Shown here: one piece after another, positions 1 through 64,000 of the stretch
Position numbering within the stretch: position 1 is the first letter of the stretch
Layout: every line of letters starts with the position of its first letter
Virus record (IMG/VR): IMGVR_UViG_3300032235_000387
Coordinates: 7,211-71,210 of that record
Strand: one strand, 5' to 3'
Length of the DNA: 64,000 nt
From: a virus
The notes under the pieces: model-generated
Databases searched by the model: none
Seen by the model: only the letters and a program-made list of their open reading frames with translations
What the model was told of the DNA's origin: nothing
Position numbers and translations under genes: made by a program

Positions 1-3000
1 TTTACAATTTTTCTTACATCTCCAGCAGCGTCATAAACTGTTGCTGCTGCAGAAACAAATCGAGTGGAAAAAGATCCTATTCCTGGATTAAATCTTAAAT
101 CACTTGATGAAGTAAAAATTGATGATATTGATCCCGTGGTATTTTCAACAAAACCAATATATCTTGTAGTATTTGTAGAATCTGAAGCAAGTGAAACTGC
201 TTCTGTATTTGCAATTAATGATGTTATTGCCCAGTTGTCTCCTGTTGGAAAATCTAAAGTGGGTTGTGCAAATCTTAAATAAACACCATTTAAATTTTTT
301 GCATCTGAAGGAACACTAACATCTCTTAATGTCCAAATATTACCAGAAATAGAAACAGGTATAGTCTCTATATCATACCATGTACTATTATCAACTGAAT
401 ATTGTAATATTAACTCTTCTCCAGAATCAGGAGATTCTCCCCATACTCCATTTGCCCTATTAACATAATAACTTAATCTTTCGATATTTGTTAAATAAAC
501 TTTATATGTAGTTCTAAGGTATCTTGGTGAAGATATTGAAGATACAGATAAACTACTAACTGGGCCAAAGACACATATAGGTGTACTTGACGGTACTGTG
601 GATGAAGATGAAGTCATCCCAGTCATTGCAAATGGTGTTGTCAAAAATGAAGTTTGACGATATGAATAATCATCTAAAGATAGACCAGTTTGAGAATTTA
701 AATCTATGACTGCAAATGAAGTACTTCTTTCTCTTTGAAAATTGGCTGGAACGACTGATGTTACTGCCCAGTTGTCTCCTGTTGGAAAATCTAAAGTGGG
801 TTGAGAAAATCTTAAATAAACACCATCATAAGATTTTGCATCATTAGGAATAGTTACTTGTCTAAGAGACCACGTATTACCTCTTATTTGGGTTGTAACC
901 ATATAATCAAGAGTTGACCAACTGCTCAAATCATGAGAATACTGTAAATATAAATCTTCTCCACTATCTGGTTGTTCACCCCAAGTTCCATCCGCTTTAT
1001 TAACATAAAATTTTACTTCATCAAAACTGGTTAAGTAAACTTTAGACAAAGTTCTAATATTTCTTTCAGAAGTAGACTCATCAAATAAACATATTGGAGT
1101 ATTTGTGGGAATAAATCCACTGGTTGTCATTCCAGAAATTGAACCTGGTGTTGTAAAAAGAGTACCTTCATTTAAAAAACTTGTATTGGAACTAAAATCC
1201 ATTACAGACATTGAAGATGATCCACCTCCACTGATTCCACCAGAATCTGTTTTAATAATAACTGTTGTTACTGCCCAGTTATCGCCACTTGTAAAGTCTG
1301 TATCTAATTGTCTAAATCTTAAATAAACACCAGCATATGATTGGGCAGTTGCATCTGATAAAATTACAGTTCTAAGAGTCCAAGTATTTCCTGCAACATC
1401 CCCAGAATCAATGGTATCAAGAGCAGTCCATCCCGATACTCCATTTATAGAATATTCTAATGCAATTCCTTCACCAGTGTCTGGTGTTTCTCCCCATACC
1501 CCATTTGCTTTATTAACGTAATAATAAATTACTGATATTGTATTTAAATAAACTCTATAATTATTGGTTATTTTTCTAGTTGATGCTACTGTATTTCCAA
1601 AAACACAAATTGTTGTAGAAGATGGAACAGTGGTTGTAGATGTCATTCCAGAAACATTAAGCACAGATTTAATTTCTGCGCCTGCTTCGATAGTGTAACT
1701 TCCAGCAGCGTTTAAATCTATAATTGCGTATGAAGTATTTCCAACTCTACCATATGGTCCCTGAAGTCCCTGAAGTCCTTGTCTACCTTGAGATCCTTCA
1801 ACTCCAGTTCCTCCAGTAAACCCTTGAAGTCCTTGAGTACCTTGTAATCCTTGTCTACCTTGTGTTCCTTGACTATTTTGAATTCCTTGAGGACCTTGTG
1901 CACCTTGTGCACCTTGTCCACCGGTTCCCTGAATACCTTGAATACCTTGACGACCTTGTGTTCCTTGTAATCCTTGTAATCCTTGTCTACCTTGAGTTCC
2001 TTGTGATCCTTGACTACCTTGAGATCCTTCAACTCCAGTTCCTCCAGTAAACCCTTGAAGTCCTTGAAGTCCTTGTAATCCTTGTCTACCTTGAAGTCCC
2101 TGAAGGCCCTGAGAATTTTGAATACCTTGAGATCCTTGAGTACCTTGAGTACCTTGAGTACCTTGATTATTACTAAGAGCTCCTTGAGTACCTTGACGAC
2201 CTTGTAGTCCTTGTGTTCCTTGTAATCCCTGAGTTCCTTGAAAATTACTTAAAGGTCCTTGAATTCCTTGAGTTCCCTGTAAACCTTGAAGTCCTTGAAG
2301 TCCTTGAAGTCCCTGAGAACCCTGACTACCTTGAGTTCCCTGTGTTCCTTGAGTTCCTTGAAGACCTTGATTCCCCTGAAGTCCCTGAGTACCCTGGAAA
2401 TTACTTAAAGGTCCTTGAATTCCTTGAGTTCCCTGTGTTCCTTGAGTACCTTGAGTACCTTGAATTCCCTGAAGTCCTTGAGTTCCCTGAAGTCCTTGAA
2501 GACCTTGATTACCCTGAAGTCCTTGAAGACCCTGAAGACCTTGAGAATTTTGAATACCTTGAGATCCTTGAATTCCTTGTATTCCTTGTATTCCCTGGAT
2601 ACCTTGAATTCCTTGAGTTCCTTGTATTCCCTGGATACCTTGAATTCCTTGAGAACCTTGGCGTCCTTGGAGTCCTTGAGTACCTTGGAAATTACTTAAA
2701 GGTCCTTGAATACCTTGTCCTCCTTGAAGTCCCTGAAGACCTTGAGTACCTTGAGTACCTTGAGTTCCCTGAAGTCCTTGAGTTCCCTGAAGTCCTTGAA
2801 GACCTTGATTACCCTGAAGTCCTTGAATACCTTGTCTTCCTTGAAGACCTTGAGTACCTTGATCTCCTTGAAGACCTTGATTTCCCTGAAGACCTTGAAT
2901 ACCTTGAGTTCCTTGGAAATTACTTAAAGGTCCTTGAATACCTTGCCTTCCTTGAAGTCCCTGAAGACCTTGAAGACCTTGAAGACCTTGACGACCTTGA

Positions 3001-3287
3001 GTACCTTGAAAATTGCTTAAAGGTCCCTGAATACCTTGAGCACCTTGAGCAGAAACACCTTCTAAATCAACAGTTTTAATCCAATATCTTTTACCTACTT
3101 GACCATGAACTGCTATCAAAGCATACTGTTCTCCATTTGGAACAGGATTTGATAGTGTAGATGCGATTCCAACTTTTGGGTCCCCAAGATCAGGTTCTGC
3201 TTGTTCTAATCCCAGAAATTCATATCTATCTGAGGTTATTCCCGTTTGTTCAAATCTTCTTACTCTTCCAGAATTATATTTTACCAT
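1..3287 (-). CDS. Collagen-like (Gly-X-Gln) tail fibre with three reelin-like beta-sandwich repeats; 3' end runs off the window
   Basis: Not in the ORF track because it has no stop in the window. ATG at 3287 (MVKYNSGRVRRFEQTG...). Frame read open at every point checked, down to position 3 (...ATVYDAAGDVRKIV). GXQ repeats at about 1760-3050; three repeated domains at about 220-1650. Confidence 0.85.
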   Translation of the reverse strand, partial: MVKYNSGRVRRFEQTGITSDRYEFLGLEQAEPDLGDPKVGIASTLSNPVPNGEQYALIAVHGQVGKRYWIKTVDLEGVSAQGAQGIQGPLSNFQGTQGRQGLQGLQGLQGLQGRQGIQGPLSNFQGTQGIQGLQGNQGLQGDQGTQGLQGRQGIQGLQGNQGLQGLQGTQGLQGTQGTQGTQGLQGLQGGQGIQGPLSNFQGTQGLQGRQGSQGIQGIQGIQGTQGIQGIQGIQGIQGIQGSQGIQNSQGLQGLQGLQGNQGLQGLQGTQGLQGIQGTQGTQGTQGTQGIQGPLSNFQGTQGLQGNQGLQGTQGTQGTQGSQGSQGLQGLQGLQGLQGTQGIQGPLSNFQGTQGLQGTQGLQGRQGTQGALSNNQGTQGTQGTQGSQGIQNSQGLQGLQGRQGLQGLQGLQGFTGGTGVEGSQGSQGSQGTQGRQGLQGLQGTQGRQGIQGIQGTGGQGAQGAQGPQGIQNSQGTQGRQGLQGTQGLQGFTGGTGVEGSQGRQGLQGLQGPYGRVGNTSYAIIDLNAAGSYTIEAGAEIKSVLNVSGMTSTTTVPSSTTICVFGNTVASTRKITNNYRVYLNTISVIYYYVNKANGVWGETPDTGEGIALEYSINGVSGWTALDTIDSGDVAGNTWTLRTVILSDATAQSYAGVYLRFRQLDTDFTSGDNWAVTTVIIKTDSGGISGGGSSSMSVMDFSSNTSFLNEGTLFTTPGSISGMTTSGFIPTNTPICLFDESTSERNIRTLSKVYLTSFDEVKFYVNKADGTWGEQPDSGEDLYLQYSHDLSSWSTLDYMVTTQIRGNTWSLRQVTIPNDAKSYDGVYLRFSQPTLDFPTGDNWAVTSVVPANFQRERSTSFAVIDLNSQTGLSLDDYSYRQTSFLTTPFAMTGMTSSSSTVPSSTPICVFGPVSSLSVSSISSPRYLRTTYKVYLTNIERLSYYVNRANGVWGESPDSGEELILQYSVDNSTWYDIETIPVSISGNIWTLRDVSVPSDAKNLNGVYLRFAQPTLDFPTGDNWAITSLIANTEAVSLASDSTNTTRYIGFVENTTGSISSIFTSSSDLRFNPGIGSFSTRFVSAAATVYDAAGDVRKIV

Positions 3288-3296
3288 GAATCTTAA

Positions 3297-3659
3297 TTAT
3301 TGTTTTGCTGTTTCTAAAACACTTAAAATTAAAGTTAAAACATTATTTTCATTACTTTGTACTTTAATTACATCATTAGTTTCTAGTGCTAGTCTACCGT
3401 CAGAAACTAATGTGTAACTATCATTTGGAGGAATTGGTACTTCATTTGCAAATCTATAATCTATATTTGGTGCCTCTTTTGATCTTGAATGATTTGCCGT
3501 AACTGTGTATGTACTTCTTGCTGATCCAGTAGAAATATTTGTAACTTGTGATAAGATAACAATAGAAGCAACTCCAATAGGGCAAGTGTATATACCAACA
3601 TTATTGGTAGTAATTCCAACACGAATTGTTCTAAATTTATTAAGTGCAACTGCCGCCAT
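3297..3659 (-). CDS. Small virion-associated hypothetical protein (beta-rich)
   Basis: 120-aa ORF packed between two fibre genes; beta-strand-rich sequence of the type seen in cyanophage structural clusters. Confidence 0.7.
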   Translation of the reverse strand: MAAVALNKFRTIRVGITTNNVGIYTCPIGVASIVILSQVTNISTGSARSTYTVTANHSRSKEAPNIDYRFANEVPIPPNDSYTLVSDGRLALETNDVIKVQSNENNVLTLILSVLETAKQ

Positions 3660-3661
3660 TT

Positions 3662-6600
3662 TTATCTACCCAATGCAATAATTAAAGGTGTTACTGTATT
3701 TAACAAACTTTGACTAAATGCTCTTCCACTAATTGTTCCAGTAAGTTGATTTATAACAATTCCTTCACCAATTTGGAAGTTACCAGATTGATTAGTACTG
3801 GTATAAACAACCTGACCACCGTTTCTTTTATCAACTTCATTTTCTTGAATTGATACTCCACCTAAAGCTGGTTTAGCAGTATTAATATTTGTACCAGATC
3901 CCACCCATTCAAGAGAAATTGAAGTAGCAATTTGAAGACTTAATCTTGAAAAGTAAACTGTTGTTCCTGCGCTCACTACATTATTTAGATTTTGTGTTAG
4001 AACTATTGTTGAAATTCCAGATATTGGTAATGTAGCACTTTCAATATTATAATATAGAGGATACATAATTGCTTCTGCTACTGCACTACCAGATTCAAAG
4101 GAAATATTTGGAGTAGTTAAATATTGACTTCCATTACTGATTACATCAATGGATATAACTCTTCCAAATTCATCTACGTTTGCTGATGCTTCTGCAGAAA
4201 TTCCATTTGGACCTTGTGGCGAATCAATAGTTACAATTGGGGGATCATCTGGATTATATCCACTTCCACCATCTATTACTCTTATAGTATTAACTTGATA
4301 GTATAATTCTCCAAAATATATTGCTTGACCATCATAAGGTCTATTTTTTCCAACTCCAGAAACTACAACTGAAGCACCCTCTTCTTGAGTATCTTGAATA
4401 ACTTCTCCAGTATAACGATATATTGATTTTGTTTCGTAATCGCCAACACCATCAGAAACTAGTCCATAGTTTCCGAATGAACAGTTTGAGTTTGTAATAT
4501 CACATTGTCCACCAGATTTTGTGAAGATTCCAATATCATCACAAATTGTAAATATCGAAACTAACTGGGAATATGCACCATTTGTAATTGAAACACCAAT
4601 ACCACCTTGATTATACTGAGTATAAGAGTCAACTGACATGGTTCCAGTAACACCAATATCTTCTTGATCTCCAGGTTCAGCTTCAAAACCATCAACTTTC
4701 ATTCCAATACTATCTGCAATAAAATTAGTGCAATTTCGTATGTATGGACCTTGAGTAATTGGACCGACACCTTTTGAATATGGAGGTTTGACCACACCAC
4801 CAGAAACATAATTATGTGCCATCGGTGCAGTTCCTACATTTACAGTAAATGTGTTACCTGTACCAACTACACTTAAAACTCTAAAATTATAACCATTATT
4901 TCCTGTTGGATAAATTGTAGTTGTTCCTGATCCACTAGAACAAGAAAACTCTAGGTCTCTTAAAGAAACTACATCGTTAACTTTAACATTTAACCCAGGA
5001 GCAGTTATAGTAGTGATACCTGTTATATTATCATATGATGCTGTAGTAATACCAACAGCACGATTAATTACATATCCTCCAGAAACATAATTGTGAGGAA
5101 TTGTCGAAACTCCAGTATAAACATCGAAAGAATTATCATCATATACTTTATTAACATAAAATTCATAACCATAGTATCCAGATGGGAATCTTTGTGTAGA
5201 TATTGAACCTCCAGAAGAGCAAGAGAACGATAAGTCGCGGATTTCTACCATATCACCTTTTTTAACTGAAAATCCAGGTGCTTTTAATGTAGTTTTACCT
5301 GAAGTTTCAGTATATACTGCACTTGTAATACCTACAATTGATGTAAATCCAGATCCACGATTTCCTGGGTATGATGTGGTAATTCCTGATTGAGAACCTA
5401 AACCAACAATTGTTGTTACAACACCAACACATGAGCGAATTGCCGATACAACATTTGCACATCCATTGATTGCATTATTAAATCCAGTATCTGGATCTAT
5501 TTGCATTGAAATATCTTTTATTTGTGTATACTCATTTTGGAAATTTGTATATTTTTGTATTGTTCCACCAGAAACATAAGTGTGTGGTAAAGTTGATTGA
5601 CCAACCACAACTTCAAAAGTATTAACACCAACAATTCTATTGACATTGAAAATATATCCATAAGAACCAGTTGGATATATTACTGTTGATGGACCCGATG
5701 GACACGTAAATCCTAATCCAACAATCTTTACCGAATCATTTTTTATTAATCCATGATTTATTGCAGTAATTGTTGTAACTCCACTGATGTTATTATATTC
5801 TGCGTTTATAACCGTTGTGCCCAGTCCTACTGGATATCCTCCCCATGTGACGTTGTTAATTACCGCTCTTGCAATTTGATATGAATAATCTAAAGTTGAT
5901 ATTGTTTGTTGAACTTCTTGTGGGTTTTTTAATATTCCTGGTATTAAATTCCAATTATCGTCATAATACGATTTACCTGCACCAACACACTTCGAATTTC
6001 CACCTCTAGTAATATCATGAATAACACATTTCCATATATCCCTTACATCATCTGCACAATCTTTACTTTCTAATGTAACTCCATATCTAACTGATGGAGC
6101 ATTTAATGTTGTCCCTGCACCAATCATATTGGTTACAATACCAACTAATTGTCTAATGGTTGTTCCTACGCCTACACACCCACCTTCAACTTGAATGACT
6201 GAAAGATTCTTAACTTGAGTTATGCTATTACCAACTCCCTGATAAGAAATAGGAGGAGTTAAGTTATTAATAACATGAGTTGCAATTCCAGCAGCATAAT
6301 CAAGAGCAGCGATAGTTGCTTGTGAAACACCAACTCCAGTAATATGAATTAAACCACCAGAACTATTAAAATATGAATATCCAGCACCTATAGATTTACG
6401 ATTACTATTTGCTTTTAAATCATAAGAAATAGCATTCATAATACTAACAACATCTTCTTTGCAATTGATATAACTGCTAATACCAAGAGTAAAGTTATAT
6501 CCAGATGGCGAAGTTAAGAAACCAACTGCTTCTGCGGCAATATAATTTAAGTTTGAATCAATTAATTTTGCAGCATCTTGCTCTCTATGTCCACCAGCAA

Positions 6601-9600
6601 ATCCACTAAATCCACTTGTTAAGAAACCAACAGATTCTCTAGCAATATAATCAAGGTTAAAACGAATCATTCTTGCACCATCAAAAAATCTATCAGAAGA
6701 AACACCTTCTAATGGTTGAAGAGCAACAACTGCAGCACCATTAGTCATAGGTGCTCCAATAAAACTTACATCAGTAATATGACATCCATTATTAACATAA
6801 AATAGATCTCTATCACGATTTAATGGAGTGATGACACAATTTCTAAGTTCTGTACCTTCTACAGAAACAGTTCTTGCAAGAACAATCGGATTATCTTCAA
6901 CATAAGATCCAGGGAATACTTTAATCGTATCTCCAAAAAGTGCTACTGATGCTGCAGATTTAATAGTTCTTTTTGGATAATTTTCAGCCAATCCTGTATT
7001 ATTATCATTACCAGTCTGAGAGACATAAATTGTTTTACCAATTGGTCTATAAGCATCTACAGTTACAACACCTTTACCTGGATTTTGTGTTGATGTTATG
7101 TCAATACCAATTCCAGGAACTAATTGTGTTACGATTCCAACTAAATTAACTCCTCCACCATAATAATCAGTAGCAGTTGCTGTACCAACAACAGTCAGTG
7201 TATTTGTGATGACACTTGTTCCAATACCAATACTTCCAGATGATGGATTAAAGACTAACTTTTCGGGTGAACTAAAAACTGTAGATATTTGACCACTTGC
7301 TGTTGTTGAAAATGCTGGATATGTAATTCTATTATTAGTATCTGGAGATACTGTAATATCATTTCTTCCTGGAGTTCCTTGTAGTCCTTGTAATCCTTGG
7401 CGACCTTGTAGTCCTTGTAATCCTTGTAATCCTTGATTACCTTGAAGACCTTGCCTACCTTGATTACCTTGAAGTCCTTGAAGTCCTTGAATTCCTTGAC
7501 GACCTTGAAGACCTTGGTTACCTTGAATACCCTGGACACCCTGGGATCCTTGAATACCTTGGATACCTTGGGATCCTTGTGTACCTTGGAAATTACTTAA
7601 AGGTCCCTGTAATCCTTGTATTCCTTGACGACCTTGTAATCCTTGGAGACCTTGAAGTCCTTGATTTCCCTGAAGACCTTGAGAACCTTGAGATGACTGC
7701 GTTCCTTGAGTTCCTTGGTTACCTTGAAGTCCTTGAGTACCTTGAAGTCCTTGAGTACCTTGAAGTCCTTGAAGACCTTGAAGTCCTTGAGTACCTTGGA
7801 AATTACTTAATGGACCTTGAACACCTTGATTACCTTGAAGACCTTGAAGTCCTTGTAGACCTTGAAGTCCTTGTAGACCTTGAAGTCCTTGAGTACCTTG
7901 GAAATTACTTAGAGGTCCCTGTAATCCTTGCGTTCCTTGTAGACCTTGATGACCTTGTAGACCTTGGTTTCCTTGAAGACCTTGTGTTCCTTGAAAACCT
8001 TGAAGACCTTGATTACCTTGAAGACCCTGTGTTCCCTGTGTTCCTTGAAGTCCTTGAAGACCTTGACGACCTTGGTTGCCTTGAAGTCCTTGAGTTCCTT
8101 GGAAATTACTTAGAGGTCCCTGTAATCCCTGTGTTCCTTGAAGTCCTTGAGTTCCCTGAAGTCCCTGAAGACCTTGATTACCCTGAAGTCCTTGAAGACC
8201 TTGATTTCCTTGAAGACCTTGAGTACCTTGATCTCCTTGAAGACCTTGATTTCCCTGAAGACCTTGGAAACCTTGAAGACCCTGTGTTCCCTGAAGTCCC
8301 TGAAGACCTTGACGACCTTGGTTGCCTTGAAGTCCTTGAATACCCTGGGATCCTTGAAAACCTTGAAGACCTTGATGACCTTGTGTACCTTGTGTACTTT
8401 GACGACCTTGAAGACCTTGAATACCTTGTCTTCCTTGAAGACCTTGACGACCTTGAAGACCTTGTGTACCTTGACGACCTTGAGTACCTTGAGTACCTTG
8501 GAAATTACTTAATGGACCTTGAGCACCTTGGCGGCCTTGTACACCTTGAACTTGAAGACCTTGAGTACCTTGAGTACCTTGAAAATTACTTAAAGGACCT
8601 TGAATGCCTTGGCGACCTTGTGCGCCTTGATTTCCAGTTCGATTGACATTTACTGTTATTTTTTGTGTATTTGATGGAATAGAACTTCCACCAACATAAG
8701 TAACATTAATTTCATAATATGGAGCAGTTTCAAAAAAACCATTTACTACTCTGGAGAAAACTGAATCTATATTAAAAATATTTACTGCAGTACCAGATGA
8801 AGACTGTGTACTAATTATCAAGTATCCTTTATGTGAATTTATTGTATCATCCCAAGTAGAATACCAATTTGTTTGATCATTACCAAAAATATCATAATTA
8901 CTTACATTAATTTGCGATACATTTGAAATAGATGAACTATTATATCTTATTTCTCCATTAGAAAATACATTGATAATTGGTGAAAATGAACCTGGATAAG
9001 ATGGTATTACCGTAGTTGTACTAAAGTAATATGGTGCACCACCAAGTGGACCAATTAATCCCTGGGTTCCTTGGAAATTACTTAAAGGTCCCTGTAATCC
9101 TTGTCTTCCTTGAAGTCCTTGTAATCCTTGGAGACCTTGAAGTCCTTGATTACCTTGAGTACCTTGAAAATTACTTAATGGACCTTGAACTCCTTGGCGA
9201 CCTTGAAGTCCCTGACTATTTTGAACTCCTTGAGGACCTTGAGTACCTTGAAAATTACTTAATGGACCTTGAACTCCTTGGCGACCTTGAAGTCCCTGAC
9301 TATTTTGAACTCCTTGGGATCCTAAGCGGCCCTGCAATCCTTGTAATCCTTGTCTACCTTGAGTTCCTTGACTATTTTGAATTCCTTGAAGACCTTGATT
9401 ACCTTGAAGTCCTTGAAGACCTTGATTACCTTGAAGTCCTTGAAGACCTTGAGTGCCTTGAAAATTACTTAAAGGTCCTTGGATACCTTGAGTGCCGGCA
9501 CCTTGAAGACCTTGCAATCCTTGAAGACCTTGAGTACCTTGAAAATTACTTAAAGGTCCTTGGATACCTTGTGTTCCTTGACCAAATCCTCCACCCCCAG

Positions 9601-9724
9601 TTCCTCCAGATATGACAGATTGATTTTCACCTAATTGAATGTCACCATAAACAGTTATGCCCTTGAAAAAAGTGGCTTTTTCATTAAAATAAGATTCATT
9701 ACCAGTTACTGTTATGTCTGACAT
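3662..9724 (-). CDS. 2020-aa fibre/spike protein: GXQ collagen, beta-helix (pectin-lyase-like) domain, inserted helical and beta repeats
   Basis: Long (GXQ)n tracts; IYVSQTGNDNNTG...PKRTIKSAA...GDTIKVFPGSYVE beta-helix N-cap motif; three PHxYVSGG repeats; lies directly downstream of the gp5 genes. Confidence 0.85.
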   Translation of the reverse strand: MSDITVTGNESYFNEKATFFKGITVYGDIQLGENQSVISGGTGGGGFGQGTQGIQGPLSNFQGTQGLQGLQGLQGAGTQGIQGPLSNFQGTQGLQGLQGNQGLQGLQGNQGLQGIQNSQGTQGRQGLQGLQGRLGSQGVQNSQGLQGRQGVQGPLSNFQGTQGPQGVQNSQGLQGRQGVQGPLSNFQGTQGNQGLQGLQGLQGLQGRQGLQGPLSNFQGTQGLIGPLGGAPYYFSTTTVIPSYPGSFSPIINVFSNGEIRYNSSSISNVSQINVSNYDIFGNDQTNWYSTWDDTINSHKGYLIISTQSSSGTAVNIFNIDSVFSRVVNGFFETAPYYEINVTYVGGSSIPSNTQKITVNVNRTGNQGAQGRQGIQGPLSNFQGTQGTQGLQVQGVQGRQGAQGPLSNFQGTQGTQGRQGTQGLQGRQGLQGRQGIQGLQGRQSTQGTQGHQGLQGFQGSQGIQGLQGNQGRQGLQGLQGTQGLQGFQGLQGNQGLQGDQGTQGLQGNQGLQGLQGNQGLQGLQGTQGLQGTQGLQGPLSNFQGTQGLQGNQGRQGLQGLQGTQGTQGLQGNQGLQGFQGTQGLQGNQGLQGHQGLQGTQGLQGPLSNFQGTQGLQGLQGLQGLQGLQGLQGNQGVQGPLSNFQGTQGLQGLQGLQGTQGLQGTQGLQGNQGTQGTQSSQGSQGLQGNQGLQGLQGLQGRQGIQGLQGPLSNFQGTQGSQGIQGIQGSQGVQGIQGNQGLQGRQGIQGLQGLQGNQGRQGLQGNQGLQGLQGLQGRQGLQGLQGTPGRNDITVSPDTNNRITYPAFSTTASGQISTVFSSPEKLVFNPSSGSIGIGTSVITNTLTVVGTATATDYYGGGVNLVGIVTQLVPGIGIDITSTQNPGKGVVTVDAYRPIGKTIYVSQTGNDNNTGLAENYPKRTIKSAASVALFGDTIKVFPGSYVEDNPIVLARTVSVEGTELRNCVITPLNRDRDLFYVNNGCHITDVSFIGAPMTNGAAVVALQPLEGVSSDRFFDGARMIRFNLDYIARESVGFLTSGFSGFAGGHREQDAAKLIDSNLNYIAAEAVGFLTSPSGYNFTLGISSYINCKEDVVSIMNAISYDLKANSNRKSIGAGYSYFNSSGGLIHITGVGVSQATIAALDYAAGIATHVINNLTPPISYQGVGNSITQVKNLSVIQVEGGCVGVGTTIRQLVGIVTNMIGAGTTLNAPSVRYGVTLESKDCADDVRDIWKCVIHDITRGGNSKCVGAGKSYYDDNWNLIPGILKNPQEVQQTISTLDYSYQIARAVINNVTWGGYPVGLGTTVINAEYNNISGVTTITAINHGLIKNDSVKIVGLGFTCPSGPSTVIYPTGSYGYIFNVNRIVGVNTFEVVVGQSTLPHTYVSGGTIQKYTNFQNEYTQIKDISMQIDPDTGFNNAINGCANVVSAIRSCVGVVTTIVGLGSQSGITTSYPGNRGSGFTSIVGITSAVYTETSGKTTLKAPGFSVKKGDMVEIRDLSFSCSSGGSISTQRFPSGYYGYEFYVNKVYDDNSFDVYTGVSTIPHNYVSGGYVINRAVGITTASYDNITGITTITAPGLNVKVNDVVSLRDLEFSCSSGSGTTTIYPTGNNGYNFRVLSVVGTGNTFTVNVGTAPMAHNYVSGGVVKPPYSKGVGPITQGPYIRNCTNFIADSIGMKVDGFEAEPGDQEDIGVTGTMSVDSYTQYNQGGIGVSITNGAYSQLVSIFTICDDIGIFTKSGGQCDITNSNCSFGNYGLVSDGVGDYETKSIYRYTGEVIQDTQEEGASVVVSGVGKNRPYDGQAIYFGELYYQVNTIRVIDGGSGYNPDDPPIVTIDSPQGPNGISAEASANVDEFGRVISIDVISNGSQYLTTPNISFESGSAVAEAIMYPLYYNIESATLPISGISTIVLTQNLNNVVSAGTTVYFSRLSLQIATSISLEWVGSGTNINTAKPALGGVSIQENEVDKRNGGQVVYTSTNQSGNFQIGEGIVINQLTGTISGRAFSQSLLNTVTPLIIALGR

Positions 9725-9735
9725 TTTTTATAGAG

Positions 9736-10392
9736 TTAATTACTTTCTTTTTTTTCTGCCGAAAACATTTTTTCTTCCATATCACTAAGAACATTGGATG
9801 GGAAATTTGCAATTCCACCAGCAAGGTTACTTAAAGTTCCTGAGATATTAGGAACAATACCTTCAAAAGCACCAGAAACAATGTCTGCACCAACAAAACT
9901 ACCTTCAAAAACTTTCATTCCAAACGTGGGTGTAATTGCATTACCTGTTAATGCACTCTCATCAATTTTATTACCTTTTAATAAAATTCTTCCAGATCCA
10001 GAATTAAGATTTATATTTCTTCCTGCCTTTATATCAACATCTTCATCTGCCTCAATCATAACATTTTTTCCACGTATTCTAATTTTACCATTTCTCATGG
10101 CAGTTATGGTAACATCACCATTCATTCCGGCAATAACAATATCTACACCATCACTAGATTCTTTATTTCCCGCGATGAATTCTATAGCCCTATCATTCCA
10201 TATCCTATAAGTTCCAGATTCTGCTAAACCCGTAAAACAAACATCCTTATCATCAGTAACACCATACATTGCATAAACATTGGTTCCATTACCCCCCATT
10301 TGGGGATTATTGAAATCAATCCTGAATTTTGGACCCATTCCAAAAATATCTCTAGATTCCCAATTTTGATTTTTTTTAGGTCTTTCTGCCAT
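9736..10392 (-). CDS. Baseplate spike protein, gp5 C-terminal beta-helix-like
   Basis: GDVTITAMRNGKIRIRGKNVMIEADEDVDIKAGRNINLNSG short-strand repeats typical of the gp5/VgrG needle; follows the gp5 N-terminal gene. Confidence 0.65.
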   Translation of the reverse strand: MAERPKKNQNWESRDIFGMGPKFRIDFNNPQMGGNGTNVYAMYGVTDDKDVCFTGLAESGTYRIWNDRAIEFIAGNKESSDGVDIVIAGMNGDVTITAMRNGKIRIRGKNVMIEADEDVDIKAGRNINLNSGSGRILLKGNKIDESALTGNAITPTFGMKVFEGSFVGADIVSGAFEGIVPNISGTLSNLAGGIANFPSNVLSDMEEKMFSAEKKESN

Positions 10393-10393
10393 T

Positions 10394-12856
10394 TTAATCC
10401 GGACAATCTCTTACTGTTGCGATTTCCCCTTGTGGAATTGTTGAAAGTGCTCTAATAATTGGTTTTAATATTGCACCAGAACCAGTATTACTAATAATAT
10501 TAATAATTGGAAGATCGCTTATAACTTTAGTATTTATTGGTTGATCTGGACGATCTGGATAGATTAATTGTGATGTAATAGTTTGTTGTTGAGGTGCACC
10601 AGTTATTGCATTATCCGTTAATGTAACATTTGCACCTATAATATTTCCATTTTCATTTATAGTGAGATTATAAGTATTGTCGAAATTATCAATAGCATAA
10701 TCACCAATTTCATATCCGATTCCTGAGTTTTCAATCACAACTTCTGTAACTCCATAAGGAACGTATGGTGGATTATCCTCCGCAACTATTACTGAAGATT
10801 CTATAGTAACGTTTCCTACTGGATAATTTTCACCTTCAGACACCATATAAATTTGTATTATTTTACCAGTATCATCAATTACTGATCTAGCCACTGCACC
10901 ATATCCTTGACCACAATTATCCACAAATTCAACGAATGGTGGATATCTGTAACCAAATCCAGGATTATCAATTCTAACTCCTATTATACTTGATGTTGTT
11001 TTTTCATTAATTAAATTATTTTCAGAAATATTATTAGATGAAAAAGACCCAAGAATTGCAGTTGCTGTTGCTTCATATCCACCTCCACCAAAAATTTTTA
11101 CTCTAGGTGGACCACATACTGGAGGTTTTCCTGTGTAACAACCACCAAATGGTGAAATGTAGTTAATGGATTTTGTAGATGATTTAAAAATATCCCAAGA
11201 TCCTACAGTTTTTTCAAAAGAAGATTTTTCAACTTCTTTCCTCATTTTAGAATCTGGTATTTTATCAATAATTGTAAATATGTCATTTATAGTATAATTA
11301 GTTGCAATTCCACTATATTTTCTAACGACCGTTACTCTGTTATCATTTACTTTTTGAATTTTCATAATTTCAGCATTAGTAGAAATAAATCCATCTACAT
11401 TAACACCCTCAATATTTCTAAGAGTAATGATGTTATCACTCTTAGATACTGGTAAAATTGGTGAAGTAATTGATACTGTATTTTCTGAAATTATTGAATC
11501 TTCAGAATTAACTTTTTCAAAACTAGCAATTTTTCCAATTTTATCAGCAATGTTCATTCCATTTAAAACAGTTTTAAATATTTTATTTTCATTGTCACTA
11601 GATTTTCCACCATATCCTATTTTCCATTCTTTTATATTTCCAGAGCATTTTGATGCTGATTGATTTACATCAAATAACCCACCAATAGATTTAATTGAAC
11701 TTATTCCACTACGGAGAAAATCTGCGACACTAAAAGCTGCAGAAAGTATTTTTGAAACTCCATTTAAAGCCCCAGATAAACCGCTTACAATTTTACTAAT
11801 AATCGAATTCAAAAATGCTCCTGTAAATTGAGTTCCTACACAACTTGCAAAATTATCAACGTTATCAATAGTAGATCTAAGTAGATCTTTAATTGTTCCT
11901 TTTAAACCATCGACTATTTTATTTGCTATGGTAGAAATAGAGGTTTCTAAAAATTTTACAGGAGGAACCATAGCAGTTTGCGCTGCTACTCCAGCTAAAT
12001 GTGCAATTGCATAATTTTGAGTTGCCGCATAAACTTTTGCAAATACTGTTTTGTATAATAATTCTAATCCTTTCTGGAGCAATCCAATTAATTTATTGAA
12101 CAATGAATTAAACATTTGCCCAACAAACCCATTTGAAATTCCTTGAATTTTTTCTGCTGATCTATCAATTTCTAAAGAAACTTTACTAGCAAATGAAGTT
12201 ATATTTTGAACTTTTTGTAATAAATTATTAACTTCTGCACCAACACCTTTTACCAAGGTATCGTCACAACTATTTGAAAAAACTATTTCTTGACCAACAC
12301 CAGTAAAATATGGTTTTTCATCTTTTACTTCTTTAGTATTATTAAGTTTTCCAATTTGAGAAGGTGAAAGATCTCTTGGAGATTTTTGAGATTGTGAATT
12401 TTGTTCATTTGATTGATCTGCTTTTACTTTAGATCCATCATTTTTAATTCGATTAGTATATCCAGTAAATGGAACAAACGGAGAAGTAAATTCATTACTT
12501 GGAACTTGAGATGTTCTACCAAAACAACCAATAATTACTGGTATTTGTCCATTATCACCATCTAAAAAGAAACCAAATACTGTGTCTCCAGGTTGAATTT
12601 TTGGATTTTCTGCATAATTTGCCCCACCACTTCCAGAAGTTGTTGGTAGTAATATTTGAGCCCATGGCAAATCTTCATTGGAAAGTTCAGTTGTATTATA
12701 AGGATGATACCCCAGAATTCTAACCTTACATCTATTTCCCCATCCACCACCATTTGATTGTTCACCTTGAGATGAAATTGGTGGTATTTGACCAATCCAC
12801 CATCTAAATCCATCTCTTCCTAAAAAATTACTTTTGAGTAATGATTCATCAATCAT
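10394..12856 (-). CDS. gp5: Baseplate hub subunit gp5-like (N-terminal OB fold)
   Basis: FRWWIGQI...RCKVRILGYHP...LPWAQILLP...GDTVFGFFLDGDNGQIPVIIG is the gp5 OB-fold signature. Confidence 0.85.
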   Translation of the reverse strand: MIDESLLKSNFLGRDGFRWWIGQIPPISSQGEQSNGGGWGNRCKVRILGYHPYNTTELSNEDLPWAQILLPTTSGSGGANYAENPKIQPGDTVFGFFLDGDNGQIPVIIGCFGRTSQVPSNEFTSPFVPFTGYTNRIKNDGSKVKADQSNEQNSQSQKSPRDLSPSQIGKLNNTKEVKDEKPYFTGVGQEIVFSNSCDDTLVKGVGAEVNNLLQKVQNITSFASKVSLEIDRSAEKIQGISNGFVGQMFNSLFNKLIGLLQKGLELLYKTVFAKVYAATQNYAIAHLAGVAAQTAMVPPVKFLETSISTIANKIVDGLKGTIKDLLRSTIDNVDNFASCVGTQFTGAFLNSIISKIVSGLSGALNGVSKILSAAFSVADFLRSGISSIKSIGGLFDVNQSASKCSGNIKEWKIGYGGKSSDNENKIFKTVLNGMNIADKIGKIASFEKVNSEDSIISENTVSITSPILPVSKSDNIITLRNIEGVNVDGFISTNAEIMKIQKVNDNRVTVVRKYSGIATNYTINDIFTIIDKIPDSKMRKEVEKSSFEKTVGSWDIFKSSTKSINYISPFGGCYTGKPPVCGPPRVKIFGGGGYEATATAILGSFSSNNISENNLINEKTTSSIIGVRIDNPGFGYRYPPFVEFVDNCGQGYGAVARSVIDDTGKIIQIYMVSEGENYPVGNVTIESSVIVAEDNPPYVPYGVTEVVIENSGIGYEIGDYAIDNFDNTYNLTINENGNIIGANVTLTDNAITGAPQQQTITSQLIYPDRPDQPINTKVISDLPIINIISNTGSGAILKPIIRALSTIPQGEIATVRDCPD

Positions 12857-14181
12857 TTTTTCTGTCCGAAGGTGTCTCTTATTAGTTTCATTGAAGTATA
12901 CGAATTTTCAACGTTAAAATGATGACAAATTTCCTTTATCATATATAGACCACTTGTTTCGGGATCATATTCTTCAGAAGATGAATTACTAATTTTTGGG
13001 AAATTACATTCTATAATATCTCCCGCTTTTAAATTAGTATTTGATGGAACTACAATACTGAGTGTTTGAATAAACAAAAGATTATATCTTGTTATTGATT
13101 GTGATTGATACTTAGATGGATCTGAGTTTTGTTCAACAGAAACACCTTTTTCCATTGTACCAACATCAAGAACTTGTGTAATAATTCTAGTAGGAATATC
13201 ACCAAGAGTTAATTCGGATGTATTGGATATTTTTGGTAGTTTTAATTTTTTACCAAGATTTTTTGATTTTTTAATATAATCTTTTGATTTAAAAACATTT
13301 TGCTCATAATCCGAAAATGTAAAATTTAAAGGATTAAAAAACATACGATGACTTGCATATGCACCAAGTTTTAATTTTTCTACTAAATTTTGATTTCTAT
13401 CAACTACGTAATTTAAAATTTTAAAATCATTATCTATTTTTCTTTCAGTATTATCATAAGAAACATTTGCCTGAGTATAAGTATAAGATGCTTTTGGCGT
13501 TTGATTTATTAATGAATCTATTGATCTAAATTGAAATCCATCTTTAGTTTGATAAAATAAAAATCCTGCTGTAGCATCTCCAGAACTTTCTGGAACTCCT
13601 TTTGATGCTAACCATATCAATATTGTAAATGGTTTTCTTAAGTTTCCAATAAAACCATATTTGTTTGATGTTTTATCTATTGTTCCTATTTTAGAAGTTT
13701 TTAAATAATCTTTTAAAATACTTCTTACAGAATTACTTATTGGTGAACTAGTTGGATATTTTTTTCCTACTCTGATAGTTTCATTAGTAATTGCTTCTCT
13801 TGAAACTAAATGTAAAGTAAAACTCTCTCTTTGAGTTTCAGATATAACATCAGTAATACTAGAAACATAAAAATAATCCTCGGGTTTTTTAGAAAAATCT
13901 AATCCTGGATTTTTTTCCGAATTTCCAGCAATTTTTACTAATAATCTTTCTCCTCCTCGAAGAGGTAAACCATTGTAAATTGATTCTTTATTTCCATCTT
14001 GATTTTTAAATGATGTAATAGTATCACCAGTATTAACTACTTTAACTCTAGCAGTAATTGTTGGTGAAAAAATATCTTCAAAATATTCAAATGCAATTGT
14101 TCCATTGCTAATATCAACAGTTCTACTTTGGTCGTTAGATTGTAAAATTAATTCTTCGTATATTGATTTTTTTGTTGACAT
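12853..14181 (-). CDS. Baseplate hub / tail protein (gp27-like)
   Basis: YFEDIFSP...FLFYQTKDGFQFRSID...LKAGDII...SGLYMIKEICHHF motifs of phage late-control/hub proteins; position upstream of gp5. Confidence 0.7.
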   Translation of the reverse strand: MSTKKSIYEELILQSNDQSRTVDISNGTIAFEYFEDIFSPTITARVKVVNTGDTITSFKNQDGNKESIYNGLPLRGGERLLVKIAGNSEKNPGLDFSKKPEDYFYVSSITDVISETQRESFTLHLVSREAITNETIRVGKKYPTSSPISNSVRSILKDYLKTSKIGTIDKTSNKYGFIGNLRKPFTILIWLASKGVPESSGDATAGFLFYQTKDGFQFRSIDSLINQTPKASYTYTQANVSYDNTERKIDNDFKILNYVVDRNQNLVEKLKLGAYASHRMFFNPLNFTFSDYEQNVFKSKDYIKKSKNLGKKLKLPKISNTSELTLGDIPTRIITQVLDVGTMEKGVSVEQNSDPSKYQSQSITRYNLLFIQTLSIVVPSNTNLKAGDIIECNFPKISNSSSEEYDPETSGLYMIKEICHHFNVENSYTSMKLIRDTFGQKK

Positions 14182-16094
14182 TATAGATACGCCAAATCTA
14201 AAAGAAGTTTTTGTTTAATAAAGTTATTTAACAAAGCAAAGTCAGATATTTGGGATTTTATAAGATTATTATCTTTTGTTTGTTGTGAAATTTGTACTTT
14301 AGTTTCTTTAGTATTTCTATCATCAATAAAAAGAATTTGTTGTGCCTTTCTTTCTGTTGTAATTGAATCATAAGCAGTCTTAAAATTTTCTGTTTTTTTA
14401 CTAGAAATTGCTGGTTGTGGTAAAACAGAAGATTGTGAAGAAATTGGTTTTGAAACTAAGTTTTCTGTAGGAGTTATTCCACCTCTATATTCGAAGTGAT
14501 AAGGATCTCCTGGTATATTTGCATAATACCATCCATATTTTGGACCATGTTGTTTCATCCAATTATAAGGTGCAGTATTAGGTTCCAAATCAATTGCTAA
14601 TCCTAATCCATGTTTTGAATAACCAGGTGTCGCTTTTACTGGTCCACTTACACGTTTCTGATGTTCATAACTTCTATAAGCACTATTAATTGGAATATCT
14701 TTTCCATATGCTTTTTGTGCAGCAACAAATGATCTACCTGCAGAAGGATTTAACATAGCATTTCCACCATACCAATCTTGATAATCTGGTGGATAAGATA
14801 AAGGTTTAACCTTCATTAATTCTGAAGAAGTTAAGAATCCATTTTTATTTTTTGATGGTTGGGGAGGAGGTGGAGCAGTTGGTTTTGATTGAGGTGCTGG
14901 TGATGTTGATGTTGTTGTTGATACTGGTGTTCTTCTTGCTTGTTCAACAATTTGCCTTTCTCTTGAAGAATATTTTGAACCACCAACTGTCCATGCACCT
15001 ATTCCTTTGTCTCTTAATACTGCAAGTCCAAGTAAATCTTGATTTTGGGGACTAAACATATCACTTGGAGTTAATCCAGCAGATTTTACGGCACCAGGTA
15101 AAGTATTTCCAATTATTTGATATTTTCCTGCTGCATGGATACCTCTATCAGGTCTTGCAGTTCTTGGATATTTTCTTTCATTTTGCCTATCCATCACTTC
15201 ACCAATCGTCATACTTGTAAGTGGTTTTCCAATTACTTTATTAGAATCTCCAGAACCAACGATTCTTCCATTCGCATCAGTTCCTTGATTCATTGCATTA
15301 TAATTACCACCACTTTCTGGACCTGCAATAATATCAAGTGCTTGTTTATGAATACCAGTTAATCTACTTGGTGCAGTTTGTTGACCAGGTACTGGTATTT
15401 GAGGATAAAACTTTTCTTCTGATGGTTGCCCTGTTGGCGGCGCTTCTTCTCCACCAGCAAGACCTTCAGATAAAGGTGTAGTTAATAATTTATATGCATC
15501 AAAAATTTGATCATTTATAGATTCGAACGAATTTGTTAATAGATCAAAAGAAGAATTAATTGTGTCTGGAATTTCGGAAAATTTAAATGAAACAACTTTT
15601 TGGAAAAGGTCTGATAATACATATCCAAATGTTTTTAATATATTCCCAACATTCCCTACAAATTTTGAAATTATTTCACCACCTCTTTGCATTCTCGCAA
15701 TAAATTCTTTACCCATCACTATCCAAGTTGGAATATTTTGAACCATCCATCCTGCAGTCATATATCCAAGAAATCCAAAAAGTCTACTTAATATTCCTCC
15801 ATTACCATAACTTGATGAAATATTAAATGTTTTGGATGGTGTCAATTTTAACGATGAAGATTCAATTTGATCTTCTATTTCCATTCTTCTTGTAAATTCT
15901 CTTCTTCTTGCTTCCAATAAAGAAGATTGATATGATAATTGAGTTCTTGCTTTTGTTTTATTTTGTATTATTTTAGCAACATTATCAATTGATCTATTTG
16001 CAATAGATAACTCTCTTTTAGTATAAAAAACTGATTTGCTGATATTTTTTACACCAATAGACGATTGTTTTATAGTTTCTGTAATTGTCGCCAT
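14181..16094 (-). CDS. Tail-associated peptidoglycan hydrolase: helical N-terminus + lysozyme-like domain + M15B (VanY-like) peptidase
   Basis: PESGGNYNA...AAGKYQIIGNTL...FSPQNQD (lysozyme/lytic transglycosylase-like); INSAYRS...SKHGLGLAID...PYHFEY (M15 zinc peptidase). Confidence 0.8.
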   Translation of the reverse strand: MATITETIKQSSIGVKNISKSVFYTKRELSIANRSIDNVAKIIQNKTKARTQLSYQSSLLEARRREFTRRMEIEDQIESSSLKLTPSKTFNISSSYGNGGILSRLFGFLGYMTAGWMVQNIPTWIVMGKEFIARMQRGGEIISKFVGNVGNILKTFGYVLSDLFQKVVSFKFSEIPDTINSSFDLLTNSFESINDQIFDAYKLLTTPLSEGLAGGEEAPPTGQPSEEKFYPQIPVPGQQTAPSRLTGIHKQALDIIAGPESGGNYNAMNQGTDANGRIVGSGDSNKVIGKPLTSMTIGEVMDRQNERKYPRTARPDRGIHAAGKYQIIGNTLPGAVKSAGLTPSDMFSPQNQDLLGLAVLRDKGIGAWTVGGSKYSSRERQIVEQARRTPVSTTTSTSPAPQSKPTAPPPPQPSKNKNGFLTSSELMKVKPLSYPPDYQDWYGGNAMLNPSAGRSFVAAQKAYGKDIPINSAYRSYEHQKRVSGPVKATPGYSKHGLGLAIDLEPNTAPYNWMKQHGPKYGWYYANIPGDPYHFEYRGGITPTENLVSKPISSQSSVLPQPAISSKKTENFKTAYDSITTERKAQQILFIDDRNTKETKVQISQQTKDNNLIKSQISDFALLNNFIKQKLLLDLAYL

Positions 16095-16095
16095 T

Positions 16096-17826
16096 TTACG
16101 TTACCACATTATACTGAAGTTTTGAATATAAAACATAAAAATTATCAGGATTGGAAGAATTTATTAGTGGCACATCAGTAATTGGTTCGGATATAACTGG
16201 TGAAGATTGTGGTGTTTGATTATTTGAAGATGTGGTGGCAACTATAATATTTGGTTTAATTTCTGGAAGAACACCGACATTAGATGCTTGCTTTGGTGGA
16301 CTTGTAATTTGAGGTTGTTCTTTTATAGGTTGTTGAATATTATTTTCATTCTGTATCTGTGAAACTTTTTGTACAGAATCTTTTAGTTTCATTTCATTCC
16401 AATCATACCCTTTCATTTTTGCCCAATCTTTTGCACTTTGTTGATCTTCTGGACTCATTTGATTCCATGCAGTTTCAATTTTTCCTCTGGCAAATGGATT
16501 ATTTCTATATTGCCATGCCATTTCATATTCCTTACTTCTATCAGACTTTGGTGGAGGAGGGGTAGATGTATTATTATTTGTATTTTCTTTCTGATTGACG
16601 TTTTCACCCATAACAGTTTGTTGTGGTGCTATAACTGGTGTTGGTGTTGAAGTTGGTGGAATTGATGTGGATGATGCTTCTTCAGGTTTTTTAGAAAAAA
16701 TACTTGTTAAATTTGGAAAATTATAATTTTGAACAACATCATATGTACTTTTACCAATAGGACCTCCTACAACAGATCCAGTCGCACCACCAATAAAAGA
16801 TCCAATAGGTCCAAGTGGAGATCCCATAATTGCACCAGCAGTACCCAATACTGCTGCACCTGTTCCACCAGCAAATGCCCTTCCATAATTTTTTTCACCA
16901 GATGCAATATCAGCAGCAGTAGTAACTGCTCCTGTCAGAACTGGCATACTTTTTAAAGTATTGAATGCTGCACCAGCACCACTTTTTAAAATATTGCCAA
17001 TAGAGGTTAAAGGTGCGGATGGTTTAATTGATGGTAATTTTGGAATAATTGTAGTTTTTCCTTTTAAAAGTCCTGTCAATCCACCAATAACTGATCCAGC
17101 GGCTTTAAAAGGTACTTTTATGATATTTCCAATTAATGCTGTTAACTTTAAAGGTAATGATATGATAGTTGAAATAATCCTATTAAATCCAATTTTAATT
17201 GCAGCTAACGCAGCAATAGAAAATCCTACGTTCTTTAAAATATTTGTTTTAATATCTGTTAATTTGTCAGTATCATTTTTTTCTTGTGCATTAATATAAT
17301 CTATTACTTGATTTGTTAACCAACCACCAAAAAGATATGTCAAAGATGTTCCTATTCTTTCAAAAATATTTTGAACTTGTGGTTGAAGTCTTTGAACAGG
17401 AGCAACCAATGCTGCTTGTATCTTCTGTTCTATTTTGTTTTCTCTTCCAAATCTTACTTGCTGTTCCGATAATCTTCTTTCTTTTTCTTGATCTTCTCTT
17501 ATCCTTGAAATTTCCGCATCACTATCTCTTTGTAAAGATGTGGAAATTCTTGTTAATCCAGAATTAAAATTTACTATTTCATCACGCAATCCCTGTATTT
17601 GCCCTTCAATAGAAATTAAGGATTCTTGATTTGTTTTTGATGCTTCTAAATTTTTTGTATTATCTTCTTGAATTTTTGATATTAAAATATCATCACGGTT
17701 AAATACCGAACTAGAAATATTTGTACTCTTTAAGTATACTTGACGAGAAGTTAAATCCAAAGGAGATTTTGTAAGAGGTACTATGGCACCTCCTTTAGCA
17801 TTAGATTCTGTATCAAGTTCCGCCAT
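16096..17826 (-). CDS. Baseplate hub / tape-measure-like protein
   Basis: Coiled-coil N-terminus, hydrophobic and Gly-zipper (GAAVLGTAGAIMGSPLGPIG) segments; between gp51 and the lysozyme gene. Confidence 0.6.
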   Translation of the reverse strand: MAELDTESNAKGGAIVPLTKSPLDLTSRQVYLKSTNISSSVFNRDDILISKIQEDNTKNLEASKTNQESLISIEGQIQGLRDEIVNFNSGLTRISTSLQRDSDAEISRIREDQEKERRLSEQQVRFGRENKIEQKIQAALVAPVQRLQPQVQNIFERIGTSLTYLFGGWLTNQVIDYINAQEKNDTDKLTDIKTNILKNVGFSIAALAAIKIGFNRIISTIISLPLKLTALIGNIIKVPFKAAGSVIGGLTGLLKGKTTIIPKLPSIKPSAPLTSIGNILKSGAGAAFNTLKSMPVLTGAVTTAADIASGEKNYGRAFAGGTGAAVLGTAGAIMGSPLGPIGSFIGGATGSVVGGPIGKSTYDVVQNYNFPNLTSIFSKKPEEASSTSIPPTSTPTPVIAPQQTVMGENVNQKENTNNNTSTPPPPKSDRSKEYEMAWQYRNNPFARGKIETAWNQMSPEDQQSAKDWAKMKGYDWNEMKLKDSVQKVSQIQNENNIQQPIKEQPQITSPPKQASNVGVLPEIKPNIIVATTSSNNQTPQSSPVISEPITDVPLINSSNPDNFYVLYSKLQYNVVT

Positions 17827-17992
17827 TGGTACTATTTTTTAAGTTTTCTTCTTCAATAAACTGTTGTAGAAGAGTAAGATAAACTTCTCTTTCCCAAGGT
17901 ATCATATTCTCTAACTCTGTCAAAGAATATTTATGATGTTGGATTAAAGCAAAATTTGTTTTATAATATGACGCAAGATCTTCATGCGCCAT
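17813..17992 (-). CDS. gp51: Baseplate hub assembly catalyst gp51-like (59 aa)
   Basis: Translated by hand: MAHEDLASYYKTNFALIQHHKYSLTELENMIPWEREVYLTLLQQFIEEENLKNSTNGGT*. Just below the ORF-track cutoff; follows gp26. Confidence 0.85.
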   Translation of the reverse strand: MAHEDLASYYKTNFALIQHHKYSLTELENMIPWEREVYLTLLQQFIEEENLKNSTNGGT

Positions 17993-17994
17993 TG

Positions 17995-18714
17995 CTAAGC
18001 GAAAAAACTTGTTAATCCCTCCAAAACAATTTCATTTTCAACTTTTGTATTTGGATTTAATATTTTTATAGTATGAGTTAACTTAGGCATAGTTTCAAAA
18101 AACTTTTCAATTTGTTTAAATTGATTAGAAGTCAACTGCTCAATAAATTCAATTAATTCTTTTTTAGTAAAATCACTTGCAGCCCAAGACTCTTCTTCAC
18201 TATAAATTTGTTCTACACAATTGCAAATAAGATCAAAAGTTTCATCAACACTAATTTGCCCATCTCTAATAAAATTATTTTTTATAAATTCATTCATTGA
18301 TGGATATTTCATTCTCATTGTTAAATTATCATCTAATTTAATATCCTTACTATGATTTTCTGGTATTCTTACTTTAATTTCATCAAGATTAATACTTACT
18401 GGAACTTGAGTTACCCCATCATCCGGGCAAGTAATTAAAACATCAACTTCTTCCCCTACAGATTTTCCACGAATATTTAAAAACAAATATTCAATATCAA
18501 AAGTAGATAAGTTATCTACTTTAATACCTTTTGTTAAAATACAGTTTGATAATGTAGATTTAACAGAGTCTGTTATTTGTTTATTATCATCACTCTCAAG
18601 TGCAATTATTAAAATCTTTTCTTCTTTTACCAAAAATGGTCTATATTTAATTGACTTTTTTAAAGAAGGAATTTCCAACTCATATGTTGGTGATGAAATA
18701 GATGGTAATGGCAT
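17995..18714 (-). CDS. gp26: Baseplate hub subunit gp26
   Basis: MPLP...PTYELEIPS...YRPFLVKEEKIL...FDIEYLFLNIRGKSVGE...FFETMPKL motifs. Confidence 0.9.
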   Translation of the reverse strand: MPLPSISSPTYELEIPSLKKSIKYRPFLVKEEKILIIALESDDNKQITDSVKSTLSNCILTKGIKVDNLSTFDIEYLFLNIRGKSVGEEVDVLITCPDDGVTQVPVSINLDEIKVRIPENHSKDIKLDDNLTMRMKYPSMNEFIKNNFIRDGQISVDETFDLICNCVEQIYSEEESWAASDFTKKELIEFIEQLTSNQFKQIEKFFETMPKLTHTIKILNPNTKVENEIVLEGLTSFFA

Positions 18715-18734
18715 AATATTTTATTCTTTACAAA

Positions 18735-18741
18735 TATTTAG
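18735..18741 (-). promoter_or_regulatory. T4-type late promoter (CTAAATA) for gp26 and downstream baseplate genes
   Basis: CTAAATA on the minus strand about 20 nt upstream of the gp26 ATG; resembles the T4 TATAAATA late consensus. Confidence 0.55.
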
Positions 18742-19535
18742 TTGAGAATTGGTTGTCCAGAAGAGTTAAAAAATCTTCTATTAACTTCTGCAGTGGTTCT
18801 TGTATCTATGTTCGAATCATAAAATACAACTCCACTAGAACCACGAATTGGAACCAGGGTTTTTTGAGTTTGATTTGACTGTTTATTATTGTCAAAATTC
18901 AAGTAAATTGGTAAACTTTGAGATCTTCCTGCGATGTACCTATCGTATTGGAAAGTTGCAGATACCTTTAAAATGTCAGAACTAGTATAAGAAACTGGAA
19001 GGGAAGATATACTTGAAGGAAATAATCCAATAAAATTATACTCTATTTCTGCATTGTAATCACGGTCAAATTTTACAATTTTAGTAGAATTTGACTTATA
19101 ATATTCTGGATATTGCATTCTAATGAAATAAGCTTGTGATGCCTGACTAACTGGTGCAGATACACCATTAATTGGATTATGAGATCCACTAGCAATAAAT
19201 TCCATCCAATGCTCTAAAAATTTTAATGTATTGTAATTTTTATCCACATAAAAATCAAGAGTAATAGTATCAAAAATTCTTGTATGGGCAAATTTTTCTT
19301 GTATTCCCATATGATTACCGAGAATTTGTGCGGTTCCCAGTTGCGTTGTTGGTAAAGAAGCAGAAAAACACAATAGTCCAACTTCTTCCGCAATAAATCT
19401 TTGATTAATTCCTCTTTGCAATAAGTAATTTGTTAATTGAAATGGAAGAGCATTAAATCTCACTTCATAATGAGAAGTTTGTGCTAAATTAGTTAATAAT
19501 GGTTTTATGCTAGATATGCTGCGTGGTAATGCCAC
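18738..19535 (-). CDS. Tail tube-like protein (gp19/gp54 family)
   Basis: LLCFSASLP...FAHTRIFDTITLDFYVD...FLEHWMEFI...YNFIGLFPSSISSLPVSY...VSATFQY tail-tube fold motifs; GTG start. Confidence 0.75.
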   Translation of the reverse strand: MALPRSISSIKPLLTNLAQTSHYEVRFNALPFQLTNYLLQRGINQRFIAEEVGLLCFSASLPTTQLGTAQILGNHMGIQEKFAHTRIFDTITLDFYVDKNYNTLKFLEHWMEFIASGSHNPINGVSAPVSQASQAYFIRMQYPEYYKSNSTKIVKFDRDYNAEIEYNFIGLFPSSISSLPVSYTSSDILKVSATFQYDRYIAGRSQSLPIYLNFDNNKQSNQTQKTLVPIRGSSGVVFYDSNIDTRTTAEVNRRFFNSSGQPILN

Positions 19536-19536
19536 T

Positions 19537-19575
19537 CTAAATACCTATTATGATTCTTTTATTGTAAATATTTAG
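19537..19575. promoter_or_regulatory. Face-to-face pair of late promoters driving the divergent gp4 (+) and tail-tube-like (-) operons
   Basis: CTAAATA at 19537-19543 (+) and CTAAATA at 19575-19569 (-) in a 40-bp intergenic gap. Confidence 0.6.
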
Positions 19576-20022
19576 ATGGCATACAAAGGGAAATATTCAC
19601 CATCATATCCAGAAAAATACAAAGGTGATCCCACAAATATCATCTATAGATCTTTGTGGGAAAGAAAGTTCATGAAATATTGTGATACTAATGAAAAAAT
19701 TTTAGAATGGGGAAGTGAAGAAATTGCCTTACCTTATAGATCTCCTATTGATGGGAAAGTACATAGATATTTTCCAGATTTTTATATTAAAGTCTTAGGA
19801 AATGATGGTAAAATTCAAAAATGTATAGTAGAAATTAAACCTAAAAAGCAAACTATTGAACCAAAAATTCAAAAAAAGAAAACAAAAGGATATATTTTTG
19901 AAGTAACTGAGTGGGCAAAAAATCAAGCAAAGTGGAAAGTTGCTGAAGAATTTTGTGAAGATCGTCAATGGAAATTTATTATTATGACCGAAGATGAACT
20001 AGGTATCAGATATGGCAAGTAA
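19576..20022 (+). CDS. gp4: Head completion nuclease gp4
   Basis: KYKGDPTNIIYRSLWERKFMKYCD...WGSEE...HRYFPDF...EIKP...NQAKW signature. Confidence 0.9.
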   Translation: MAYKGKYSPSYPEKYKGDPTNIIYRSLWERKFMKYCDTNEKILEWGSEEIALPYRSPIDGKVHRYFPDFYIKVLGNDGKIQKCIVEIKPKKQTIEPKIQKKKTKGYIFEVTEWAKNQAKWKVAEEFCEDRQWKFIIMTEDELGIRYGK

Positions 20023-20575
20023 TATAACTGGTTACGAAAAACCGCTTAATCAATATACAAAAGAAGAATTAGTTCAAATTGCTGAAAAATATACAATATA
20101 TTACATTGGTGAATCTGGAAGAGGAAAAACTAGTGGTTATAGGCAATTAACAAAAGATAAACTCATTCTCATTATACAAAATGATGATGATTATAAAAAT
20201 GCAAATCCAAAAATCCAAAATAAACCAGAAAATAGGATTCAAAGATTGACTAATAGTTTGTATGGGAATGAAAGTCCAGAAGAATTAATGGATGCAATTA
20301 TAGAAGCTTTATCTGGAAATGAAGAATATTCTGTTTCAACTGGAAAATATTACACATTTTTGTATTATGCAAAAACACCAAATATTGTTTATGATCAACA
20401 TCCACTAATATTAGCAGGGGATTTAACTGAATCTGGATTTTATGGATTTAATTATCATTGGGGTAAAATAAGAAGATATACTTACCCAGAAGTTGTCAGT
20501 CCTCTTTTTCCAATTTCTTTAAGAGAATTTAATTCTTTACGTCAATTGCCTTATGCAAAATTTATTAAAAAGTAA
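20012..20575 (+). CDS. gp2: DNA end protector gp2-like
   Basis: GKYYTFLYYAKTP...YDQHPLI...GFYGFNYHW motif; follows gp4. Confidence 0.7.
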   Translation: MASNITGYEKPLNQYTKEELVQIAEKYTIYYIGESGRGKTSGYRQLTKDKLILIIQNDDDYKNANPKIQNKPENRIQRLTNSLYGNESPEELMDAIIEALSGNEEYSVSTGKYYTFLYYAKTPNIVYDQHPLILAGDLTESGFYGFNYHWGKIRRYTYPEVVSPLFPISLREFNSLRQLPYAKFIKK

Positions 20576-20598
20576 TAATAAATAGTTCAAAAAAATAA

Positions 20599-21519
20599 AT
20601 GGCAGGAACTGTTACGCCACAATTACGATATCCTCTAAAAAATATTGGAGTTAATGACGATTATTTAAAAATAGAAGTAGTTGAATATGTTCCACCAGGA
20701 TTGTCTGGACAAACTGGAAATAGATCTTTTGCACTTGGAACTACAGAACAAGCATTAAGTAGAAATAAAAATATAAGATCTACGATTATTTTACCAATTC
20801 CACAATCAATACAAGATAGTAATAGTGCAAATTGGGGTCCAAATTCGTTAAATTCTCTTGCTGGAGCAGGAGTTGCTGGAGTAGAACAAGCAATCAAAAG
20901 TAGTAGTTTAATTTCTGGTGCTTCTGGATCAATCATGCAAATTTTTAATAAATTTAATGAAGGTGTTACAGAAGGTACAGGACAACAAGCTGCATCTGCA
21001 GCTTTTTCTGGAATGGCAGTTCAAGCATTATTGGGTCAAGGTGCACCAGATTTTAACGCATTAATTTCAAGGTCTTCTGGTGCAGTAGTAAATCAAAACG
21101 TTGAATTATTATTCAATGGTGTAGATTTAAGACAACCATTTACTTTTGTATATGATATTGTTCCAAGATCAGAACAAGAGTCTTTAGTTGCGAAAAATAT
21201 TATTAGAACTTTTAAGCAAGAAATGACACCAAGAAAAGGAACAACTGGAGAGACTGGTTCTGGATTTTTTGTAAAATCTCCAAATGTTTTTATTCTTGAG
21301 TATATGAGTGGTGGAAAACCACATCCATTTTTACATAAATTTAAACCATGTGCACTCACAAATATGAGTGTTAATTATACTGGGTCTGGAACATATGCAA
21401 CCTATTCTGATGCGACACCAGTTCATATGAATTTAACTTTAGCATTTCAAGAATTATCTGTTGTTTATGCAGAAGATTATACTGATAATGAAAAAGGACA
21501 GCAAGGAGTTGGGTACTAA
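20599..21519 (+). CDS. gp48: Baseplate tail tube cap gp48
   Basis: LRYPL...IILPIP...NQNVELLFNGVDLR..F.F...PRS..E...IIRTFK...CALTNMSVNYT...LAFQEL; ATAAATA late-promoter-like motif just upstream. Confidence 0.85.
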   Translation: MAGTVTPQLRYPLKNIGVNDDYLKIEVVEYVPPGLSGQTGNRSFALGTTEQALSRNKNIRSTIILPIPQSIQDSNSANWGPNSLNSLAGAGVAGVEQAIKSSSLISGASGSIMQIFNKFNEGVTEGTGQQAASAAFSGMAVQALLGQGAPDFNALISRSSGAVVNQNVELLFNGVDLRQPFTFVYDIVPRSEQESLVAKNIIRTFKQEMTPRKGTTGETGSGFFVKSPNVFILEYMSGGKPHPFLHKFKPCALTNMSVNYTGSGTYATYSDATPVHMNLTLAFQELSVVYAEDYTDNEKGQQGVGY

Positions 21520-22172
21520 TGTCTTATTTTAGAGAACTTCCAGATCTAGAATATCAAACTCAATTATCGGATAGAGTTTCTTCTGATCAATATACACTTG
21601 TTAAAAATTTGTTCAGAAGAGTAAAACTTCGTGATGATTTGCAGAATGTCTTTACAATATTTAACAAATATCAGATACCAGATGGATCAAGACCTGATTT
21701 AGTTTCTCAAGAATTATATGGAAGTTCGGAATATGATTGGGTAGTTTTAATATCTGCAGGAATAATTAATATTAGAGATCAATGGCCTTTATCAGACAAA
21801 GACATTTATGATTATGCCTTAGAAGTTTATGGAAGTGATTTAAATTCAATACATCATTATGAAACAATAGAAGTTAAAGATTCTAAGGGAAGATTAATTC
21901 TTCCTGCAGGAAAAATAGTTGATGCATCATTTACTATACCAGATCCAGAAATTTTAATTACTAATATATCTCCAAACCCAGTAATTGGAATAACAAATTA
22001 TGAATATGAAATTAAAAAAAATAATGAAAAGAGAACAATCTATGTTCTAAAACCAATTTATTTACAACAAGTTTTAAAAGATACTAGAAAAAGTTTACTT
22101 TATGATGAATCTTCTGAGTATGTTAGTGAAAGAATAATTAGAACTGAAAATACTAGAAATACATTACCATAA
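21519..22172 (+). CDS. gp53: Baseplate wedge subunit gp53
   Basis: YFRELP...KNLFRR...RPDLVSQELYG...DWVVL...QWPL...IHHYET...TNYEYE...NNEKRTI. Confidence 0.9.
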   Translation: MSYFRELPDLEYQTQLSDRVSSDQYTLVKNLFRRVKLRDDLQNVFTIFNKYQIPDGSRPDLVSQELYGSSEYDWVVLISAGIINIRDQWPLSDKDIYDYALEVYGSDLNSIHHYETIEVKDSKGRLILPAGKIVDASFTIPDPEILITNISPNPVIGITNYEYEIKKNNEKRTIYVLKPIYLQQVLKDTRKSLLYDESSEYVSERIIRTENTRNTLP

Positions 22173-22751
22173 GAGTTCTAAACTCTTATCAAACATCATC
22201 ACATATCGGTGTTTGCGGGAGCGGTCTTTCCATTCTCCTGCAGCACCTTTAATTTTGCCTCTAGAGTGTTTAGTTCCATCTGCAAAGTAGAAATCTTTTT
22301 TTGGGTTTGTGAGTCCGCAATATTTAAAGTTACAAGCGCGATAGATTGTACCATTATGGAAATCACTATCAGCGTAAGAGATGATTGCTTTAACTTCAGT
22401 ATCCTTCCGTAACTGTCTAATCGCTCTTGAAACAAACCAAGAAGTGATATTATGCTCGTCAGATTGTGTGTCTGGGTGAATGCAGAGGCGCGAAAGTTCA
22501 AATAGTCCTTGTTGTTCATTTCGTTCTAATCCAAAAGCACCTTTGGCGATTTCTGGAACAGGAAGTCCAGTAAAAATACAAACTCCTAAAAGACCACCAA
22601 CATTCAAAGGACTGAAATCATTCTTTTTAAAAAGTCCGTAATTATATCCAGACTTAAATCCCTTTGAAATATCTTTAAGATAGTGGTATTCTAGGAGTAG
22701 TTCTTCTGCCTGTTTTTTAGAAATCTTATCAATATAATAATCAGATTTCAT
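22164..22751 (-). CDS. Mom-like GNAT-fold DNA modification (acyltransferase) protein
   Basis: HYL...GVCIF...ELSRL...SWFVSRAIRQL...IISYAD...HNGTIYRACNF.Y.G, the pattern of Mu Mom-family proteins. Confidence 0.7.
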   Translation of the reverse strand: MKSDYYIDKISKKQAEELLLEYHYLKDISKGFKSGYNYGLFKKNDFSPLNVGGLLGVCIFTGLPVPEIAKGAFGLERNEQQGLFELSRLCIHPDTQSDEHNITSWFVSRAIRQLRKDTEVKAIISYADSDFHNGTIYRACNFKYCGLTNPKKDFYFADGTKHSRGKIKGAAGEWKDRSRKHRYVMMFDKSLELLW

Positions 22752-22780
22752 AAAAAAAGAGGGGGAGGTCTCACTCCCCC
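22752..22780 (-). terminator. Rho-independent terminator downstream of gp32
   Basis: Minus strand GGGGGAG-TGAGAC-CTCCCCC followed by TCTTTTTTT. Confidence 0.75.
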
Positions 22781-22795
22781 CATTATAGCACCTAA

Positions 22796-23719
22796 TCAGT
22801 CCTCTGCAAGACGGGCAAAATACGAAAGTGCATCATCATCTTCATCTTCTACTGGCGCTACAGCACGACGTGTGGGTTGAAGATTGTTGAGTTCAGAACG
22901 TAGATCATCGTCAAGATCCTTTACAGGACCACGAGAATAGGTCTCTTCTTCTTCAACTTCTTCATCAAGGCGAGCAGAAGATTTAGAACCAAGAACAGAA
23001 TGAAGTCGAGTTTTTAATTCTTCATAAGTCTTGAATTGATCGGGAGAAACAAATTCTGCAAGAGAGTACTGCTTTTTCCAAATTGCTTCCATAGCATCAT
23101 CATCATTTAGAAGGGCACCCTGAGAGGCAAATTCGCTGGAATCATAGTTACGATAACCAGCAACGTTCTTTGCTTTCAGTTTGAAGTTAGCACCCTGCCA
23201 GAAGTCAAACGGATCAATCGGAGTCTCATCTTCAAACTCAGGTTGCATTGCTTCAGTGAGTTTGTCAAAGATCTTCTTACCGTACTTGAACAGGAAGACC
23301 TTACCTTCATTTTCGGGATTTGCAGGATCTTTTACCACATAGATGTTAGAAACATAAGTCAGTTTACGCTTCTGTTTGCGAGCAACTTCTTTACCTGCAT
23401 CAGTTCCATTGTTCCACAAACCAGAGTTGTGTTCGCAAACTGGGCATTTTTGATTAATAGTGGTCAAGCACTGGTCGATTAACCAACCACCAGAACCCTG
23501 AAAAGCATGAGAATAAACCTTCACGAAGGGAAGATCTTCTCCATCTGGTGCAGGAAGGAAACGAATTACAGCGTATCCATTACCGCTTTTGTCTACGTCC
23601 AGTTTCCATACACGATCATCACCGGAATTACCAGTGGAATTCATTTTTTCTACTTCTTTGACTAGTTTTGCAGTCAGAGAACCAAGTTTAGATTGTTTTT
23701 TAAGATCGGCAAATGCCAT
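22796..23719 (-). CDS. gp32: Single-stranded DNA-binding protein gp32
   Basis: DDRVWKL..DKSGNGYAVIRFLP...HAFQG...CPVC...KRKL.Y...YGKKIFDK...GANFKLK...YRNYD, plus acidic C-terminal tail. Confidence 0.95.
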   Translation of the reverse strand: MAFADLKKQSKLGSLTAKLVKEVEKMNSTGNSGDDRVWKLDVDKSGNGYAVIRFLPAPDGEDLPFVKVYSHAFQGSGGWLIDQCLTTINQKCPVCEHNSGLWNNGTDAGKEVARKQKRKLTYVSNIYVVKDPANPENEGKVFLFKYGKKIFDKLTEAMQPEFEDETPIDPFDFWQGANFKLKAKNVAGYRNYDSSEFASQGALLNDDDAMEAIWKKQYSLAEFVSPDQFKTYEELKTRLHSVLGSKSSARLDEEVEEEETYSRGPVKDLDDDLRSELNNLQPTRRAVAPVEDEDDDALSYFARLAED

Positions 23720-23761
23720 TTAGATACCTCGGATAATTTGGATTTTTTGGATTACTCGGAT
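23717..23761 (-). repeat. Five tandem 9-nt repeats forming the gp32 5' leader
   Basis: ATCCGAGTA ATCCAAAAA ATCCAAATT ATCCGAGGT ATCTAAATG; the last unit ends in the start codon. Confidence 0.8.
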
Positions 23762-23790
23762 AGTATAACAGAAATTTCCTCAGCGGTCAA
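23762..23790 (-). promoter_or_regulatory. Sigma70-type promoter for gp32
   Basis: TTGACC-17 nt-TATACT with an extended -10 TG. Confidence 0.75.
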
Positions 23791-24112
23791 TGTATTGCTT
23801 GAGGGACTCGATGGTTTTGTTCATACTACTGAATAATAAGTTCATATCAGTCTCTGGTGAGAAACCCATCAGGGCAACTGATTTGCGCAGGTTCTCTTTC
23901 ATCTCAACCGCTTGCGGGTCGTCTGAAAGGGATAACCTAGTATACATCACTCTTTGCTTTTCTAGCAAGAGTTCCAGTTTTTCAATGTGCTCAAGTTTTG
24001 TTTCGCGGTCCATCATACCAAAAGTAAGAATACTTCCATATATCTGTTCTTGTAACTTGTTTATTTCTTTCAATTCTTCTTGAATAATATCGGAGTCAAA
24101 AAAGTTACTCAT
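23780..24112 (-). CDS. DUF1825-family protein (cyanobacterial/cyanophage)
   Basis: FFDSDIIQEE...EKQRVMYTRLSLSDDPQA motif. Confidence 0.75.
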   Translation of the reverse strand: MSNFFDSDIIQEELKEINKLQEQIYGSILTFGMMDRETKLEHIEKLELLLEKQRVMYTRLSLSDDPQAVEMKENLRKSVALMGFSPETDMNLLFSSMNKTIESLKQYIDR

Positions 24113-24695
24113 CTATGATTTCCCTTAAAATTTTTTTAAATTGAAACACATCAGTATTTAGAAATGGTGAATATTTTTTGATTTTTAAACTTACGGTTTC
24201 CCACACAGGGTCCAAAAGTTTTTTATCAAAAGTTTTTGAAAAACCAAATATTTTGTCGTAAATTACGAATGTTTCTAGTGACAATTTCCCGCTTAGAAAT
24301 CTTTTGAAAACTATTGGATGACCTTTGGAACAATTGAACACAGTTTCTAATTCGTTCTCTGAGAACAATTCCATTGATTGTTCTTTGAACAAGTAGGTTA
24401 AACTCTGCTGTCTCCGCATCCAATCTGCGTATGTTCTTTCGCCAGAATTTATAATTTCTCCAATCCATAAGTTACCTGGGGAATCTGCTGCTACAAAGTT
24501 TGAAAGTAAAAAATCTACGATTTCTTTATCTGAATATTTTCTAGAACTTTTTTCAAACCAATATTTATCTTTACGTTTATTAAATGAAGAAACTGTTGCT
24601 CTTGATTTTCCTCCATACTTAAAAAAGTCATATTTACTATTTGTAAAATGACTTTTCATAGAAAGATAAGTTTGGTATGTCTCAAAAGGACTCAT
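24105..24695 (-). CDS. gp59: Helicase loader gp59
   Basis: YQTYLSMKSHFT...YDFFKYGGK...FNKRKDKYWFEK...LSLETFVI; syntenic with gp33 and gp32. Confidence 0.9.
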   Translation of the reverse strand: MSPFETYQTYLSMKSHFTNSKYDFFKYGGKSRATVSSFNKRKDKYWFEKSSRKYSDKEIVDFLLSNFVAADSPGNLWIGEIINSGERTYADWMRRQQSLTYLFKEQSMELFSENELETVFNCSKGHPIVFKRFLSGKLSLETFVIYDKIFGFSKTFDKKLLDPVWETVSLKIKKYSPFLNTDVFQFKKILREIIDE

Positions 24696-24952
24696 AAAGG
24701 AAGTTTTGCTCTCGAAGTTCGTTTCATAAAGTTAAGACGAGTTGCGTCCCACTTTAATTTCTCTTTCAAAGGTTTTGAAATGAGTTTCGTAACAGATTCT
24801 ACCTCAAGACTATTGATTTCGCAATAGTGACAAATAGCATCAATATAATTAATATTTTCTTCTGCTACAATCTTTTCAATCTCAAGAGCAAACTTGGAGG
24901 GTGTTAAAAACTTATTTTCTATTGCCTGTTCTAGTTCTTTATTTGGTTCCAT
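24692..24952 (-). CDS. gp33: Late promoter transcription coactivator gp33
   Basis: FALEIEKIV...NYIDAICHYCE...KLISKPLKEKL..DA..LNF. Likely start is ATG 24952 rather than the track's 25057. Confidence 0.9.
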   Translation of the reverse strand: MEPNKELEQAIENKFLTPSKFALEIEKIVAEENINYIDAICHYCEINSLEVESVTKLISKPLKEKLKWDATRLNFMKRTSRAKLPL

Positions 24953-25619
24953 AGAGCTCCAATTTATCTCTAACAAACTTTCTAATGTATTCTGAGAGAA
25001 GTTTGATGTATTTTGCTTTGTTGTATTCTTCATAGACGATGCATTCTCCATTTTCACAGGCCATTATAATTACAAGTTTTTTAACAGACAATCCTGTTAG
25101 TTCGTATAGCATACAACCATATGCCATACATTGAACAAAATAGTGTTCAATCCACTCTCGTGGTTTTGGTTTTTTAGAAGTTTTGAAATCAATTATCGCT
25201 AATTCGCCATTGTATTCTGCAATACAATCAACTGTTCCCGCAATACCTAATTGCTTACTATATAGGGAACCTTCAAGAGAGTAAATATTATTTATACAGT
25301 TAAGTTCTGTTTTCGCAATCTTAAAAAGAAAGTCTGAAAGAGGTTGAACTTCTGGAAGGTTTTCATTTTTGAGATGATGTTCTACAAGAGTGTGCATATC
25401 AGTTCCACGACTTGTTGCCGCTCTTGTAATACGATCTGCTTCTACATCTCCAACTTTTTTACGCCATTTAACAAATATTTCTTTATTAAAATGACTGGTC
25501 ACCGAAGTAATGGAGACCAGTCGGAGAAGTTCTTCTTCTTCAGGAACTTTATAGTACCTTACACCATCAATTGTCTCACGCTCCAACTGTGGGAGTTCAA
25601 TATCAATATGATTAAACAT
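24939..25619 (-). CDS. Cas4-like PD-(D/E)XK exonuclease
   Basis: SITSV...RGTDMH...AGTVDCIAE...IIDFKTS...YFVQCMAY. Confidence 0.85.
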   Translation of the reverse strand: MFNHIDIELPQLERETIDGVRYYKVPEEEELLRLVSITSVTSHFNKEIFVKWRKKVGDVEADRITRAATSRGTDMHTLVEHHLKNENLPEVQPLSDFLFKIAKTELNCINNIYSLEGSLYSKQLGIAGTVDCIAEYNGELAIIDFKTSKKPKPREWIEHYFVQCMAYGCMLYELTGLSVKKLVIIMACENGECIVYEEYNKAKYIKLLSEYIRKFVRDKLELYGTK

Positions 25620-26377
25620 TAAAAACCAGCATCCATTTTTGCAACAATGTATTCTTTAACAAGTCCAGAACGAACAATATCGTCTACACCAAACTCAATT
25701 ATATCAAATGATGGCATTTTACGCAACACTGACATAAAATCTACAATACCATTGCGTTCATTTGTTTTTTGTAAGTCTGACTGAGAGGCATCACCACAAA
25801 AACAAATTTTAGTATTTTCACCAACACGAGTAATAATAGAATCTAATTCATGAAAATTTAAATTTTGGAATTCATCTACAATAATAATTGCATTATCAAG
25901 AGTAGTTCCACGAAGGAATGAAGTGGACCAGAATTTAATTGTCTCTTGCGATTTTAAGTTACCATAAAGCATCTCAAAGTCGGCATCAGAAGGCATCTGG
26001 AACATATACTTGACCATATTCTTATAAGGAATCTGGTAAATATCTGCCTTGTCTTCGTGAGATCCAGGAAGGAAACCAATCTCACGAGTTGCTACAAGAG
26101 AACGAACCAAATAGATTCTTTCATAAGGAGATTGTTCATCCAGAACATCTGCAAGAGCATTATAAAGTGTAATGAAGGTCTTACCTGTTCCAGCACATCC
26201 ATAAGCAACGATATGCTTACCATCTGTATAAGAATCGAAGAGTTTTCTTTGATTTTCTGTAAGAGGATCAATATCAATTAAATATTCGGAACTTAATGGT
26301 TTTCTCCTTTTCATTTGTTTTGCAGTCATTCCAACACCAATTGGTTGGTCATTGTTGCTTCTTTTTCTTCTTGCCAT
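25619..26377 (-). CDS. phoH: PhoH-family ATPase
   Basis: GCAGTGKT Walker A, REIGFLPG, FLRGTT, IVDEFQN, CGDASQSDL, DIVRSG. Confidence 0.95.
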   Translation of the reverse strand: MARRKRSNNDQPIGVGMTAKQMKRRKPLSSEYLIDIDPLTENQRKLFDSYTDGKHIVAYGCAGTGKTFITLYNALADVLDEQSPYERIYLVRSLVATREIGFLPGSHEDKADIYQIPYKNMVKYMFQMPSDADFEMLYGNLKSQETIKFWSTSFLRGTTLDNAIIIVDEFQNLNFHELDSIITRVGENTKICFCGDASQSDLQKTNERNGIVDFMSVLRKMPSFDIIEFGVDDIVRSGLVKEYIVAKMDAGF

Positions 26378-26384
26378 AAATTAA

Positions 26385-26627
26385 TTAAAGTTTTTTTACA
26401 GTTGAACCAGGCATTTTTGCCGCACGATCTAATACATCATTCCATCCAGGATTACGGTTAATGAGTTTATCTTTCCACTCACCAACTTCTCCTGGTGTGG
26501 CACATCCTTGTGACCAATCCCTTTGCCATTCGGGATTATCCTTGTACCACTGTGTGATGTCATGAACACTCATTTCAATCACTTTTGTCTCACCAGTTTC
26601 TTTGTGAATAATTGGATATATTGCCAT
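26385..26627 (-). CDS. Conserved cyanophage hypothetical protein
   Basis: 80-aa ORF (MAIYP...W..DNP.W...PGWNDVL...PGS) upstream of phoH; CTAAATA at about 26650-26656. Confidence 0.75.
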   Translation of the reverse strand: MAIYPIIHKETGETKVIEMSVHDITQWYKDNPEWQRDWSQGCATPGEVGEWKDKLINRNPGWNDVLDRAAKMPGSTVKKL

Positions 26628-26652
26628 AAGTTACGAATTCAAGATAATTTAT

Positions 26653-27288
26653 TTAGACCCATTCAAGGGCTTCTGCAACCGTTGGAAATTGTTCGGAAAA
26701 CACTTTCTTACATTCCAGAGCAATGTCCATATGTTCTTTCTGAGTTCCGTTTGCCGAACGGAGATTGATATAATGTATCCATGACCTGCAAGAACCGGTC
26801 ATATAGATGCGTGTGGGCGTCGCTAAGGGCAGTACAAACCTTGCACACTCTTTTGCTACACCTGCATCCAACATCCGCTTGTAGAGGTTATTAGAGTGCG
26901 CAAAGAGTTGAGCAATTTCAGATTGAAACTTCAATTTTACATAGTCACCAAGATCGTCAGTAGAGTTCTGACGGTTCTTTGTATCTTGCTTACGGAGTTC
27001 TGGAATGGGAATATTCTCAGTGATCAGATTCGTATCGGCATACCGTTGCGAAAATTCCTGGAATGTAAAGGACCTATGCCGGAGCACTTGGGCAGCAATA
27101 CCACGATTGGTTTCAATTTCAAGAGTCATAGAAGACTGTTCAAAAACAGACCAATGATTATGCTTAATACAATAAGCAAGCAACTTGGCATAGTTCTCGT
27201 TGTCCTGATTAGCAGGATTAGAGACTCGTGCAATGTATGCCATTGTTTTTTCTGCATCGGGAGTTACCGAAATAAGTTTAACTGTCAT
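26653..27288 (-). CDS. thyX: Flavin-dependent thymidylate synthase
   Basis: HWSVFE, RHRSFTFQEFSQRY (RHRx7S) and KECARFVLP motifs. Confidence 0.95.
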   Translation of the reverse strand: MTVKLISVTPDAEKTMAYIARVSNPANQDNENYAKLLAYCIKHNHWSVFEQSSMTLEIETNRGIAAQVLRHRSFTFQEFSQRYADTNLITENIPIPELRKQDTKNRQNSTDDLGDYVKLKFQSEIAQLFAHSNNLYKRMLDAGVAKECARFVLPLATPTRIYMTGSCRSWIHYINLRSANGTQKEHMDIALECKKVFSEQFPTVAEALEWV

Positions 27289-27455
27289 TTTTTTCCAAAT
27301 CCTTTTGAGGTTTTTGCTTCAATTTGTGCCAATTCTTTTTCTAATACTCTTAACTGAGTTTTCATTTCAATTAACTTATCAGCAGAATATAAGTGTTCTT
27401 GTTTAACTAATCTGCGAAATAATTTCATCATTTCTCTTGCTTTATTAGTTTTCAT
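27285..27455 (-). CDS. Hypothetical protein
   Basis: Short coiled-coil ORF ending KGFGKK, overlapping the thyX start. Confidence 0.6.
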   Translation of the reverse strand: MKTNKAREMMKLFRRLVKQEHLYSADKLIEMKTQLRVLEKELAQIEAKTSKGFGKK

Positions 27456-27615
27456 ACTCATCATCATCAAAAATTTCGTCGTAATCTAAAATTGGTCTTT
27501 TTTTCATTTCCACTCCTGTATAAGAAGAAGAACTATCAGAGTATATTTCCGATTTTAAAGAATCAACCAAGAGTTCAAGATTACGGACAATTAGTTTTAA
27601 CTTTTCTTTGTCCAT
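27445..27615 (-). CDS. Hypothetical cyanophage protein
   Basis: MDKEKLKLIVRNLELLVDSLKSEIYSD...DYDEIFDD; likely start 27615, downstream of the terminator. Confidence 0.7.
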   Translation of the reverse strand: MDKEKLKLIVRNLELLVDSLKSEIYSDSSSSYTGVEMKKRPILDYDEIFDDDEYEN

Positions 27616-27647
27616 GAAAAATATTCTCTCTGCATCTATCATATCAT

Positions 27648-27672
27648 AAAAAAAGGAGGGAATCAACCCTCC
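27648..27672 (-). terminator. Rho-independent terminator ending the DUF4278 unit
   Basis: GGAGGG-TTGATT-CCCTCC followed by TTTTTTT on the minus strand. Confidence 0.75.
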
Positions 27673-27679
27673 TCCGTAT

Positions 27680-27781
27680 TTAAGCAATTTGAGATTGCTT
27701 TGCCATATTCAATTGTGCAATATAAAGAAGTTTTTCTTTTTTTGCTTTTTTCTTAAGATAACGAACAAAATAAGTGTTCAT
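27680..27781 (-). CDS. 33-aa basic peptide
   Basis: MNTYFVRYLKKKAKKEKLLYIAQLNMAKQSQIA*; ATGA overlap with the DUF4278 stop suggests translational coupling. Confidence 0.55.
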   Translation of the reverse strand: MNTYFVRYLKKKAKKEKLLYIAQLNMAKQSQIA

Positions 27782-27936
27782 TTTGCCACCTCCTGATTTT
27801 TACAAGGACGGTATGCTACTCCACGATACGTATTTTGTGGATGAGCAGGTGAATGAGTCTTATTATACCAAGAGACATATTCTTTCTTTGCATCTTCGGT
27901 GTCGTATTGACAACCTCTATAAACGACTTTAGACAT
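27778..27936 (-). CDS. DUF4278-like small protein (52 aa)
   Basis: MSKVVYRGCQYD...NTYRGVAYRP with two YRG-x-x-Y motifs; strong RBS (AAGGAG) upstream. Confidence 0.8.
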   Translation of the reverse strand: MSKVVYRGCQYDTEDAKKEYVSWYNKTHSPAHPQNTYRGVAYRPCKNQEVAK

Positions 27937-27968
27937 TAGGTTTTCTCCTTAGTTTTTAAGTTAAAGAG

Positions 27969-28194
27969 CGTTCCTTCAGTCAACTTTTGCGTCTAGTTTG
28001 CACTCTTTAGGAGATATTTGTTTAATCTCCCACATTAAATCATTTTTGATTTTTGGTGTTAAATTAGGATAATTATTTACCCTAGAAATAATCAATTGTG
28101 CCTGTAAGCAATTTAGAATGAGTGCTTCCATAGATGAACGATCCGTTCCGAGTCGGCTTACTTCCGTTCGCTATTCGCGAATAGCGAATGAACG
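27969..28194 (-). ncRNA. Tandem glutamine-riboswitch-like aptamers (glnA / downstream-peptide class)
   Basis: Aptamer 1 (28194-28144): CGTTCA-[TTCGCTATTCGCGAATAGCGAA hairpin]-CGGAAGTAAG...GGAACG. Aptamer 2 (28140-27969): CGTTCA-TCTA...TAGA-CGCAA...CTGAAGGAACG. CGTTC/GAACG P1 pairing; sits upstream of DUF4278. Confidence 0.75.
27976..28131 (-). CDS. 51-aa ORF nested inside riboswitch aptamer 2
   Basis: MEALILNCLQAQLIISRVNNYPNLTPKIKNDLMWEIKQISPKECKLDAKVD*; ATG in the 5' P2 strand, TGA in the CTGAAGGAACG element. Confidence 0.6.
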   Translation of the reverse strand: MEALILNCLQAQLIISRVNNYPNLTPKIKNDLMWEIKQISPKECKLDAKVD

Positions 28195-28201
28195 TAGAGG
28201 A

Positions 28202-28253
28202 ATTATACCTCATTAATTAAATTTATAAAAGTTTTTTTGTAATTTATGATACA
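28202..28253 (-). promoter_or_regulatory. NtcA-type box plus -10 element
   Basis: TGTA-N8-TACA at 28238-28253, and TATAAT at 28207-28202, 7 nt upstream of the aptamer start. Confidence 0.6.
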
Positions 28254-28275
28254 ATTTTATAAAATCTTAGGGACC

Positions 28276-28306
28276 AAAAAAAATCCTGGAAAATTTTTTC
28301 CAGGAT
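28276..28306 (-). terminator. Rho-independent terminator insulating the riboswitch unit from upstream genes
   Basis: ATCCTGGAAAA/TTTTCCAGGAT inverted repeat followed by a T7 run on the minus strand. Confidence 0.65.
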
Positions 28307-28314
28307 CTGGGAAA

Positions 28315-28680
28315 TTACTTTCTCTTTTTCTTTTCTGGGGTTTTATATCCCCACAGTTTAGGATTTACTCTACCATATCCCCAGTCTATTTTAGTTACTA
28401 CATTTGGTCCAAATTTATCATAATAAAGATCAAAAATTTTAATTTTTGTTCCTCTACAAATATCAACGTAAGATGTATCTTTGATATTGTAAAATACTAA
28501 GTATGCATCACTAGGAAAAGATGTATCTTTTTGTTGTTGTAAAGATGCTTTCTCTACAAGTATTTGACATCCATATTTGGGAGGTAAACTTTCCTTTTCT
28601 TCTTGTGTCCATTCCACAGTAATAATTTCCTCTCCCACTATCATTTTATTACTAATATCATTCACGATCTTCCACCCCAA
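28315..28680 (-). CDS. Hypothetical cyanophage protein
   Basis: 121-aa ORF with IFDLYYDKFG...GYGRVNPKLWG motif. Confidence 0.7.
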   Translation of the reverse strand: MGWKIVNDISNKMIVGEEIITVEWTQEEKESLPPKYGCQILVEKASLQQQKDTSFPSDAYLVFYNIKDTSYVDICRGTKIKIFDLYYDKFGPNVVTKIDWGYGRVNPKLWGYKTPEKKKRK

Positions 28681-29270
28681 ATAATATCGGGGAAGGAATC
28701 TGAGACGATTTGTTTAGTAATTTTATATCTTGTTTCTAATTTTTTATCTTTTACAAGACAAATAATTTCTGCTTCCAAAGGGTGTAATCCTTGAAGCATA
28801 TTAATGAACATAGTTTCTCTACGAATAGAACTTAAACTATCATTACCACCTTTAACAAAATTATAAAATTTAGAATATTCTTTTCTTATAGAAGACTTTC
28901 CTTGATCTTGAGAACCAAGAGAATTTGACTCCATTTCTTTCATTTTATAAACAGCATCTTCAATTTTTTCAGATATTGTTCCACTAAAAGAATTTTGCTC
29001 ACCAACACTTGCGTATGGAACTTCTCCAGGTGGAAGTATTGATATGATACTATCATCAAAATTCCAAATAAGTAAAGTTTTTATTGAAGGATGCTCGTAT
29101 CTTTTAAGAAGTTCAATTTTTTTGGAATTTGACCTTTGTTTTGATACAAGATTAAAAACTTCAAATGCAAAAGGATTTGAAGGTAGATTTTCATTTACAG
29201 TTTCTACTTTTTTTACTGTAGAAACACTTGATCTATTCGATGTCGTTTTCTTCTTCGTCTGTGTATTCAT
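28662..29270 (-). CDS. Conserved T4-like phage hypothetical protein
   Basis: IWNFD...LPPGEVPY...RRETMFINMLQGLHPLEAE...KDK motif; start uncertain (29270 or 29285). Confidence 0.75.
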   Translation of the reverse strand: MNTQTKKKTTSNRSSVSTVKKVETVNENLPSNPFAFEVFNLVSKQRSNSKKIELLKRYEHPSIKTLLIWNFDDSIISILPPGEVPYASVGEQNSFSGTISEKIEDAVYKMKEMESNSLGSQDQGKSSIRKEYSKFYNFVKGGNDSLSSIRRETMFINMLQGLHPLEAEIICLVKDKKLETRYKITKQIVSDSFPDIIWGGRS

Positions 29271-29466
29271 AATCGCTATTTTCAAAACGGAATGCTATGA
29301 CCTCATCTGGTATTAAATTACCTTGGGAATCGAACATTTCGGGGTGAGGTCTTGGTATTTCCCGATAGTTCATCATATACTCTCTGGCGACCCAACCACC
29401 AATTAACCCTACTATAAGAAACAATACGGTTAAAAAAGAACCGAATACTAGACTAATTGCTAACAT
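29233..29466 (-). CDS. Small membrane protein
   Basis: N-terminal hydrophobic helix followed by HPEMFD.QG motif and an acidic tail. Confidence 0.7.
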   Translation of the reverse strand: MLAISLVFGSFLTVLFLIVGLIGGWVAREYMMNYREIPRPHPEMFDSQGNLIPDEVIAFRFENSDYEYTDEEENDIE

Positions 29467-29708
29467 TTCTTTTGCCTCGGGAAATTACTCTTATTCCTAA
29501 ACATTAAGGAAAATTCAAAATTGATGGTAGTTTCCCATTTAAGAAAGCAAACCATCTTTTTAAAGATAATATGAAAGGGTTTGGTTTGCTTTCTTTTGCC
29601 TCCATTGAGTATAAAGTCAACACCACGATTAAAGTCGTGGTTGTTACTTTTATTTATTTCGTTAGTCAATGATTTTTTGTTCCTTGAGAAATTTGATTGT
29701 GTCAACAC
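29460..29708 (-). CDS. Hypothetical protein
   Basis: ORF fills the gap between glutaredoxin and the membrane protein; start uncertain. Confidence 0.45.
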   Translation of the reverse strand: MLTQSNFSRNKKSLTNEINKSNNHDFNRGVDFILNGGKRKQTKPFHIIFKKMVCFLKWETTINFEFSLMFRNKSNFPRQKKC

Positions 29709-29901
29709 AACCTCCTAATTTTATATCATTGAAAACTATTTGGGGAAATGTAGATCCTTCACCAAACTCTGCATAAAATTCTTCTTTTGTAAAGTCTACA
29801 TCGAGATTATAAACTACATGCCTTTGTTTTGTCAACTCTAAAACTTTTTTAATTTTATCGCAATATGGGCAACCATCTTTGGTATAAACTGTAAAGTTCA
29901 T
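29662..29901 (-). CDS. nrdC: Glutaredoxin
   Basis: CPYC active site, TFPQI and GGC motifs. Confidence 0.9.
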   Translation of the reverse strand: MNFTVYTKDGCPYCDKIKKVLELTKQRHVVYNLDVDFTKEEFYAEFGEGSTFPQIVFNDIKLGGCVDTIKFLKEQKIID

Positions 29902-29902
29902 T

Positions 29903-32182
29903 TTAAATTTCTACTCCTATTTTTTTTAAAAAATGATTGATTTTTTCGTTATACTCATTAGAAATTTCATAATTTTCTTTGATTTCAAATAAAATATTTT
30001 TAGACTCTTCTACTTTTCCCCACCACCATCCAGAAACTGCTTTTTCATATAGAAGAGCGTATTTACCAGGATAATCAACATCAGTTAAAAGATTTGATAA
30101 CGAAAAGTCTGAGAAAATTAATCCCATATCTGCAAAATTATAACAGTCTGTCCACCATTCTCTAACTTCAGAAAATTTACTTAGTAGGTAATATGCTTCT
30201 GGTCTTTGTGGATAAAGACTTAATGCTTGTTGTAAAAGACATTTTGCACTAAGATCTCTTGTTCCTTGCTTAGAATAGCAATGGGATGCTCTAATTAAAG
30301 ACTCATATGCTAAGTTTTTATCTTCTGACCTTTCAGCACATCGTAAAAAATAAGATACTGCTGGTGCAGTATGTCCTTCTTTCTCATACCAGAACCCAAG
30401 ATTAAAATTATGATTTGGATTTTCAGTATCTAAAGAATACTTTGTAAGTAATTCTTCAATCTCATTTGTAATTTTTATTTCAATTAAATTTTCATTTGTT
30501 TTGGGCAATAAAAATTCCTTTATAATTTCAGATTCAAAAATTTCTTTTGGAAGATTTTCTATTGGGTAATATTTAAGTATTGTATTTTTATCTCCAGATG
30601 GGGAAATTTCACCTTCTTTGATTTTTAGATTATCTTGAAATTCCTCCATATCACTATTCGAATATTTAGAAGTTGTAAGATAATTAAATTTATCATCATA
30701 ATGTGTAAATGCTTTACACTTTATTTTTCTAGTTTCAGACTTGCCCATCCAAGAAAAATGCCACCCTAAATCTTGAAGCATTTGACCATTTTCAGTTAAG
30801 AAAACTATTTCAAATGGATTAAAAACATTTGATCTAATTTGTGTTGGTGTTGCCTTTGTCAGATGTTTTTTAGTTGTAACGAACATTCCAGTCCATTCTT
30901 TTGGTTTATTATTATCTCTCATATAAACCCTCATATCTGCCCTTCCTTCTAAATGAACTAAAGGAACTCTAATTACAACATCAGGATTATTTTTGACAAC
31001 ATTTGAAATATATTCAATTATAGATGGTAAAATAATTTCATCAATATCACTATGAATAAAAACAGTGTCATCAGAATATTCATGGATAACCTTCAATAAG
31101 GCATCTTTTTGCATTCTTTCTCTTGATCGAGCATGAACAGAATTTGTGTTTATACTATTTCCATCATAGCAATTATGATAATCAATATCCTGTACTTCAA
31201 GATTATTATTAGGTATGTCTAACTCAATAATTCTAATTTTATCTTTGGGGAGATTTAATTCTTCAATAATATTTTTAAGTTCATATTGAATTGGAACACC
31301 ACTTTGAGTTTTATTAGATTCGCAAATTATAAATTCATCAACATAATTTTTAAGCATGTTAATTCTTAACTCCAACATTTCTCTTCCAGTTGGAGCAAAG
31401 AATGGAAAATAATCTACAATCTTTTTATTTACTCGATTAGTTTCAAAAAATTCTATTATTTTTTGTTCCTTTCCAATAGTTTTCCACCATTCAATTGTTG
31501 TCTCATAAGATTTAATATGAGTATTCTCATGCAATTCACGATTGTGCCCTTCAGAAGAAATAAAAGTAGTTTCAAATTTAATATCTTCTACAAACAAAGG
31601 AATGGTATAAGTAACACCATGGTTAAAAATAATATATTCAATTAATGGCATAACATCTTGATTTTTTATTTCAAGATGAAATTCATCACCAATACAATAT
31701 TCATCAATTATTTTTTTAGCATAATCTCTAGTAAGAATATATGCAGTTACTGACCAATCATCATTTTGCTTTTTACGAAAATTAAAATCATTGCTGATAC
31801 CACCTTCTTTTAATCTCAATAATTGGACACAATCAGCATCTTCTGGAATTGATTCTATAAATTCTTCCCAAGTAAAATTCCAATAATTTACTGTTTCTAA
31901 ACTTAAATCATCTTCACAGAAAAACGCATAAAGTTCATCCGTTTCTTGATACCATTTTTTAATCGCTTTAAGATGAGAAACTGCACAACCAATTGTTCCA
32001 GGATTCATAGATTCTAAAAATCTTCCTTTTACAACATCAGAACTATCAGAATATCTTTTAGAAACTAATGGTATTGGATTAATTTCATGTAATTGAAATT
32101 GAGTTTCAATATTTTTTTGTCTATCAACACTTTCTTCCAATGTTGTATAATAAGCAGTTGGAAAATTTTTTAGTTTATTCAT
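29903..32182 (-). CDS. Multidomain glycosyltransferase: GT25-like + GT17-like + TPR-like C-terminus
   Basis: GCAVSHL...CEDD...AYIL (GT25); LELRI..L...VDEFIICESNKTQSG...SDIDEI...GWHFSWMG (GT17); helical RPEAYY repeat tail. Likely start 32182. Confidence 0.75.
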   Translation of the reverse strand: MNKLKNFPTAYYTTLEESVDRQKNIETQFQLHEINPIPLVSKRYSDSSDVVKGRFLESMNPGTIGCAVSHLKAIKKWYQETDELYAFFCEDDLSLETVNYWNFTWEEFIESIPEDADCVQLLRLKEGGISNDFNFRKKQNDDWSVTAYILTRDYAKKIIDEYCIGDEFHLEIKNQDVMPLIEYIIFNHGVTYTIPLFVEDIKFETTFISSEGHNRELHENTHIKSYETTIEWWKTIGKEQKIIEFFETNRVNKKIVDYFPFFAPTGREMLELRINMLKNYVDEFIICESNKTQSGVPIQYELKNIIEELNLPKDKIRIIELDIPNNNLEVQDIDYHNCYDGNSINTNSVHARSRERMQKDALLKVIHEYSDDTVFIHSDIDEIILPSIIEYISNVVKNNPDVVIRVPLVHLEGRADMRVYMRDNNKPKEWTGMFVTTKKHLTKATPTQIRSNVFNPFEIVFLTENGQMLQDLGWHFSWMGKSETRKIKCKAFTHYDDKFNYLTTSKYSNSDMEEFQDNLKIKEGEISPSGDKNTILKYYPIENLPKEIFESEIIKEFLLPKTNENLIEIKITNEIEELLTKYSLDTENPNHNFNLGFWYEKEGHTAPAVSYFLRCAERSEDKNLAYESLIRASHCYSKQGTRDLSAKCLLQQALSLYPQRPEAYYLLSKFSEVREWWTDCYNFADMGLIFSDFSLSNLLTDVDYPGKYALLYEKAVSGWWWGKVEESKNILFEIKENYEISNEYNEKINHFLKKIGVEI

Positions 32183-33713
32183 ATTTTTCTGCAAAGTAAT
32201 TTTGATCATCTATTTGAATTATATTCCAATTTAGTTTTGATTCAACATGATAATGAGTTGGAGATGGAAATTGTTCCATATTTTTACTTATATGATATTG
32301 AGAGATTACATATTCAGTCTGCCACTTCAATTCATCACCACTATAATTTTTTGATAATTCACTGATAATTTTATTTTCATAATCTTTATCACCTTCAAAA
32401 TTTTCAAATCTTTTTTTATCAGGATGTGGAATATGAAATACTGTATGATTGTAATTTAAAGATTCAGATTTTAATCCATATAAGTGCAGTCTTGAAACAA
32501 GTTCATCATCTTCCCAAGCATAATATTTTCCAAGATTTTCATTGTATCCACCAACTTCCTTAAAGTGTTGTCTTCTAATGTAAAGAAGTCCTCTAAGATA
32601 TTTGAAATATGGATTACTTTCAATATTTTTATCTTCTATATTTGTTGGTCCATAAACAAATTTATTTTCACTTATATTATAAGTATCAAAAAATTTATAA
32701 TAAGGATTTAAAATATAGTCAGTATCCATTTTAAGCAGAAATTCTTGAGTGCATAAACTTGCAGCAAGATTTAATGGTTGAGGTTGATTGAAATACTGTT
32801 CATTTAAAACTCTTACTATTTTAATTCTCGAATCAAGTTTTGTCAAATGATTGAGAGGAATTGTAGAATTCCAATCGACAATTACAATCTCTTTAATTTC
32901 TTCAAAATTTAACCAAGAATTTAAAGAAATTTTTAAAGGTTCATATCTATTTTTACAAGCACAAATTACAGAAACGTTATTTTGATTTGATACATTTTGA
33001 TATTGAATATGTTTTTTATTAATTTCATTATCAAAATATTTGTCTACAAATATCGTATTAATTTTATCAGAATAAATTTCAATATAATCTTTAGAGTTTA
33101 TAAAATCTCTTAATTCTTTATTAGTTTGAATAATATCAGCATATTCTTGAAATGAAGGATGCTTATCGATTAATTCTACGATTAACATCTTTGGTCTCCA
33201 TTCATCAATATTAAAGGATTCGAAAACTTCTTTTTCCTTTCCTTCAACATCAACTACAAGAATTTCAAAATTTTTATGTATTTTTAAATCAGTTAATAAT
33301 GTTTCTAATCTAATTTGATTACAAGTACTTGGTAAAAACTGAAGATTGCAATTTTTAAAGTCTTCAATTTCTTTAAATCTATCTGAGTATTCATCCAACA
33401 TTGTGGATAAACATTCAGATACATAAATTTTTTTAGTTGTTTCTTCTAACCCTATTGCATAATTTTGAACTGAAATATTTTGATTATTTTTATGTCTCTC
33501 AACACATTTTAGATAGTATTCTTGAATTGGTTCAACATAGACACCATTCCAACCATGATCTGCTAAACATGATGTATTAGAAACAAAATCTCCATCAAAT
33601 GCTCCAATTTCAACAAAAGTACCTTTAGATGGATATCCAAAATATTTTTCATATATTTTTGAAAGACCATTTATTTGGCAATCATGCGCAACATTATAAG
33701 TATTAATATTCAT
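32175..33713 (-). CDS. FkbM-type methyltransferase fused to GT2/GT7-like glycosyltransferase
   Basis: FVEIGAFDG..SNT...VEP...VDVEGKE (FkbM); IVIVDW...MDTD...VGGYNE...YAWEDDEL..RL (GT7 C-terminal). Confidence 0.8.
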   Translation of the reverse strand: MNINTYNVAHDCQINGLSKIYEKYFGYPSKGTFVEIGAFDGDFVSNTSCLADHGWNGVYVEPIQEYYLKCVERHKNNQNISVQNYAIGLEETTKKIYVSECLSTMLDEYSDRFKEIEDFKNCNLQFLPSTCNQIRLETLLTDLKIHKNFEILVVDVEGKEKEVFESFNIDEWRPKMLIVELIDKHPSFQEYADIIQTNKELRDFINSKDYIEIYSDKINTIFVDKYFDNEINKKHIQYQNVSNQNNVSVICACKNRYEPLKISLNSWLNFEEIKEIVIVDWNSTIPLNHLTKLDSRIKIVRVLNEQYFNQPQPLNLAASLCTQEFLLKMDTDYILNPYYKFFDTYNISENKFVYGPTNIEDKNIESNPYFKYLRGLLYIRRQHFKEVGGYNENLGKYYAWEDDELVSRLHLYGLKSESLNYNHTVFHIPHPDKKRFENFEGDKDYENKIISELSKNYSGDELKWQTEYVISQYHISKNMEQFPSPTHYHVESKLNWNIIQIDDQNYFAEKYE

Positions 33714-34504
33714 ACTCTAATCCATTCAGAACAATACAAGTCTTCAGTATCCCAGGTTGAATCATTTCTAAACCATTTTTTAGGAGAAACTACTTTTTTA
33801 CTTTCAGATAACCATGCACCCCACCAACTAAAAGAACTATTTGCAATTATATGATAATTACACAATGTCATCATACAAAGATCTACAAAAGGATTATTAG
33901 ATTTTATAATTTTAAATCTTTTATTTGAAAATATTTCTTGTTCTTCGCACCATTTATAATCATCTGAAATAACAAATACTGGTAAGTTACTATCAAAAAA
34001 TTTTAAAGAATCAATATAATAATCAAATGGTAAAGGATAGAGACTTTCATCTGTTATGTAATCTGTTCTCCTAACATGTAGAGAAATTATTTCAGTACTA
34101 GGGTATAATTCTGAAATAAAACTTTTACAAGAATTAATGATAAATTCATCAAAAGAAAAATCTTCCTTTATTTCATTTCTAATGTGCTTAAAATATTTTT
34201 CGGTTTGGAAATAATGCAATATATTTTTATTGGGAGGACAGTTAGTAAACATATCCACATCAAATTCAAATCCTTTAGGATAAATTGTTTCAAACTCAGG
34301 TAATGGTTTAGAATATTTTAAAGTATTTTTAAAACATTTATATAAAGTAATATCATCTTTAGGTAGAGGAACAGCATAATTAAAATTGTTATAATTTGCA
34401 ATTCCTTTTAATGAAGCGTACTGAAACATTTGGTTTCCGAGTCTACCAAATCCCAAATCTTTAAAAGTAATTAACGGTTTATAATTAAAAAATTTATTCG
34501 GCAT
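33710..34504 (-). CDS. Alpha-1,2-fucosyltransferase-like (GT11)
   Basis: GRLGNQMFQYA, YFQTEKYF, HVRRTDY, SDD, IIANSSFSWWGAWL; start 34504 or 34519. Confidence 0.9.
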   Translation of the reverse strand: MPNKFFNYKPLITFKDLGFGRLGNQMFQYASLKGIANYNNFNYAVPLPKDDITLYKCFKNTLKYSKPLPEFETIYPKGFEFDVDMFTNCPPNKNILHYFQTEKYFKHIRNEIKEDFSFDEFIINSCKSFISELYPSTEIISLHVRRTDYITDESLYPLPFDYYIDSLKFFDSNLPVFVISDDYKWCEEQEIFSNKRFKIIKSNNPFVDLCMMTLCNYHIIANSSFSWWGAWLSESKKVVSPKKWFRNDSTWDTEDLYCSEWIRV

Positions 34505-35474
34505 TAATGTATTCCTCAATAAATCCTTTAGATGCTCTCAATAAATATGCAGCATTATCCTGAAATCCAAATGTTATAAGATAATCATTCTTATATTCAC
34601 ACATACCTACAGCAAACTCAATTTCAGCATTCATAAAAGAAAATCTTTTTGAAACTTTTACAATATTCCAATCTTTATCCCATACAATAAATCTATGCTT
34701 ATAATCACCATCCTTTCTACCAGCAGGACTTTGATATAAAAAAGTTTCGTGAGTTAAACAAATTCGATATTGACCGTATGGAATTACTTGAGAACCTCCC
34801 CTAAGATCAATACATCCTAAATCTTTCCATTCCTTTTGAATTAAAGATTCTGTTGTATTATTTTCAATATCATAATAAACAATATTAGTTCCATTTGTCC
34901 ACTTAACAAAGTGATATGGCATGTCTAATACTGGCATCCAATTTTTATTACAATATTCTTTATCATCTCCAGGAGCAGGAATTCTATGTCTTGATATTTC
35001 CTTTATACCTGTATCTGATATTTCAATTTCAGATAATTCCATACGACCTGTTCCAATCGTATCAAGATCTCTCCTAACACCACAAATATAAAGTTTTCCA
35101 TTCCAACGAACAATACGAGCATCTTCAAGTCCCACAAACTCCCATTGGGGAACATAGTTATCAAATGAAGAGGTATCTACTTTATGATACCTTTTAATTC
35201 TCATATTATCATCCATCTCACACATAATATTCCATGTGCGAAGATGCATATCATTTTCAGGGTGTATATAAACTAATGGACCCCACTGATGCTCAAATTT
35301 TTTCTTTTCAGAATGATATAATGTATAGTTAATATTTCTCAAATTAGTTAAAATTTTCCCATCATCATTATAAATTGATGGGTTAGTTATAGATGGACCA
35401 TTTAAATATGAAGATGGTGTTAATAATGGATGAATGCTCCCACCATTTTCCAAAGCAAGTTTTACAAAATTCAT
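34494..35474 (-). CDS. Five-bladed beta-propeller glycoside hydrolase-like protein (GH130/GH43-like)
   Basis: NPSI, GLEDARI, KNWMP, LRGGS and IEFAVG motifs. Confidence 0.65.
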   Translation of the reverse strand: MNFVKLALENGGSIHPLLTPSSYLNGPSITNPSIYNDDGKILTNLRNINYTLYHSEKKKFEHQWGPLVYIHPENDMHLRTWNIMCEMDDNMRIKRYHKVDTSSFDNYVPQWEFVGLEDARIVRWNGKLYICGVRRDLDTIGTGRMELSEIEISDTGIKEISRHRIPAPGDDKEYCNKNWMPVLDMPYHFVKWTNGTNIVYYDIENNTTESLIQKEWKDLGCIDLRGGSQVIPYGQYRICLTHETFLYQSPAGRKDGDYKHRFIVWDKDWNIVKVSKRFSFMNAEIEFAVGMCEYKNDYLITFGFQDNAAYLLRASKGFIEEYINAE

Positions 35475-35491
35475 AATGATTAAAAAATTTA

Positions 35492-35707
35492 TTATTCGGT
35501 TACTTCTTCGGCAGTTGTTTCTACAACTTCAGGTTGTGGTTCTGGGACAGGAGTAGTAACAGTAATCTCGATCTTATGATCTGCACCATGCTCCTCAATC
35601 AATGCTGCTACTTGCTCAATCGTATAACCAGTATCATTTGCTGGGTCAGCAGTCAAATGATAGACATGCATCAAAGGCATAGTTAGAGTTTCAGTTTTTG
35701 TTGCCAT
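35492..35707 (-). CDS. Hypothetical acidic protein
   Basis: 71-aa ORF starting immediately after the upstream stop. Confidence 0.6.
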   Translation of the reverse strand: MATKTETLTMPLMHVYHLTADPANDTGYTIEQVAALIEEHGADHKIEITVTTPVPEPQPEVVETTAEEVTE

Positions 35708-37564
35708 TTAAAATTTCCTCCAAAGTTCTTTTGAAAATTTAACCCAGTCTTGGATTCTTGTGTCCCAACTGTAATAATTATTTATTACCTGCACTTGAGT
35801 GGTACTATCAAATTGCCCATTTCGGTATTCCGTAATAGTTTTTTTGAGTTCTCCTGCAAAACGCTCAATATGTTTTTGACGATCAGGAATATACCCATAA
35901 AGACGAGCAAATCCCAGAGAAGTTTCAGGAAGTGCAGCAAGATTAGATGCTACTACAGAGCATCCAGCGGCAAGTGCTTCAATCAAACAAATACAAGATG
36001 TCTCCTGGAAATATGATGGATAAGCAAAGATGTGAGTCTTCATCAGTTGCTCACGAATTTTAGAGTTATTTGTTCGTGTATGACGGACAACTCTCTTATC
36101 AGCATTCGCAAGTGCTAAACAATAGCGAAGAAACTTTTCTTCTTGCTCACAAACATGAGAATACTCATACGTTTGTAATCCTTGAGTATATTGTTTTTTG
36201 CGCTCATCAGGATCAAGTTCATGGAAAATATGAAGTTCAAAGTCTTCTTCTGGAATTAGTTTAATGCCTTCCAAAAGAAGATCCAATCCACGAATTGGAT
36301 TAGGATGGAACATCAGTTGAAGTTTTCCTTCTGGTTTTTTATGTGGTTCAAAAGGATGAATGGCATTCTTAAGAACAAAACATTTCTCCATGGGAAGATT
36401 AAACTTCTCACCAAACCTTTCATACTGCCAATCAGAAACAAATACATATGCCTTAAAATGTTTCTGGAATTGCTTGTCCATCAACTGCTCAAGACCAACC
36501 TCATTATGGTGAGGGTGCAACCAAACAATATTAGAGTTATCTGGAGCAATAATATTGTCACCAGGAATTACACACCAGTGCCAATCAGCAAGATCTGGTG
36601 CTGCGGGAAGAACAAGATCTTGCCAGGCACGACCCATAATCTCCGTACCACCAGTTCCATCAGGATTCAGTGATGCCTCAAGAAGTGGTGGCATATTGTT
36701 ATGAAGAAACTCTGGTCTTGTTACAACTTCGGGTTCTGGCATCTTATAGTATTCTTCTGCGAATGTTTTAATTATAGCACTTTTAAAGTCTTCTGGAAAG
36801 TTTGAAAAATCATACTTGATGAACTGTTTATGTTCATGCTTACGATCTAGAAGATCGGTTCCAGTTTTAATTGCTTCAAGAATGTGCTGTTCGTTTTTGA
36901 TTTCATCTTTATTAAACTCTTGATGAGCATAAGATTCAATCTTTGTTTTGATTTGTTCAATACCACCAAAGAATGTAAGATGCCATCCAGACTTTTCTGC
37001 AAAAGGAAAAGAAAAACAGTTTGCTCTCAAATAGTTACATCCTTTCTCTAGAGCATTACCAACTGTAGTGAATACAGTTCCTGCCCATGTATCATTCTCA
37101 TAAGTATTGAAGTTATAATAAAAGTTCTCACAGATTGCAGTTGCAAATGGTTCCTCAGAAACTTTATCTTTCATGTAAAGAATAAGTTCCTTTTTAGGAA
37201 TTTCATCAGCATCACTTAACATGAAAAGATCTTCAAAAGCAAACTGAAATAAACCTTTACTAATATGATCTCTCTGACCTTGCTCTAGTTTCCAAAATCC
37301 AGAATCAAAGTTACATTCTTCCTTATTGCTGAAATCATACTTACTAATGTCTGGTTCATATTTCAGTCTGACAATTTTATCCCTAAGTTCCTCATCAAAC
37401 TGATCAATCACTTGATCCAAATAATAAGGTTTAGGTTTTCCAGAGTGAGTATAGTTACATTCAGAAATGACAAAGTAATCTACAACATCGCGGAGATATT
37501 CTAATCTTAACTTAAGAATATCAAACTCATTAAAAAATGAAAATCCATCAATAACTTTCATCAC
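35708..37564 (-). CDS. GT17-like + GT4-like (GT-B) glycosyltransferase fusion
   Basis: FFNEFDILKLRL...SDADEIP...GWHLTFFGG...KIESYAHQE; C-terminal GGTE...RGLD...ETSCICLIEALAAG...AALPET. Confidence 0.85.
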   Translation of the reverse strand: MMKVIDGFSFFNEFDILKLRLEYLRDVVDYFVISECNYTHSGKPKPYYLDQVIDQFDEELRDKIVRLKYEPDISKYDFSNKEECNFDSGFWKLEQGQRDHISKGLFQFAFEDLFMLSDADEIPKKELILYMKDKVSEEPFATAICENFYYNFNTYENDTWAGTVFTTVGNALEKGCNYLRANCFSFPFAEKSGWHLTFFGGIEQIKTKIESYAHQEFNKDEIKNEQHILEAIKTGTDLLDRKHEHKQFIKYDFSNFPEDFKSAIIKTFAEEYYKMPEPEVVTRPEFLHNNMPPLLEASLNPDGTGGTEIMGRAWQDLVLPAAPDLADWHWCVIPGDNIIAPDNSNIVWLHPHHNEVGLEQLMDKQFQKHFKAYVFVSDWQYERFGEKFNLPMEKCFVLKNAIHPFEPHKKPEGKLQLMFHPNPIRGLDLLLEGIKLIPEEDFELHIFHELDPDERKKQYTQGLQTYEYSHVCEQEEKFLRYCLALANADKRVVRHTRTNNSKIREQLMKTHIFAYPSYFQETSCICLIEALAAGCSVVASNLAALPETSLGFARLYGYIPDRQKHIERFAGELKKTITEYRNGQFDSTTQVQVINNYYSWDTRIQDWVKFSKELWRKF

Positions 37565-38403
37565 AATACCTCCTTCAGAAAGTTTTCCATAGGAGATTTC
37601 TTGAATATTTCTAATGCATTTTCAGCATCTCTATCCATTTTTGCTGGATCTTTAAGAAGTTCATATGCAGTCTTTACAAACTCATGATAAGGTGTGGTAT
37701 AAACTGTTCCTTCCATGTAAGATGGAAAGTCAGTATCCGAATTTCTTTCAGAAATAACTGGAACCTTATTTTGAATCAAATGAGTTACACGAACCATTTC
37801 AAAGATCTTATTATCATTATTATGCAAATTAATCACTAATTTTGCTCTCTTAATATAATCATCTCTATCATTACCATAAACACTATTAATAGATACAAAA
37901 TTAATGTTTGGATCCTTTTCAAAAATATCCATGACTGCGGTTCTTCTGGGAGAAGGATTCATATATGCAAGAATATCAATATCCCTTTCCTCAGGTTTGT
38001 TCCTTTCAAAATAAGTGATTTCAGGAACATAACCAATCTTACAGTGCTTAATGTTCTCAACTCCTGCCTTACGAAGAACTTCAACATTCCTCATCGAATA
38101 GTCCCATACTTCAAGACCACGATATTTACGACACCACCTCAAACATTCAGGAGAATCTCTCATTTGCTCCAAAGAATAAACAATCGTATCCTTTGGAATA
38201 TCGTGACGAACTACATCCACAGGGCAGTGATGCATACCAAACACAATGTTCCGTGCATCTGTCTTAAACTCATTCACACTATTCGTAACTTCATATCCCA
38301 TTCGCTGAAGAGTGAAGAACATAGCCGCTTCAATCTCATGAAAAACTTGAGAATGAACATAAAACCCATTATCAGGTACAATACGACACAGATTAAATTT
38401 CAC
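37561..38403 (-). CDS. Putative glycosyltransferase (GT-B-like)
   Basis: LEQ...VWDYS..N...RDIDIL...RR...YG..RD..I..AKLVINLH...FEMVR...VISE pattern; GTG start 38403 likely. Confidence 0.65.
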   Translation of the reverse strand: MKFNLCRIVPDNGFYVHSQVFHEIEAAMFFTLQRMGYEVTNSVNEFKTDARNIVFGMHHCPVDVVRHDIPKDTIVYSLEQMRDSPECLRWCRKYRGLEVWDYSMRNVEVLRKAGVENIKHCKIGYVPEITYFERNKPEERDIDILAYMNPSPRRTAVMDIFEKDPNINFVSINSVYGNDRDDYIKRAKLVINLHNNDNKIFEMVRVTHLIQNKVPVISERNSDTDFPSYMEGTVYTTPYHEFVKTAYELLKDPAKMDRDAENALEIFKKSPMENFLKEVL

Positions 38404-39826
38404 GAATAAACTCTCCAAAATTATTTTTGATTTCGTTAATAAGATTTATATCTTTACTCACAACACCCAGTCCATTACAATGTCCAAAGTTAGTTTTAGG
38501 AAGATTGATTTCTTTAAAGAATCTACTCACACCAAACTTTGGATCTTCAACCATCGTATCATGCATTAGTATTATACCATTTTCTTTCACAAATGGCGAC
38601 CACTTCTCAAAATCATTCTTGACTGCTTCATAGGTATGAAGACCATCAATATGGAGAACATCAATCTGCTTATCCCAAGTTTTTACAATATCATCAAAGA
38701 ATCCTTTAATGATTGTAATGTTGTTTAAGTCAAGTTCTTTAATCTTATCATTCACATACTCATAAGTATCTCTTTCTCCCGCACAAATATCCCCCTCAAA
38801 ACTATCAATACCATAAACATGTCCAATCTCAGGAATCGCAAAACAGAATGTTGAGTATCCATAATCGACCCCAAGATCCACAATTGTTTCAGGTTGCTTA
38901 CGACGAACAATCCAATCAGCAAACCGACGATGATCTCTCCAGTTGAATAGATTCTTACTACCAACTTCCATCAATACATCAAGTTTGTTTCTTGTGTATT
39001 TGGTTTCATCAGTTTCAACATCTTCACGATACATTTCGGGTGGGAAGTATGTAAAGTATCTTTCCAGTCCTTGATTATCATACTGATGATGACGACGATA
39101 ATGAAAGCAGTGTTGTTTTGGATTACCAGTTGCCATCCAAAGTTCAAAACAATAACGATAGTTTTGCAGTTCTCGCATCATCGCTTCTACATCCATGTAC
39201 TCCTCAATCTTGATTGGATGCTTTAAAGTACGGATGTAATCGTTTCGTGCCCACCAGAAGTTTCCAGCATAGTGCTGAACCACAAAGTCAAGTTTAATAT
39301 CATGGCGTTCAACCCAATCAACTCCACAGCACTGATATCCTTCTTCAAGTTTGGCAACACAATCTTCCCACTTTTCAATATTATAATACTGCATGTAGTG
39401 TCGCCAATCTTTAATCGCACCAGGGATATGAGTTGAATAAGAACTCATTCCTTTGTTATGGAAGTAGAAAACAAACCCGTCATCTTCTTGGCAGTGCTCA
39501 TAAATCTTCGCAAGTGTTTGACCCTCATAAAGATTTGGTTGTTCTCCTGTTGGACGAATATCAATAATATTCACAAAAGGATAACGGTCTTTAATATAAC
39601 CAATAACCATTTCATCATAAGAATGCCCAGTCTTGGAGTTATACAATCCAAGAGGAAGAGTCATACACATATTAATCTTTGCCTTATCAGCAAGTCCTGA
39701 AGATTTCAACAAATCCATCTGCTCATCAATCCACCATACCCACATGTTATTAGTATCGGGAATGAATAGGTGATAAAAAACTGTGATTGATTTTGGTTTT
39801 TCTACTTGATTTCTATACTGTAACAT
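38393..39826 (-). CDS. YxHxKG-domain protein fused to class I SAM methyltransferase (Methyltransf_24-like)
   Basis: YEGQTL...YFHNKG...HYAGNFWWA...ELW; then VDLGVDYGYS...LHIDGLHTYEAVKND...HD. Confidence 0.75.
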   Translation of the reverse strand: MLQYRNQVEKPKSITVFYHLFIPDTNNMWVWWIDEQMDLLKSSGLADKAKINMCMTLPLGLYNSKTGHSYDEMVIGYIKDRYPFVNIIDIRPTGEQPNLYEGQTLAKIYEHCQEDDGFVFYFHNKGMSSYSTHIPGAIKDWRHYMQYYNIEKWEDCVAKLEEGYQCCGVDWVERHDIKLDFVVQHYAGNFWWARNDYIRTLKHPIKIEEYMDVEAMMRELQNYRYCFELWMATGNPKQHCFHYRRHHQYDNQGLERYFTYFPPEMYREDVETDETKYTRNKLDVLMEVGSKNLFNWRDHRRFADWIVRRKQPETIVDLGVDYGYSTFCFAIPEIGHVYGIDSFEGDICAGERDTYEYVNDKIKELDLNNITIIKGFFDDIVKTWDKQIDVLHIDGLHTYEAVKNDFEKWSPFVKENGIILMHDTMVEDPKFGVSRFFKEINLPKTNFGHCNGLGVVSKDINLINEIKNNFGEFIREI

Positions 39827-40526
39827 AACGCTCTCTTGGATAAGGTGCATAGTAATGATCAATCGCACTATAATGAATCGATCTTACCTTTGGACTATTG
39901 GTTGCCATCCATACTTCATAACAGAATCGATGACCCTCAAACTTTTCTGTAAACTTCTCATCATAATATAAACTTCTGTCCAGAACATTTGGAAGAGTTT
40001 TAATATAATCAGTCGTTGCCCACCAGAAATTTCCAGCAAAATGAGGATATGGATCACGAGTCCAGTTTGTCGAAACTGCATCTACCTGATCATCTTCTAA
40101 TTTTTGAATGCAGTCTTTCCATCTTTCGATGCACCAATAGTTCATATAATGACGCCAATCTCTTGTTGGGATGGTTTGGTATGAGTTTACGGCATGAAGC
40201 ATTCCTTTAGAATGAATATAAAGAACATATCCATCGTTTGTTTTTGAATATGTTTGAAGTTCTTTTAATGTTTGCCCTTCAAATAAGTTCTCCTGTTCTC
40301 CTTTACCTTCAAGGATTCTGGAAGAAAGAATATTTACAAAAGGATACTTCTGACGAACATAGATCTTGATTTCATTCACAGCATGATCTGGGCAAGCATA
40401 GCACATGTTTATGGTTGCCACATCTGCAAGACCAGATGATTTAATTAGACCAAGTTGTTCATCCAAAAACTTATCCCAGAGACTATTGATTGCCCCTAGA
40501 TGATAAAAGACTGCAAGTTTTTTCAT
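39813..40526 (-). CDS. YxHxKG-domain putative glycan-modifying protein
   Basis: FEGQTL...YIHSKG...DWRHYM...HFAGNFWWA...EVW; paralogous to the N-terminus of the downstream gene. Confidence 0.7.
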   Translation of the reverse strand: MKKLAVFYHLGAINSLWDKFLDEQLGLIKSSGLADVATINMCYACPDHAVNEIKIYVRQKYPFVNILSSRILEGKGEQENLFEGQTLKELQTYSKTNDGYVLYIHSKGMLHAVNSYQTIPTRDWRHYMNYWCIERWKDCIQKLEDDQVDAVSTNWTRDPYPHFAGNFWWATTDYIKTLPNVLDRSLYYDEKFTEKFEGHRFCYEVWMATNSPKVRSIHYSAIDHYYAPYPRERYVTV

Positions 40527-41182
40527 AATATCATATTAGTTTTCATATGTCCAACTACTATAGTTGGATCGACATAAACATCATGTCCCTTTTCTGCAAC
40601 TCGTTCACACCAATCTAGATCTTCACCAAGAGGAAGTTCATAAACGACACCATCAACTTGTTGAATAATTTTTCCAAGGCGATACCAAGGACGTTGCAGA
40701 TCTTCAAAAACTCCTTGCTTTATACAAACAAATCCAAGTCCAACTCCCCATACTTTAAAAGGATCTCCCATTTGAGCAAGAGAGAAAACTTCATCTCTAG
40801 TCATAGGGCGATGACTTTCTTTGTTTTGATGAACCATCGCATCAGCACCTTGTGCCTCAAAATAAACACCAGAAATAACATTTTTATCTGATGAATACAA
40901 TTTAAGAAAATGTTCAGGTGACCATACAATATCACTATCAATACAGAAAATTTTATCGTAAGTGTATTGTCCTTTGCCAGGTGATTTATTAAAAACTTCT
41001 AACTGACGACTTCCAGTGATTGTCGCTTCTCTTGCATTTGTAACTAAAGAAGCATATTCATTTTGAAAATGCCAAGAAATATTATTTGCCTGAAGAACTT
41101 GAATTGTTCCAAGTAATGACTTTACATACTCTGCAGTAAGTTTATTACCTGGAGTTGCAATAACAACATTAAAATGCATCAT
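40523..41182 (-). CDS. GT-A fold glycosyltransferase
   Basis: IATP...NARE...IDSDI (DxD)...GLGFVCIK..VFE...GEDL...VGH; start likely 41182. Confidence 0.75.
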   Translation of the reverse strand: MMHFNVVIATPGNKLTAEYVKSLLGTIQVLQANNISWHFQNEYASLVTNAREATITGSRQLEVFNKSPGKGQYTYDKIFCIDSDIVWSPEHFLKLYSSDKNVISGVYFEAQGADAMVHQNKESHRPMTRDEVFSLAQMGDPFKVWGVGLGFVCIKQGVFEDLQRPWYRLGKIIQQVDGVVYELPLGEDLDWCERVAEKGHDVYVDPTIVVGHMKTNMIL

Positions 41183-41895
41183 AGGATTACCATTTTTTGA
41201 TGACCGACACGAACTTTTGGATTGCACCAAATCTCAAAACCATGCTCACGAATATCTTCGCACATTGCCACATCTTCAGAACACATATCTTCAAGAACAA
41301 TTCCGTCCTCACGAATGAGTTGAACTTTCTTTGGTGCAAACCAAGGATAAGGAATTTTTTCAAAAATACCTTTCTTCATCAGAACCCAACCAAATCCACA
41401 ATATTCAATCTTGAATGGTTCTGAACGGCGTTGCATATCTTCAATAGTTTCAAAATAATAAGAACCCTTCTCTAAAAGAAGTTTCTTATCCATATCCACA
41501 ACTACTGTTGATTGATTGGATACTGGAGTTCCATTCGACTGAACATACCATCCAGTCGAAATGTCCTTATCCATCTTCAGAAGTTCTAGAAGATCTTCCG
41601 TCTTGAAGATAATATCACTATCGATCCACATGATGTAATCATAAGGAACTTGACCCCTCCAAGGAGTCAGCATGGTCCCTGCAAAGTTATCTGCCTGCAA
41701 ACAATCAGTTCTGGCAAAGTTAACCATCGAACTGTATTTTTGTGAAATATAAAAGTTGATCCCCATTTGATTCAGATCAAACAAAAGGCGGATCATCTGA
41801 GTCATAAAGGTTCCTGAATATGAAAATCCAGGAAGACAGAATGCGATTGTTTTTCCTTTGAAATCAGTCTTCGGTTGATTCGAATAATTTAGCAT
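41179..41895 (-). CDS. GT-A fold glycosyltransferase (paralogue of the downstream gene)
   Basis: NFAR...WIDSDI...GFGWVLMKKGIFE..YPWF...SEDV...VGHQK. Confidence 0.8.
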   Translation of the reverse strand: MLNYSNQPKTDFKGKTIAFCLPGFSYSGTFMTQMIRLLFDLNQMGINFYISQKYSSMVNFARTDCLQADNFAGTMLTPWRGQVPYDYIMWIDSDIIFKTEDLLELLKMDKDISTGWYVQSNGTPVSNQSTVVVDMDKKLLLEKGSYYFETIEDMQRRSEPFKIEYCGFGWVLMKKGIFEKIPYPWFAPKKVQLIREDGIVLEDMCSEDVAMCEDIREHGFEIWCNPKVRVGHQKMVIL

Positions 41896-41917
41896 AAACT
41901 AAAGTCAGATACGAATG

Positions 41918-41926
41918 ATTATAACA
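41918..41926 (-). promoter_or_regulatory. Extended -10 promoter heading the glycosyltransferase cluster
   Basis: TGTTATAAT 22 nt upstream of the first GT start codon. Confidence 0.55.
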
Positions 41927-41940
41927 TATCTAGGCACGTT

Positions 41941-44900
41941 TTACCACCAGGTTATTTTAACATATCCATTTCCACCGTCACCACCACTTCCAACTTTATT
42001 TTGTTCTTGAGAATATCCTCCACCACCTCCACCACCTCCACGAGTTCCAACACCACCATTTCCTACCACAGATTGTGTTGTAAGTGATGCGGAAGTAAGA
42101 GTCCCTGCAAGACCACCAGCAACAAAATCGGTTCCATAAATTAATGAATTAATATTAGTTGTTCCAAATCCAGAAGATCTTACAGTCCAAGCAATTGCAT
42201 CTGTTGATGTTCTGATTGATCCACTTACACCAGCAGCAACATAAATGTTACTAGTATAAGCAAGAGCATTAATCGCAGATGTACCGAATCCTGATGTTCT
42301 TAATGACCAAACAATCGTATCTGTAGAAGTAGAGATGGTTCCACTGTTACCGCCAGCAACATAAAAATTGCCATAAGTAAAGGCATTAATCGCAGTCGTA
42401 CCAAATCCAGAAGTTCTTAAAACCCAGTTAATATTATCCGTAGAGACCATAATATTATATTCATTCAAAATGTTTGTTGTTGATGCTATTGAATAAGAAC
42501 TCTCAGCATCTAAAGCAGTGATTGATATAGTATTATTTGCAACTGTTCTAGTTGTCCATGCTATTGTATCTGTAGATGCTTGTAATAATGCACCAGTACC
42601 ATAAGAACTTAGAAGAGTTTGAGTCGAGGTTGCTAAAGTACCAACAGGACCAACAATTACATAATTATTATTACCATAAGCAATAGAATTAATTGATGTA
42701 GATCCAAATCCAGAGGTTCTTAAAACCCAAGTAATACCATCAGTTGATGTTCTTTGTTGTGAAGATATAGTTGCAGTATAAAGACCATCATTATAGGTTA
42801 ATCCAAATGAGTTTATGCTAATTGATCCAAATCCAGTTGTTCTTAATACCCACTGAACAGCATTAGTAGAAGTTGCAAGATACCCAGAAGATCCAGCAAC
42901 TATAAATGTATTAGTTGGCAATGATCCATATACCGAAGATAATAATGCAATGGCAGAAGATCCAGGAGCAGTTCTTAAAGTCCAAACAATTGTATCTGTA
43001 GAAGTTACAACAGCACCAGAACCACCAGTTGCATACAAATAAATTCCATTTCCATATGTAAATGTATAAGCACTTATTGTGGATGCAGCAGTTCTTAATT
43101 CCCAAACAATATTATCAGTAGATGCTATTAAGAAACCATTAGAACTTAAGTCAGTTCCCCATGCTAGTGTATAAGAACCGGCAGAAGAAAATCCACCACT
43201 TGTACCAGTATTTAAAGTTCCTATTGGTGCAGTTCTTGTGATCCAAGATATACTATCAGTTGATGCTCTTAAGAATGCTCCGCTACCAGTAGAAGTTAAA
43301 ATCTGTTGTGTAGAAGTTGCTAAAGTTCCTGTTCTACCACCAATAACCCAGACTGTTCCATTATTTGTTACTCCACCAATTTGACTAGTTCCAAATCCCG
43401 AAGTTCGTATTTGCCAAACAATTGTATCAGTAGATATTGCCGTATTTGCATCATTAGCATCAACAGAAACTACATATAAGTTATTATTATAAGATATTTT
43501 TTGCATCAAGTTTCCTGGAACAGTTCTTATTCTCCATGATATTCCATCTGTCGATGCCAATAAAGATGTGCCAGTAGTTGTAACAAACTGATTACCATAA
43601 ATCATCCACGATGGCGACGCAGTAGCAGTCCTTATTGTCCAAGAAATACTATCAGTTGATGTAGAAACACCACCATTAACACCTAGAGCATATGTGCTTG
43701 CACCAAAAGCAGTTGTATAGTGTATAACATTTCCTCTTCCAGAAGTTCTGAATGTCCAGTTAATATTATCGGTAGATGCTATTATTCCATAATTATTTAA
43801 AGAATCTTGAGTCATTCCAAACACATAAGATCCAGAAGAATTTAAAGTCTTAATACCATTAAAATTATAAAAAGAAAGTGTATTGAGAGGAGCAGTTCTT
43901 GATATCCATGATATTGTATCTGTTGATGCTCTTATAAGTGCTCCAGCACCACCAATTAAATGTTCACCATTAAAATAAGTAGCATTAATAATTTGAGAAG
44001 TACCAAATCCTGATGTTCTTAAAGCCCAAGAAACTCCATCTGTTGATGCAGTTAGAGTTCCAGATACTCCATGAGCAATGAAATGAGATCCGCCAAAATT
44101 TACACTAAAAATATTAGTAGTTCCAAATCCTGAAGTTCTTAAAGTCCAAGTTGTAAATGCCGAGTTACCTCCAATCAAATATTCACCATTAAAATAAGAA
44201 TAAAAATTAATTCCGGTAGATCCAAATCCAGAAGTTCTAGTTATCCATGATACACCATCAGTTGATGCTCTTATAAATCCAGTTACAAAAGGAGTACCAA
44301 TCAAAAAAGAATCTCCACCATATATCACGCTAGAAATTTGACTAGTGCCAAATCCAGAAGTTCTTAAAGTCCAAGTGACATTATTTGCAGATCCTCCAAT
44401 CAGAAACTCATTGTTTCCATATCCAACTGCAGAAATACTAGTAGTACCAAATCCAGTAGTTCTTGAAAACCAATTGATATTATCAGTAGAAGAAATCAGT
44501 GCTGGTTCCGAAATATAATTTAATCCCGTCGCAACATAATAACTATTACTTGCAGATAATAACGTGATTGTCTGAATATTAGAGTTTGTTCTTAAAGTCC
44601 AAGTTATTCCATCAGTTGAAGCAGTTAGTAATCCACCATTTCCAAGATTACTTAAAGTGCTTTGAGTTGATGTTGCTACATAACCACTACCACCTACAAC
44701 AACATAGTTGGTTCCATCAGATACTATTTCATTTAAAACAACATTTGTTCCAGAAGTTCTAGTAATCCATGTAATCGTATCTGTAGAGGTTACGATCCTA
44801 CCTGTTCCGTCTCCTGCATAATAAAGATTATTATTATATAATAAAGCATGTACTGCACTTCCAGCAACTCCTAAAGATGAAGTTCTTAAAGTCCATTCAA

Positions 44901-47900
44901 TACCATTTGTTGAGGAAATTACTGAACCACTAGAACCAGAAGCAACATAAGTGTTTAATCCGTAAATCATATTTACATAATATCCACTCATAGGTGCTGT
45001 TCTTGTCACCCAAGAAATTCCGTCCGTGGATGCTCTTAAAAATGGTCCTTGACCGCCAGCATAATAACTAGAACCATCATACATACCGGACATAATACTA
45101 GATGTTCCAAATCCAGAAGTTCTTGAAACCCAAGCAATAGAATTGGTAGAAGATCTTAAAGTTCCAGAATTACCAACAGCAATATATTTTTCCGTTTCAC
45201 CAGATCCATAAGAAATAGATCCAATCCATAAAGAACCAAACCCAGAAGTTCTTAAGGTCCAAGAGATTGTATCTGTTGAAGTAAGAAGACCACCAGCTGT
45301 TACAGCACCACCCGTGATAAAGTAATTAGTTCCATCATAAATTCCACCCATAGTATCATTAAAAGGTGCTATAGCAGGAGATGTTCTTGCTGTCCAGGTC
45401 ACACCATCAGTTGATGCTCTTAAGAAACCACTAGAGTTTACGGAAGCAACATAAAGACCATTTCCATAAATTAATCCTTGTATTGAGGAACTACCAAATC
45501 CAGAAGTTCTCAAAATCCAAGAAATCGTTGGTGAAAATCCACCAGCAACGTAGTTCCCATTACCATATGCAAGAGAACCAATCGCGGTTGAACCAAATCC
45601 AGAAGTTCTCAAATACCAACTATTAATTCCAGTCGAAAGTGCTCCACCTCCACCTCCACCAGATCCATAAGATCCAGTATGAGATACTGGAATACCATTT
45701 GAACCTGCACCACCAGAAGCACTTCCTGCAGTATTATAAGTATTTCCGTAATAATATGTGAGAGAGTTTCCACCTTCTCTTGTATTATATGCACCTCCAG
45801 CACCACCAGTAACTTGAAATGCATTTACTTGCGTTACATTATTTGCATTTGTCCATCCAGTTAATCCAGCACCACCAGCAAGACCAGCAGTTGTATAAAG
45901 TGGATTTAAAGTCGCAGCTGCCGCCGCACCCGCACTACCTGCAGTTACAGCAGATGGGGATGCTCCAGTTCCACCAGAAGATGTGAGTGTATAAGTTGCG
46001 GTCCCTGTTGGTGTATTTCCAGTCCAAGTCACGGTTGTATTTGCACCAGATGTAGGAGAATTTGATAATCCTACTCCACCAGCAAGAAAAACAGTTCCAT
46101 AGGTAAGTCCATGAAGAGCAGATAATCTACTGTTATTATTTGTTCTTAAAGACCAAGTAATTGCATCAGTTGATGTCCAAGTATTAGTTCCGTATTGATT
46201 AACAAAAATTCCATAATCAGAATTGTAAATTACACGGTAAGATCCATTTTGCCCACAAGTTCTAATTGTCCATCTAATTGTATCTGTGGAACTTGAAATT
46301 TTATTAAATGACGCCGCAACATGAATTCCATTACCATATGCCAAATTATTAAGTTGCTCTGCACCAATTCCAGATGTTCTTGCAGTCCAACGGATTGCAT
46401 CTGTTGATACAAAAATATTACCATTGAGATCTCCAACAACATATTGAGTTGAAGTAGAAGATCCATAATTTGAAGAAAGTATTGAACTTGATCCACCAAC
46501 GGTTCTAATTGTCCAGGTTATAGCATCTGGACTTGTCATTATTGCCCCATTGAGACCAGTCATAACATATGTTCCACTTGGTTCAGTACCATACATTAAA
46601 GAATATGCGGTGCTATTTGGAATTCCGCTAACTCTTATGGACCAAACAATTGCATCAGTAGATGTTCCATAATAAGACGGAAATGCCCCAGCATCGGATG
46701 CAAAAACATATAATGATCCACCATAAATTAAGTTTATACCACTTCCCAAATTTCTACCAATATTCGTTGTTCCAAATCCCGAAGTTCTTAAAATCCATGT
46801 TTCCGTATCAGCGGATGTTGCAATCGTTCCAGAATTTCCAACTGCAACATAAAGAGAGTTCCCATATACAAGGTGGTTGATTGCCGTTGTTCCAAAAGCA
46901 CTATTTGTTTTTGTCCAAACAATTGCATCAGTACTAGCAATCATAGTTTGAATAGTACCACCTGTTCCCCCAGCACCTGGAGTTACTGTAATAGATGAAG
47001 CACTTCCAAGTTCTGGGCGGCGAATCAACCAAGAGTTATAAGCACCAGATCCTCCACCACCTCCAGATCCAATAGTTCCACTATTTCTTCCAGATGCTCC
47101 ACCACCACCACCACCGATTGCTTCAATATAAAACTGTGTTGCAGTTGGAGGAATATTAAATGTTTGTGCTCCAGAAGTTGTAAATTCTTGATAACCTTTA
47201 TAAGTTACAGGAGCATATGATGTTACTACTGAATTAATTGGTTGCCAAATCTTTTGATTGATCTGAGATAGTCCAATAAATCCAGAAGATGCTCCATAAA
47301 GAAACTGACTATTTGTTACATAAAGAGAAGCATTAACTGCATTTGTAGTATTTGATGTTCTTAAAGTCCAAGTAATCGCATCCGTAGAATAAGTAATCGT
47401 TCCTGATGCACCAAAGGCAAAATAAACATTATTACCATAAACTAGAGTATTGATTGCAGAAGTACCAAATCCTGATGTCCTTAAAGTCCATGTAATACTA
47501 TCAGTTGAAGTATTTAAGATTCCAGTATTTCCACCAGCAACATAAACAGAACCATAAGTAAAGGCATTAATCACAGTTACACCAAATCCAGAAGTTCTTA
47601 AAACCCAGTTAATATTATCTGTAGAAACATTTAAGAAACTAACTCCGCCACTATAATCAGTTCCATGTGCAAAAGCATAAGAACCTTCATAATCTAATAG
47701 TGTTATTGTTTGTGTACCAAGTGATGCAGTTCTTGTAATCCACGTTATAGTATCTGTTGATGCTCTTAAGAGTGCTCCATCACCTAAATTAGATAATGTT
47801 TGTTGTGTTGCTGTTGATACATATCCAGAATTACCTACAACAACATAATTGGTTCCATCAGATTCTATTTTAGATATATAATTTGATGTTCCAGAAGTTC

Positions 47901-49170
47901 TTGTAATCCAAGTAATAGTATCAGTGGAAGTTGCAATTCTACCCCCATCGGATCCAGCAACATAAAGATTACTTACATATGTTAAAGCATATATTGATGA
48001 CGATCCAAATCCAGAAGTTCTTAAGATCCATTCAATACCATTAGTTGAGGTTACTATTGAACCACCTGTTCCAGCAACAACATAAGTACTTGAAGTATAA
48101 ATCATATTAATATATGTTACACTCGTGGGTGTTGTTCTTGTCACCCAAGCAATACCATCAGTAGATGCTCTTAAAACTGATGTACCACCTCCAACATAAT
48201 AATTAGAACCATCATAAGCAGAACAAAAAATACTATTTGCCCCACCAAATCCAGAAGTTCTGATTGTCCAGGCAATAGAATTGGTAGAAGAACTTAAACG
48301 ACCACTTTGACCAGTGATAATATATTGGTGTGTTTGATTAGAGGCATAAGAAATAGATCCAATCCAAGATGTTCCAAATCCAGAGGTTCTTAAAAACCAA
48401 TGTATAGTATCTGTAGAAGTAAGAAGACCTCCGGTAGTTATAGCACCACCAACAATAAAGTAATTAGTTCCGTCATAAGTTCCAGATTCTGTATCATAAA
48501 AAGGTGCTATAACAGGAGATGTTCTTGCGGCCCAGTTTATACCATCGGTTGATGCTCTTAAGAAACCACTAGAGTTTACGGAAGCAACATAAAGACCATT
48601 TCCATAAATCAATCCTTGTATCGCGGAACTACCAAATCCTGCAGTTCTTAAAGTCCATGTAATCGTTTCTGATCTTCCACCAATCAAATATTCATTATTA
48701 GAATAAGTTAATCCTCCAATTGCAGTTGTACCAAATCCAGAAGTTCTTAAAGTCCAAGAAACTCCATCCGTAGAAGCAGTTAAAGTTCCAGAAGCACCAG
48801 AAGCAACAAAAGTAGTTCCATAAACTGTTCTTGTAATATTACTTGTACCAAATCCAGAAGTTCTTAAAGACCAAGAAACAGAATCTGTTGAAGATACTAT
48901 TCTTCCAGTATCTCCAGACGCAACATAAACACTTCCATAAGAGACTGCATTTATATTAGTTGAACCAAATTCAGAAGTTCTTAAGGTCCAATACTGACCC
49001 GAAGATCCTGGATAAACACTTAAGAAGTCACCATCATTTCCAGTTGTACTTGGATATGCGGATCCTCCACCACCACCCAAAACAGAATCGGCATACGACT
49101 TATTTGCAGCATCAGTCGCATTTACTACAGTACTAACACCAGTAACTCGATTGCTGTCTAATATTGCCAT
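41941..49170 (-). CDS. 2409-aa Gly-rich domain / Asp-box (BNR-like) beta-propeller virion protein
   Basis: Dozens of ~40-aa STD.I.W..RTSGFG repeats; DAANKSYAD N-terminal fibre motif; GGDGGNGYVKITWW C-terminus. Confidence 0.85.
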   Translation of the reverse strand: MAILDSNRVTGVSTVVNATDAANKSYADSVLGGGGGSAYPSTTGNDGDFLSVYPGSSGQYWTLRTSEFGSTNINAVSYGSVYVASGDTGRIVSSTDSVSWSLRTSGFGTSNITRTVYGTTFVASGASGTLTASTDGVSWTLRTSGFGTTAIGGLTYSNNEYLIGGRSETITWTLRTAGFGSSAIQGLIYGNGLYVASVNSSGFLRASTDGINWAARTSPVIAPFYDTESGTYDGTNYFIVGGAITTGGLLTSTDTIHWFLRTSGFGTSWIGSISYASNQTHQYIITGQSGRLSSSTNSIAWTIRTSGFGGANSIFCSAYDGSNYYVGGGTSVLRASTDGIAWVTRTTPTSVTYINMIYTSSTYVVAGTGGSIVTSTNGIEWILRTSGFGSSSIYALTYVSNLYVAGSDGGRIATSTDTITWITRTSGTSNYISKIESDGTNYVVVGNSGYVSTATQQTLSNLGDGALLRASTDTITWITRTASLGTQTITLLDYEGSYAFAHGTDYSGGVSFLNVSTDNINWVLRTSGFGVTVINAFTYGSVYVAGGNTGILNTSTDSITWTLRTSGFGTSAINTLVYGNNVYFAFGASGTITYSTDAITWTLRTSNTTNAVNASLYVTNSQFLYGASSGFIGLSQINQKIWQPINSVVTSYAPVTYKGYQEFTTSGAQTFNIPPTATQFYIEAIGGGGGGASGRNSGTIGSGGGGGSGAYNSWLIRRPELGSASSITVTPGAGGTGGTIQTMIASTDAIVWTKTNSAFGTTAINHLVYGNSLYVAVGNSGTIATSADTETWILRTSGFGTTNIGRNLGSGINLIYGGSLYVFASDAGAFPSYYGTSTDAIVWSIRVSGIPNSTAYSLMYGTEPSGTYVMTGLNGAIMTSPDAITWTIRTVGGSSSILSSNYGSSTSTQYVVGDLNGNIFVSTDAIRWTARTSGIGAEQLNNLAYGNGIHVAASFNKISSSTDTIRWTIRTCGQNGSYRVIYNSDYGIFVNQYGTNTWTSTDAITWSLRTNNNSRLSALHGLTYGTVFLAGGVGLSNSPTSGANTTVTWTGNTPTGTATYTLTSSGGTGASPSAVTAGSAGAAAAATLNPLYTTAGLAGGAGLTGWTNANNVTQVNAFQVTGGAGGAYNTREGGNSLTYYYGNTYNTAGSASGGAGSNGIPVSHTGSYGSGGGGGGALSTGINSWYLRTSGFGSTAIGSLAYGNGNYVAGGFSPTISWILRTSGFGSSSIQGLIYGNGLYVASVNSSGFLRASTDGVTWTARTSPAIAPFNDTMGGIYDGTNYFITGGAVTAGGLLTSTDTISWTLRTSGFGSLWIGSISYGSGETEKYIAVGNSGTLRSSTNSIAWVSRTSGFGTSSIMSGMYDGSSYYAGGQGPFLRASTDGISWVTRTAPMSGYYVNMIYGLNTYVASGSSGSVISSTNGIEWTLRTSSLGVAGSAVHALLYNNNLYYAGDGTGRIVTSTDTITWITRTSGTNVVLNEIVSDGTNYVVVGGSGYVATSTQSTLSNLGNGGLLTASTDGITWTLRTNSNIQTITLLSASNSYYVATGLNYISEPALISSTDNINWFSRTTGFGTTSISAVGYGNNEFLIGGSANNVTWTLRTSGFGTSQISSVIYGGDSFLIGTPFVTGFIRASTDGVSWITRTSGFGSTGINFYSYFNGEYLIGGNSAFTTWTLRTSGFGTTNIFSVNFGGSHFIAHGVSGTLTASTDGVSWALRTSGFGTSQIINATYFNGEHLIGGAGALIRASTDTISWISRTAPLNTLSFYNFNGIKTLNSSGSYVFGMTQDSLNNYGIIASTDNINWTFRTSGRGNVIHYTTAFGASTYALGVNGGVSTSTDSISWTIRTATASPSWMIYGNQFVTTTGTSLLASTDGISWRIRTVPGNLMQKISYNNNLYVVSVDANDANTAISTDTIVWQIRTSGFGTSQIGGVTNNGTVWVIGGRTGTLATSTQQILTSTGSGAFLRASTDSISWITRTAPIGTLNTGTSGGFSSAGSYTLAWGTDLSSNGFLIASTDNIVWELRTAASTISAYTFTYGNGIYLYATGGSGAVVTSTDTIVWTLRTAPGSSAIALLSSVYGSLPTNTFIVAGSSGYLATSTNAVQWVLRTTGFGSISINSFGLTYNDGLYTATISSQQRTSTDGITWVLRTSGFGSTSINSIAYGNNNYVIVGPVGTLATSTQTLLSSYGTGALLQASTDTIAWTTRTVANNTISITALDAESSYSIASTTNILNEYNIMVSTDNINWVLRTSGFGTTAINAFTYGNFYVAGGNSGTISTSTDTIVWSLRTSGFGTSAINALAYTSNIYVAAGVSGSIRTSTDAIAWTVRSSGFGTTNINSLIYGTDFVAGGLAGTLTSASLTTQSVVGNGGVGTRGGGGGGGGYSQEQNKVGSGGDGGNGYVKITWW

Positions 49171-49198
49171 TTAATCGACTTTTATATAAGATTATTTA

Positions 49199-51895
49199 TT
49201 ACCACCAGGTGATCCTCACGAATCCATCACCACCATTTCCACCATTACCAGAAGTAGATCCAATGGCTGCACCGCCACCTCCACCACCTCCACGAACACC
49301 ATTACCACCAGATCCAGCACTTGATGCTCCTGCCCCGCCTCCACCACCTCCATATCCATAAGGTAATGAAGTAATCGCAATACCAACGGCACCATTTGTT
49401 CCCGTATTATCACCGCCAGCAGAGAAAATAGTATTTCCATAGAAAGTAATCGAACCACCAGCACCACCTATAGAAGATGGTATTGCTGTTCCACCACCAC
49501 CCCCTGTTGATTGATATTGATTTATCTGTGCAGTTGCAGTAACTCCAATTCCACTAGTTGTAATACCACCAGATCCACCAGCAGTTGTATAAAAATAACT
49601 CGTAATATTAGTTTGAGCAATTCCAGCAACTCCACCAGCACCACCACCATTTGCAACTAGTGTGTAAGTTCCTCCAGGTCCAGTCCATGATATTGTTGTT
49701 CCTGCACCAGCAGATCCAGAAGTACTTTCAGTTGTTGCTCCAGGTCCACCAGATCCAACATTGACTGTAATATTAGAGGATATTATCGAATCTGGAATGT
49801 ACCAAGAGGTATAAGATCCACCAGAACCACCAGTTCCAGAAAGTTGAGCATCTGCTTCCACCAAAGTTCCAGATACTCCAGCAACCAAATAAGTATTATT
49901 TGTATGAACTGAAGTTAAAAGATTTGCAGTCGTAAGAGAAGTATTCATTCTCCATACGATTGCATCAGTAGAAGTAAATATGTCGCCAAAATCTCCAGCA
50001 AAAATAAAGTTATTTGCAGTATTTGAATATGATAAAGAGTTTATAGTATCTGTTCCACTACTAGTAGTTCTCAAAGACCAAACTATAGTATCTGTAGAAG
50101 ATGTCAAAGTGCCAGATAAACCTCCAGCAACGTATACTCCATTTCCATAAGTTAATGCATCGATTAAGGTTGTTCCGAATCCAGAAGTTCTTAAGATCCA
50201 AGTAATCGTATCAGTTGAAACAGTTAATGTTCCAGAAGCACCACCTGCAAGATAAGAAGTACCATCATATCCAAATGAAGTGATTTGATTTATCCCAAAT
50301 CCAGATGTTCTTAATTCCCAATTTATATTATTTGTAGAAACATTTAGAAAATCATATTCTGCAAAATAATTTGTTCCGTGAGCAAGGGAATAAGAACCAA
50401 ATGAATTCAATAATGTGATTGTTTGGGAACCTGTATTAAAAGTTCTTAAAGACCACGATACTGCATCAGTAGATGAACTTAATGTAGCACTAATAATAGT
50501 TGAAAATGTTGAAAGAGTATTTGAAGAAATAGATGACTGTACAAAAGTATTAGTACCATCAAACAATAATGAGTTGATAGAAGTGGTTCCAAATCCTGAA
50601 GTTCTTAAAGTCCATACAATCGCATCAGTGGAAAATGTATTAGTTCCTGATGCACCACCAGCAATATAAAAATTATTACCGTATGTAAGGAAATTAATTG
50701 CAGAAGTTCCAAATCCTGATGTTCTTAAAGTCCAAACAATTGTATCTGTTGAAGATAATAAAGTTCCAGAAACTCCAGCAACAACATAAACACTCCCATA
50801 AACAAGAGCACTAATTGAAGATGTACCAAATCCAGATGTTCTTAAAGTCCAAGAAATTGCATCAGTTGAAGTTCTTATTATTCCACCAATACTACCGGCA
50901 ATATAACTACTAATTCCGTAAATAAGACTATTAATAGAAGAAGTACCAAATCCTGTTGTTCTTAAAGTCCACTGAATAGCATTTGTAGAAGATATTACTC
51001 CTCCTCCACTTTTGCCCCCAACATATTTTTCTGTTGGCGTTTCACTGTAAGCAAATGTATTAATTACTCCAGAACCAAGAGGTCCACCAGTTCTTAAAGA
51101 CCAGTTAATCGTATCTGTTGAAGTTCTTATCTGTGGCCAAGAGTCTCCAACAACATAAATACCTCCACCAAAGACCATCGTTTGCATTACTGATGCTCCA
51201 GCAGAGTTTGCAGAGGTTCTTAAAACCCACTGAATAGTATTTGTAGAAACCTGAACATGAGCGTTTGTTCCATAACCTCCAGCAAGATAAAATCCATTAC
51301 CATATGCAAGAGCGCCAAGACCCGTTGAAGTTCCAACAACTGTTCTTTGAGTCCAAATTTGCGGATTACCAGTACCAATCAAATATTCGTTATTAAAATA
51401 AGTCAATCCATTAATACTTGAAGTTCCAAATCCTGATGTTCTTGAGATCCAGGTAATATTATCTGTAGATGATGCAAGATATGAGGCACCACTTGCGACA
51501 TAAGTTGATCCACCTAATAGAATATTTGAGATTGAAGAAGAACCAAATCCAGAAGTTCTTAATGACCAAGTAAGTCCATTCTTTGCAAATGTTGATCCAG
51601 TTGTTCCAGTACTTCCACCACCGCCTGCTCCAGTTGCTTCAATATATAAAAGATTTGCTTGAAAAGGAACTGTAAATGTTTGTGATCCTGGAGTTGTAAA
51701 TTCTTGATAGTTTGAAACATAATCCCAAGAAACATTAATACCATCAGTTGTAGTTAAAAACTTTCCACCATTTCCTGTCTGGGATGGTAAAGAATTGCCA
51801 GAAAGATTATCAACATAAGATTTATTAACTACATCAGTATTCTGAAATGTTGCTGTAGTAATACCAGAAATATAATTAGGTCCTGCGGTTGTCAT
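49199..51895 (-). CDS. 898-aa Gly-rich / Asp-box propeller protein (paralogue)
   Basis: VNKSYVD, YQEFTTPG, STD..W.LRTSGFG repeats, GFVRITWW end. Confidence 0.85.
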   Translation of the reverse strand: MTTAGPNYISGITTATFQNTDVVNKSYVDNLSGNSLPSQTGNGGKFLTTTDGINVSWDYVSNYQEFTTPGSQTFTVPFQANLLYIEATGAGGGGSTGTTGSTFAKNGLTWSLRTSGFGSSSISNILLGGSTYVASGASYLASSTDNITWISRTSGFGTSSINGLTYFNNEYLIGTGNPQIWTQRTVVGTSTGLGALAYGNGFYLAGGYGTNAHVQVSTNTIQWVLRTSANSAGASVMQTMVFGGGIYVVGDSWPQIRTSTDTINWSLRTGGPLGSGVINTFAYSETPTEKYVGGKSGGGVISSTNAIQWTLRTTGFGTSSINSLIYGISSYIAGSIGGIIRTSTDAISWTLRTSGFGTSSISALVYGSVYVVAGVSGTLLSSTDTIVWTLRTSGFGTSAINFLTYGNNFYIAGGASGTNTFSTDAIVWTLRTSGFGTTSINSLLFDGTNTFVQSSISSNTLSTFSTIISATLSSSTDAVSWSLRTFNTGSQTITLLNSFGSYSLAHGTNYFAEYDFLNVSTNNINWELRTSGFGINQITSFGYDGTSYLAGGASGTLTVSTDTITWILRTSGFGTTLIDALTYGNGVYVAGGLSGTLTSSTDTIVWSLRTTSSGTDTINSLSYSNTANNFIFAGDFGDIFTSTDAIVWRMNTSLTTANLLTSVHTNNTYLVAGVSGTLVEADAQLSGTGGSGGSYTSWYIPDSIISSNITVNVGSGGPGATTESTSGSAGAGTTISWTGPGGTYTLVANGGGAGGVAGIAQTNITSYFYTTAGGSGGITTSGIGVTATAQINQYQSTGGGGGTAIPSSIGGAGGSITFYGNTIFSAGGDNTGTNGAVGIAITSLPYGYGGGGGGAGASSAGSGGNGVRGGGGGGGAAIGSTSGNGGNGGDGFVRITWW

Positions 51896-51908
51896 TTATA
51901 GTTCCTCC

Positions 51909-54674
51909 TTATTGCCAACTAATACGAACATAACCATCACCACCAGTTCCACCAGTTCCAACAGTATTTGTTGCTAAATTATATCCTCCACCACCTCCAC
52001 CACCACCTTTAGTTCCAGCACCACCATTTCCACCATTTATATTTGAATTTGCAACAATTACTTGAGCACCTGCACCATAAGTTGCTAAAAATAATCCATC
52101 ACCATAAGCACAAGAGAATGCATTCACTGCACCAACTCCAGAAGTTCTTAATACCCAAGAAATACCATCAGTTGATGAAGTAAGTGCTCCCGAAGCTCCT
52201 CCAATAATTAGAGAATCAGATGAAACTGCAGACACATACTGTGTGCCAGTATTAAATCTAGTAACCCAATTTATCGTATCTGTTGAAGTAACAAATAAAC
52301 CACCAGTAGTAATAAAATAATAAACTGAATTTAAATATTGCAAAGTATTAAGAGTTACAGCTCCAGTACCAGCAGTTCTTAAAGTCCAATTAATAGTGTC
52401 CGTAGACGCAACTAAAGTTCCAGATCCTCCAGATAGCAAATATATAGAATTTCCAAATCCAACAGAATTAAAAGAAATAGTACTACCAACAGTTCTTAAT
52501 GTCCATGCTATTGAATCAGTAGACACTAAAAATCTTCCACTACTTCCAGAAACAAGATATAAATTATTTGCATAAATTGCACTAGGACCTTGATTAGTAG
52601 CACCTAAATTAATATTACCAACACCAGTAGTTCTAACAGTCCACGCGATAGCATTTGTAGATACACTTATTGAACCTCCAGCACCTGCAATAACATGAAG
52701 ATTTCCATCATACATTTGTCCAAAAATATTAGAAGTTCCAAATCCCGAAGTTCTTGCGATCCAGGTTATGGTATCAGTAGAAGTAGATAATCTTCCAGAA
52801 TCTCCAGCAATAACATAAAGACCTGCGCCATAATTTATTGTATAAGCAGTCACACCAAATCCAGAAGTTCTTAAAACCCATACAACTGCACCATGTTGTG
52901 CTCCACCACCATTTCCACCATTTCCATAAGAAAGACCACTTATCGGTAATGAACTTGTGCCATTCATTAAAGCAGGTATAGTTTTTGAGTTTTGATAGGT
53001 ATTTCCATAATAGTTTATTGTTCCACCAAAAGTTCCAAATTGTCCATCAAATAAAGAAGATGCTCCACCCCCACCACCAGTCGTTTGATATAGACTAGTT
53101 GCAGTAGATGCATCTGTTCCAGTATAACCTTGCCTATTATTCGTTGATGATTCAAAATATCCTCCATTACCACCAGCAGTTCCTGCAGAAGAATAAACAT
53201 AATTATTTGAAATTGATGCTGCTGTTCCGCCCGTACCACCAGGAACAATATTACTTGTACTTAAAAATGTATTCACTCCTGCAGATCCACCGTTTGCAGT
53301 AATTGAAAAATTTCCTCCAGGACTTGTCCAAGATACTGTTGATGCAGCACCAGCAGTTCCCGAAGTTCCACCAGATCCAACATTTACATTAAGAGTTGAT
53401 CCAGAAATATTTGATCTTGAGATTATAGATCCTAAAGATGCTCCTCCACCACCCCCAGATCCAGCAGTACCTGATGGTATAGTAGATGCTATTATACGAC
53501 CAGTTTCAGAACCATAAACAAATATTGAATTTCCAAAAATACCTGCACGGTAGTTAGTTGATACTGCAGGAGAAGTTCTTACAATCCATACTATAGAATC
53601 TGTTGAAGTAATTAAATACCTATTGCTAAACTGATTAACAATATAGATATTATTTCCAAAAATTACATCAGACATTTGATTAGCAGATCCGCTAGGATAA
53701 TTCCTAGAAGTCCAAACAATTGTATCAGTAGAAGCAATTAAAGTTCCACCACTAGTTCCAAAAAGATATATGCCATTTCCATACGTTCCACAATAAAATG
53801 TAGTAGAACCTTGTCCAGAAGTTCTTAAAGTCCATACTATTCCATCTGTTGATGCAACAATTCCCGTATTTCCTGCAAATAAATAATTAGTACTCGGAGA
53901 AGCAGAGTATGCACGAGAGTACATGGAAAATGAACCTGAAGTTGGTGTTGTTCTGGTATTCCAGGTTATTCCATCTGTGGAAGAAGCAATCCTTCCACCT
54001 TCATCAGCAATTAAATGAAAATTATTGTCAGTCGATATAGTTGTAACTATTGCCGAAATAGCACCACTTGTTCTTAAAATCCAGTGTATAGTATCAGTTG
54101 AAGTTCTTATGGCACTCGAAACTGTAGATATAAAAATATTTGATCCATAATTTACACTAAAAATCACAGAACTTCCAAATCCAGAAGTTCTTGCAACCCA
54201 AGTGATTGAGTCTGTAGACGCATGTATTGTTCCAGAACCTGTTCCGATTACATAAAAACCAAGTCCATAGGACCCAAGTGGATTTCCAACATTACCATTT
54301 CCAGTAAAGTTGTTTGTTGTTCCAGAAGTTCTTAAAAACCAAAATTCTCCACGACTTACATAATTTGTTGGTGTAGTTGCCGAACCTGGTGCTCCACCTC
54401 CTCCAGCACCTGTTGCTTCTATGAACAGTTCTTTTGCTTGTGTCGGTACAGTAAATGTATAATTTCCAGGCGTTGTATATTCTTGATAACCTTGTATAGG
54501 TTCCCATGATGCTGTAGAACCATCGGTGAATAAAAATTCATTTTCATTACCATCGATAGATGGTAATCCACCACCACTAACAGCAGAATCTACATAACTT
54601 TTTGAGGCGGCATCTGTTGGATTAGCAACTACGCTGATTCCAGTAATCTGAGTAGACCCTATTCCTACTGGCAT
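51909..54674 (-). CDS. 921-aa Gly-rich / Asp-box propeller protein (paralogue)
   Basis: DAASKSYVD, YQEYTTPG, two propeller blocks, GYVRISWQ end. Confidence 0.85.
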   Translation of the reverse strand: MPVGIGSTQITGISVVANPTDAASKSYVDSAVSGGGLPSIDGNENEFLFTDGSTASWEPIQGYQEYTTPGNYTFTVPTQAKELFIEATGAGGGGAPGSATTPTNYVSRGEFWFLRTSGTTNNFTGNGNVGNPLGSYGLGFYVIGTGSGTIHASTDSITWVARTSGFGSSVIFSVNYGSNIFISTVSSAIRTSTDTIHWILRTSGAISAIVTTISTDNNFHLIADEGGRIASSTDGITWNTRTTPTSGSFSMYSRAYSASPSTNYLFAGNTGIVASTDGIVWTLRTSGQGSTTFYCGTYGNGIYLFGTSGGTLIASTDTIVWTSRNYPSGSANQMSDVIFGNNIYIVNQFSNRYLITSTDSIVWIVRTSPAVSTNYRAGIFGNSIFVYGSETGRIIASTIPSGTAGSGGGGGASLGSIISRSNISGSTLNVNVGSGGTSGTAGAASTVSWTSPGGNFSITANGGSAGVNTFLSTSNIVPGGTGGTAASISNNYVYSSAGTAGGNGGYFESSTNNRQGYTGTDASTATSLYQTTGGGGGASSLFDGQFGTFGGTINYYGNTYQNSKTIPALMNGTSSLPISGLSYGNGGNGGGAQHGAVVWVLRTSGFGVTAYTINYGAGLYVIAGDSGRLSTSTDTITWIARTSGFGTSNIFGQMYDGNLHVIAGAGGSISVSTNAIAWTVRTTGVGNINLGATNQGPSAIYANNLYLVSGSSGRFLVSTDSIAWTLRTVGSTISFNSVGFGNSIYLLSGGSGTLVASTDTINWTLRTAGTGAVTLNTLQYLNSVYYFITTGGLFVTSTDTINWVTRFNTGTQYVSAVSSDSLIIGGASGALTSSTDGISWVLRTSGVGAVNAFSCAYGDGLFLATYGAGAQVIVANSNINGGNGGAGTKGGGGGGGGYNLATNTVGTGGTGGDGYVRISWQ

Positions 54675-54675
54675 A

Positions 54676-57600
54676 TTATTTTTCCTCTATTTTTTGATTC
54701 AATTCTTTAACTGCTTCAATTAAAAGACCAATTAAGTTTGCATAAGCAACAGACTTTTTCTCATAATCTGGTGTGGGATGTTTTGGATAAACAACATGTG
54801 GTATTATTTGCTCAACTTCCTGGGCAATAACACCAATTTGGTGATCTCCATTATCTATACGATCAAATTCTACACCACGAAGTGATAGTACTTTATCTAA
54901 AGCATTTTCAATTGTTTTGATATTTGTTTTAAGTCTTTCATCAGAGTTTGCCGTTACTGTTCCACCAGCAACAAGATTTCCAGTTGAAGGATTAAATGTC
55001 AAACCAGTTGTTGAAACATTTAAAGTGGTAAGAGTTCCAGTTGAAGTACTAGCAATTCCAACATAAAAAGTATCATTTGTAGTCGTATCATTTGCAATTG
55101 CAATTGATCCACCACCACCACCACCTCCAGATCCAGAGGAACCTTGAATACCTTGAACAAATGTTCCTTGTGCCCCTTGAGTATTTTGAATACCTTGAGT
55201 ACCTTGTGTTCCCTGAAGACCTTGAAGACCTTGAGTACCTTGATCACCTTTTAGACCTTGGAGACCTTGTGTTCCTTGATTTCCTTGTAATCCTTGAAGA
55301 CCTTGAAGACCTTGTGTTCCTTGATCTCCTTGTAATCCTTGCAATCCTTGCAATCCTTGAAGACCTTGGAGACCTTGTGTTCCTTGATCACCTTTTAGAC
55401 CTTGAGTACCTTGTGTTCCCTGAAGACCTTGAAGACCTTGAAGACCTTGATCTCCTTGTAATCCTTGCAATCCTTGAAGACCTTGAGTACCTTGGTTGCC
55501 TTGAAGACCTTGTAATCCTTGGAGACCTTGAGTACCTTGATCACCAATTAATCCCTGAAGACCTTGAGTACCTTGGTTGCCTTGAGTACCTTGCAATCCT
55601 TGGAGACCCTGTAAACCCTGAAGACCTTGTGTACCTTGATCACCAATTAATCCCTGAAGACCTTGGAGACCTTGATCACCTTTTAAACCTTGAAGTCCTT
55701 GAGTTCCTTGTAATCCTTGAAGACCTTGAGTTCCTTGCGATCCAGTAGATCCAATACCTACAATTCCCTGAAGACCTTGTGTTCCCTGTAATCCCTGAAG
55801 ACCTTGAGTACCTTGATCCCCTTGAAGACCTTGCAATCCTTGGAGACCTTGAATCCCTTGTGTTCCTTGAAGACCTTGGAGACCTTGAGTACCTTGATCA
55901 CCTTTTAAACCTTGAAGTCCTTGAGGTCCTCTAATATTGCCGACATTAGACCAAGAAGTAGTAGCTATTCCAACAACAGCAACCCAAAGATTTCCTAAAT
56001 TACTGTCGATTACACCATCTCCAGAGTTTGCAGGATACCAACTGTTTGCCGGATCATTTAACTGAGAAGTTTCAATACCAACAGTTAATGCTAAAGTACC
56101 TACAATAGTAATAGAAGTACCATCATTTCCACGTTGACCAAGAGTTCCTTGAAGTCCTTGAATTCCAAAAGAACCTTGAATTCCCTGAACTCCTTGATTG
56201 CTAAATCCTTGAAGACCTTGAGTTCCCTGAAGTCCTTGAGTACCTTGAAGTCCTTGAAGACCTTGAAGACCTTGGAGACCTTGGGTTCCCTGATCACCAT
56301 TTAATCCTTGGAGTCCTTGTAAACCTTGAGTACCTTGAAGACCTTGAGTACCTTGAAGACCTTGGAGACCTTGGGTTCCCTGATCACCCTTTAATCCTTG
56401 GAGTCCTTGAGTTCCTTGGAGACCTTGGAGACCTTGGAGACCTTGGGTTCCCTGATCACCCTTTAATCCTTGGATTCCTTGTGTTGCTTGAGTTCCTTGG
56501 AGACCTTGGAGACCTTGGAGACCTTGATTACCTTGAGAACCAATATCACCTTGAAGACCTTGAGTACCTTGAGATCCAACTCCTTGAGCACCTTGAGATC
56601 CAACTCCTTGAGCACCTTGAGATCCTTGATTGCCTTGAGAACCAATATCACCTTGAAGTCCTTGAATACCTTGAGTTCCTTGGAAATTACTTAAAGGTCC
56701 TTGAATACCTTGCCTTCCTTGAAATCCCTGAAGACCTTGAAGACCTTGAAGACCTTGACGACCTTGAAGTCCTTGAGTTCCTTGACGACCTTGAAGTCCT
56801 TGAGTTCCTTGAAAATTACTTAATGGACCCTGAACACCCTGGAGACCTTGTACACCTTGGGATCCTACAACAGCAAATAGAATCTGAACGATATTTCCAT
56901 TAGTAAATGGGGTTCCACTTACGTAAGTAACTCCAAACTCAACGTAACCAGTCTGACTTGTTACGGAATTAAGTTTATATATTGCAGTATCAAAAGTTGC
57001 AAATATGTATATGTAAGCTTTAGGAGTTCCACTATAGGTTCCAAGTTCTAAAAGATATGCCCTTACATTATCAGAATCATTTGTCAAATCATCAATATAC
57101 ATTGATGTAGCTAAGGTCTGATCCGAATTATTAAATCTAAAATCTCCAGTACCAGGATCAGAGTTTGTTGTAGTACTATCAAATTGATAAGGAAGACCCG
57201 AAGAAATTGCTTTTCCATCACGTCCTTGAAGTCCCTGAGAACCCTGACGACCTTGAGTTCCCTGTGTTCCTTGAAGACCTTGATTACCTTGAGAACCAAT
57301 ATTACCTTGAAGACCTTGAAGACCTTGAGTTCCCTCAATGTAAATAGTAGTTATTCCGGAAAAATTTGTAACAGTAGATACTCCAGATCCCCTAAAATCT
57401 ATTATTGTTATACCATATCCTACATTTCCACCAGATGTATTAATTCCTATTCCAGATACTGAAACAATATTTGATAATTTACTACCATCACCATAATATT
57501 CAACAGCACTTACAATTCCAGTATTACCATAAACTGTAACACCAGTTCCAACATTTAAAACATTTGTTACGCCATTAAGAGTAATGCTCGAAGATCCAAC

Positions 57601-59649
57601 TGTTAAAATACCAGAAATTCTTGCATTTCCAGTAACATCTAATCTCGATTTTGGTAGTGTAGAACCTATACCAACATTTTGATTTAAATCAATTCTTATA
57701 GCATCATTCTGCCCATTGGCACCTAAACCAAGTTGAACAGATCCTTCAGAACGAACATTAGATATTAAATTTGCATGAGAGATAACAATATCACCTTGAC
57801 CACCTTTTACAAATCTTATATTTCCACCATCAACTTCTAAAACATATTCTTCCGCAGGAGAAAGAACACCAATACCAACTTGACCACTATTTAAAATAGT
57901 GAATGCATTTGCATCATTACGAGATCCATGTTCAACAAGGAAAGCAGGACCAGTTCCAAGTTGTGTTACGCGAAGAAGTTCTGTAGTTGTTGCACCTTCA
58001 AAAATAACATCACCAGAAACATTAAGGAATGCTGGAGTTAACGTAGTACCAATACCAACACCATTATTTGTAAATCTAACTTTCTCATTTTCTGCTAAGG
58101 TTCCACCAGAAAATAGTGAGAGATATGATGTAGTTTTACCAACACCTAAGGATAGATTGCCATCAGAAGTATATAAGTATCCATCAGTTGGACCGTTAAT
58201 AGTCCAAGTATCAGTGCCAAACCCACTATTATTAATACCAAGATCTAAAAAGTTTACATTATTATTACCATTATCAGCAGTTAATACAAGGTCAGAAGAT
58301 GCGTTAGATCCAGAAAACGCATTGCGAATATTTACTTGGGCAAATGAATTTACATTCCCACTAAAATCTGCAAGAACATTTGTTAATCCAGCAGTTGAAC
58401 TTGTATTTTCAGTAACAGAAAATCTATATATTGGATTTGTAGTGCCTATACCGACATTTGAAAGTGTATTAATTCCAGAAGAAGTTTTTTCCCAATATGT
58501 TTCTCCAGTTAGTCCAGGATCTCCTTTAGAACCCTGAACACCTTGATTACTTAAACCTTGGAGTCCTTGAAGACCTTGAATTCCTTGAGTACCTTGATCA
58601 CCTTGGAAACCTTGGAGACCTTGTGTTCCTTGATCACCTTTTATACCTTGTGTTCCTTGAAGACCTTGGAGACCTTGAGTACCTTGATCACCTTTTAAAC
58701 CTTGAAGTCCTTGAGGTCCTCTAACAGTACCAACATTAGTCCAAGAAGTTGTTGCAATTCCTACGATAGCAACCCAAAGATTTCCTAAATTACTATCAAT
58801 TACACCATCTCCAGAATCTGCAGGATACCAAGAATTTCCAGAATCATTTAACTGAGATGTTTCAATACCAACTGTTAACGCTAAAGTACCTACAATAGTA
58901 ATAGAAGTACCATCACTTCCACGTTGTCCTAAAGCACCTTGCAGTCCTTGACTACTTTGCAATCCTTGAACACCTTGATTACTTAAACCTTGGAGTCCTT
59001 GTAAACCTTGGAGACCTTGAGTACCTTGATTACCTTGATTACCTTGATTACCTTGTAAACCTTGAAAACCTTGAATACCTTGAATTCCCTGCCTTCCTTG
59101 TGTTCCTTGATGACCTTGAAGACCTTGTAAACCTTGAGTTCCTTGATCACCTTTTAGACCTTGAAGACCTTGAAGACCTTGAGTACCCTGAATACCTTGA
59201 AGACCTTGGAGACCTTGATTACCTTGATTACCTAAAAGACCTTGAAGACCTTGAAGACCTTGGATACCTTGATCACCAACTAATCCTTGAAGGCCTTGAG
59301 TACCTTGATCACCCTTTATACCTTGCGTACCTTGTAAACCTTGAATACCCTGGTTTCCTTGAATTCCAGTAGAACCAATACCTATAGTTCCCTGAGATCC
59401 TTGACTACCTTGAGTTCCTTGAAAATCACTTAATGGACCTTGAACACCTTGAGATCCCCAAATACCTTGAATTCCTTGAGGTCCCTGAGATCCCTGAGAT
59501 CCTCCACCACCAGTAAATCCTTGAATTCCTTGAGTACCCTGAATTCCCTGAGACGCGGTTGTACTTGAAACTATCTTAAGAGCATTATCTTGACCAACTC
59601 TTACGATATTAGAATTTGATGAATTGACTGTTACTTTTATGTCGGACAT
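54676..59649 (-). CDS. 1657-aa collagen-like tail fibre with C-terminal peptidase S74 intramolecular chaperone
   Basis: (GXQ)n tracts, VGIGT repeats, SDERLKTNI...LRGVEF...GVIAQEVE...LIEAVKEL chaperone domain. Confidence 0.9.
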   Translation of the reverse strand: MSDIKVTVNSSNSNIVRVGQDNALKIVSSTTASQGIQGTQGIQGFTGGGGSQGSQGPQGIQGIWGSQGVQGPLSDFQGTQGSQGSQGTIGIGSTGIQGNQGIQGLQGTQGIKGDQGTQGLQGLVGDQGIQGLQGLQGLLGNQGNQGLQGLQGIQGTQGLQGLQGLKGDQGTQGLQGLQGHQGTQGRQGIQGIQGFQGLQGNQGNQGNQGTQGLQGLQGLQGLSNQGVQGLQSSQGLQGALGQRGSDGTSITIVGTLALTVGIETSQLNDSGNSWYPADSGDGVIDSNLGNLWVAIVGIATTSWTNVGTVRGPQGLQGLKGDQGTQGLQGLQGTQGIKGDQGTQGLQGFQGDQGTQGIQGLQGLQGLSNQGVQGSKGDPGLTGETYWEKTSSGINTLSNVGIGTTNPIYRFSVTENTSSTAGLTNVLADFSGNVNSFAQVNIRNAFSGSNASSDLVLTADNGNNNVNFLDLGINNSGFGTDTWTINGPTDGYLYTSDGNLSLGVGKTTSYLSLFSGGTLAENEKVRFTNNGVGIGTTLTPAFLNVSGDVIFEGATTTELLRVTQLGTGPAFLVEHGSRNDANAFTILNSGQVGIGVLSPAEEYVLEVDGGNIRFVKGGQGDIVISHANLISNVRSEGSVQLGLGANGQNDAIRIDLNQNVGIGSTLPKSRLDVTGNARISGILTVGSSSITLNGVTNVLNVGTGVTVYGNTGIVSAVEYYGDGSKLSNIVSVSGIGINTSGGNVGYGITIIDFRGSGVSTVTNFSGITTIYIEGTQGLQGLQGNIGSQGNQGLQGTQGTQGRQGSQGLQGRDGKAISSGLPYQFDSTTTNSDPGTGDFRFNNSDQTLATSMYIDDLTNDSDNVRAYLLELGTYSGTPKAYIYIFATFDTAIYKLNSVTSQTGYVEFGVTYVSGTPFTNGNIVQILFAVVGSQGVQGLQGVQGPLSNFQGTQGLQGRQGTQGLQGRQGLQGLQGLQGFQGRQGIQGPLSNFQGTQGIQGLQGDIGSQGNQGSQGAQGVGSQGAQGVGSQGTQGLQGDIGSQGNQGLQGLQGLQGTQATQGIQGLKGDQGTQGLQGLQGLQGTQGLQGLKGDQGTQGLQGLQGTQGLQGTQGLQGLQGLNGDQGTQGLQGLQGLQGLQGTQGLQGTQGLQGFSNQGVQGIQGSFGIQGLQGTLGQRGNDGTSITIVGTLALTVGIETSQLNDPANSWYPANSGDGVIDSNLGNLWVAVVGIATTSWSNVGNIRGPQGLQGLKGDQGTQGLQGLQGTQGIQGLQGLQGLQGDQGTQGLQGLQGTQGLQGIVGIGSTGSQGTQGLQGLQGTQGLQGLKGDQGLQGLQGLIGDQGTQGLQGLQGLQGLQGTQGNQGTQGLQGLIGDQGTQGLQGLQGLQGNQGTQGLQGLQGLQGDQGLQGLQGLQGTQGTQGLKGDQGTQGLQGLQGLQGLQGLQGDQGTQGLQGLQGLQGNQGTQGLQGLKGDQGTQGLQGLQGTQGTQGIQNTQGAQGTFVQGIQGSSGSGGGGGGGSIAIANDTTTNDTFYVGIASTSTGTLTTLNVSTTGLTFNPSTGNLVAGGTVTANSDERLKTNIKTIENALDKVLSLRGVEFDRIDNGDHQIGVIAQEVEQIIPHVVYPKHPTPDYEKKSVAYANLIGLLIEAVKELNQKIEEK

Positions 59650-59696
59650 TCCTTAGATACTCTCAAAGGTGGATAGAGGATATCTCTTTTATTAGG

Positions 59697-59703
59697 TATT
59701 TAT
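59697..59703 (-). promoter_or_regulatory. Late promoter (ATAAATA) for the fibre/propeller operon
   Basis: ATAAATA about 48 nt upstream of the fibre ATG. Confidence 0.5.
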
Positions 59704-60075
59704 CTATTTAATCTGATTGCTTCTTGACTTATACCTAAACAAATTTTGAGGAGAATCTGGTTTCATCCATTTTTTAATTTTTTCATAACGCTCATTACTA
59801 AAAAAATCTTGAGAAGAATACCATTCTTCCCATTGGGAATGACCTTTGTTTTGGTTACAAGAATGACAGCAACAAACTACATTTTTTGTAAAATCCATTC
59901 CACCTTTTGATTGTGGTATTATATGGTCAAGTGTAAGTTTTTCCTCAGATCCACAGTAAGCACATTGATTATTCCATTTTTCTCTTATTTGATTTCTCCA
60001 AATTCTTTTTGCTTCCGATGAACTAGTTGTTTGGAGATTATACAAATAATATTGAGGAGAATGGAAAAGTTCCAT
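59704..60075 (-). CDS. HNH endonuclease
   Basis: CAYCG...LTLDHIIPQSKGG...NVVCCCHSCNQNKG. Confidence 0.9.
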   Translation of the reverse strand: MELFHSPQYYLYNLQTTSSSEAKRIWRNQIREKWNNQCAYCGSEEKLTLDHIIPQSKGGMDFTKNVVCCCHSCNQNKGHSQWEEWYSSQDFFSNERYEKIKKWMKPDSPQNLFRYKSRSNQIK

Positions 60076-60099
60076 AAAAGAAATATTTAATATTATATA

Positions 60100-60585
60100 C
60101 TATCTATAATTGAAAATAATATTAGATCTATAATTTTTATCAGTACAATTTGTAGATGTATGAGGTTGACTTGGATCAAAAAATAATGCCCTATTTTCTA
60201 CAGAATCAATTTCTACAACATCATTCAATATAGTTTTTCCATTGTTAGTATTAAGGTAAAAAATACAACCAGTATGAGAATAATCAAAGTCAATATGATT
60301 AATATAACGGTAATTAATACAATCTTTAGGATATAAATTTACCTTTATTCTCCACAAATCTTTTATATTTAATTTATCCATAATTGGTTTTACTGCAGAT
60401 AAATCTTCATCTACCACACCCTCATAAAAATATAAAAGATTTACAAAAAATATACCATCATTGGAATCAATTGTACTTACCGTGTTTACTAATTTCCAAG
60501 AAAAATTTTCATTTTCTAAAATATTTTTCTTTAGTTTTAAAAAAACATCTTGTTCAAGAAAATTATCAATTACTTTATAGTTCAT
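60100..60585 (-). CDS. 2OG-Fe(II) oxygenase
   Basis: VIDNFL...RIKVNL...HID...IFYLNTNNG.T...ENRALFFD...H...R. Confidence 0.85.
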   Translation of the reverse strand: MNYKVIDNFLEQDVFLKLKKNILENENFSWKLVNTVSTIDSNDGIFFVNLLYFYEGVVDEDLSAVKPIMDKLNIKDLWRIKVNLYPKDCINYRYINHIDFDYSHTGCIFYLNTNNGKTILNDVVEIDSVENRALFFDPSQPHTSTNCTDKNYRSNIIFNYR

Positions 60586-60707
60586 GATATACTAAAAATA
60601 ATTTTAAATGTTTCTTTTAAAGTTATATAAATGTAATTCCATTCATCAAAATAAGTAATATCACTATCTCTTTCAAAAATTTCTATAATTTTTTTAATAT
60701 TATTCAT
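60582..60707 (-). CDS. Small hypothetical protein (41 aa)
   Basis: MNNIKKIIEIFERDSDITYFDEWNYIYITLKETFKIIFSIS*; fills the gap with an ATGA overlap. Confidence 0.5.
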   Translation of the reverse strand: MNNIKKIIEIFERDSDITYFDEWNYIYITLKETFKIIFSIS

Positions 60708-60715
60708 CTTATCTT

Positions 60716-61498
60716 TTAAGGTATATTTTTAAAATGATCACTTAATGTTAAGAATTGTCCATTATTTTTCCACCATTCAATAGTTTGTTGATAGGAATAT
60801 AAATTAACCTCATTACCAGATCCCCATCTCCAAGTAGTAAGACAATTTAAAACATCTTCTGTGAATAAAGGAAAACCATAAATTTTACCAATAGAAGAAA
60901 ATATAACAGTTTCAATAACTGGTATTTTTGCCCATTCTGGACGTTGCTCAATATCACTCCCATTAAGATCTAAATGAAATTCATGATCATAATAGTAATT
61001 TTCAATTACTTTTTTAGCGTATTTTCTTGATATTAGATAAGCACATCCAGACCAATCACACCAACATCTATTTCTAAACTCTACATTAAATGTATAAAAA
61101 TTTTCTCTTACCCAACATAATTGCACACATTCCCAATCAGAGGGAAGATTATTATAAAATTCTTCCCAAGTGAAATTCCAATAATCTATAGTTTCTAAAC
61201 TTAAATCATCTTCACAGAAAAATGCATAAGGTTCATCAGTACCATAATACCATCCCTTAATAGTTCTTAAATGTGATGTTAATGGACCTCTACCAGGACC
61301 TATCATTTTATCAATATATTCTCCATGAAAAATATAATCACCTTCCTCATATCTTTTAAATATATGGGAAGTTAAATTTTTGATATTATAGTTTTTAAAT
61401 TTTTTTAATAATAGATTTCTTCTTTCTTCGGAATCTATTGTACTAATAAAATGTACAGGAGGAAAATTTTTTAGTTTATTATGGTTTTGTATAGACAT
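60716..61498 (-). CDS. GT25-like glycosyltransferase
   Basis: SHL..IK.W...FCEDD...LPSDWECVQL...AYLISRKYAKK. Confidence 0.75.
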   Translation of the reverse strand: MSIQNHNKLKNFPPVHFISTIDSEERRNLLLKKFKNYNIKNLTSHIFKRYEEGDYIFHGEYIDKMIGPGRGPLTSHLRTIKGWYYGTDEPYAFFCEDDLSLETIDYWNFTWEEFYNNLPSDWECVQLCWVRENFYTFNVEFRNRCWCDWSGCAYLISRKYAKKVIENYYYDHEFHLDLNGSDIEQRPEWAKIPVIETVIFSSIGKIYGFPLFTEDVLNCLTTWRWGSGNEVNLYSYQQTIEWWKNNGQFLTLSDHFKNIP

Positions 61499-62042
61499 AA
61501 GTATTGGTCACACTATTAACATTAAATCCAGTTAATAACTCATTTACAGCTTTGTAAACACCAGCAAAGCAACCTCCACCATCAGAAGGATAATCATGCC
61601 CTGCTAAAATTCCCCCAGATTTAATTTTAGGTAACCAATGAATAATATCGTTCTTTACATCTTCATATTGATGAGAAGCATCAATAAAAACAAAATCTAA
61701 AGAATTATCTTCAAAATCTTTAGATGCTTCTATTGATAATTTACGAATAGGTTTATAATAATTTACCAATGGACTCATATTATCAATAAACAAATCATAT
61801 AGACCAGATAAATCCATTTCTTCATGCTCTAAACTACCTTCCCAAGTATCGACACAATAAAACTCAATATTTTTTGTTGAGTTTGCAATTTCAACTGCCA
61901 TATACGCAGAAGACTTACCTTTCCATGATCCAACCTCTACAAATTTACTACCAGAAGGAAATTTTTCAACCATTTCTAGATAAAGATTTGGATAGGTAAA
62001 CCAATTTTCACCAAATTGAGGTTGCTGATAAATGTGATTCAT
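61479..62042 (-). CDS. Class I SAM methyltransferase (Methyltransf_24-like)
   Basis: VEVGSWKGKS...VDTW...FIDASHQYE...GGILAGHDY. Confidence 0.85.
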   Translation of the reverse strand: MNHIYQQPQFGENWFTYPNLYLEMVEKFPSGSKFVEVGSWKGKSSAYMAVEIANSTKNIEFYCVDTWEGSLEHEEMDLSGLYDLFIDNMSPLVNYYKPIRKLSIEASKDFEDNSLDFVFIDASHQYEDVKNDIIHWLPKIKSGGILAGHDYPSDGGGCFAGVYKAVNELLTGFNVNSVTNTYVYTKP

Positions 62043-62043
62043 T

Positions 62044-62256
62044 TTATTTTTCTATATTATTTTCGTATTTATTGTAGTTATTTTTACAAGCATCTCTTGC
62101 CCAAGCACGACTTAAACTATTAACATAAGAACAAGATTTTCCAGATTCCCCACAGTATGGACATTTTTCATCTGGGGGATCTTTAAGATAACCCTCAGGT
62201 GTATACATCTTTTTCTTTTTAATATTTTCTGTTTGTTTATGTTTTCGGTGGTTCAT
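62044..62256 (-). CDS. Small Cys-rich hypothetical protein
   Basis: CPYCG...CSY...AWARDAC; start uncertain. Confidence 0.55.
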   Translation of the reverse strand: MNHRKHKQTENIKKKKMYTPEGYLKDPPDEKCPYCGESGKSCSYVNSLSRAWARDACKNNYNKYENNIEK

Positions 62257-62257
62257 A

Positions 62258-62833
62258 TTAAGGAACTTGATAAACCCAACAATATTCTCCTGTAGAAAAA
62301 TTAGAGAGTTTTTCATTTACTGCCTTTTTAACACCGGGAAAATAATCATAAAAACCAGTATAGTAATCATGACCAGCAAGTATTCCACCTGATTTAATTT
62401 TAGGTAACCATTTTTCGATGTCAGTTTTTACATCTTCATACTCGTGAGAGGCATCCAAAAAAACAAAATCCAAAGACTTCTCTTTAAACTTTTTAGATGC
62501 TATTTCAGAAGAAAGTTTTAATGGAATATAATAACTTTCAACTGGTTTCATATTGTTGATAAATGTTTCGTACAAAGTTAAAAGTGATTTTTCCACATCA
62601 CCACTTTTATGTTCTAAACTACCTTCCCAAGTATCGACACAATAAAACTCAATATCTTTTTTAGAATTTACAATTTCTACAGCAATATACGAAGACGATC
62701 TACCTTTCCATGATCCAACCTCTACAAATTTACTACCAGAAGGAAATTTTTCAACCATTTCTCGATAAAGATTTGGATAGGTAAACCAATTTTCACCAAA
62801 AATATTATCGTCAGTATAATAGTGTTCTAACAT
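62258..62833 (-). CDS. Class I SAM methyltransferase (paralogue of 61479-62042)
   Basis: Same motifs; near-identical 5' sequence. Confidence 0.85.
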   Translation of the reverse strand: MLEHYYTDDNIFGENWFTYPNLYREMVEKFPSGSKFVEVGSWKGRSSSYIAVEIVNSKKDIEFYCVDTWEGSLEHKSGDVEKSLLTLYETFINNMKPVESYYIPLKLSSEIASKKFKEKSLDFVFLDASHEYEDVKTDIEKWLPKIKSGGILAGHDYYTGFYDYFPGVKKAVNEKLSNFSTGEYCWVYQVP

Positions 62834-62843
62834 TTTTTTTATT

Positions 62844-63119
62844 TTATAAAATTACTGGTTTATCCACTGAATATGGAAGTTTTTCTTTATACGAATTCAG
62901 TTGCTCTACTTTTCCAGCAGGCAACCCAACTTGACCTGGAAGTTGTTTATCAGTTGTTGAAGTAATGTCAATCACCTGATCCAGGATAAATCTTTGACGA
63001 CTGTAAGAGCGATTTTGCGAATCAAATGCAACCATCATTATTGCATCATTAATATCACCACAATGAGCAATGACTCTTCCAGTCTTATTCTCAGTTACGA
63101 TCCAATATTCGTTCATCAT
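62844..63119 (-). CDS. Hypothetical cyanophage protein
   Basis: 91-aa ORF (IAHCG...DA.M...VIDI) preceded by a sigma70 promoter. Confidence 0.7.
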   Translation of the reverse strand: MMNEYWIVTENKTGRVIAHCGDINDAIMMVAFDSQNRSYSRQRFILDQVIDITSTTDKQLPGQVGLPAGKVEQLNSYKEKLPYSVDKPVIL

Positions 63120-63225
63120 TTAATTTCTTTTCTTTATTATAAGGCACTTTGTTCGGTCTGTAAAGTCCAGGCCAAGTATCTCTAATAACTTCTGCAAGTT
63201 TATAAGGTGTCTCCGAACTAATCAT
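63091..63225 (-). CDS. Small hypothetical protein (44 aa)
   Basis: MISSETPYKLAEVIRDTWPGLYRP...; starts 2 nt after the gnd stop. Confidence 0.5.
   Translation of the reverse strand: MISSETPYKLAEVIRDTWPGLYRPNKVPYNKEKKLNDERILDRN
63136..63164 (-). promoter_or_regulatory. Sigma70-type promoter
   Basis: TTTACA-17 nt-TATAAT upstream of 62844-63119. Confidence 0.65.
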
Positions 63226-63226
63226 T

Positions 63227-64000
63227 TTATCTAACGTGATGTCCACCAAACATGTAACGCATTCCATTTAAGATCTTTGCTCCGAACGATCCGAGATTGC
63301 GTGAGTTAAATCTTTCAAATAAGGCAGTAGTAATAACAGGTGCGGGAATCCCCAGATCCACAGCGGCAGAAACAGTCCAGCGACCCTCACCACTGTCGGA
63401 TACGCCTCCAGAGAACTGTTTAAGGCTACCATCCCTGCGTAGCACATCAGCAGTAAGATCAAGTAACCAAGACCCAACCACGCTACCACGACGCCATAAC
63501 TCAGCAACCTCAGCAACGTCAATGTCATAGCAATAGGATTTTGGATCTGCCATTGGGGCAACTTCAGCATCTCCTTCTCTAACATATTGAGCACCTGCAT
63601 TCGCATTCTTGATAATGTTGAATCCTTCTGCATATGCCTGCATAATACCATACTCAATACCATTATGCACCATTTTCACAAAGTGTCCAGCACCTGGACC
63701 ACCACAATGCAACCATCCATATTCGGCAGAAGTTATGTCTGAGTCAAATTGAGTCCTGGCGGCAGCGTCAATTCCTGGGGAGAGTGCATCAAAAATGCGC
63801 GAACAAGTGGAGACTGCAGTATTTCCACCACCAACCATAAGACAGTATCCACGATCCAAACCATAAACACCACCGCTAGTACCACAATCAATATATTGGA
63901 TACCAAGTTTTGCCAGGCGTTCTGCTCTCTTCCGACTGTCCTTAAAATTGCTATTGCCATGATCAATAATAATATCTCCTTCACCACAATATCGTAGTAA
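63227..64000 (-). CDS. gnd: 6-phosphogluconate dehydrogenase (auxiliary metabolic gene); 5' end outside the window
   Basis: Frame continues upstream of the track start (GDIIIDHGNS...DCGTSGG); GAGHFVKMVHNGIEYG, DSGEGRWT, MRYMFGGH. Confidence 0.95.
   Translation of the reverse strand, partial: LLRYCGEGDIIIDHGNSNFKDSRKRAERLAKLGIQYIDCGTSGGVYGLDRGYCLMVGGGNTAVSTCSRIFDALSPGIDAAARTQFDSDITSAEYGWLHCGGPGAGHFVKMVHNGIEYGIMQAYAEGFNIIKNANAGAQYVREGDAEVAPMADPKSYCYDIDVAEVAELWRRGSVVGSWLLDLTADVLRRDGSLKQFSGGVSDSGEGRWTVSAAVDLGIPAPVITTALFERFNSRNLGSFGAKILNGMRYMFGGHHVR

What the first reader, a model, noticed from the sequence alone, without database searches (positions are those of the whole stretch)
27969..28140. 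A protein-coding ORF embedded in the P2 loop of a riboswitch aptamer
Seen: in aptamer 2 the P2 stem is only TCTA/TAGA and closes a ~130-nt loop. The ATG overlaps the 5' stem strand, and a 51-codon frame reads through the 3' strand to stop at the TGA inside CTGAAGGAACG. An open frame this long in AT-rich DNA, with two Cys near its ends, looks selected. Inference: ribosomes on this ORF would unfold the aptamer, while ligand binding would hide its start. That would give mutually exclusive expression of the nested ORF and DUF4278, or a translation-coupled switch. I do not know a described riboswitch with this layout.
Basis: partly seen in the sequence, partly recalled or inferred. Interest (0 to 1): 0.8.

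Follow-up and report, generated by a model that had tools for sequence, protein, structure and literature searches.

The report
Gene nested inside cyanophage glutamine riboswitch
In this cyanophage, one hairpin of a glutamine-sensing RNA switch closes around a real 51-codon protein gene, so sensing the host's nitrogen state and translating that gene should compete on a single mRNA.

Summary
On the minus strand, a 51-codon ORF (28131..27976) starts in the 5' strand of a 4-bp stem (UCUA/UAGA). It ends at a UGA inside the conserved 3' core of a glutamine-riboswitch-like leader, upstream of a DUF4278/IF17-like gene.

The ORF is a real gene:
- 58 of 59 homologous long-form loci keep the frame open, and 0 of 59 keep either other frame open.
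- Length differences come in steps of 3.
- Median dN/dS is 0.28.
- It matches phrog_504.
- It is predicted to fold as a two-helix hairpin.

The RNA is not two independent tandem aptamers. The 8 nt after CGGAAGUA pair with the 8 nt before GAAGGAACGC, with compensatory changes (U-A/G-C 21/23 in 44 sequences). This gives one nested, two-junction fold, and the gene sits on a branch of the inner junction.

A second, unrelated small gene occupies the other P2 loop in 24 of 124 relatives.

How translation and glutamine sensing interact (reciprocal, coupled or independent) is inferred, not shown.

I found no paper describing the layout in the library searched. Earlier notes of this scan report the same layout in other cyanophage genomes, so it is not unique to this window.

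The parts
28202..28229 (-). Promoter-like site, TTTATA-16-TATAAT. The -10 box is at 28207-28202. A start about 7 nt downstream would put the outer P1 strand at the 5' end of the mRNA.
   Evidence: 10 of 12 consensus matches; a consensus match only. The terminator-like hairpin of the upstream gene lies at 28308-28281.
28190..28194 (-). Outer P1, 5' strand (CGUUC).
   Evidence: Invariant in 44 short-form sequences.
28167..28188 (-). Outer P2 hairpin (UUCGCUAUUCGCGAAUAGCGAA), short in this window. In 24 of 124 relatives this loop holds a second small gene.
28159..28166 (-). J2/3 core CGGAAGUA (E-loop strand).
   Evidence: alignment to RF01739.
28151..28158 (-). S1 (AGCCGACU), the 5' strand of the long-range P3 helix.
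   Evidence: It covaries with S2.
28136..28148 (-). Inner hairpin GAACG-GAU-CGUUC.
   Evidence: The unconstrained MFE forms it. The loop varies in length and carries insertions of 21 to about 40 nt in L050 and L013. The stem strands are invariant, so there is no covariation to test.
27976..28131 (-). Nested gene, 51 codons plus UGA. phrog_504 family; predicted two-helix hairpin with invariant Cys8 and Cys44.
28131..28134 (-). P2' stem, 5' strand (UCUA). Its last base is the A of the AUG.
   Evidence: paired with 27992-27995 in 53 of 54 sequences or more, at each of the 4 pairs.
28120..28125 (-). P2' extension, 5' strand (GCACUC; codons 3-4).
   Evidence: 82.4% of cells paired against a shuffled mean of 78.2% (0 of 500 shuffles reach it). 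3 of 6 pairs show changes on both sides. Moderate support.
28000..28005 (-). P2' extension, 3' strand (GAGUGC; codons Glu43-Cys44).
27992..27995 (-). P2' stem, 3' strand (UAGA), inside the coding frame.
27986..27991 (-). Inner-junction strand CGCAAA. It stands where a canonical core has CGGAAGUA, so the inner E-loop is missing.
   Evidence: In canonical relatives (L128-L131, L146) this position reads CGGAAGUA.
27978..27985 (-). S2 (AGUUGACU), the 3' strand of the long-range P3 helix. It encodes Lys/Val/Asp, and its last U begins the UGA stop.
27968..27977 (-). GAAG (E-loop strand), then the outer P1 3' strand GAACG, then the conserved C.
   Evidence: It matches the RF01739 consensus GAAGGAACGC.
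27962..27968 (-). Anti-SD CUCUUUA. It shares C27968 with the riboswitch core.
   Evidence: Pairs with the SD in every fold computed. The CUCUUUA-type sequence is seen in most relatives (by eye).
27945..27951 (-). Shine-Dalgarno sequence UAAGGAG of the downstream gene.
27778..27936 (-). DUF4278/IF17-like gene, 52 aa, with two YRG motifs.
   Evidence: One search gives PF14105 at 22.2 bits, below the cut-off of 25.3. phrog_5049 at E 3e-11.
27652..27675 (-). Terminator-like hairpin that ends the unit.

Best explanation
Shown by computation:
- The stretch from about 28196 to about 27650 (minus strand) is a self-contained phage transcription unit.
- Its leader is one composite glutamine-I-type riboswitch. 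An outer three-way junction carries every conserved core element: CGUUC-A-P2-ACGGAAGUA-[P3]-GAAGGAACGC.
- The P3 of this junction is a long-range 8-bp helix (S1/S2). At its far end it opens into a second, degenerate junction.
- One arm of the inner junction is a hairpin whose loop is a real 51-codon gene of the phrog_504 small-protein family.
- RNA and protein constraints overlap. The start codon lies in the stem, and codons 3-4 and 43-44 can pair with each other. The last six codons and the stop are written by the riboswitch core.

Inferred:
- Glutamine binding to the outer junction engages C27968 and loosens the anti-SD/SD hairpin. This turns the IF17-like gene ON, as proposed for the Synechocystis gifB leader.
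- The folded, ligand-bound RNA also buries the nested gene's SD-less start in the inner junction. Conversely, ribosomes translating the nested gene must unwind S2 and the outer P1 3' strand.
- The two small proteins would then be made preferentially at opposite nitrogen states: the nested protein at low glutamine, the IF17-like protein at high glutamine.
- The direction and strength of this cross-talk are my inference.

The confidence given covers the whole statement. The computed part (real gene, nested composite fold) I hold at about 0.9. The reciprocal-expression part I hold at about 0.35-0.4.
For: The gene is real:
- 58 of 59 long-form loci keep the frame open; the other two frames are open in 0 of 59.
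- Indels come in steps of 3.
- Entropy at codon positions 1/2/3 is 0.85/0.48/1.20.
- Mean pS is 0.67 against pN 0.29. Median dN/dS is 0.28 over the 375 of 1378 pairs with unsaturated pS, and 98% of those are below 1.
- It matches phrog_504 at E 7.8e-8.
- A profile search finds 73 cluster representatives.
- One homologue (L258) stands free, with no riboswitch motifs within 500 nt on either side.
- AlphaFold2 gives pLDDT 84 with helices at 2-20 and 26-39.
- GenBank already annotates the homologue as a hypothetical protein in S-SRM01 and DSL-LC02.

The RNA fold:
- In 44 distinct short forms, pair 52-161 is G-C 23 / U-A 21 with 0 unpaired. Pair 45-168 is A-U 40 / C-G 3 with 1 unpaired.
- The covariation score is 0.165 against 0.040 for shuffles (0 of 500 reach it). 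Slid controls give 0.006 or less.
- The local P3 hairpins fail in 26 of 44 sequences.
- The helix is kept in ORF-bearing forms. The terminal pairs are paired in 117 of 118 cells, and S1 CAAC occurs only with S2 GUUG (6 of 6).
- CGUUCAUCUAUGGA was not part of the search pattern, yet it is identical in all 59 long forms while interior synonymous sites are saturated.
- The inner junction has lost both E-loop strands together. That fits the nested fold and not two separate aptamers.
- Canonical relatives (L128-L131, L146) carry the homologous gene inside an 8-10-bp P2 and again have complementary S1/S2.

ON-switch logic:
- Passages of PMC6212724 describe the C after P1 and its neighbours pairing with the RBS, and glutamine melting that helix.
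- Here CUCUUUA pairs with UAAGGAG in all computed folds.

Transcription, weak evidence:
- RNA-library contigs of relatives run unbroken from the riboswitch 5' part through the ORF into the downstream gene (X16 record 11, X15 record 5).
Against: - There is no experimental datum on glutamine binding, on translation of the nested gene, or on regulation for this or any long-form element.
- Rfam scores the local halves below the gathering score (31.7 and 33.5 bits against 35) and reports nothing at gathering score in the window.
- All four P1 strands are invariant, so covariation cannot separate the nested fold from a pseudoknotted one that keeps both local P1 helices.
- Nearest-neighbour energies barely separate the nested fold (-58.2) from the tandem fold (-56.1 kcal/mol). 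The unconstrained MFE (-63.3) forms neither outer P1.
- The SD hairpin persists in every computed state, so the opening step rests on analogy alone.
- The UGA lies 8 nt upstream of the anti-SD and 39 nt upstream of the next AUG. A terminating ribosome should therefore expose the SD, which favours coupling over exclusion.
- In L126 and L127 the riboswitch is largely gone and the ORF's stop overlaps the downstream SD (L126 read; both classed).
- The downstream gene varies in type among loci that share the nested gene. This argues against a fixed protein pair.
- The invariance of the 3' half in my set was partly imposed by the search pattern.
- The RNA-library contigs may include DNA carry-over (the tool's own caveat).
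Confidence: 0.5

Rival explanations
1. Coupling model. Translation of the nested gene activates the IF17-like gene. The terminating ribosome at UGA 27978-27976 melts S2, the outer P1 strand and the anti-SD, and hands over to the strong SD 25-31 nt downstream. The two proteins are then co-expressed, and glutamine only adds a second, independent route to opening the SD.
For: - Geometry of the stop, the anti-SD, the SD and the next AUG.
- In S-SRM01-type loci, the compensated U-to-G change in S2 removes the UGA. The frame then runs on to a UAA inside the anti-SD.
- In L126 and L127 the stop overlaps the downstream SD after the riboswitch was lost (L126 read; both classed).
- The nested gene is followed by a YRG-type or other short gene in every complete long-form locus.
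Against: - The nested start lacks a recognisable SD and sits in three short helices, so its initiation should itself depend on the state of the RNA.
- In canonical relatives (L128, L146) the ORF ends at or just before the P2 3' strand, about 50-60 nt from the SD. That is too far for a footprint to reach.
Confidence: 0.22
2. Passenger model. The P2-type loops tolerate any insertion, and small phage genes have settled there simply to borrow a promoter, as homing-endonuclease genes sit in intron loops. Any interference between translation and sensing is incidental and of no selected use.
For: - Two unrelated small-gene families occupy the two loops (hhalign probability 1%).
- All four combinations occur in 124 places: 54 with neither, 41 with the inner only, 10 with the outer only, 14 with both, and 5 undetermined.
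- Non-coding insertions also occur in the linker loop of L013 and L050.
- A free-standing homologue exists (L258).
Against: - In all three layouts the AUG is placed in or at the top of the 5' strand of the closing stem: UCUAUG, UCCUAUG, CUAUCAUG.
- Both ends of the ORF pair with each other.
- The layout is frequent in this lineage (59 of 124 places) but rare among ordinary phage glutamine aptamers (1 of 134 evaluable). It is therefore tied to the interlocked fold and not to any tolerant loop.
Confidence: 0.18
3. Relic model. Insertion of the gene split and killed the second sensor core, and the flanking motifs are decaying remnants. Only the upstream half still matters, if anything does.
For: - The inner junction lacks the E-loop strands: CGCAAA stands for CGGAAGUA, and C stands for GAAG.
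- Rfam does not score the split half at all.
Against: - The same degenerate inner junction is present in the 65 short forms without any ORF, so the insertion did not cause it.
- The 5' flank is identical in all 59 long forms, although synonymous sites are saturated.
- S1/S2 compensation is kept in long forms.
- The upstream half alone lacks GAAGG, so it needs the downstream half to complete a canonical core.
Confidence: 0.05

Closest known systems
Glutamine-I riboswitch (glnA RNA, Rfam RF01739), e.g. the Synechocystis gifB/IF17 leader (PMC6212724; passages read)
   Same: - The core sequence elements CGUUC-A-P2-ACGGAAGUA-P3-GAAGGAACGC.
- Its position in front of a DUF4278/IF17-like gene.
- A C after P1 that continues into a stretch complementary to the RBS. 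In the published model, glutamine melts this helix and turns translation ON.
   Different: - P3 is a long-range helix between segments about 165 nt apart (about 45 nt in the short forms), not a local 3-4-bp hairpin.
- P3 opens into a second junction.
- One hairpin loop contains a conserved protein gene whose start, end and stop are part of the RNA fold.
- Rfam's model misses it at the gathering score.
Ordinary tandem glutamine riboswitches (157 doublets and 4 triplets counted in PMC9481103; passage read)
   Same: Two core-like units lie in a row before one gene.
   Different: - In 14 of the 15 tandem phage loci I sampled, each unit has its own local P3 hairpin and a short P2.
- In the window's lineage the local hairpins do not form and the two P3 segments pair with each other.
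- The review's passages that I read treat the doublets as independent, pseudo-cooperative units. They mention neither nesting nor an ORF.
Leader ORFs inside sensing leaders, such as mgtL in the Salmonella mgtA Mg2+ leader (recalled; not checked in any call)
   Same: A short ORF lies inside a ligand-sensing 5' leader, and its translation is thought to decide between alternative RNA structures.
   Different: - Those ORFs are regulatory peptides of about 17 codons with no known function as proteins.
- Here the ORF belongs to a 50-aa protein family. It is under purifying selection, has a confident predicted fold and has free-standing relatives.
Protein genes in terminal loops of group I and group II introns, and dual-function sRNAs (recalled; not checked in any call)
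   Same: A structured functional RNA tolerates a whole ORF in a peripheral loop, so one transcript is both a folded RNA and an mRNA.
   Different: - The host RNA here is a metabolite sensor, not a ribozyme or a base-pairing sRNA.
- The ORF overlaps the conserved core, with six codons plus the stop.
- No mobility function is evident.

Membership tests
Glutamine-I riboswitch (RF01739) | Rfam covariance-model score at or above the gathering score (35 bits) | tested here: not met
   One search finds no hit at gathering score. One search finds only 28140-28196 at 31.7 bits. The short-form relatives score 33.1-33.5 bits for the downstream half. The model cannot align a core whose P3 spans 165 nt. 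The S-CREM1 paper's Table 4 lists a single 99-nt RF01739 hit of 44.0 bits spanning both halves of the short form, from an older Rfam release.
Glutamine-I riboswitch (RF01739) | P1 helix CGUUC/GAACG closing the junction | tested here: inconclusive
   Both strands are present (28194-28190 and 27973-27969) and invariant. There is no covariation, and the strands are identical to those of the inner hairpin, so the pairing partner cannot be proved.
Glutamine-I riboswitch (RF01739) | Conserved junction strands ACGGAAGUA and GAAGG (E-loop), plus the C after P1 | tested here: met
   CGGAAGUA lies at 28166-28159, and GAAG-GAACG-C at 27977-27968. They lie in one junction only under the nested fold.
Glutamine-I riboswitch (RF01739) | P3 helix between the two E-loop strands, supported by covariation | tested here: met
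   The S1/S2 helix has two pairs with full compensation in 24 of 44 sequences, with 0 of 500 shuffles reaching the score. It is long-range rather than a hairpin.
Glutamine-I riboswitch (RF01739) | Selective binding of L-glutamine and glutamine-dependent gene control | not testable with these tools
   This needs in-line probing or ITC, and reporters.
DUF4278 (PF14105; IF17-like) | Pfam score at or above the curated cut-off (25.3 bits) for the downstream protein | tested here: not met
   22.2 bits, E 1.9e-4, covering residues 3-50. The protein has the two YRG motifs seen in its relatives. I call it DUF4278-like, not a member.
phrog_504 (phage small protein of unknown function) | Significant match of the nested protein to the family profile over most of its length | tested here: met
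   E 7.8e-8, residues 6-49 on profile positions 10-52 of 53. The canonical-type nested homologue in L128 matches weakly (E 0.0077).

The most novel reading that the evidence does not exclude
The composite RNA is a two-output nitrogen switch in which a riboswitch and a ribosome compete for the same nucleotides. With glutamine bound, the interlocked fold hides the nested gene's start and frees the SD of the IF17-like gene. Without glutamine, ribosomes load on the nested gene and keep the sensor unfolded. The phage would then make two different small proteins at opposite host nitrogen states from one 550-nt transcript. The second gene family in the other P2 loop would make this a general way for these phages to plug genes into a metabolite sensor.
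Probability: 0.3. Interest if true: 0.9.

Novelty: new variant of a known kind. Interest (0 to 1): 0.75.

Why it matters
Riboswitch aptamers are treated as compact non-coding domains, and annotation pipelines look for them that way. Here a conserved protein gene lies inside the sensor fold. The same nucleotides are read as codons and as core RNA, and Rfam's gathering threshold misses the element. If translation and ligand sensing really compete, this would be a natural example of a riboswitch with two coding outputs. It would also give a direct handle on how ribosome traffic and RNA folding are balanced in vivo. Biologically, the unit sits in front of an IF17-like gene. IF17 inactivates cyanobacterial glutamine synthetase (PMC6212724). 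The unit therefore bears on how freshwater and estuarine cyanophages read and reset host nitrogen metabolism. Three cultured phages (S-SRM01, DSL-LC02, DSL-LC03) carry the long form, and S-CREM1 carries the short form, so the question can be tested directly.

Tried and rejected
- **Chance ORF:** rejected.
- **Two independent tandem aptamers with local P3 hairpins:** rejected for this lineage. This holds for ordinary marine tandem loci.
- **Homology between the two nested-gene families:** hhalign aligns Cys to Cys, but the probability is 1.2%. Not claimed.
- **Function of the nested protein:**
  - Pfam gave nothing.
  - Foldseek against the PDB gave no match at E <= 0.001.
  - The ESM Atlas gave only viral hypothetical clusters.
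  - tblastn of two divergent family members against isolated phages gave only the same three phages or nothing.
- **Binding of the nested protein to the DUF4278-like protein:** Complex prediction gave no verdict. This is no evidence either way.
- **Host copies:**
  - The 3'-half pattern occurs 6 times in 185,579 species genomes. Three of these are the element itself, on short MAG contigs labelled as non-cyanobacterial; they are probably mis-binned phage DNA. The other three are chance matches.
  - One protein query found nothing in genome contigs or in viral contigs. Another found nothing in viral contigs.
I saw only the P0065 group (4 nested in canonical cores, 2 with the riboswitch lost) and the P0080 group (free-standing).
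- **RNA runs:**
  - All four are Logan contigs, with shares of 0.05-0.06 for the window's own words.
  - They cover relatives, not this phage. They cannot show starts, strand or level.
  - The absence of cover upstream of 28204 is not evidence of a transcription start.
- **Thermodynamic comparison of nested and tandem folds:** not decisive.
- **Literature:**
  - Searches found no paper describing an ORF inside a glutamine or other riboswitch aptamer, or an interlocked tandem fold. I read passages of PMC9964418, PMC12379486, PMC2864571, PMC6212724 and PMC9481103.
  - Ames and Breaker 2011 (PMC3127080) is not held and could bear on the tandem fold.
  - I did not ask for supplements. Supplementary Figure S3 of PMC6212724 (the RBS-pairing model) and Table S7 of PMC9964418 were not seen.
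Full report
**What is there**

The feature lies on the minus strand. One search lists an ATG-started ORF at 28131..27976 (51 aa). One search shows it in context...GGAACG-GAU-CGUUCA-UCUA-UGG... at its 5' end, and ...UAGA-CGCAAA-AGUUGACU-GAAGGAACGC-UCUUUA... at its 3' end. A strong SD (UAAGGAG) follows, and then a 52-aa gene (27936..27778). This gene matches DUF4278 just below Pfam's cut-off (22.2 against 25.3 bits).

Upstream lies a short hairpin unit, 28196-28140. Rfam aligns it to the glutamine riboswitch RF01739 at 31.7 bits, below the gathering score of 35. At gathering score the whole window has no Rfam hit.

A promoter-like site (28229-28202) and two terminator-like hairpins (28308-28281 and 27675-27652) bracket the unit. 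The window belongs to an IMG/VR virus record of 71,210 bases with an estimated completeness of 34%.

**Is the ORF a gene? Yes.**

- *Isolated phages.* tblastn finds full-length, stop-free homologues in three isolated Synechococcus phages: S-SRM01, DSL-LC02 and DSL-LC03 (57-71% identity). Two of them are annotated as hypothetical proteins.
Together with the window and four GenBank loci, this gave 125 places.
  - 59 are 'long' forms, 65 are 'short' forms with a plain hairpin instead of the ORF, and one is truncated.
  - In the long forms the distance between the two RNA halves is 146, 149, 152, 155 or 161 nt.
  - 58 of 59 keep the frame open for 50-55 codons; L086 has an in-frame stop.
  - Neither alternative frame is open in any of the 59.
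- *Selection.* This was measured on 53 distinct sequences and 45 interior codons.
  - Entropy rises from codon position 2 (0.48) to 1 (0.85) to 3 (1.20).
  - Mean pS is 0.67 against pN 0.29.
  - Median dN/dS is 0.28 over the 375 of 1378 pairs whose synonymous sites are not saturated. It is below 1 in 98% of them.
- *Family.* The protein matches phrog_504, of unknown function (E 7.8e-8), and has no Pfam match.
- *Predicted fold.* AlphaFold2 predicts a two-helix hairpin (pLDDT 84; helices 2-20 and 26-39) with a disordered tail. Cys8 and Cys44 are invariant in 50 sequences.
- *Wider family.* A profile search of 1.84 billion representatives finds 73 clusters. 21 end in the riboswitch-dictated D-A-K/N-x-D tail, and 52 do not.
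- *Context of the others.* I could look at only two of those 52.
  - The P0065 group gave six loci. Four are nested in canonical cores, and two have the riboswitch largely deleted.
  - P0080 is a free-standing gene, with no riboswitch motif within 500 nt on either side.

**What is the RNA?**

The short forms, such as phage S-CREM1 (annotated 'riboswitch glnA'), look like two aptamers in tandem. Neither half is complete, however. The upstream half has CGGAAGUA but lacks GAAGG. The downstream half has GAAGGAACGC but reads CGCAAA where CGGAAGUA should be.

The 8 nt after CGGAAGUA (S1) and the 8 nt before GAAGG (S2) are complementary, and they covary.

- Across 121 places the combinations are: AGCCGACU/AGCCGACU (70), AGCCGACG/CGCCGACU (32), CGCCGACU/AGCCGACG (4), and S1 ..CAAC.. 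only with S2 ..GUUG.. (6).
- On an alignment of 44 distinct short forms, one terminal pair is G-C in 23 and U-A in 21, with none unpaired. The other is A-U in 40 and C-G in 3.
- The covariation score is 0.165 against 0.040 for shuffles (0 of 500 reach it). Slid controls give 0.006 or less.
- The local hairpins that an independent aptamer would need are unpaired in 26 of 44 sequences.

The simplest fold is therefore nested. The first CGUUC pairs with the last GAACG. S1/S2 is the P3 of a fully canonical outer junction. The middle GAACG-loop-CGUUC is a hairpin. The ORF hairpin is a branch of an inner junction that lacks both E-loop strands.

Several caveats apply. The P1-type strands never vary, so a pseudoknotted fold that keeps both local P1 helices cannot be excluded. 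Nearest-neighbour energies do not decide the matter either (-58.2 against -56.1 kcal/mol).

**Is the sensor still under selection with the gene inside it?**

- The 14 nt CGUUCAUCUAUGGA were not part of my search pattern. They are identical in all 59 long forms, while interior synonymous sites are saturated.
- S1/S2 compensation is kept in long forms (117 of 118 terminal cells paired).
- UCUA/UAGA pairs in at least 53 of 54 sequences at each position.
- A further helix between codons 3-4 and codons 43-44 (GCACUC/GAGUGC) is paired in 82% of cells. Three of its six pairs change on both sides. This is modestly above shuffles (78%; 0 of 500 reach it) and well above the slid controls.
- RNAfold predicts this helix for the window on its own. 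The region has a z-score of -3.55.

One caveat applies here. The invariance of the 3' half in my set is partly imposed by the exact pattern used to collect it. The protein-based search shows that tails such as DAPAD, DANAD and DAKDD also exist.

**How general is it?**

- A second gene family, with no detectable similarity to the first, fills the outer P2 loop in 24 of 124 relatives, though not in the window. Its proteins are 66-73 aa, with a hydrophobic, signal-like N-terminus and two conserved Cys. Median dN/dS is 0.30 over 211 pairs.
- The four layouts count as follows: 54 with neither gene, 41 with the inner gene only (the window's class), 10 with the outer gene only, 14 with both, and 5 undetermined.
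- Among ordinary phage glutamine aptamers sampled with a canonical pattern, 133 of 135 matches have a P2 of 40 nt or less. One (L146) carries a homologue of the nested gene, and one is truncated.
- In 14 of 15 tandem loci in that sample, each unit has its own P3 hairpin. The exception, L146, again has complementary S1/S2.
- The 3'-half pattern occurs only six times in 185,579 species genomes. Three are the element itself, on short MAG contigs with non-cyanobacterial labels, and three are chance matches.

The interlocked fold and the nested genes therefore go together and look phage-specific.

**How it may work**

For the downstream gene I follow the published model for the Synechocystis gifB leader. 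There the C after P1 and its neighbours pair with the RBS, and glutamine binding melts that helix, so the gene is turned ON (PMC6212724, passages). In the window, C27968 begins CUCUUUA, which pairs with UAAGGAG in every fold computed.

For the nested gene three points matter:
- Its start has no recognisable SD and sits among three short helices of the inner junction.
- Its last codons are S2 and the E-loop strand.
- A ribosome stopped at UGA would cover the outer P1 strand and the anti-SD.

Translation and the folded sensor therefore cannot coexist on one molecule at one time. That much follows from the geometry.

Whether the outcome is reciprocal expression (my preferred reading), coupling, or no selected cross-talk is open. 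The loci that lost the riboswitch and kept the ORF abutting the downstream SD (L126, L127; L126 read, both classed) point towards co-expression. The placement of the AUG in the closing stem in all three layouts points towards regulated access.

RNA-library contigs of relatives span the riboswitch, the ORF and the downstream start without a break. This is compatible with one transcript, but it does not prove it.

**Novelty**

Six literature searches and passages of five papers gave no description of a gene inside a riboswitch aptamer, or of interlocked glutamine cores. Ames and Breaker 2011 was not available, and I did not ask for supplements. Earlier notes of this scan report the same layout in other cyanophage genomes, with the same conclusions. 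My tests agree with them, but they are not independent evidence. I class the finding as a new variant of a known kind: a glutamine riboswitch with an interlocked two-junction fold that houses protein genes.

Noticed in passing
L053:3665-3868 (-) and 21 other loci; not present in the window: A second nested gene family (66-73 aa) lies inside the outer P2 loop (UCCUAU...AUAGGA). It has a hydrophobic, signal-like N-terminus, two conserved Cys and a median dN/dS of 0.30. It has no PHROG match and no significant similarity to the window's nested protein.
   Followed up: partly
window 28239-28252 (-): A GTA-N8-TAC palindrome (NtcA-box-like) lies 31 nt upstream of the TATAAT box. That is not the spacing of about 22 nt that I recall for NtcA-activated promoters. 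Similar palindromes stand upstream in DSL-LC02 and S-CREM1.
   Followed up: no
window 28197-28211 (-), and many loci: The -10 box TATAAT sits in the loop of a short inverted repeat: GAGG-TATAAT-TCCUC here, GGGG-TATAAT-AATCCCC in relatives. This could be an operator or a DNA-level hairpin. It is conserved across many contigs.
   Followed up: no
window 27680-27781 (-): A 33-aa, very basic ORF overlaps the stop of the DUF4278-like gene (ATGA). It is conserved and annotated in S-SRM01 (locus L001, 2073-2174). It has no PHROG match.
   Followed up: partly
L013:3338-3481 and L050: Non-coding insertions of about 40 nt and 21 nt lie in the loop between the middle GAACG and CGUUC. This fits that segment being a hairpin loop or a free linker.
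   Followed up: no
L126 and L127: In these relatives the riboswitch 5' and 3' parts are deleted. The nested-type gene is kept, with its stop codon overlapping the SD of the DUF4278-like gene.
   Followed up: partly
L252, L253, L256: Copies of the phage element lie on short contigs of MAGs labelled Acetobacteraceae, Bacteroidota and Acidimicrobiaceae. These are probably phage contigs mis-binned into bacterial MAGs.
   Followed up: no
Loci: The gene behind the riboswitch is modular. At least four C-terminal types follow the shared N-terminal YRG motif, and one type lacks YRG altogether. All sit behind the same nested gene.
   Followed up: no
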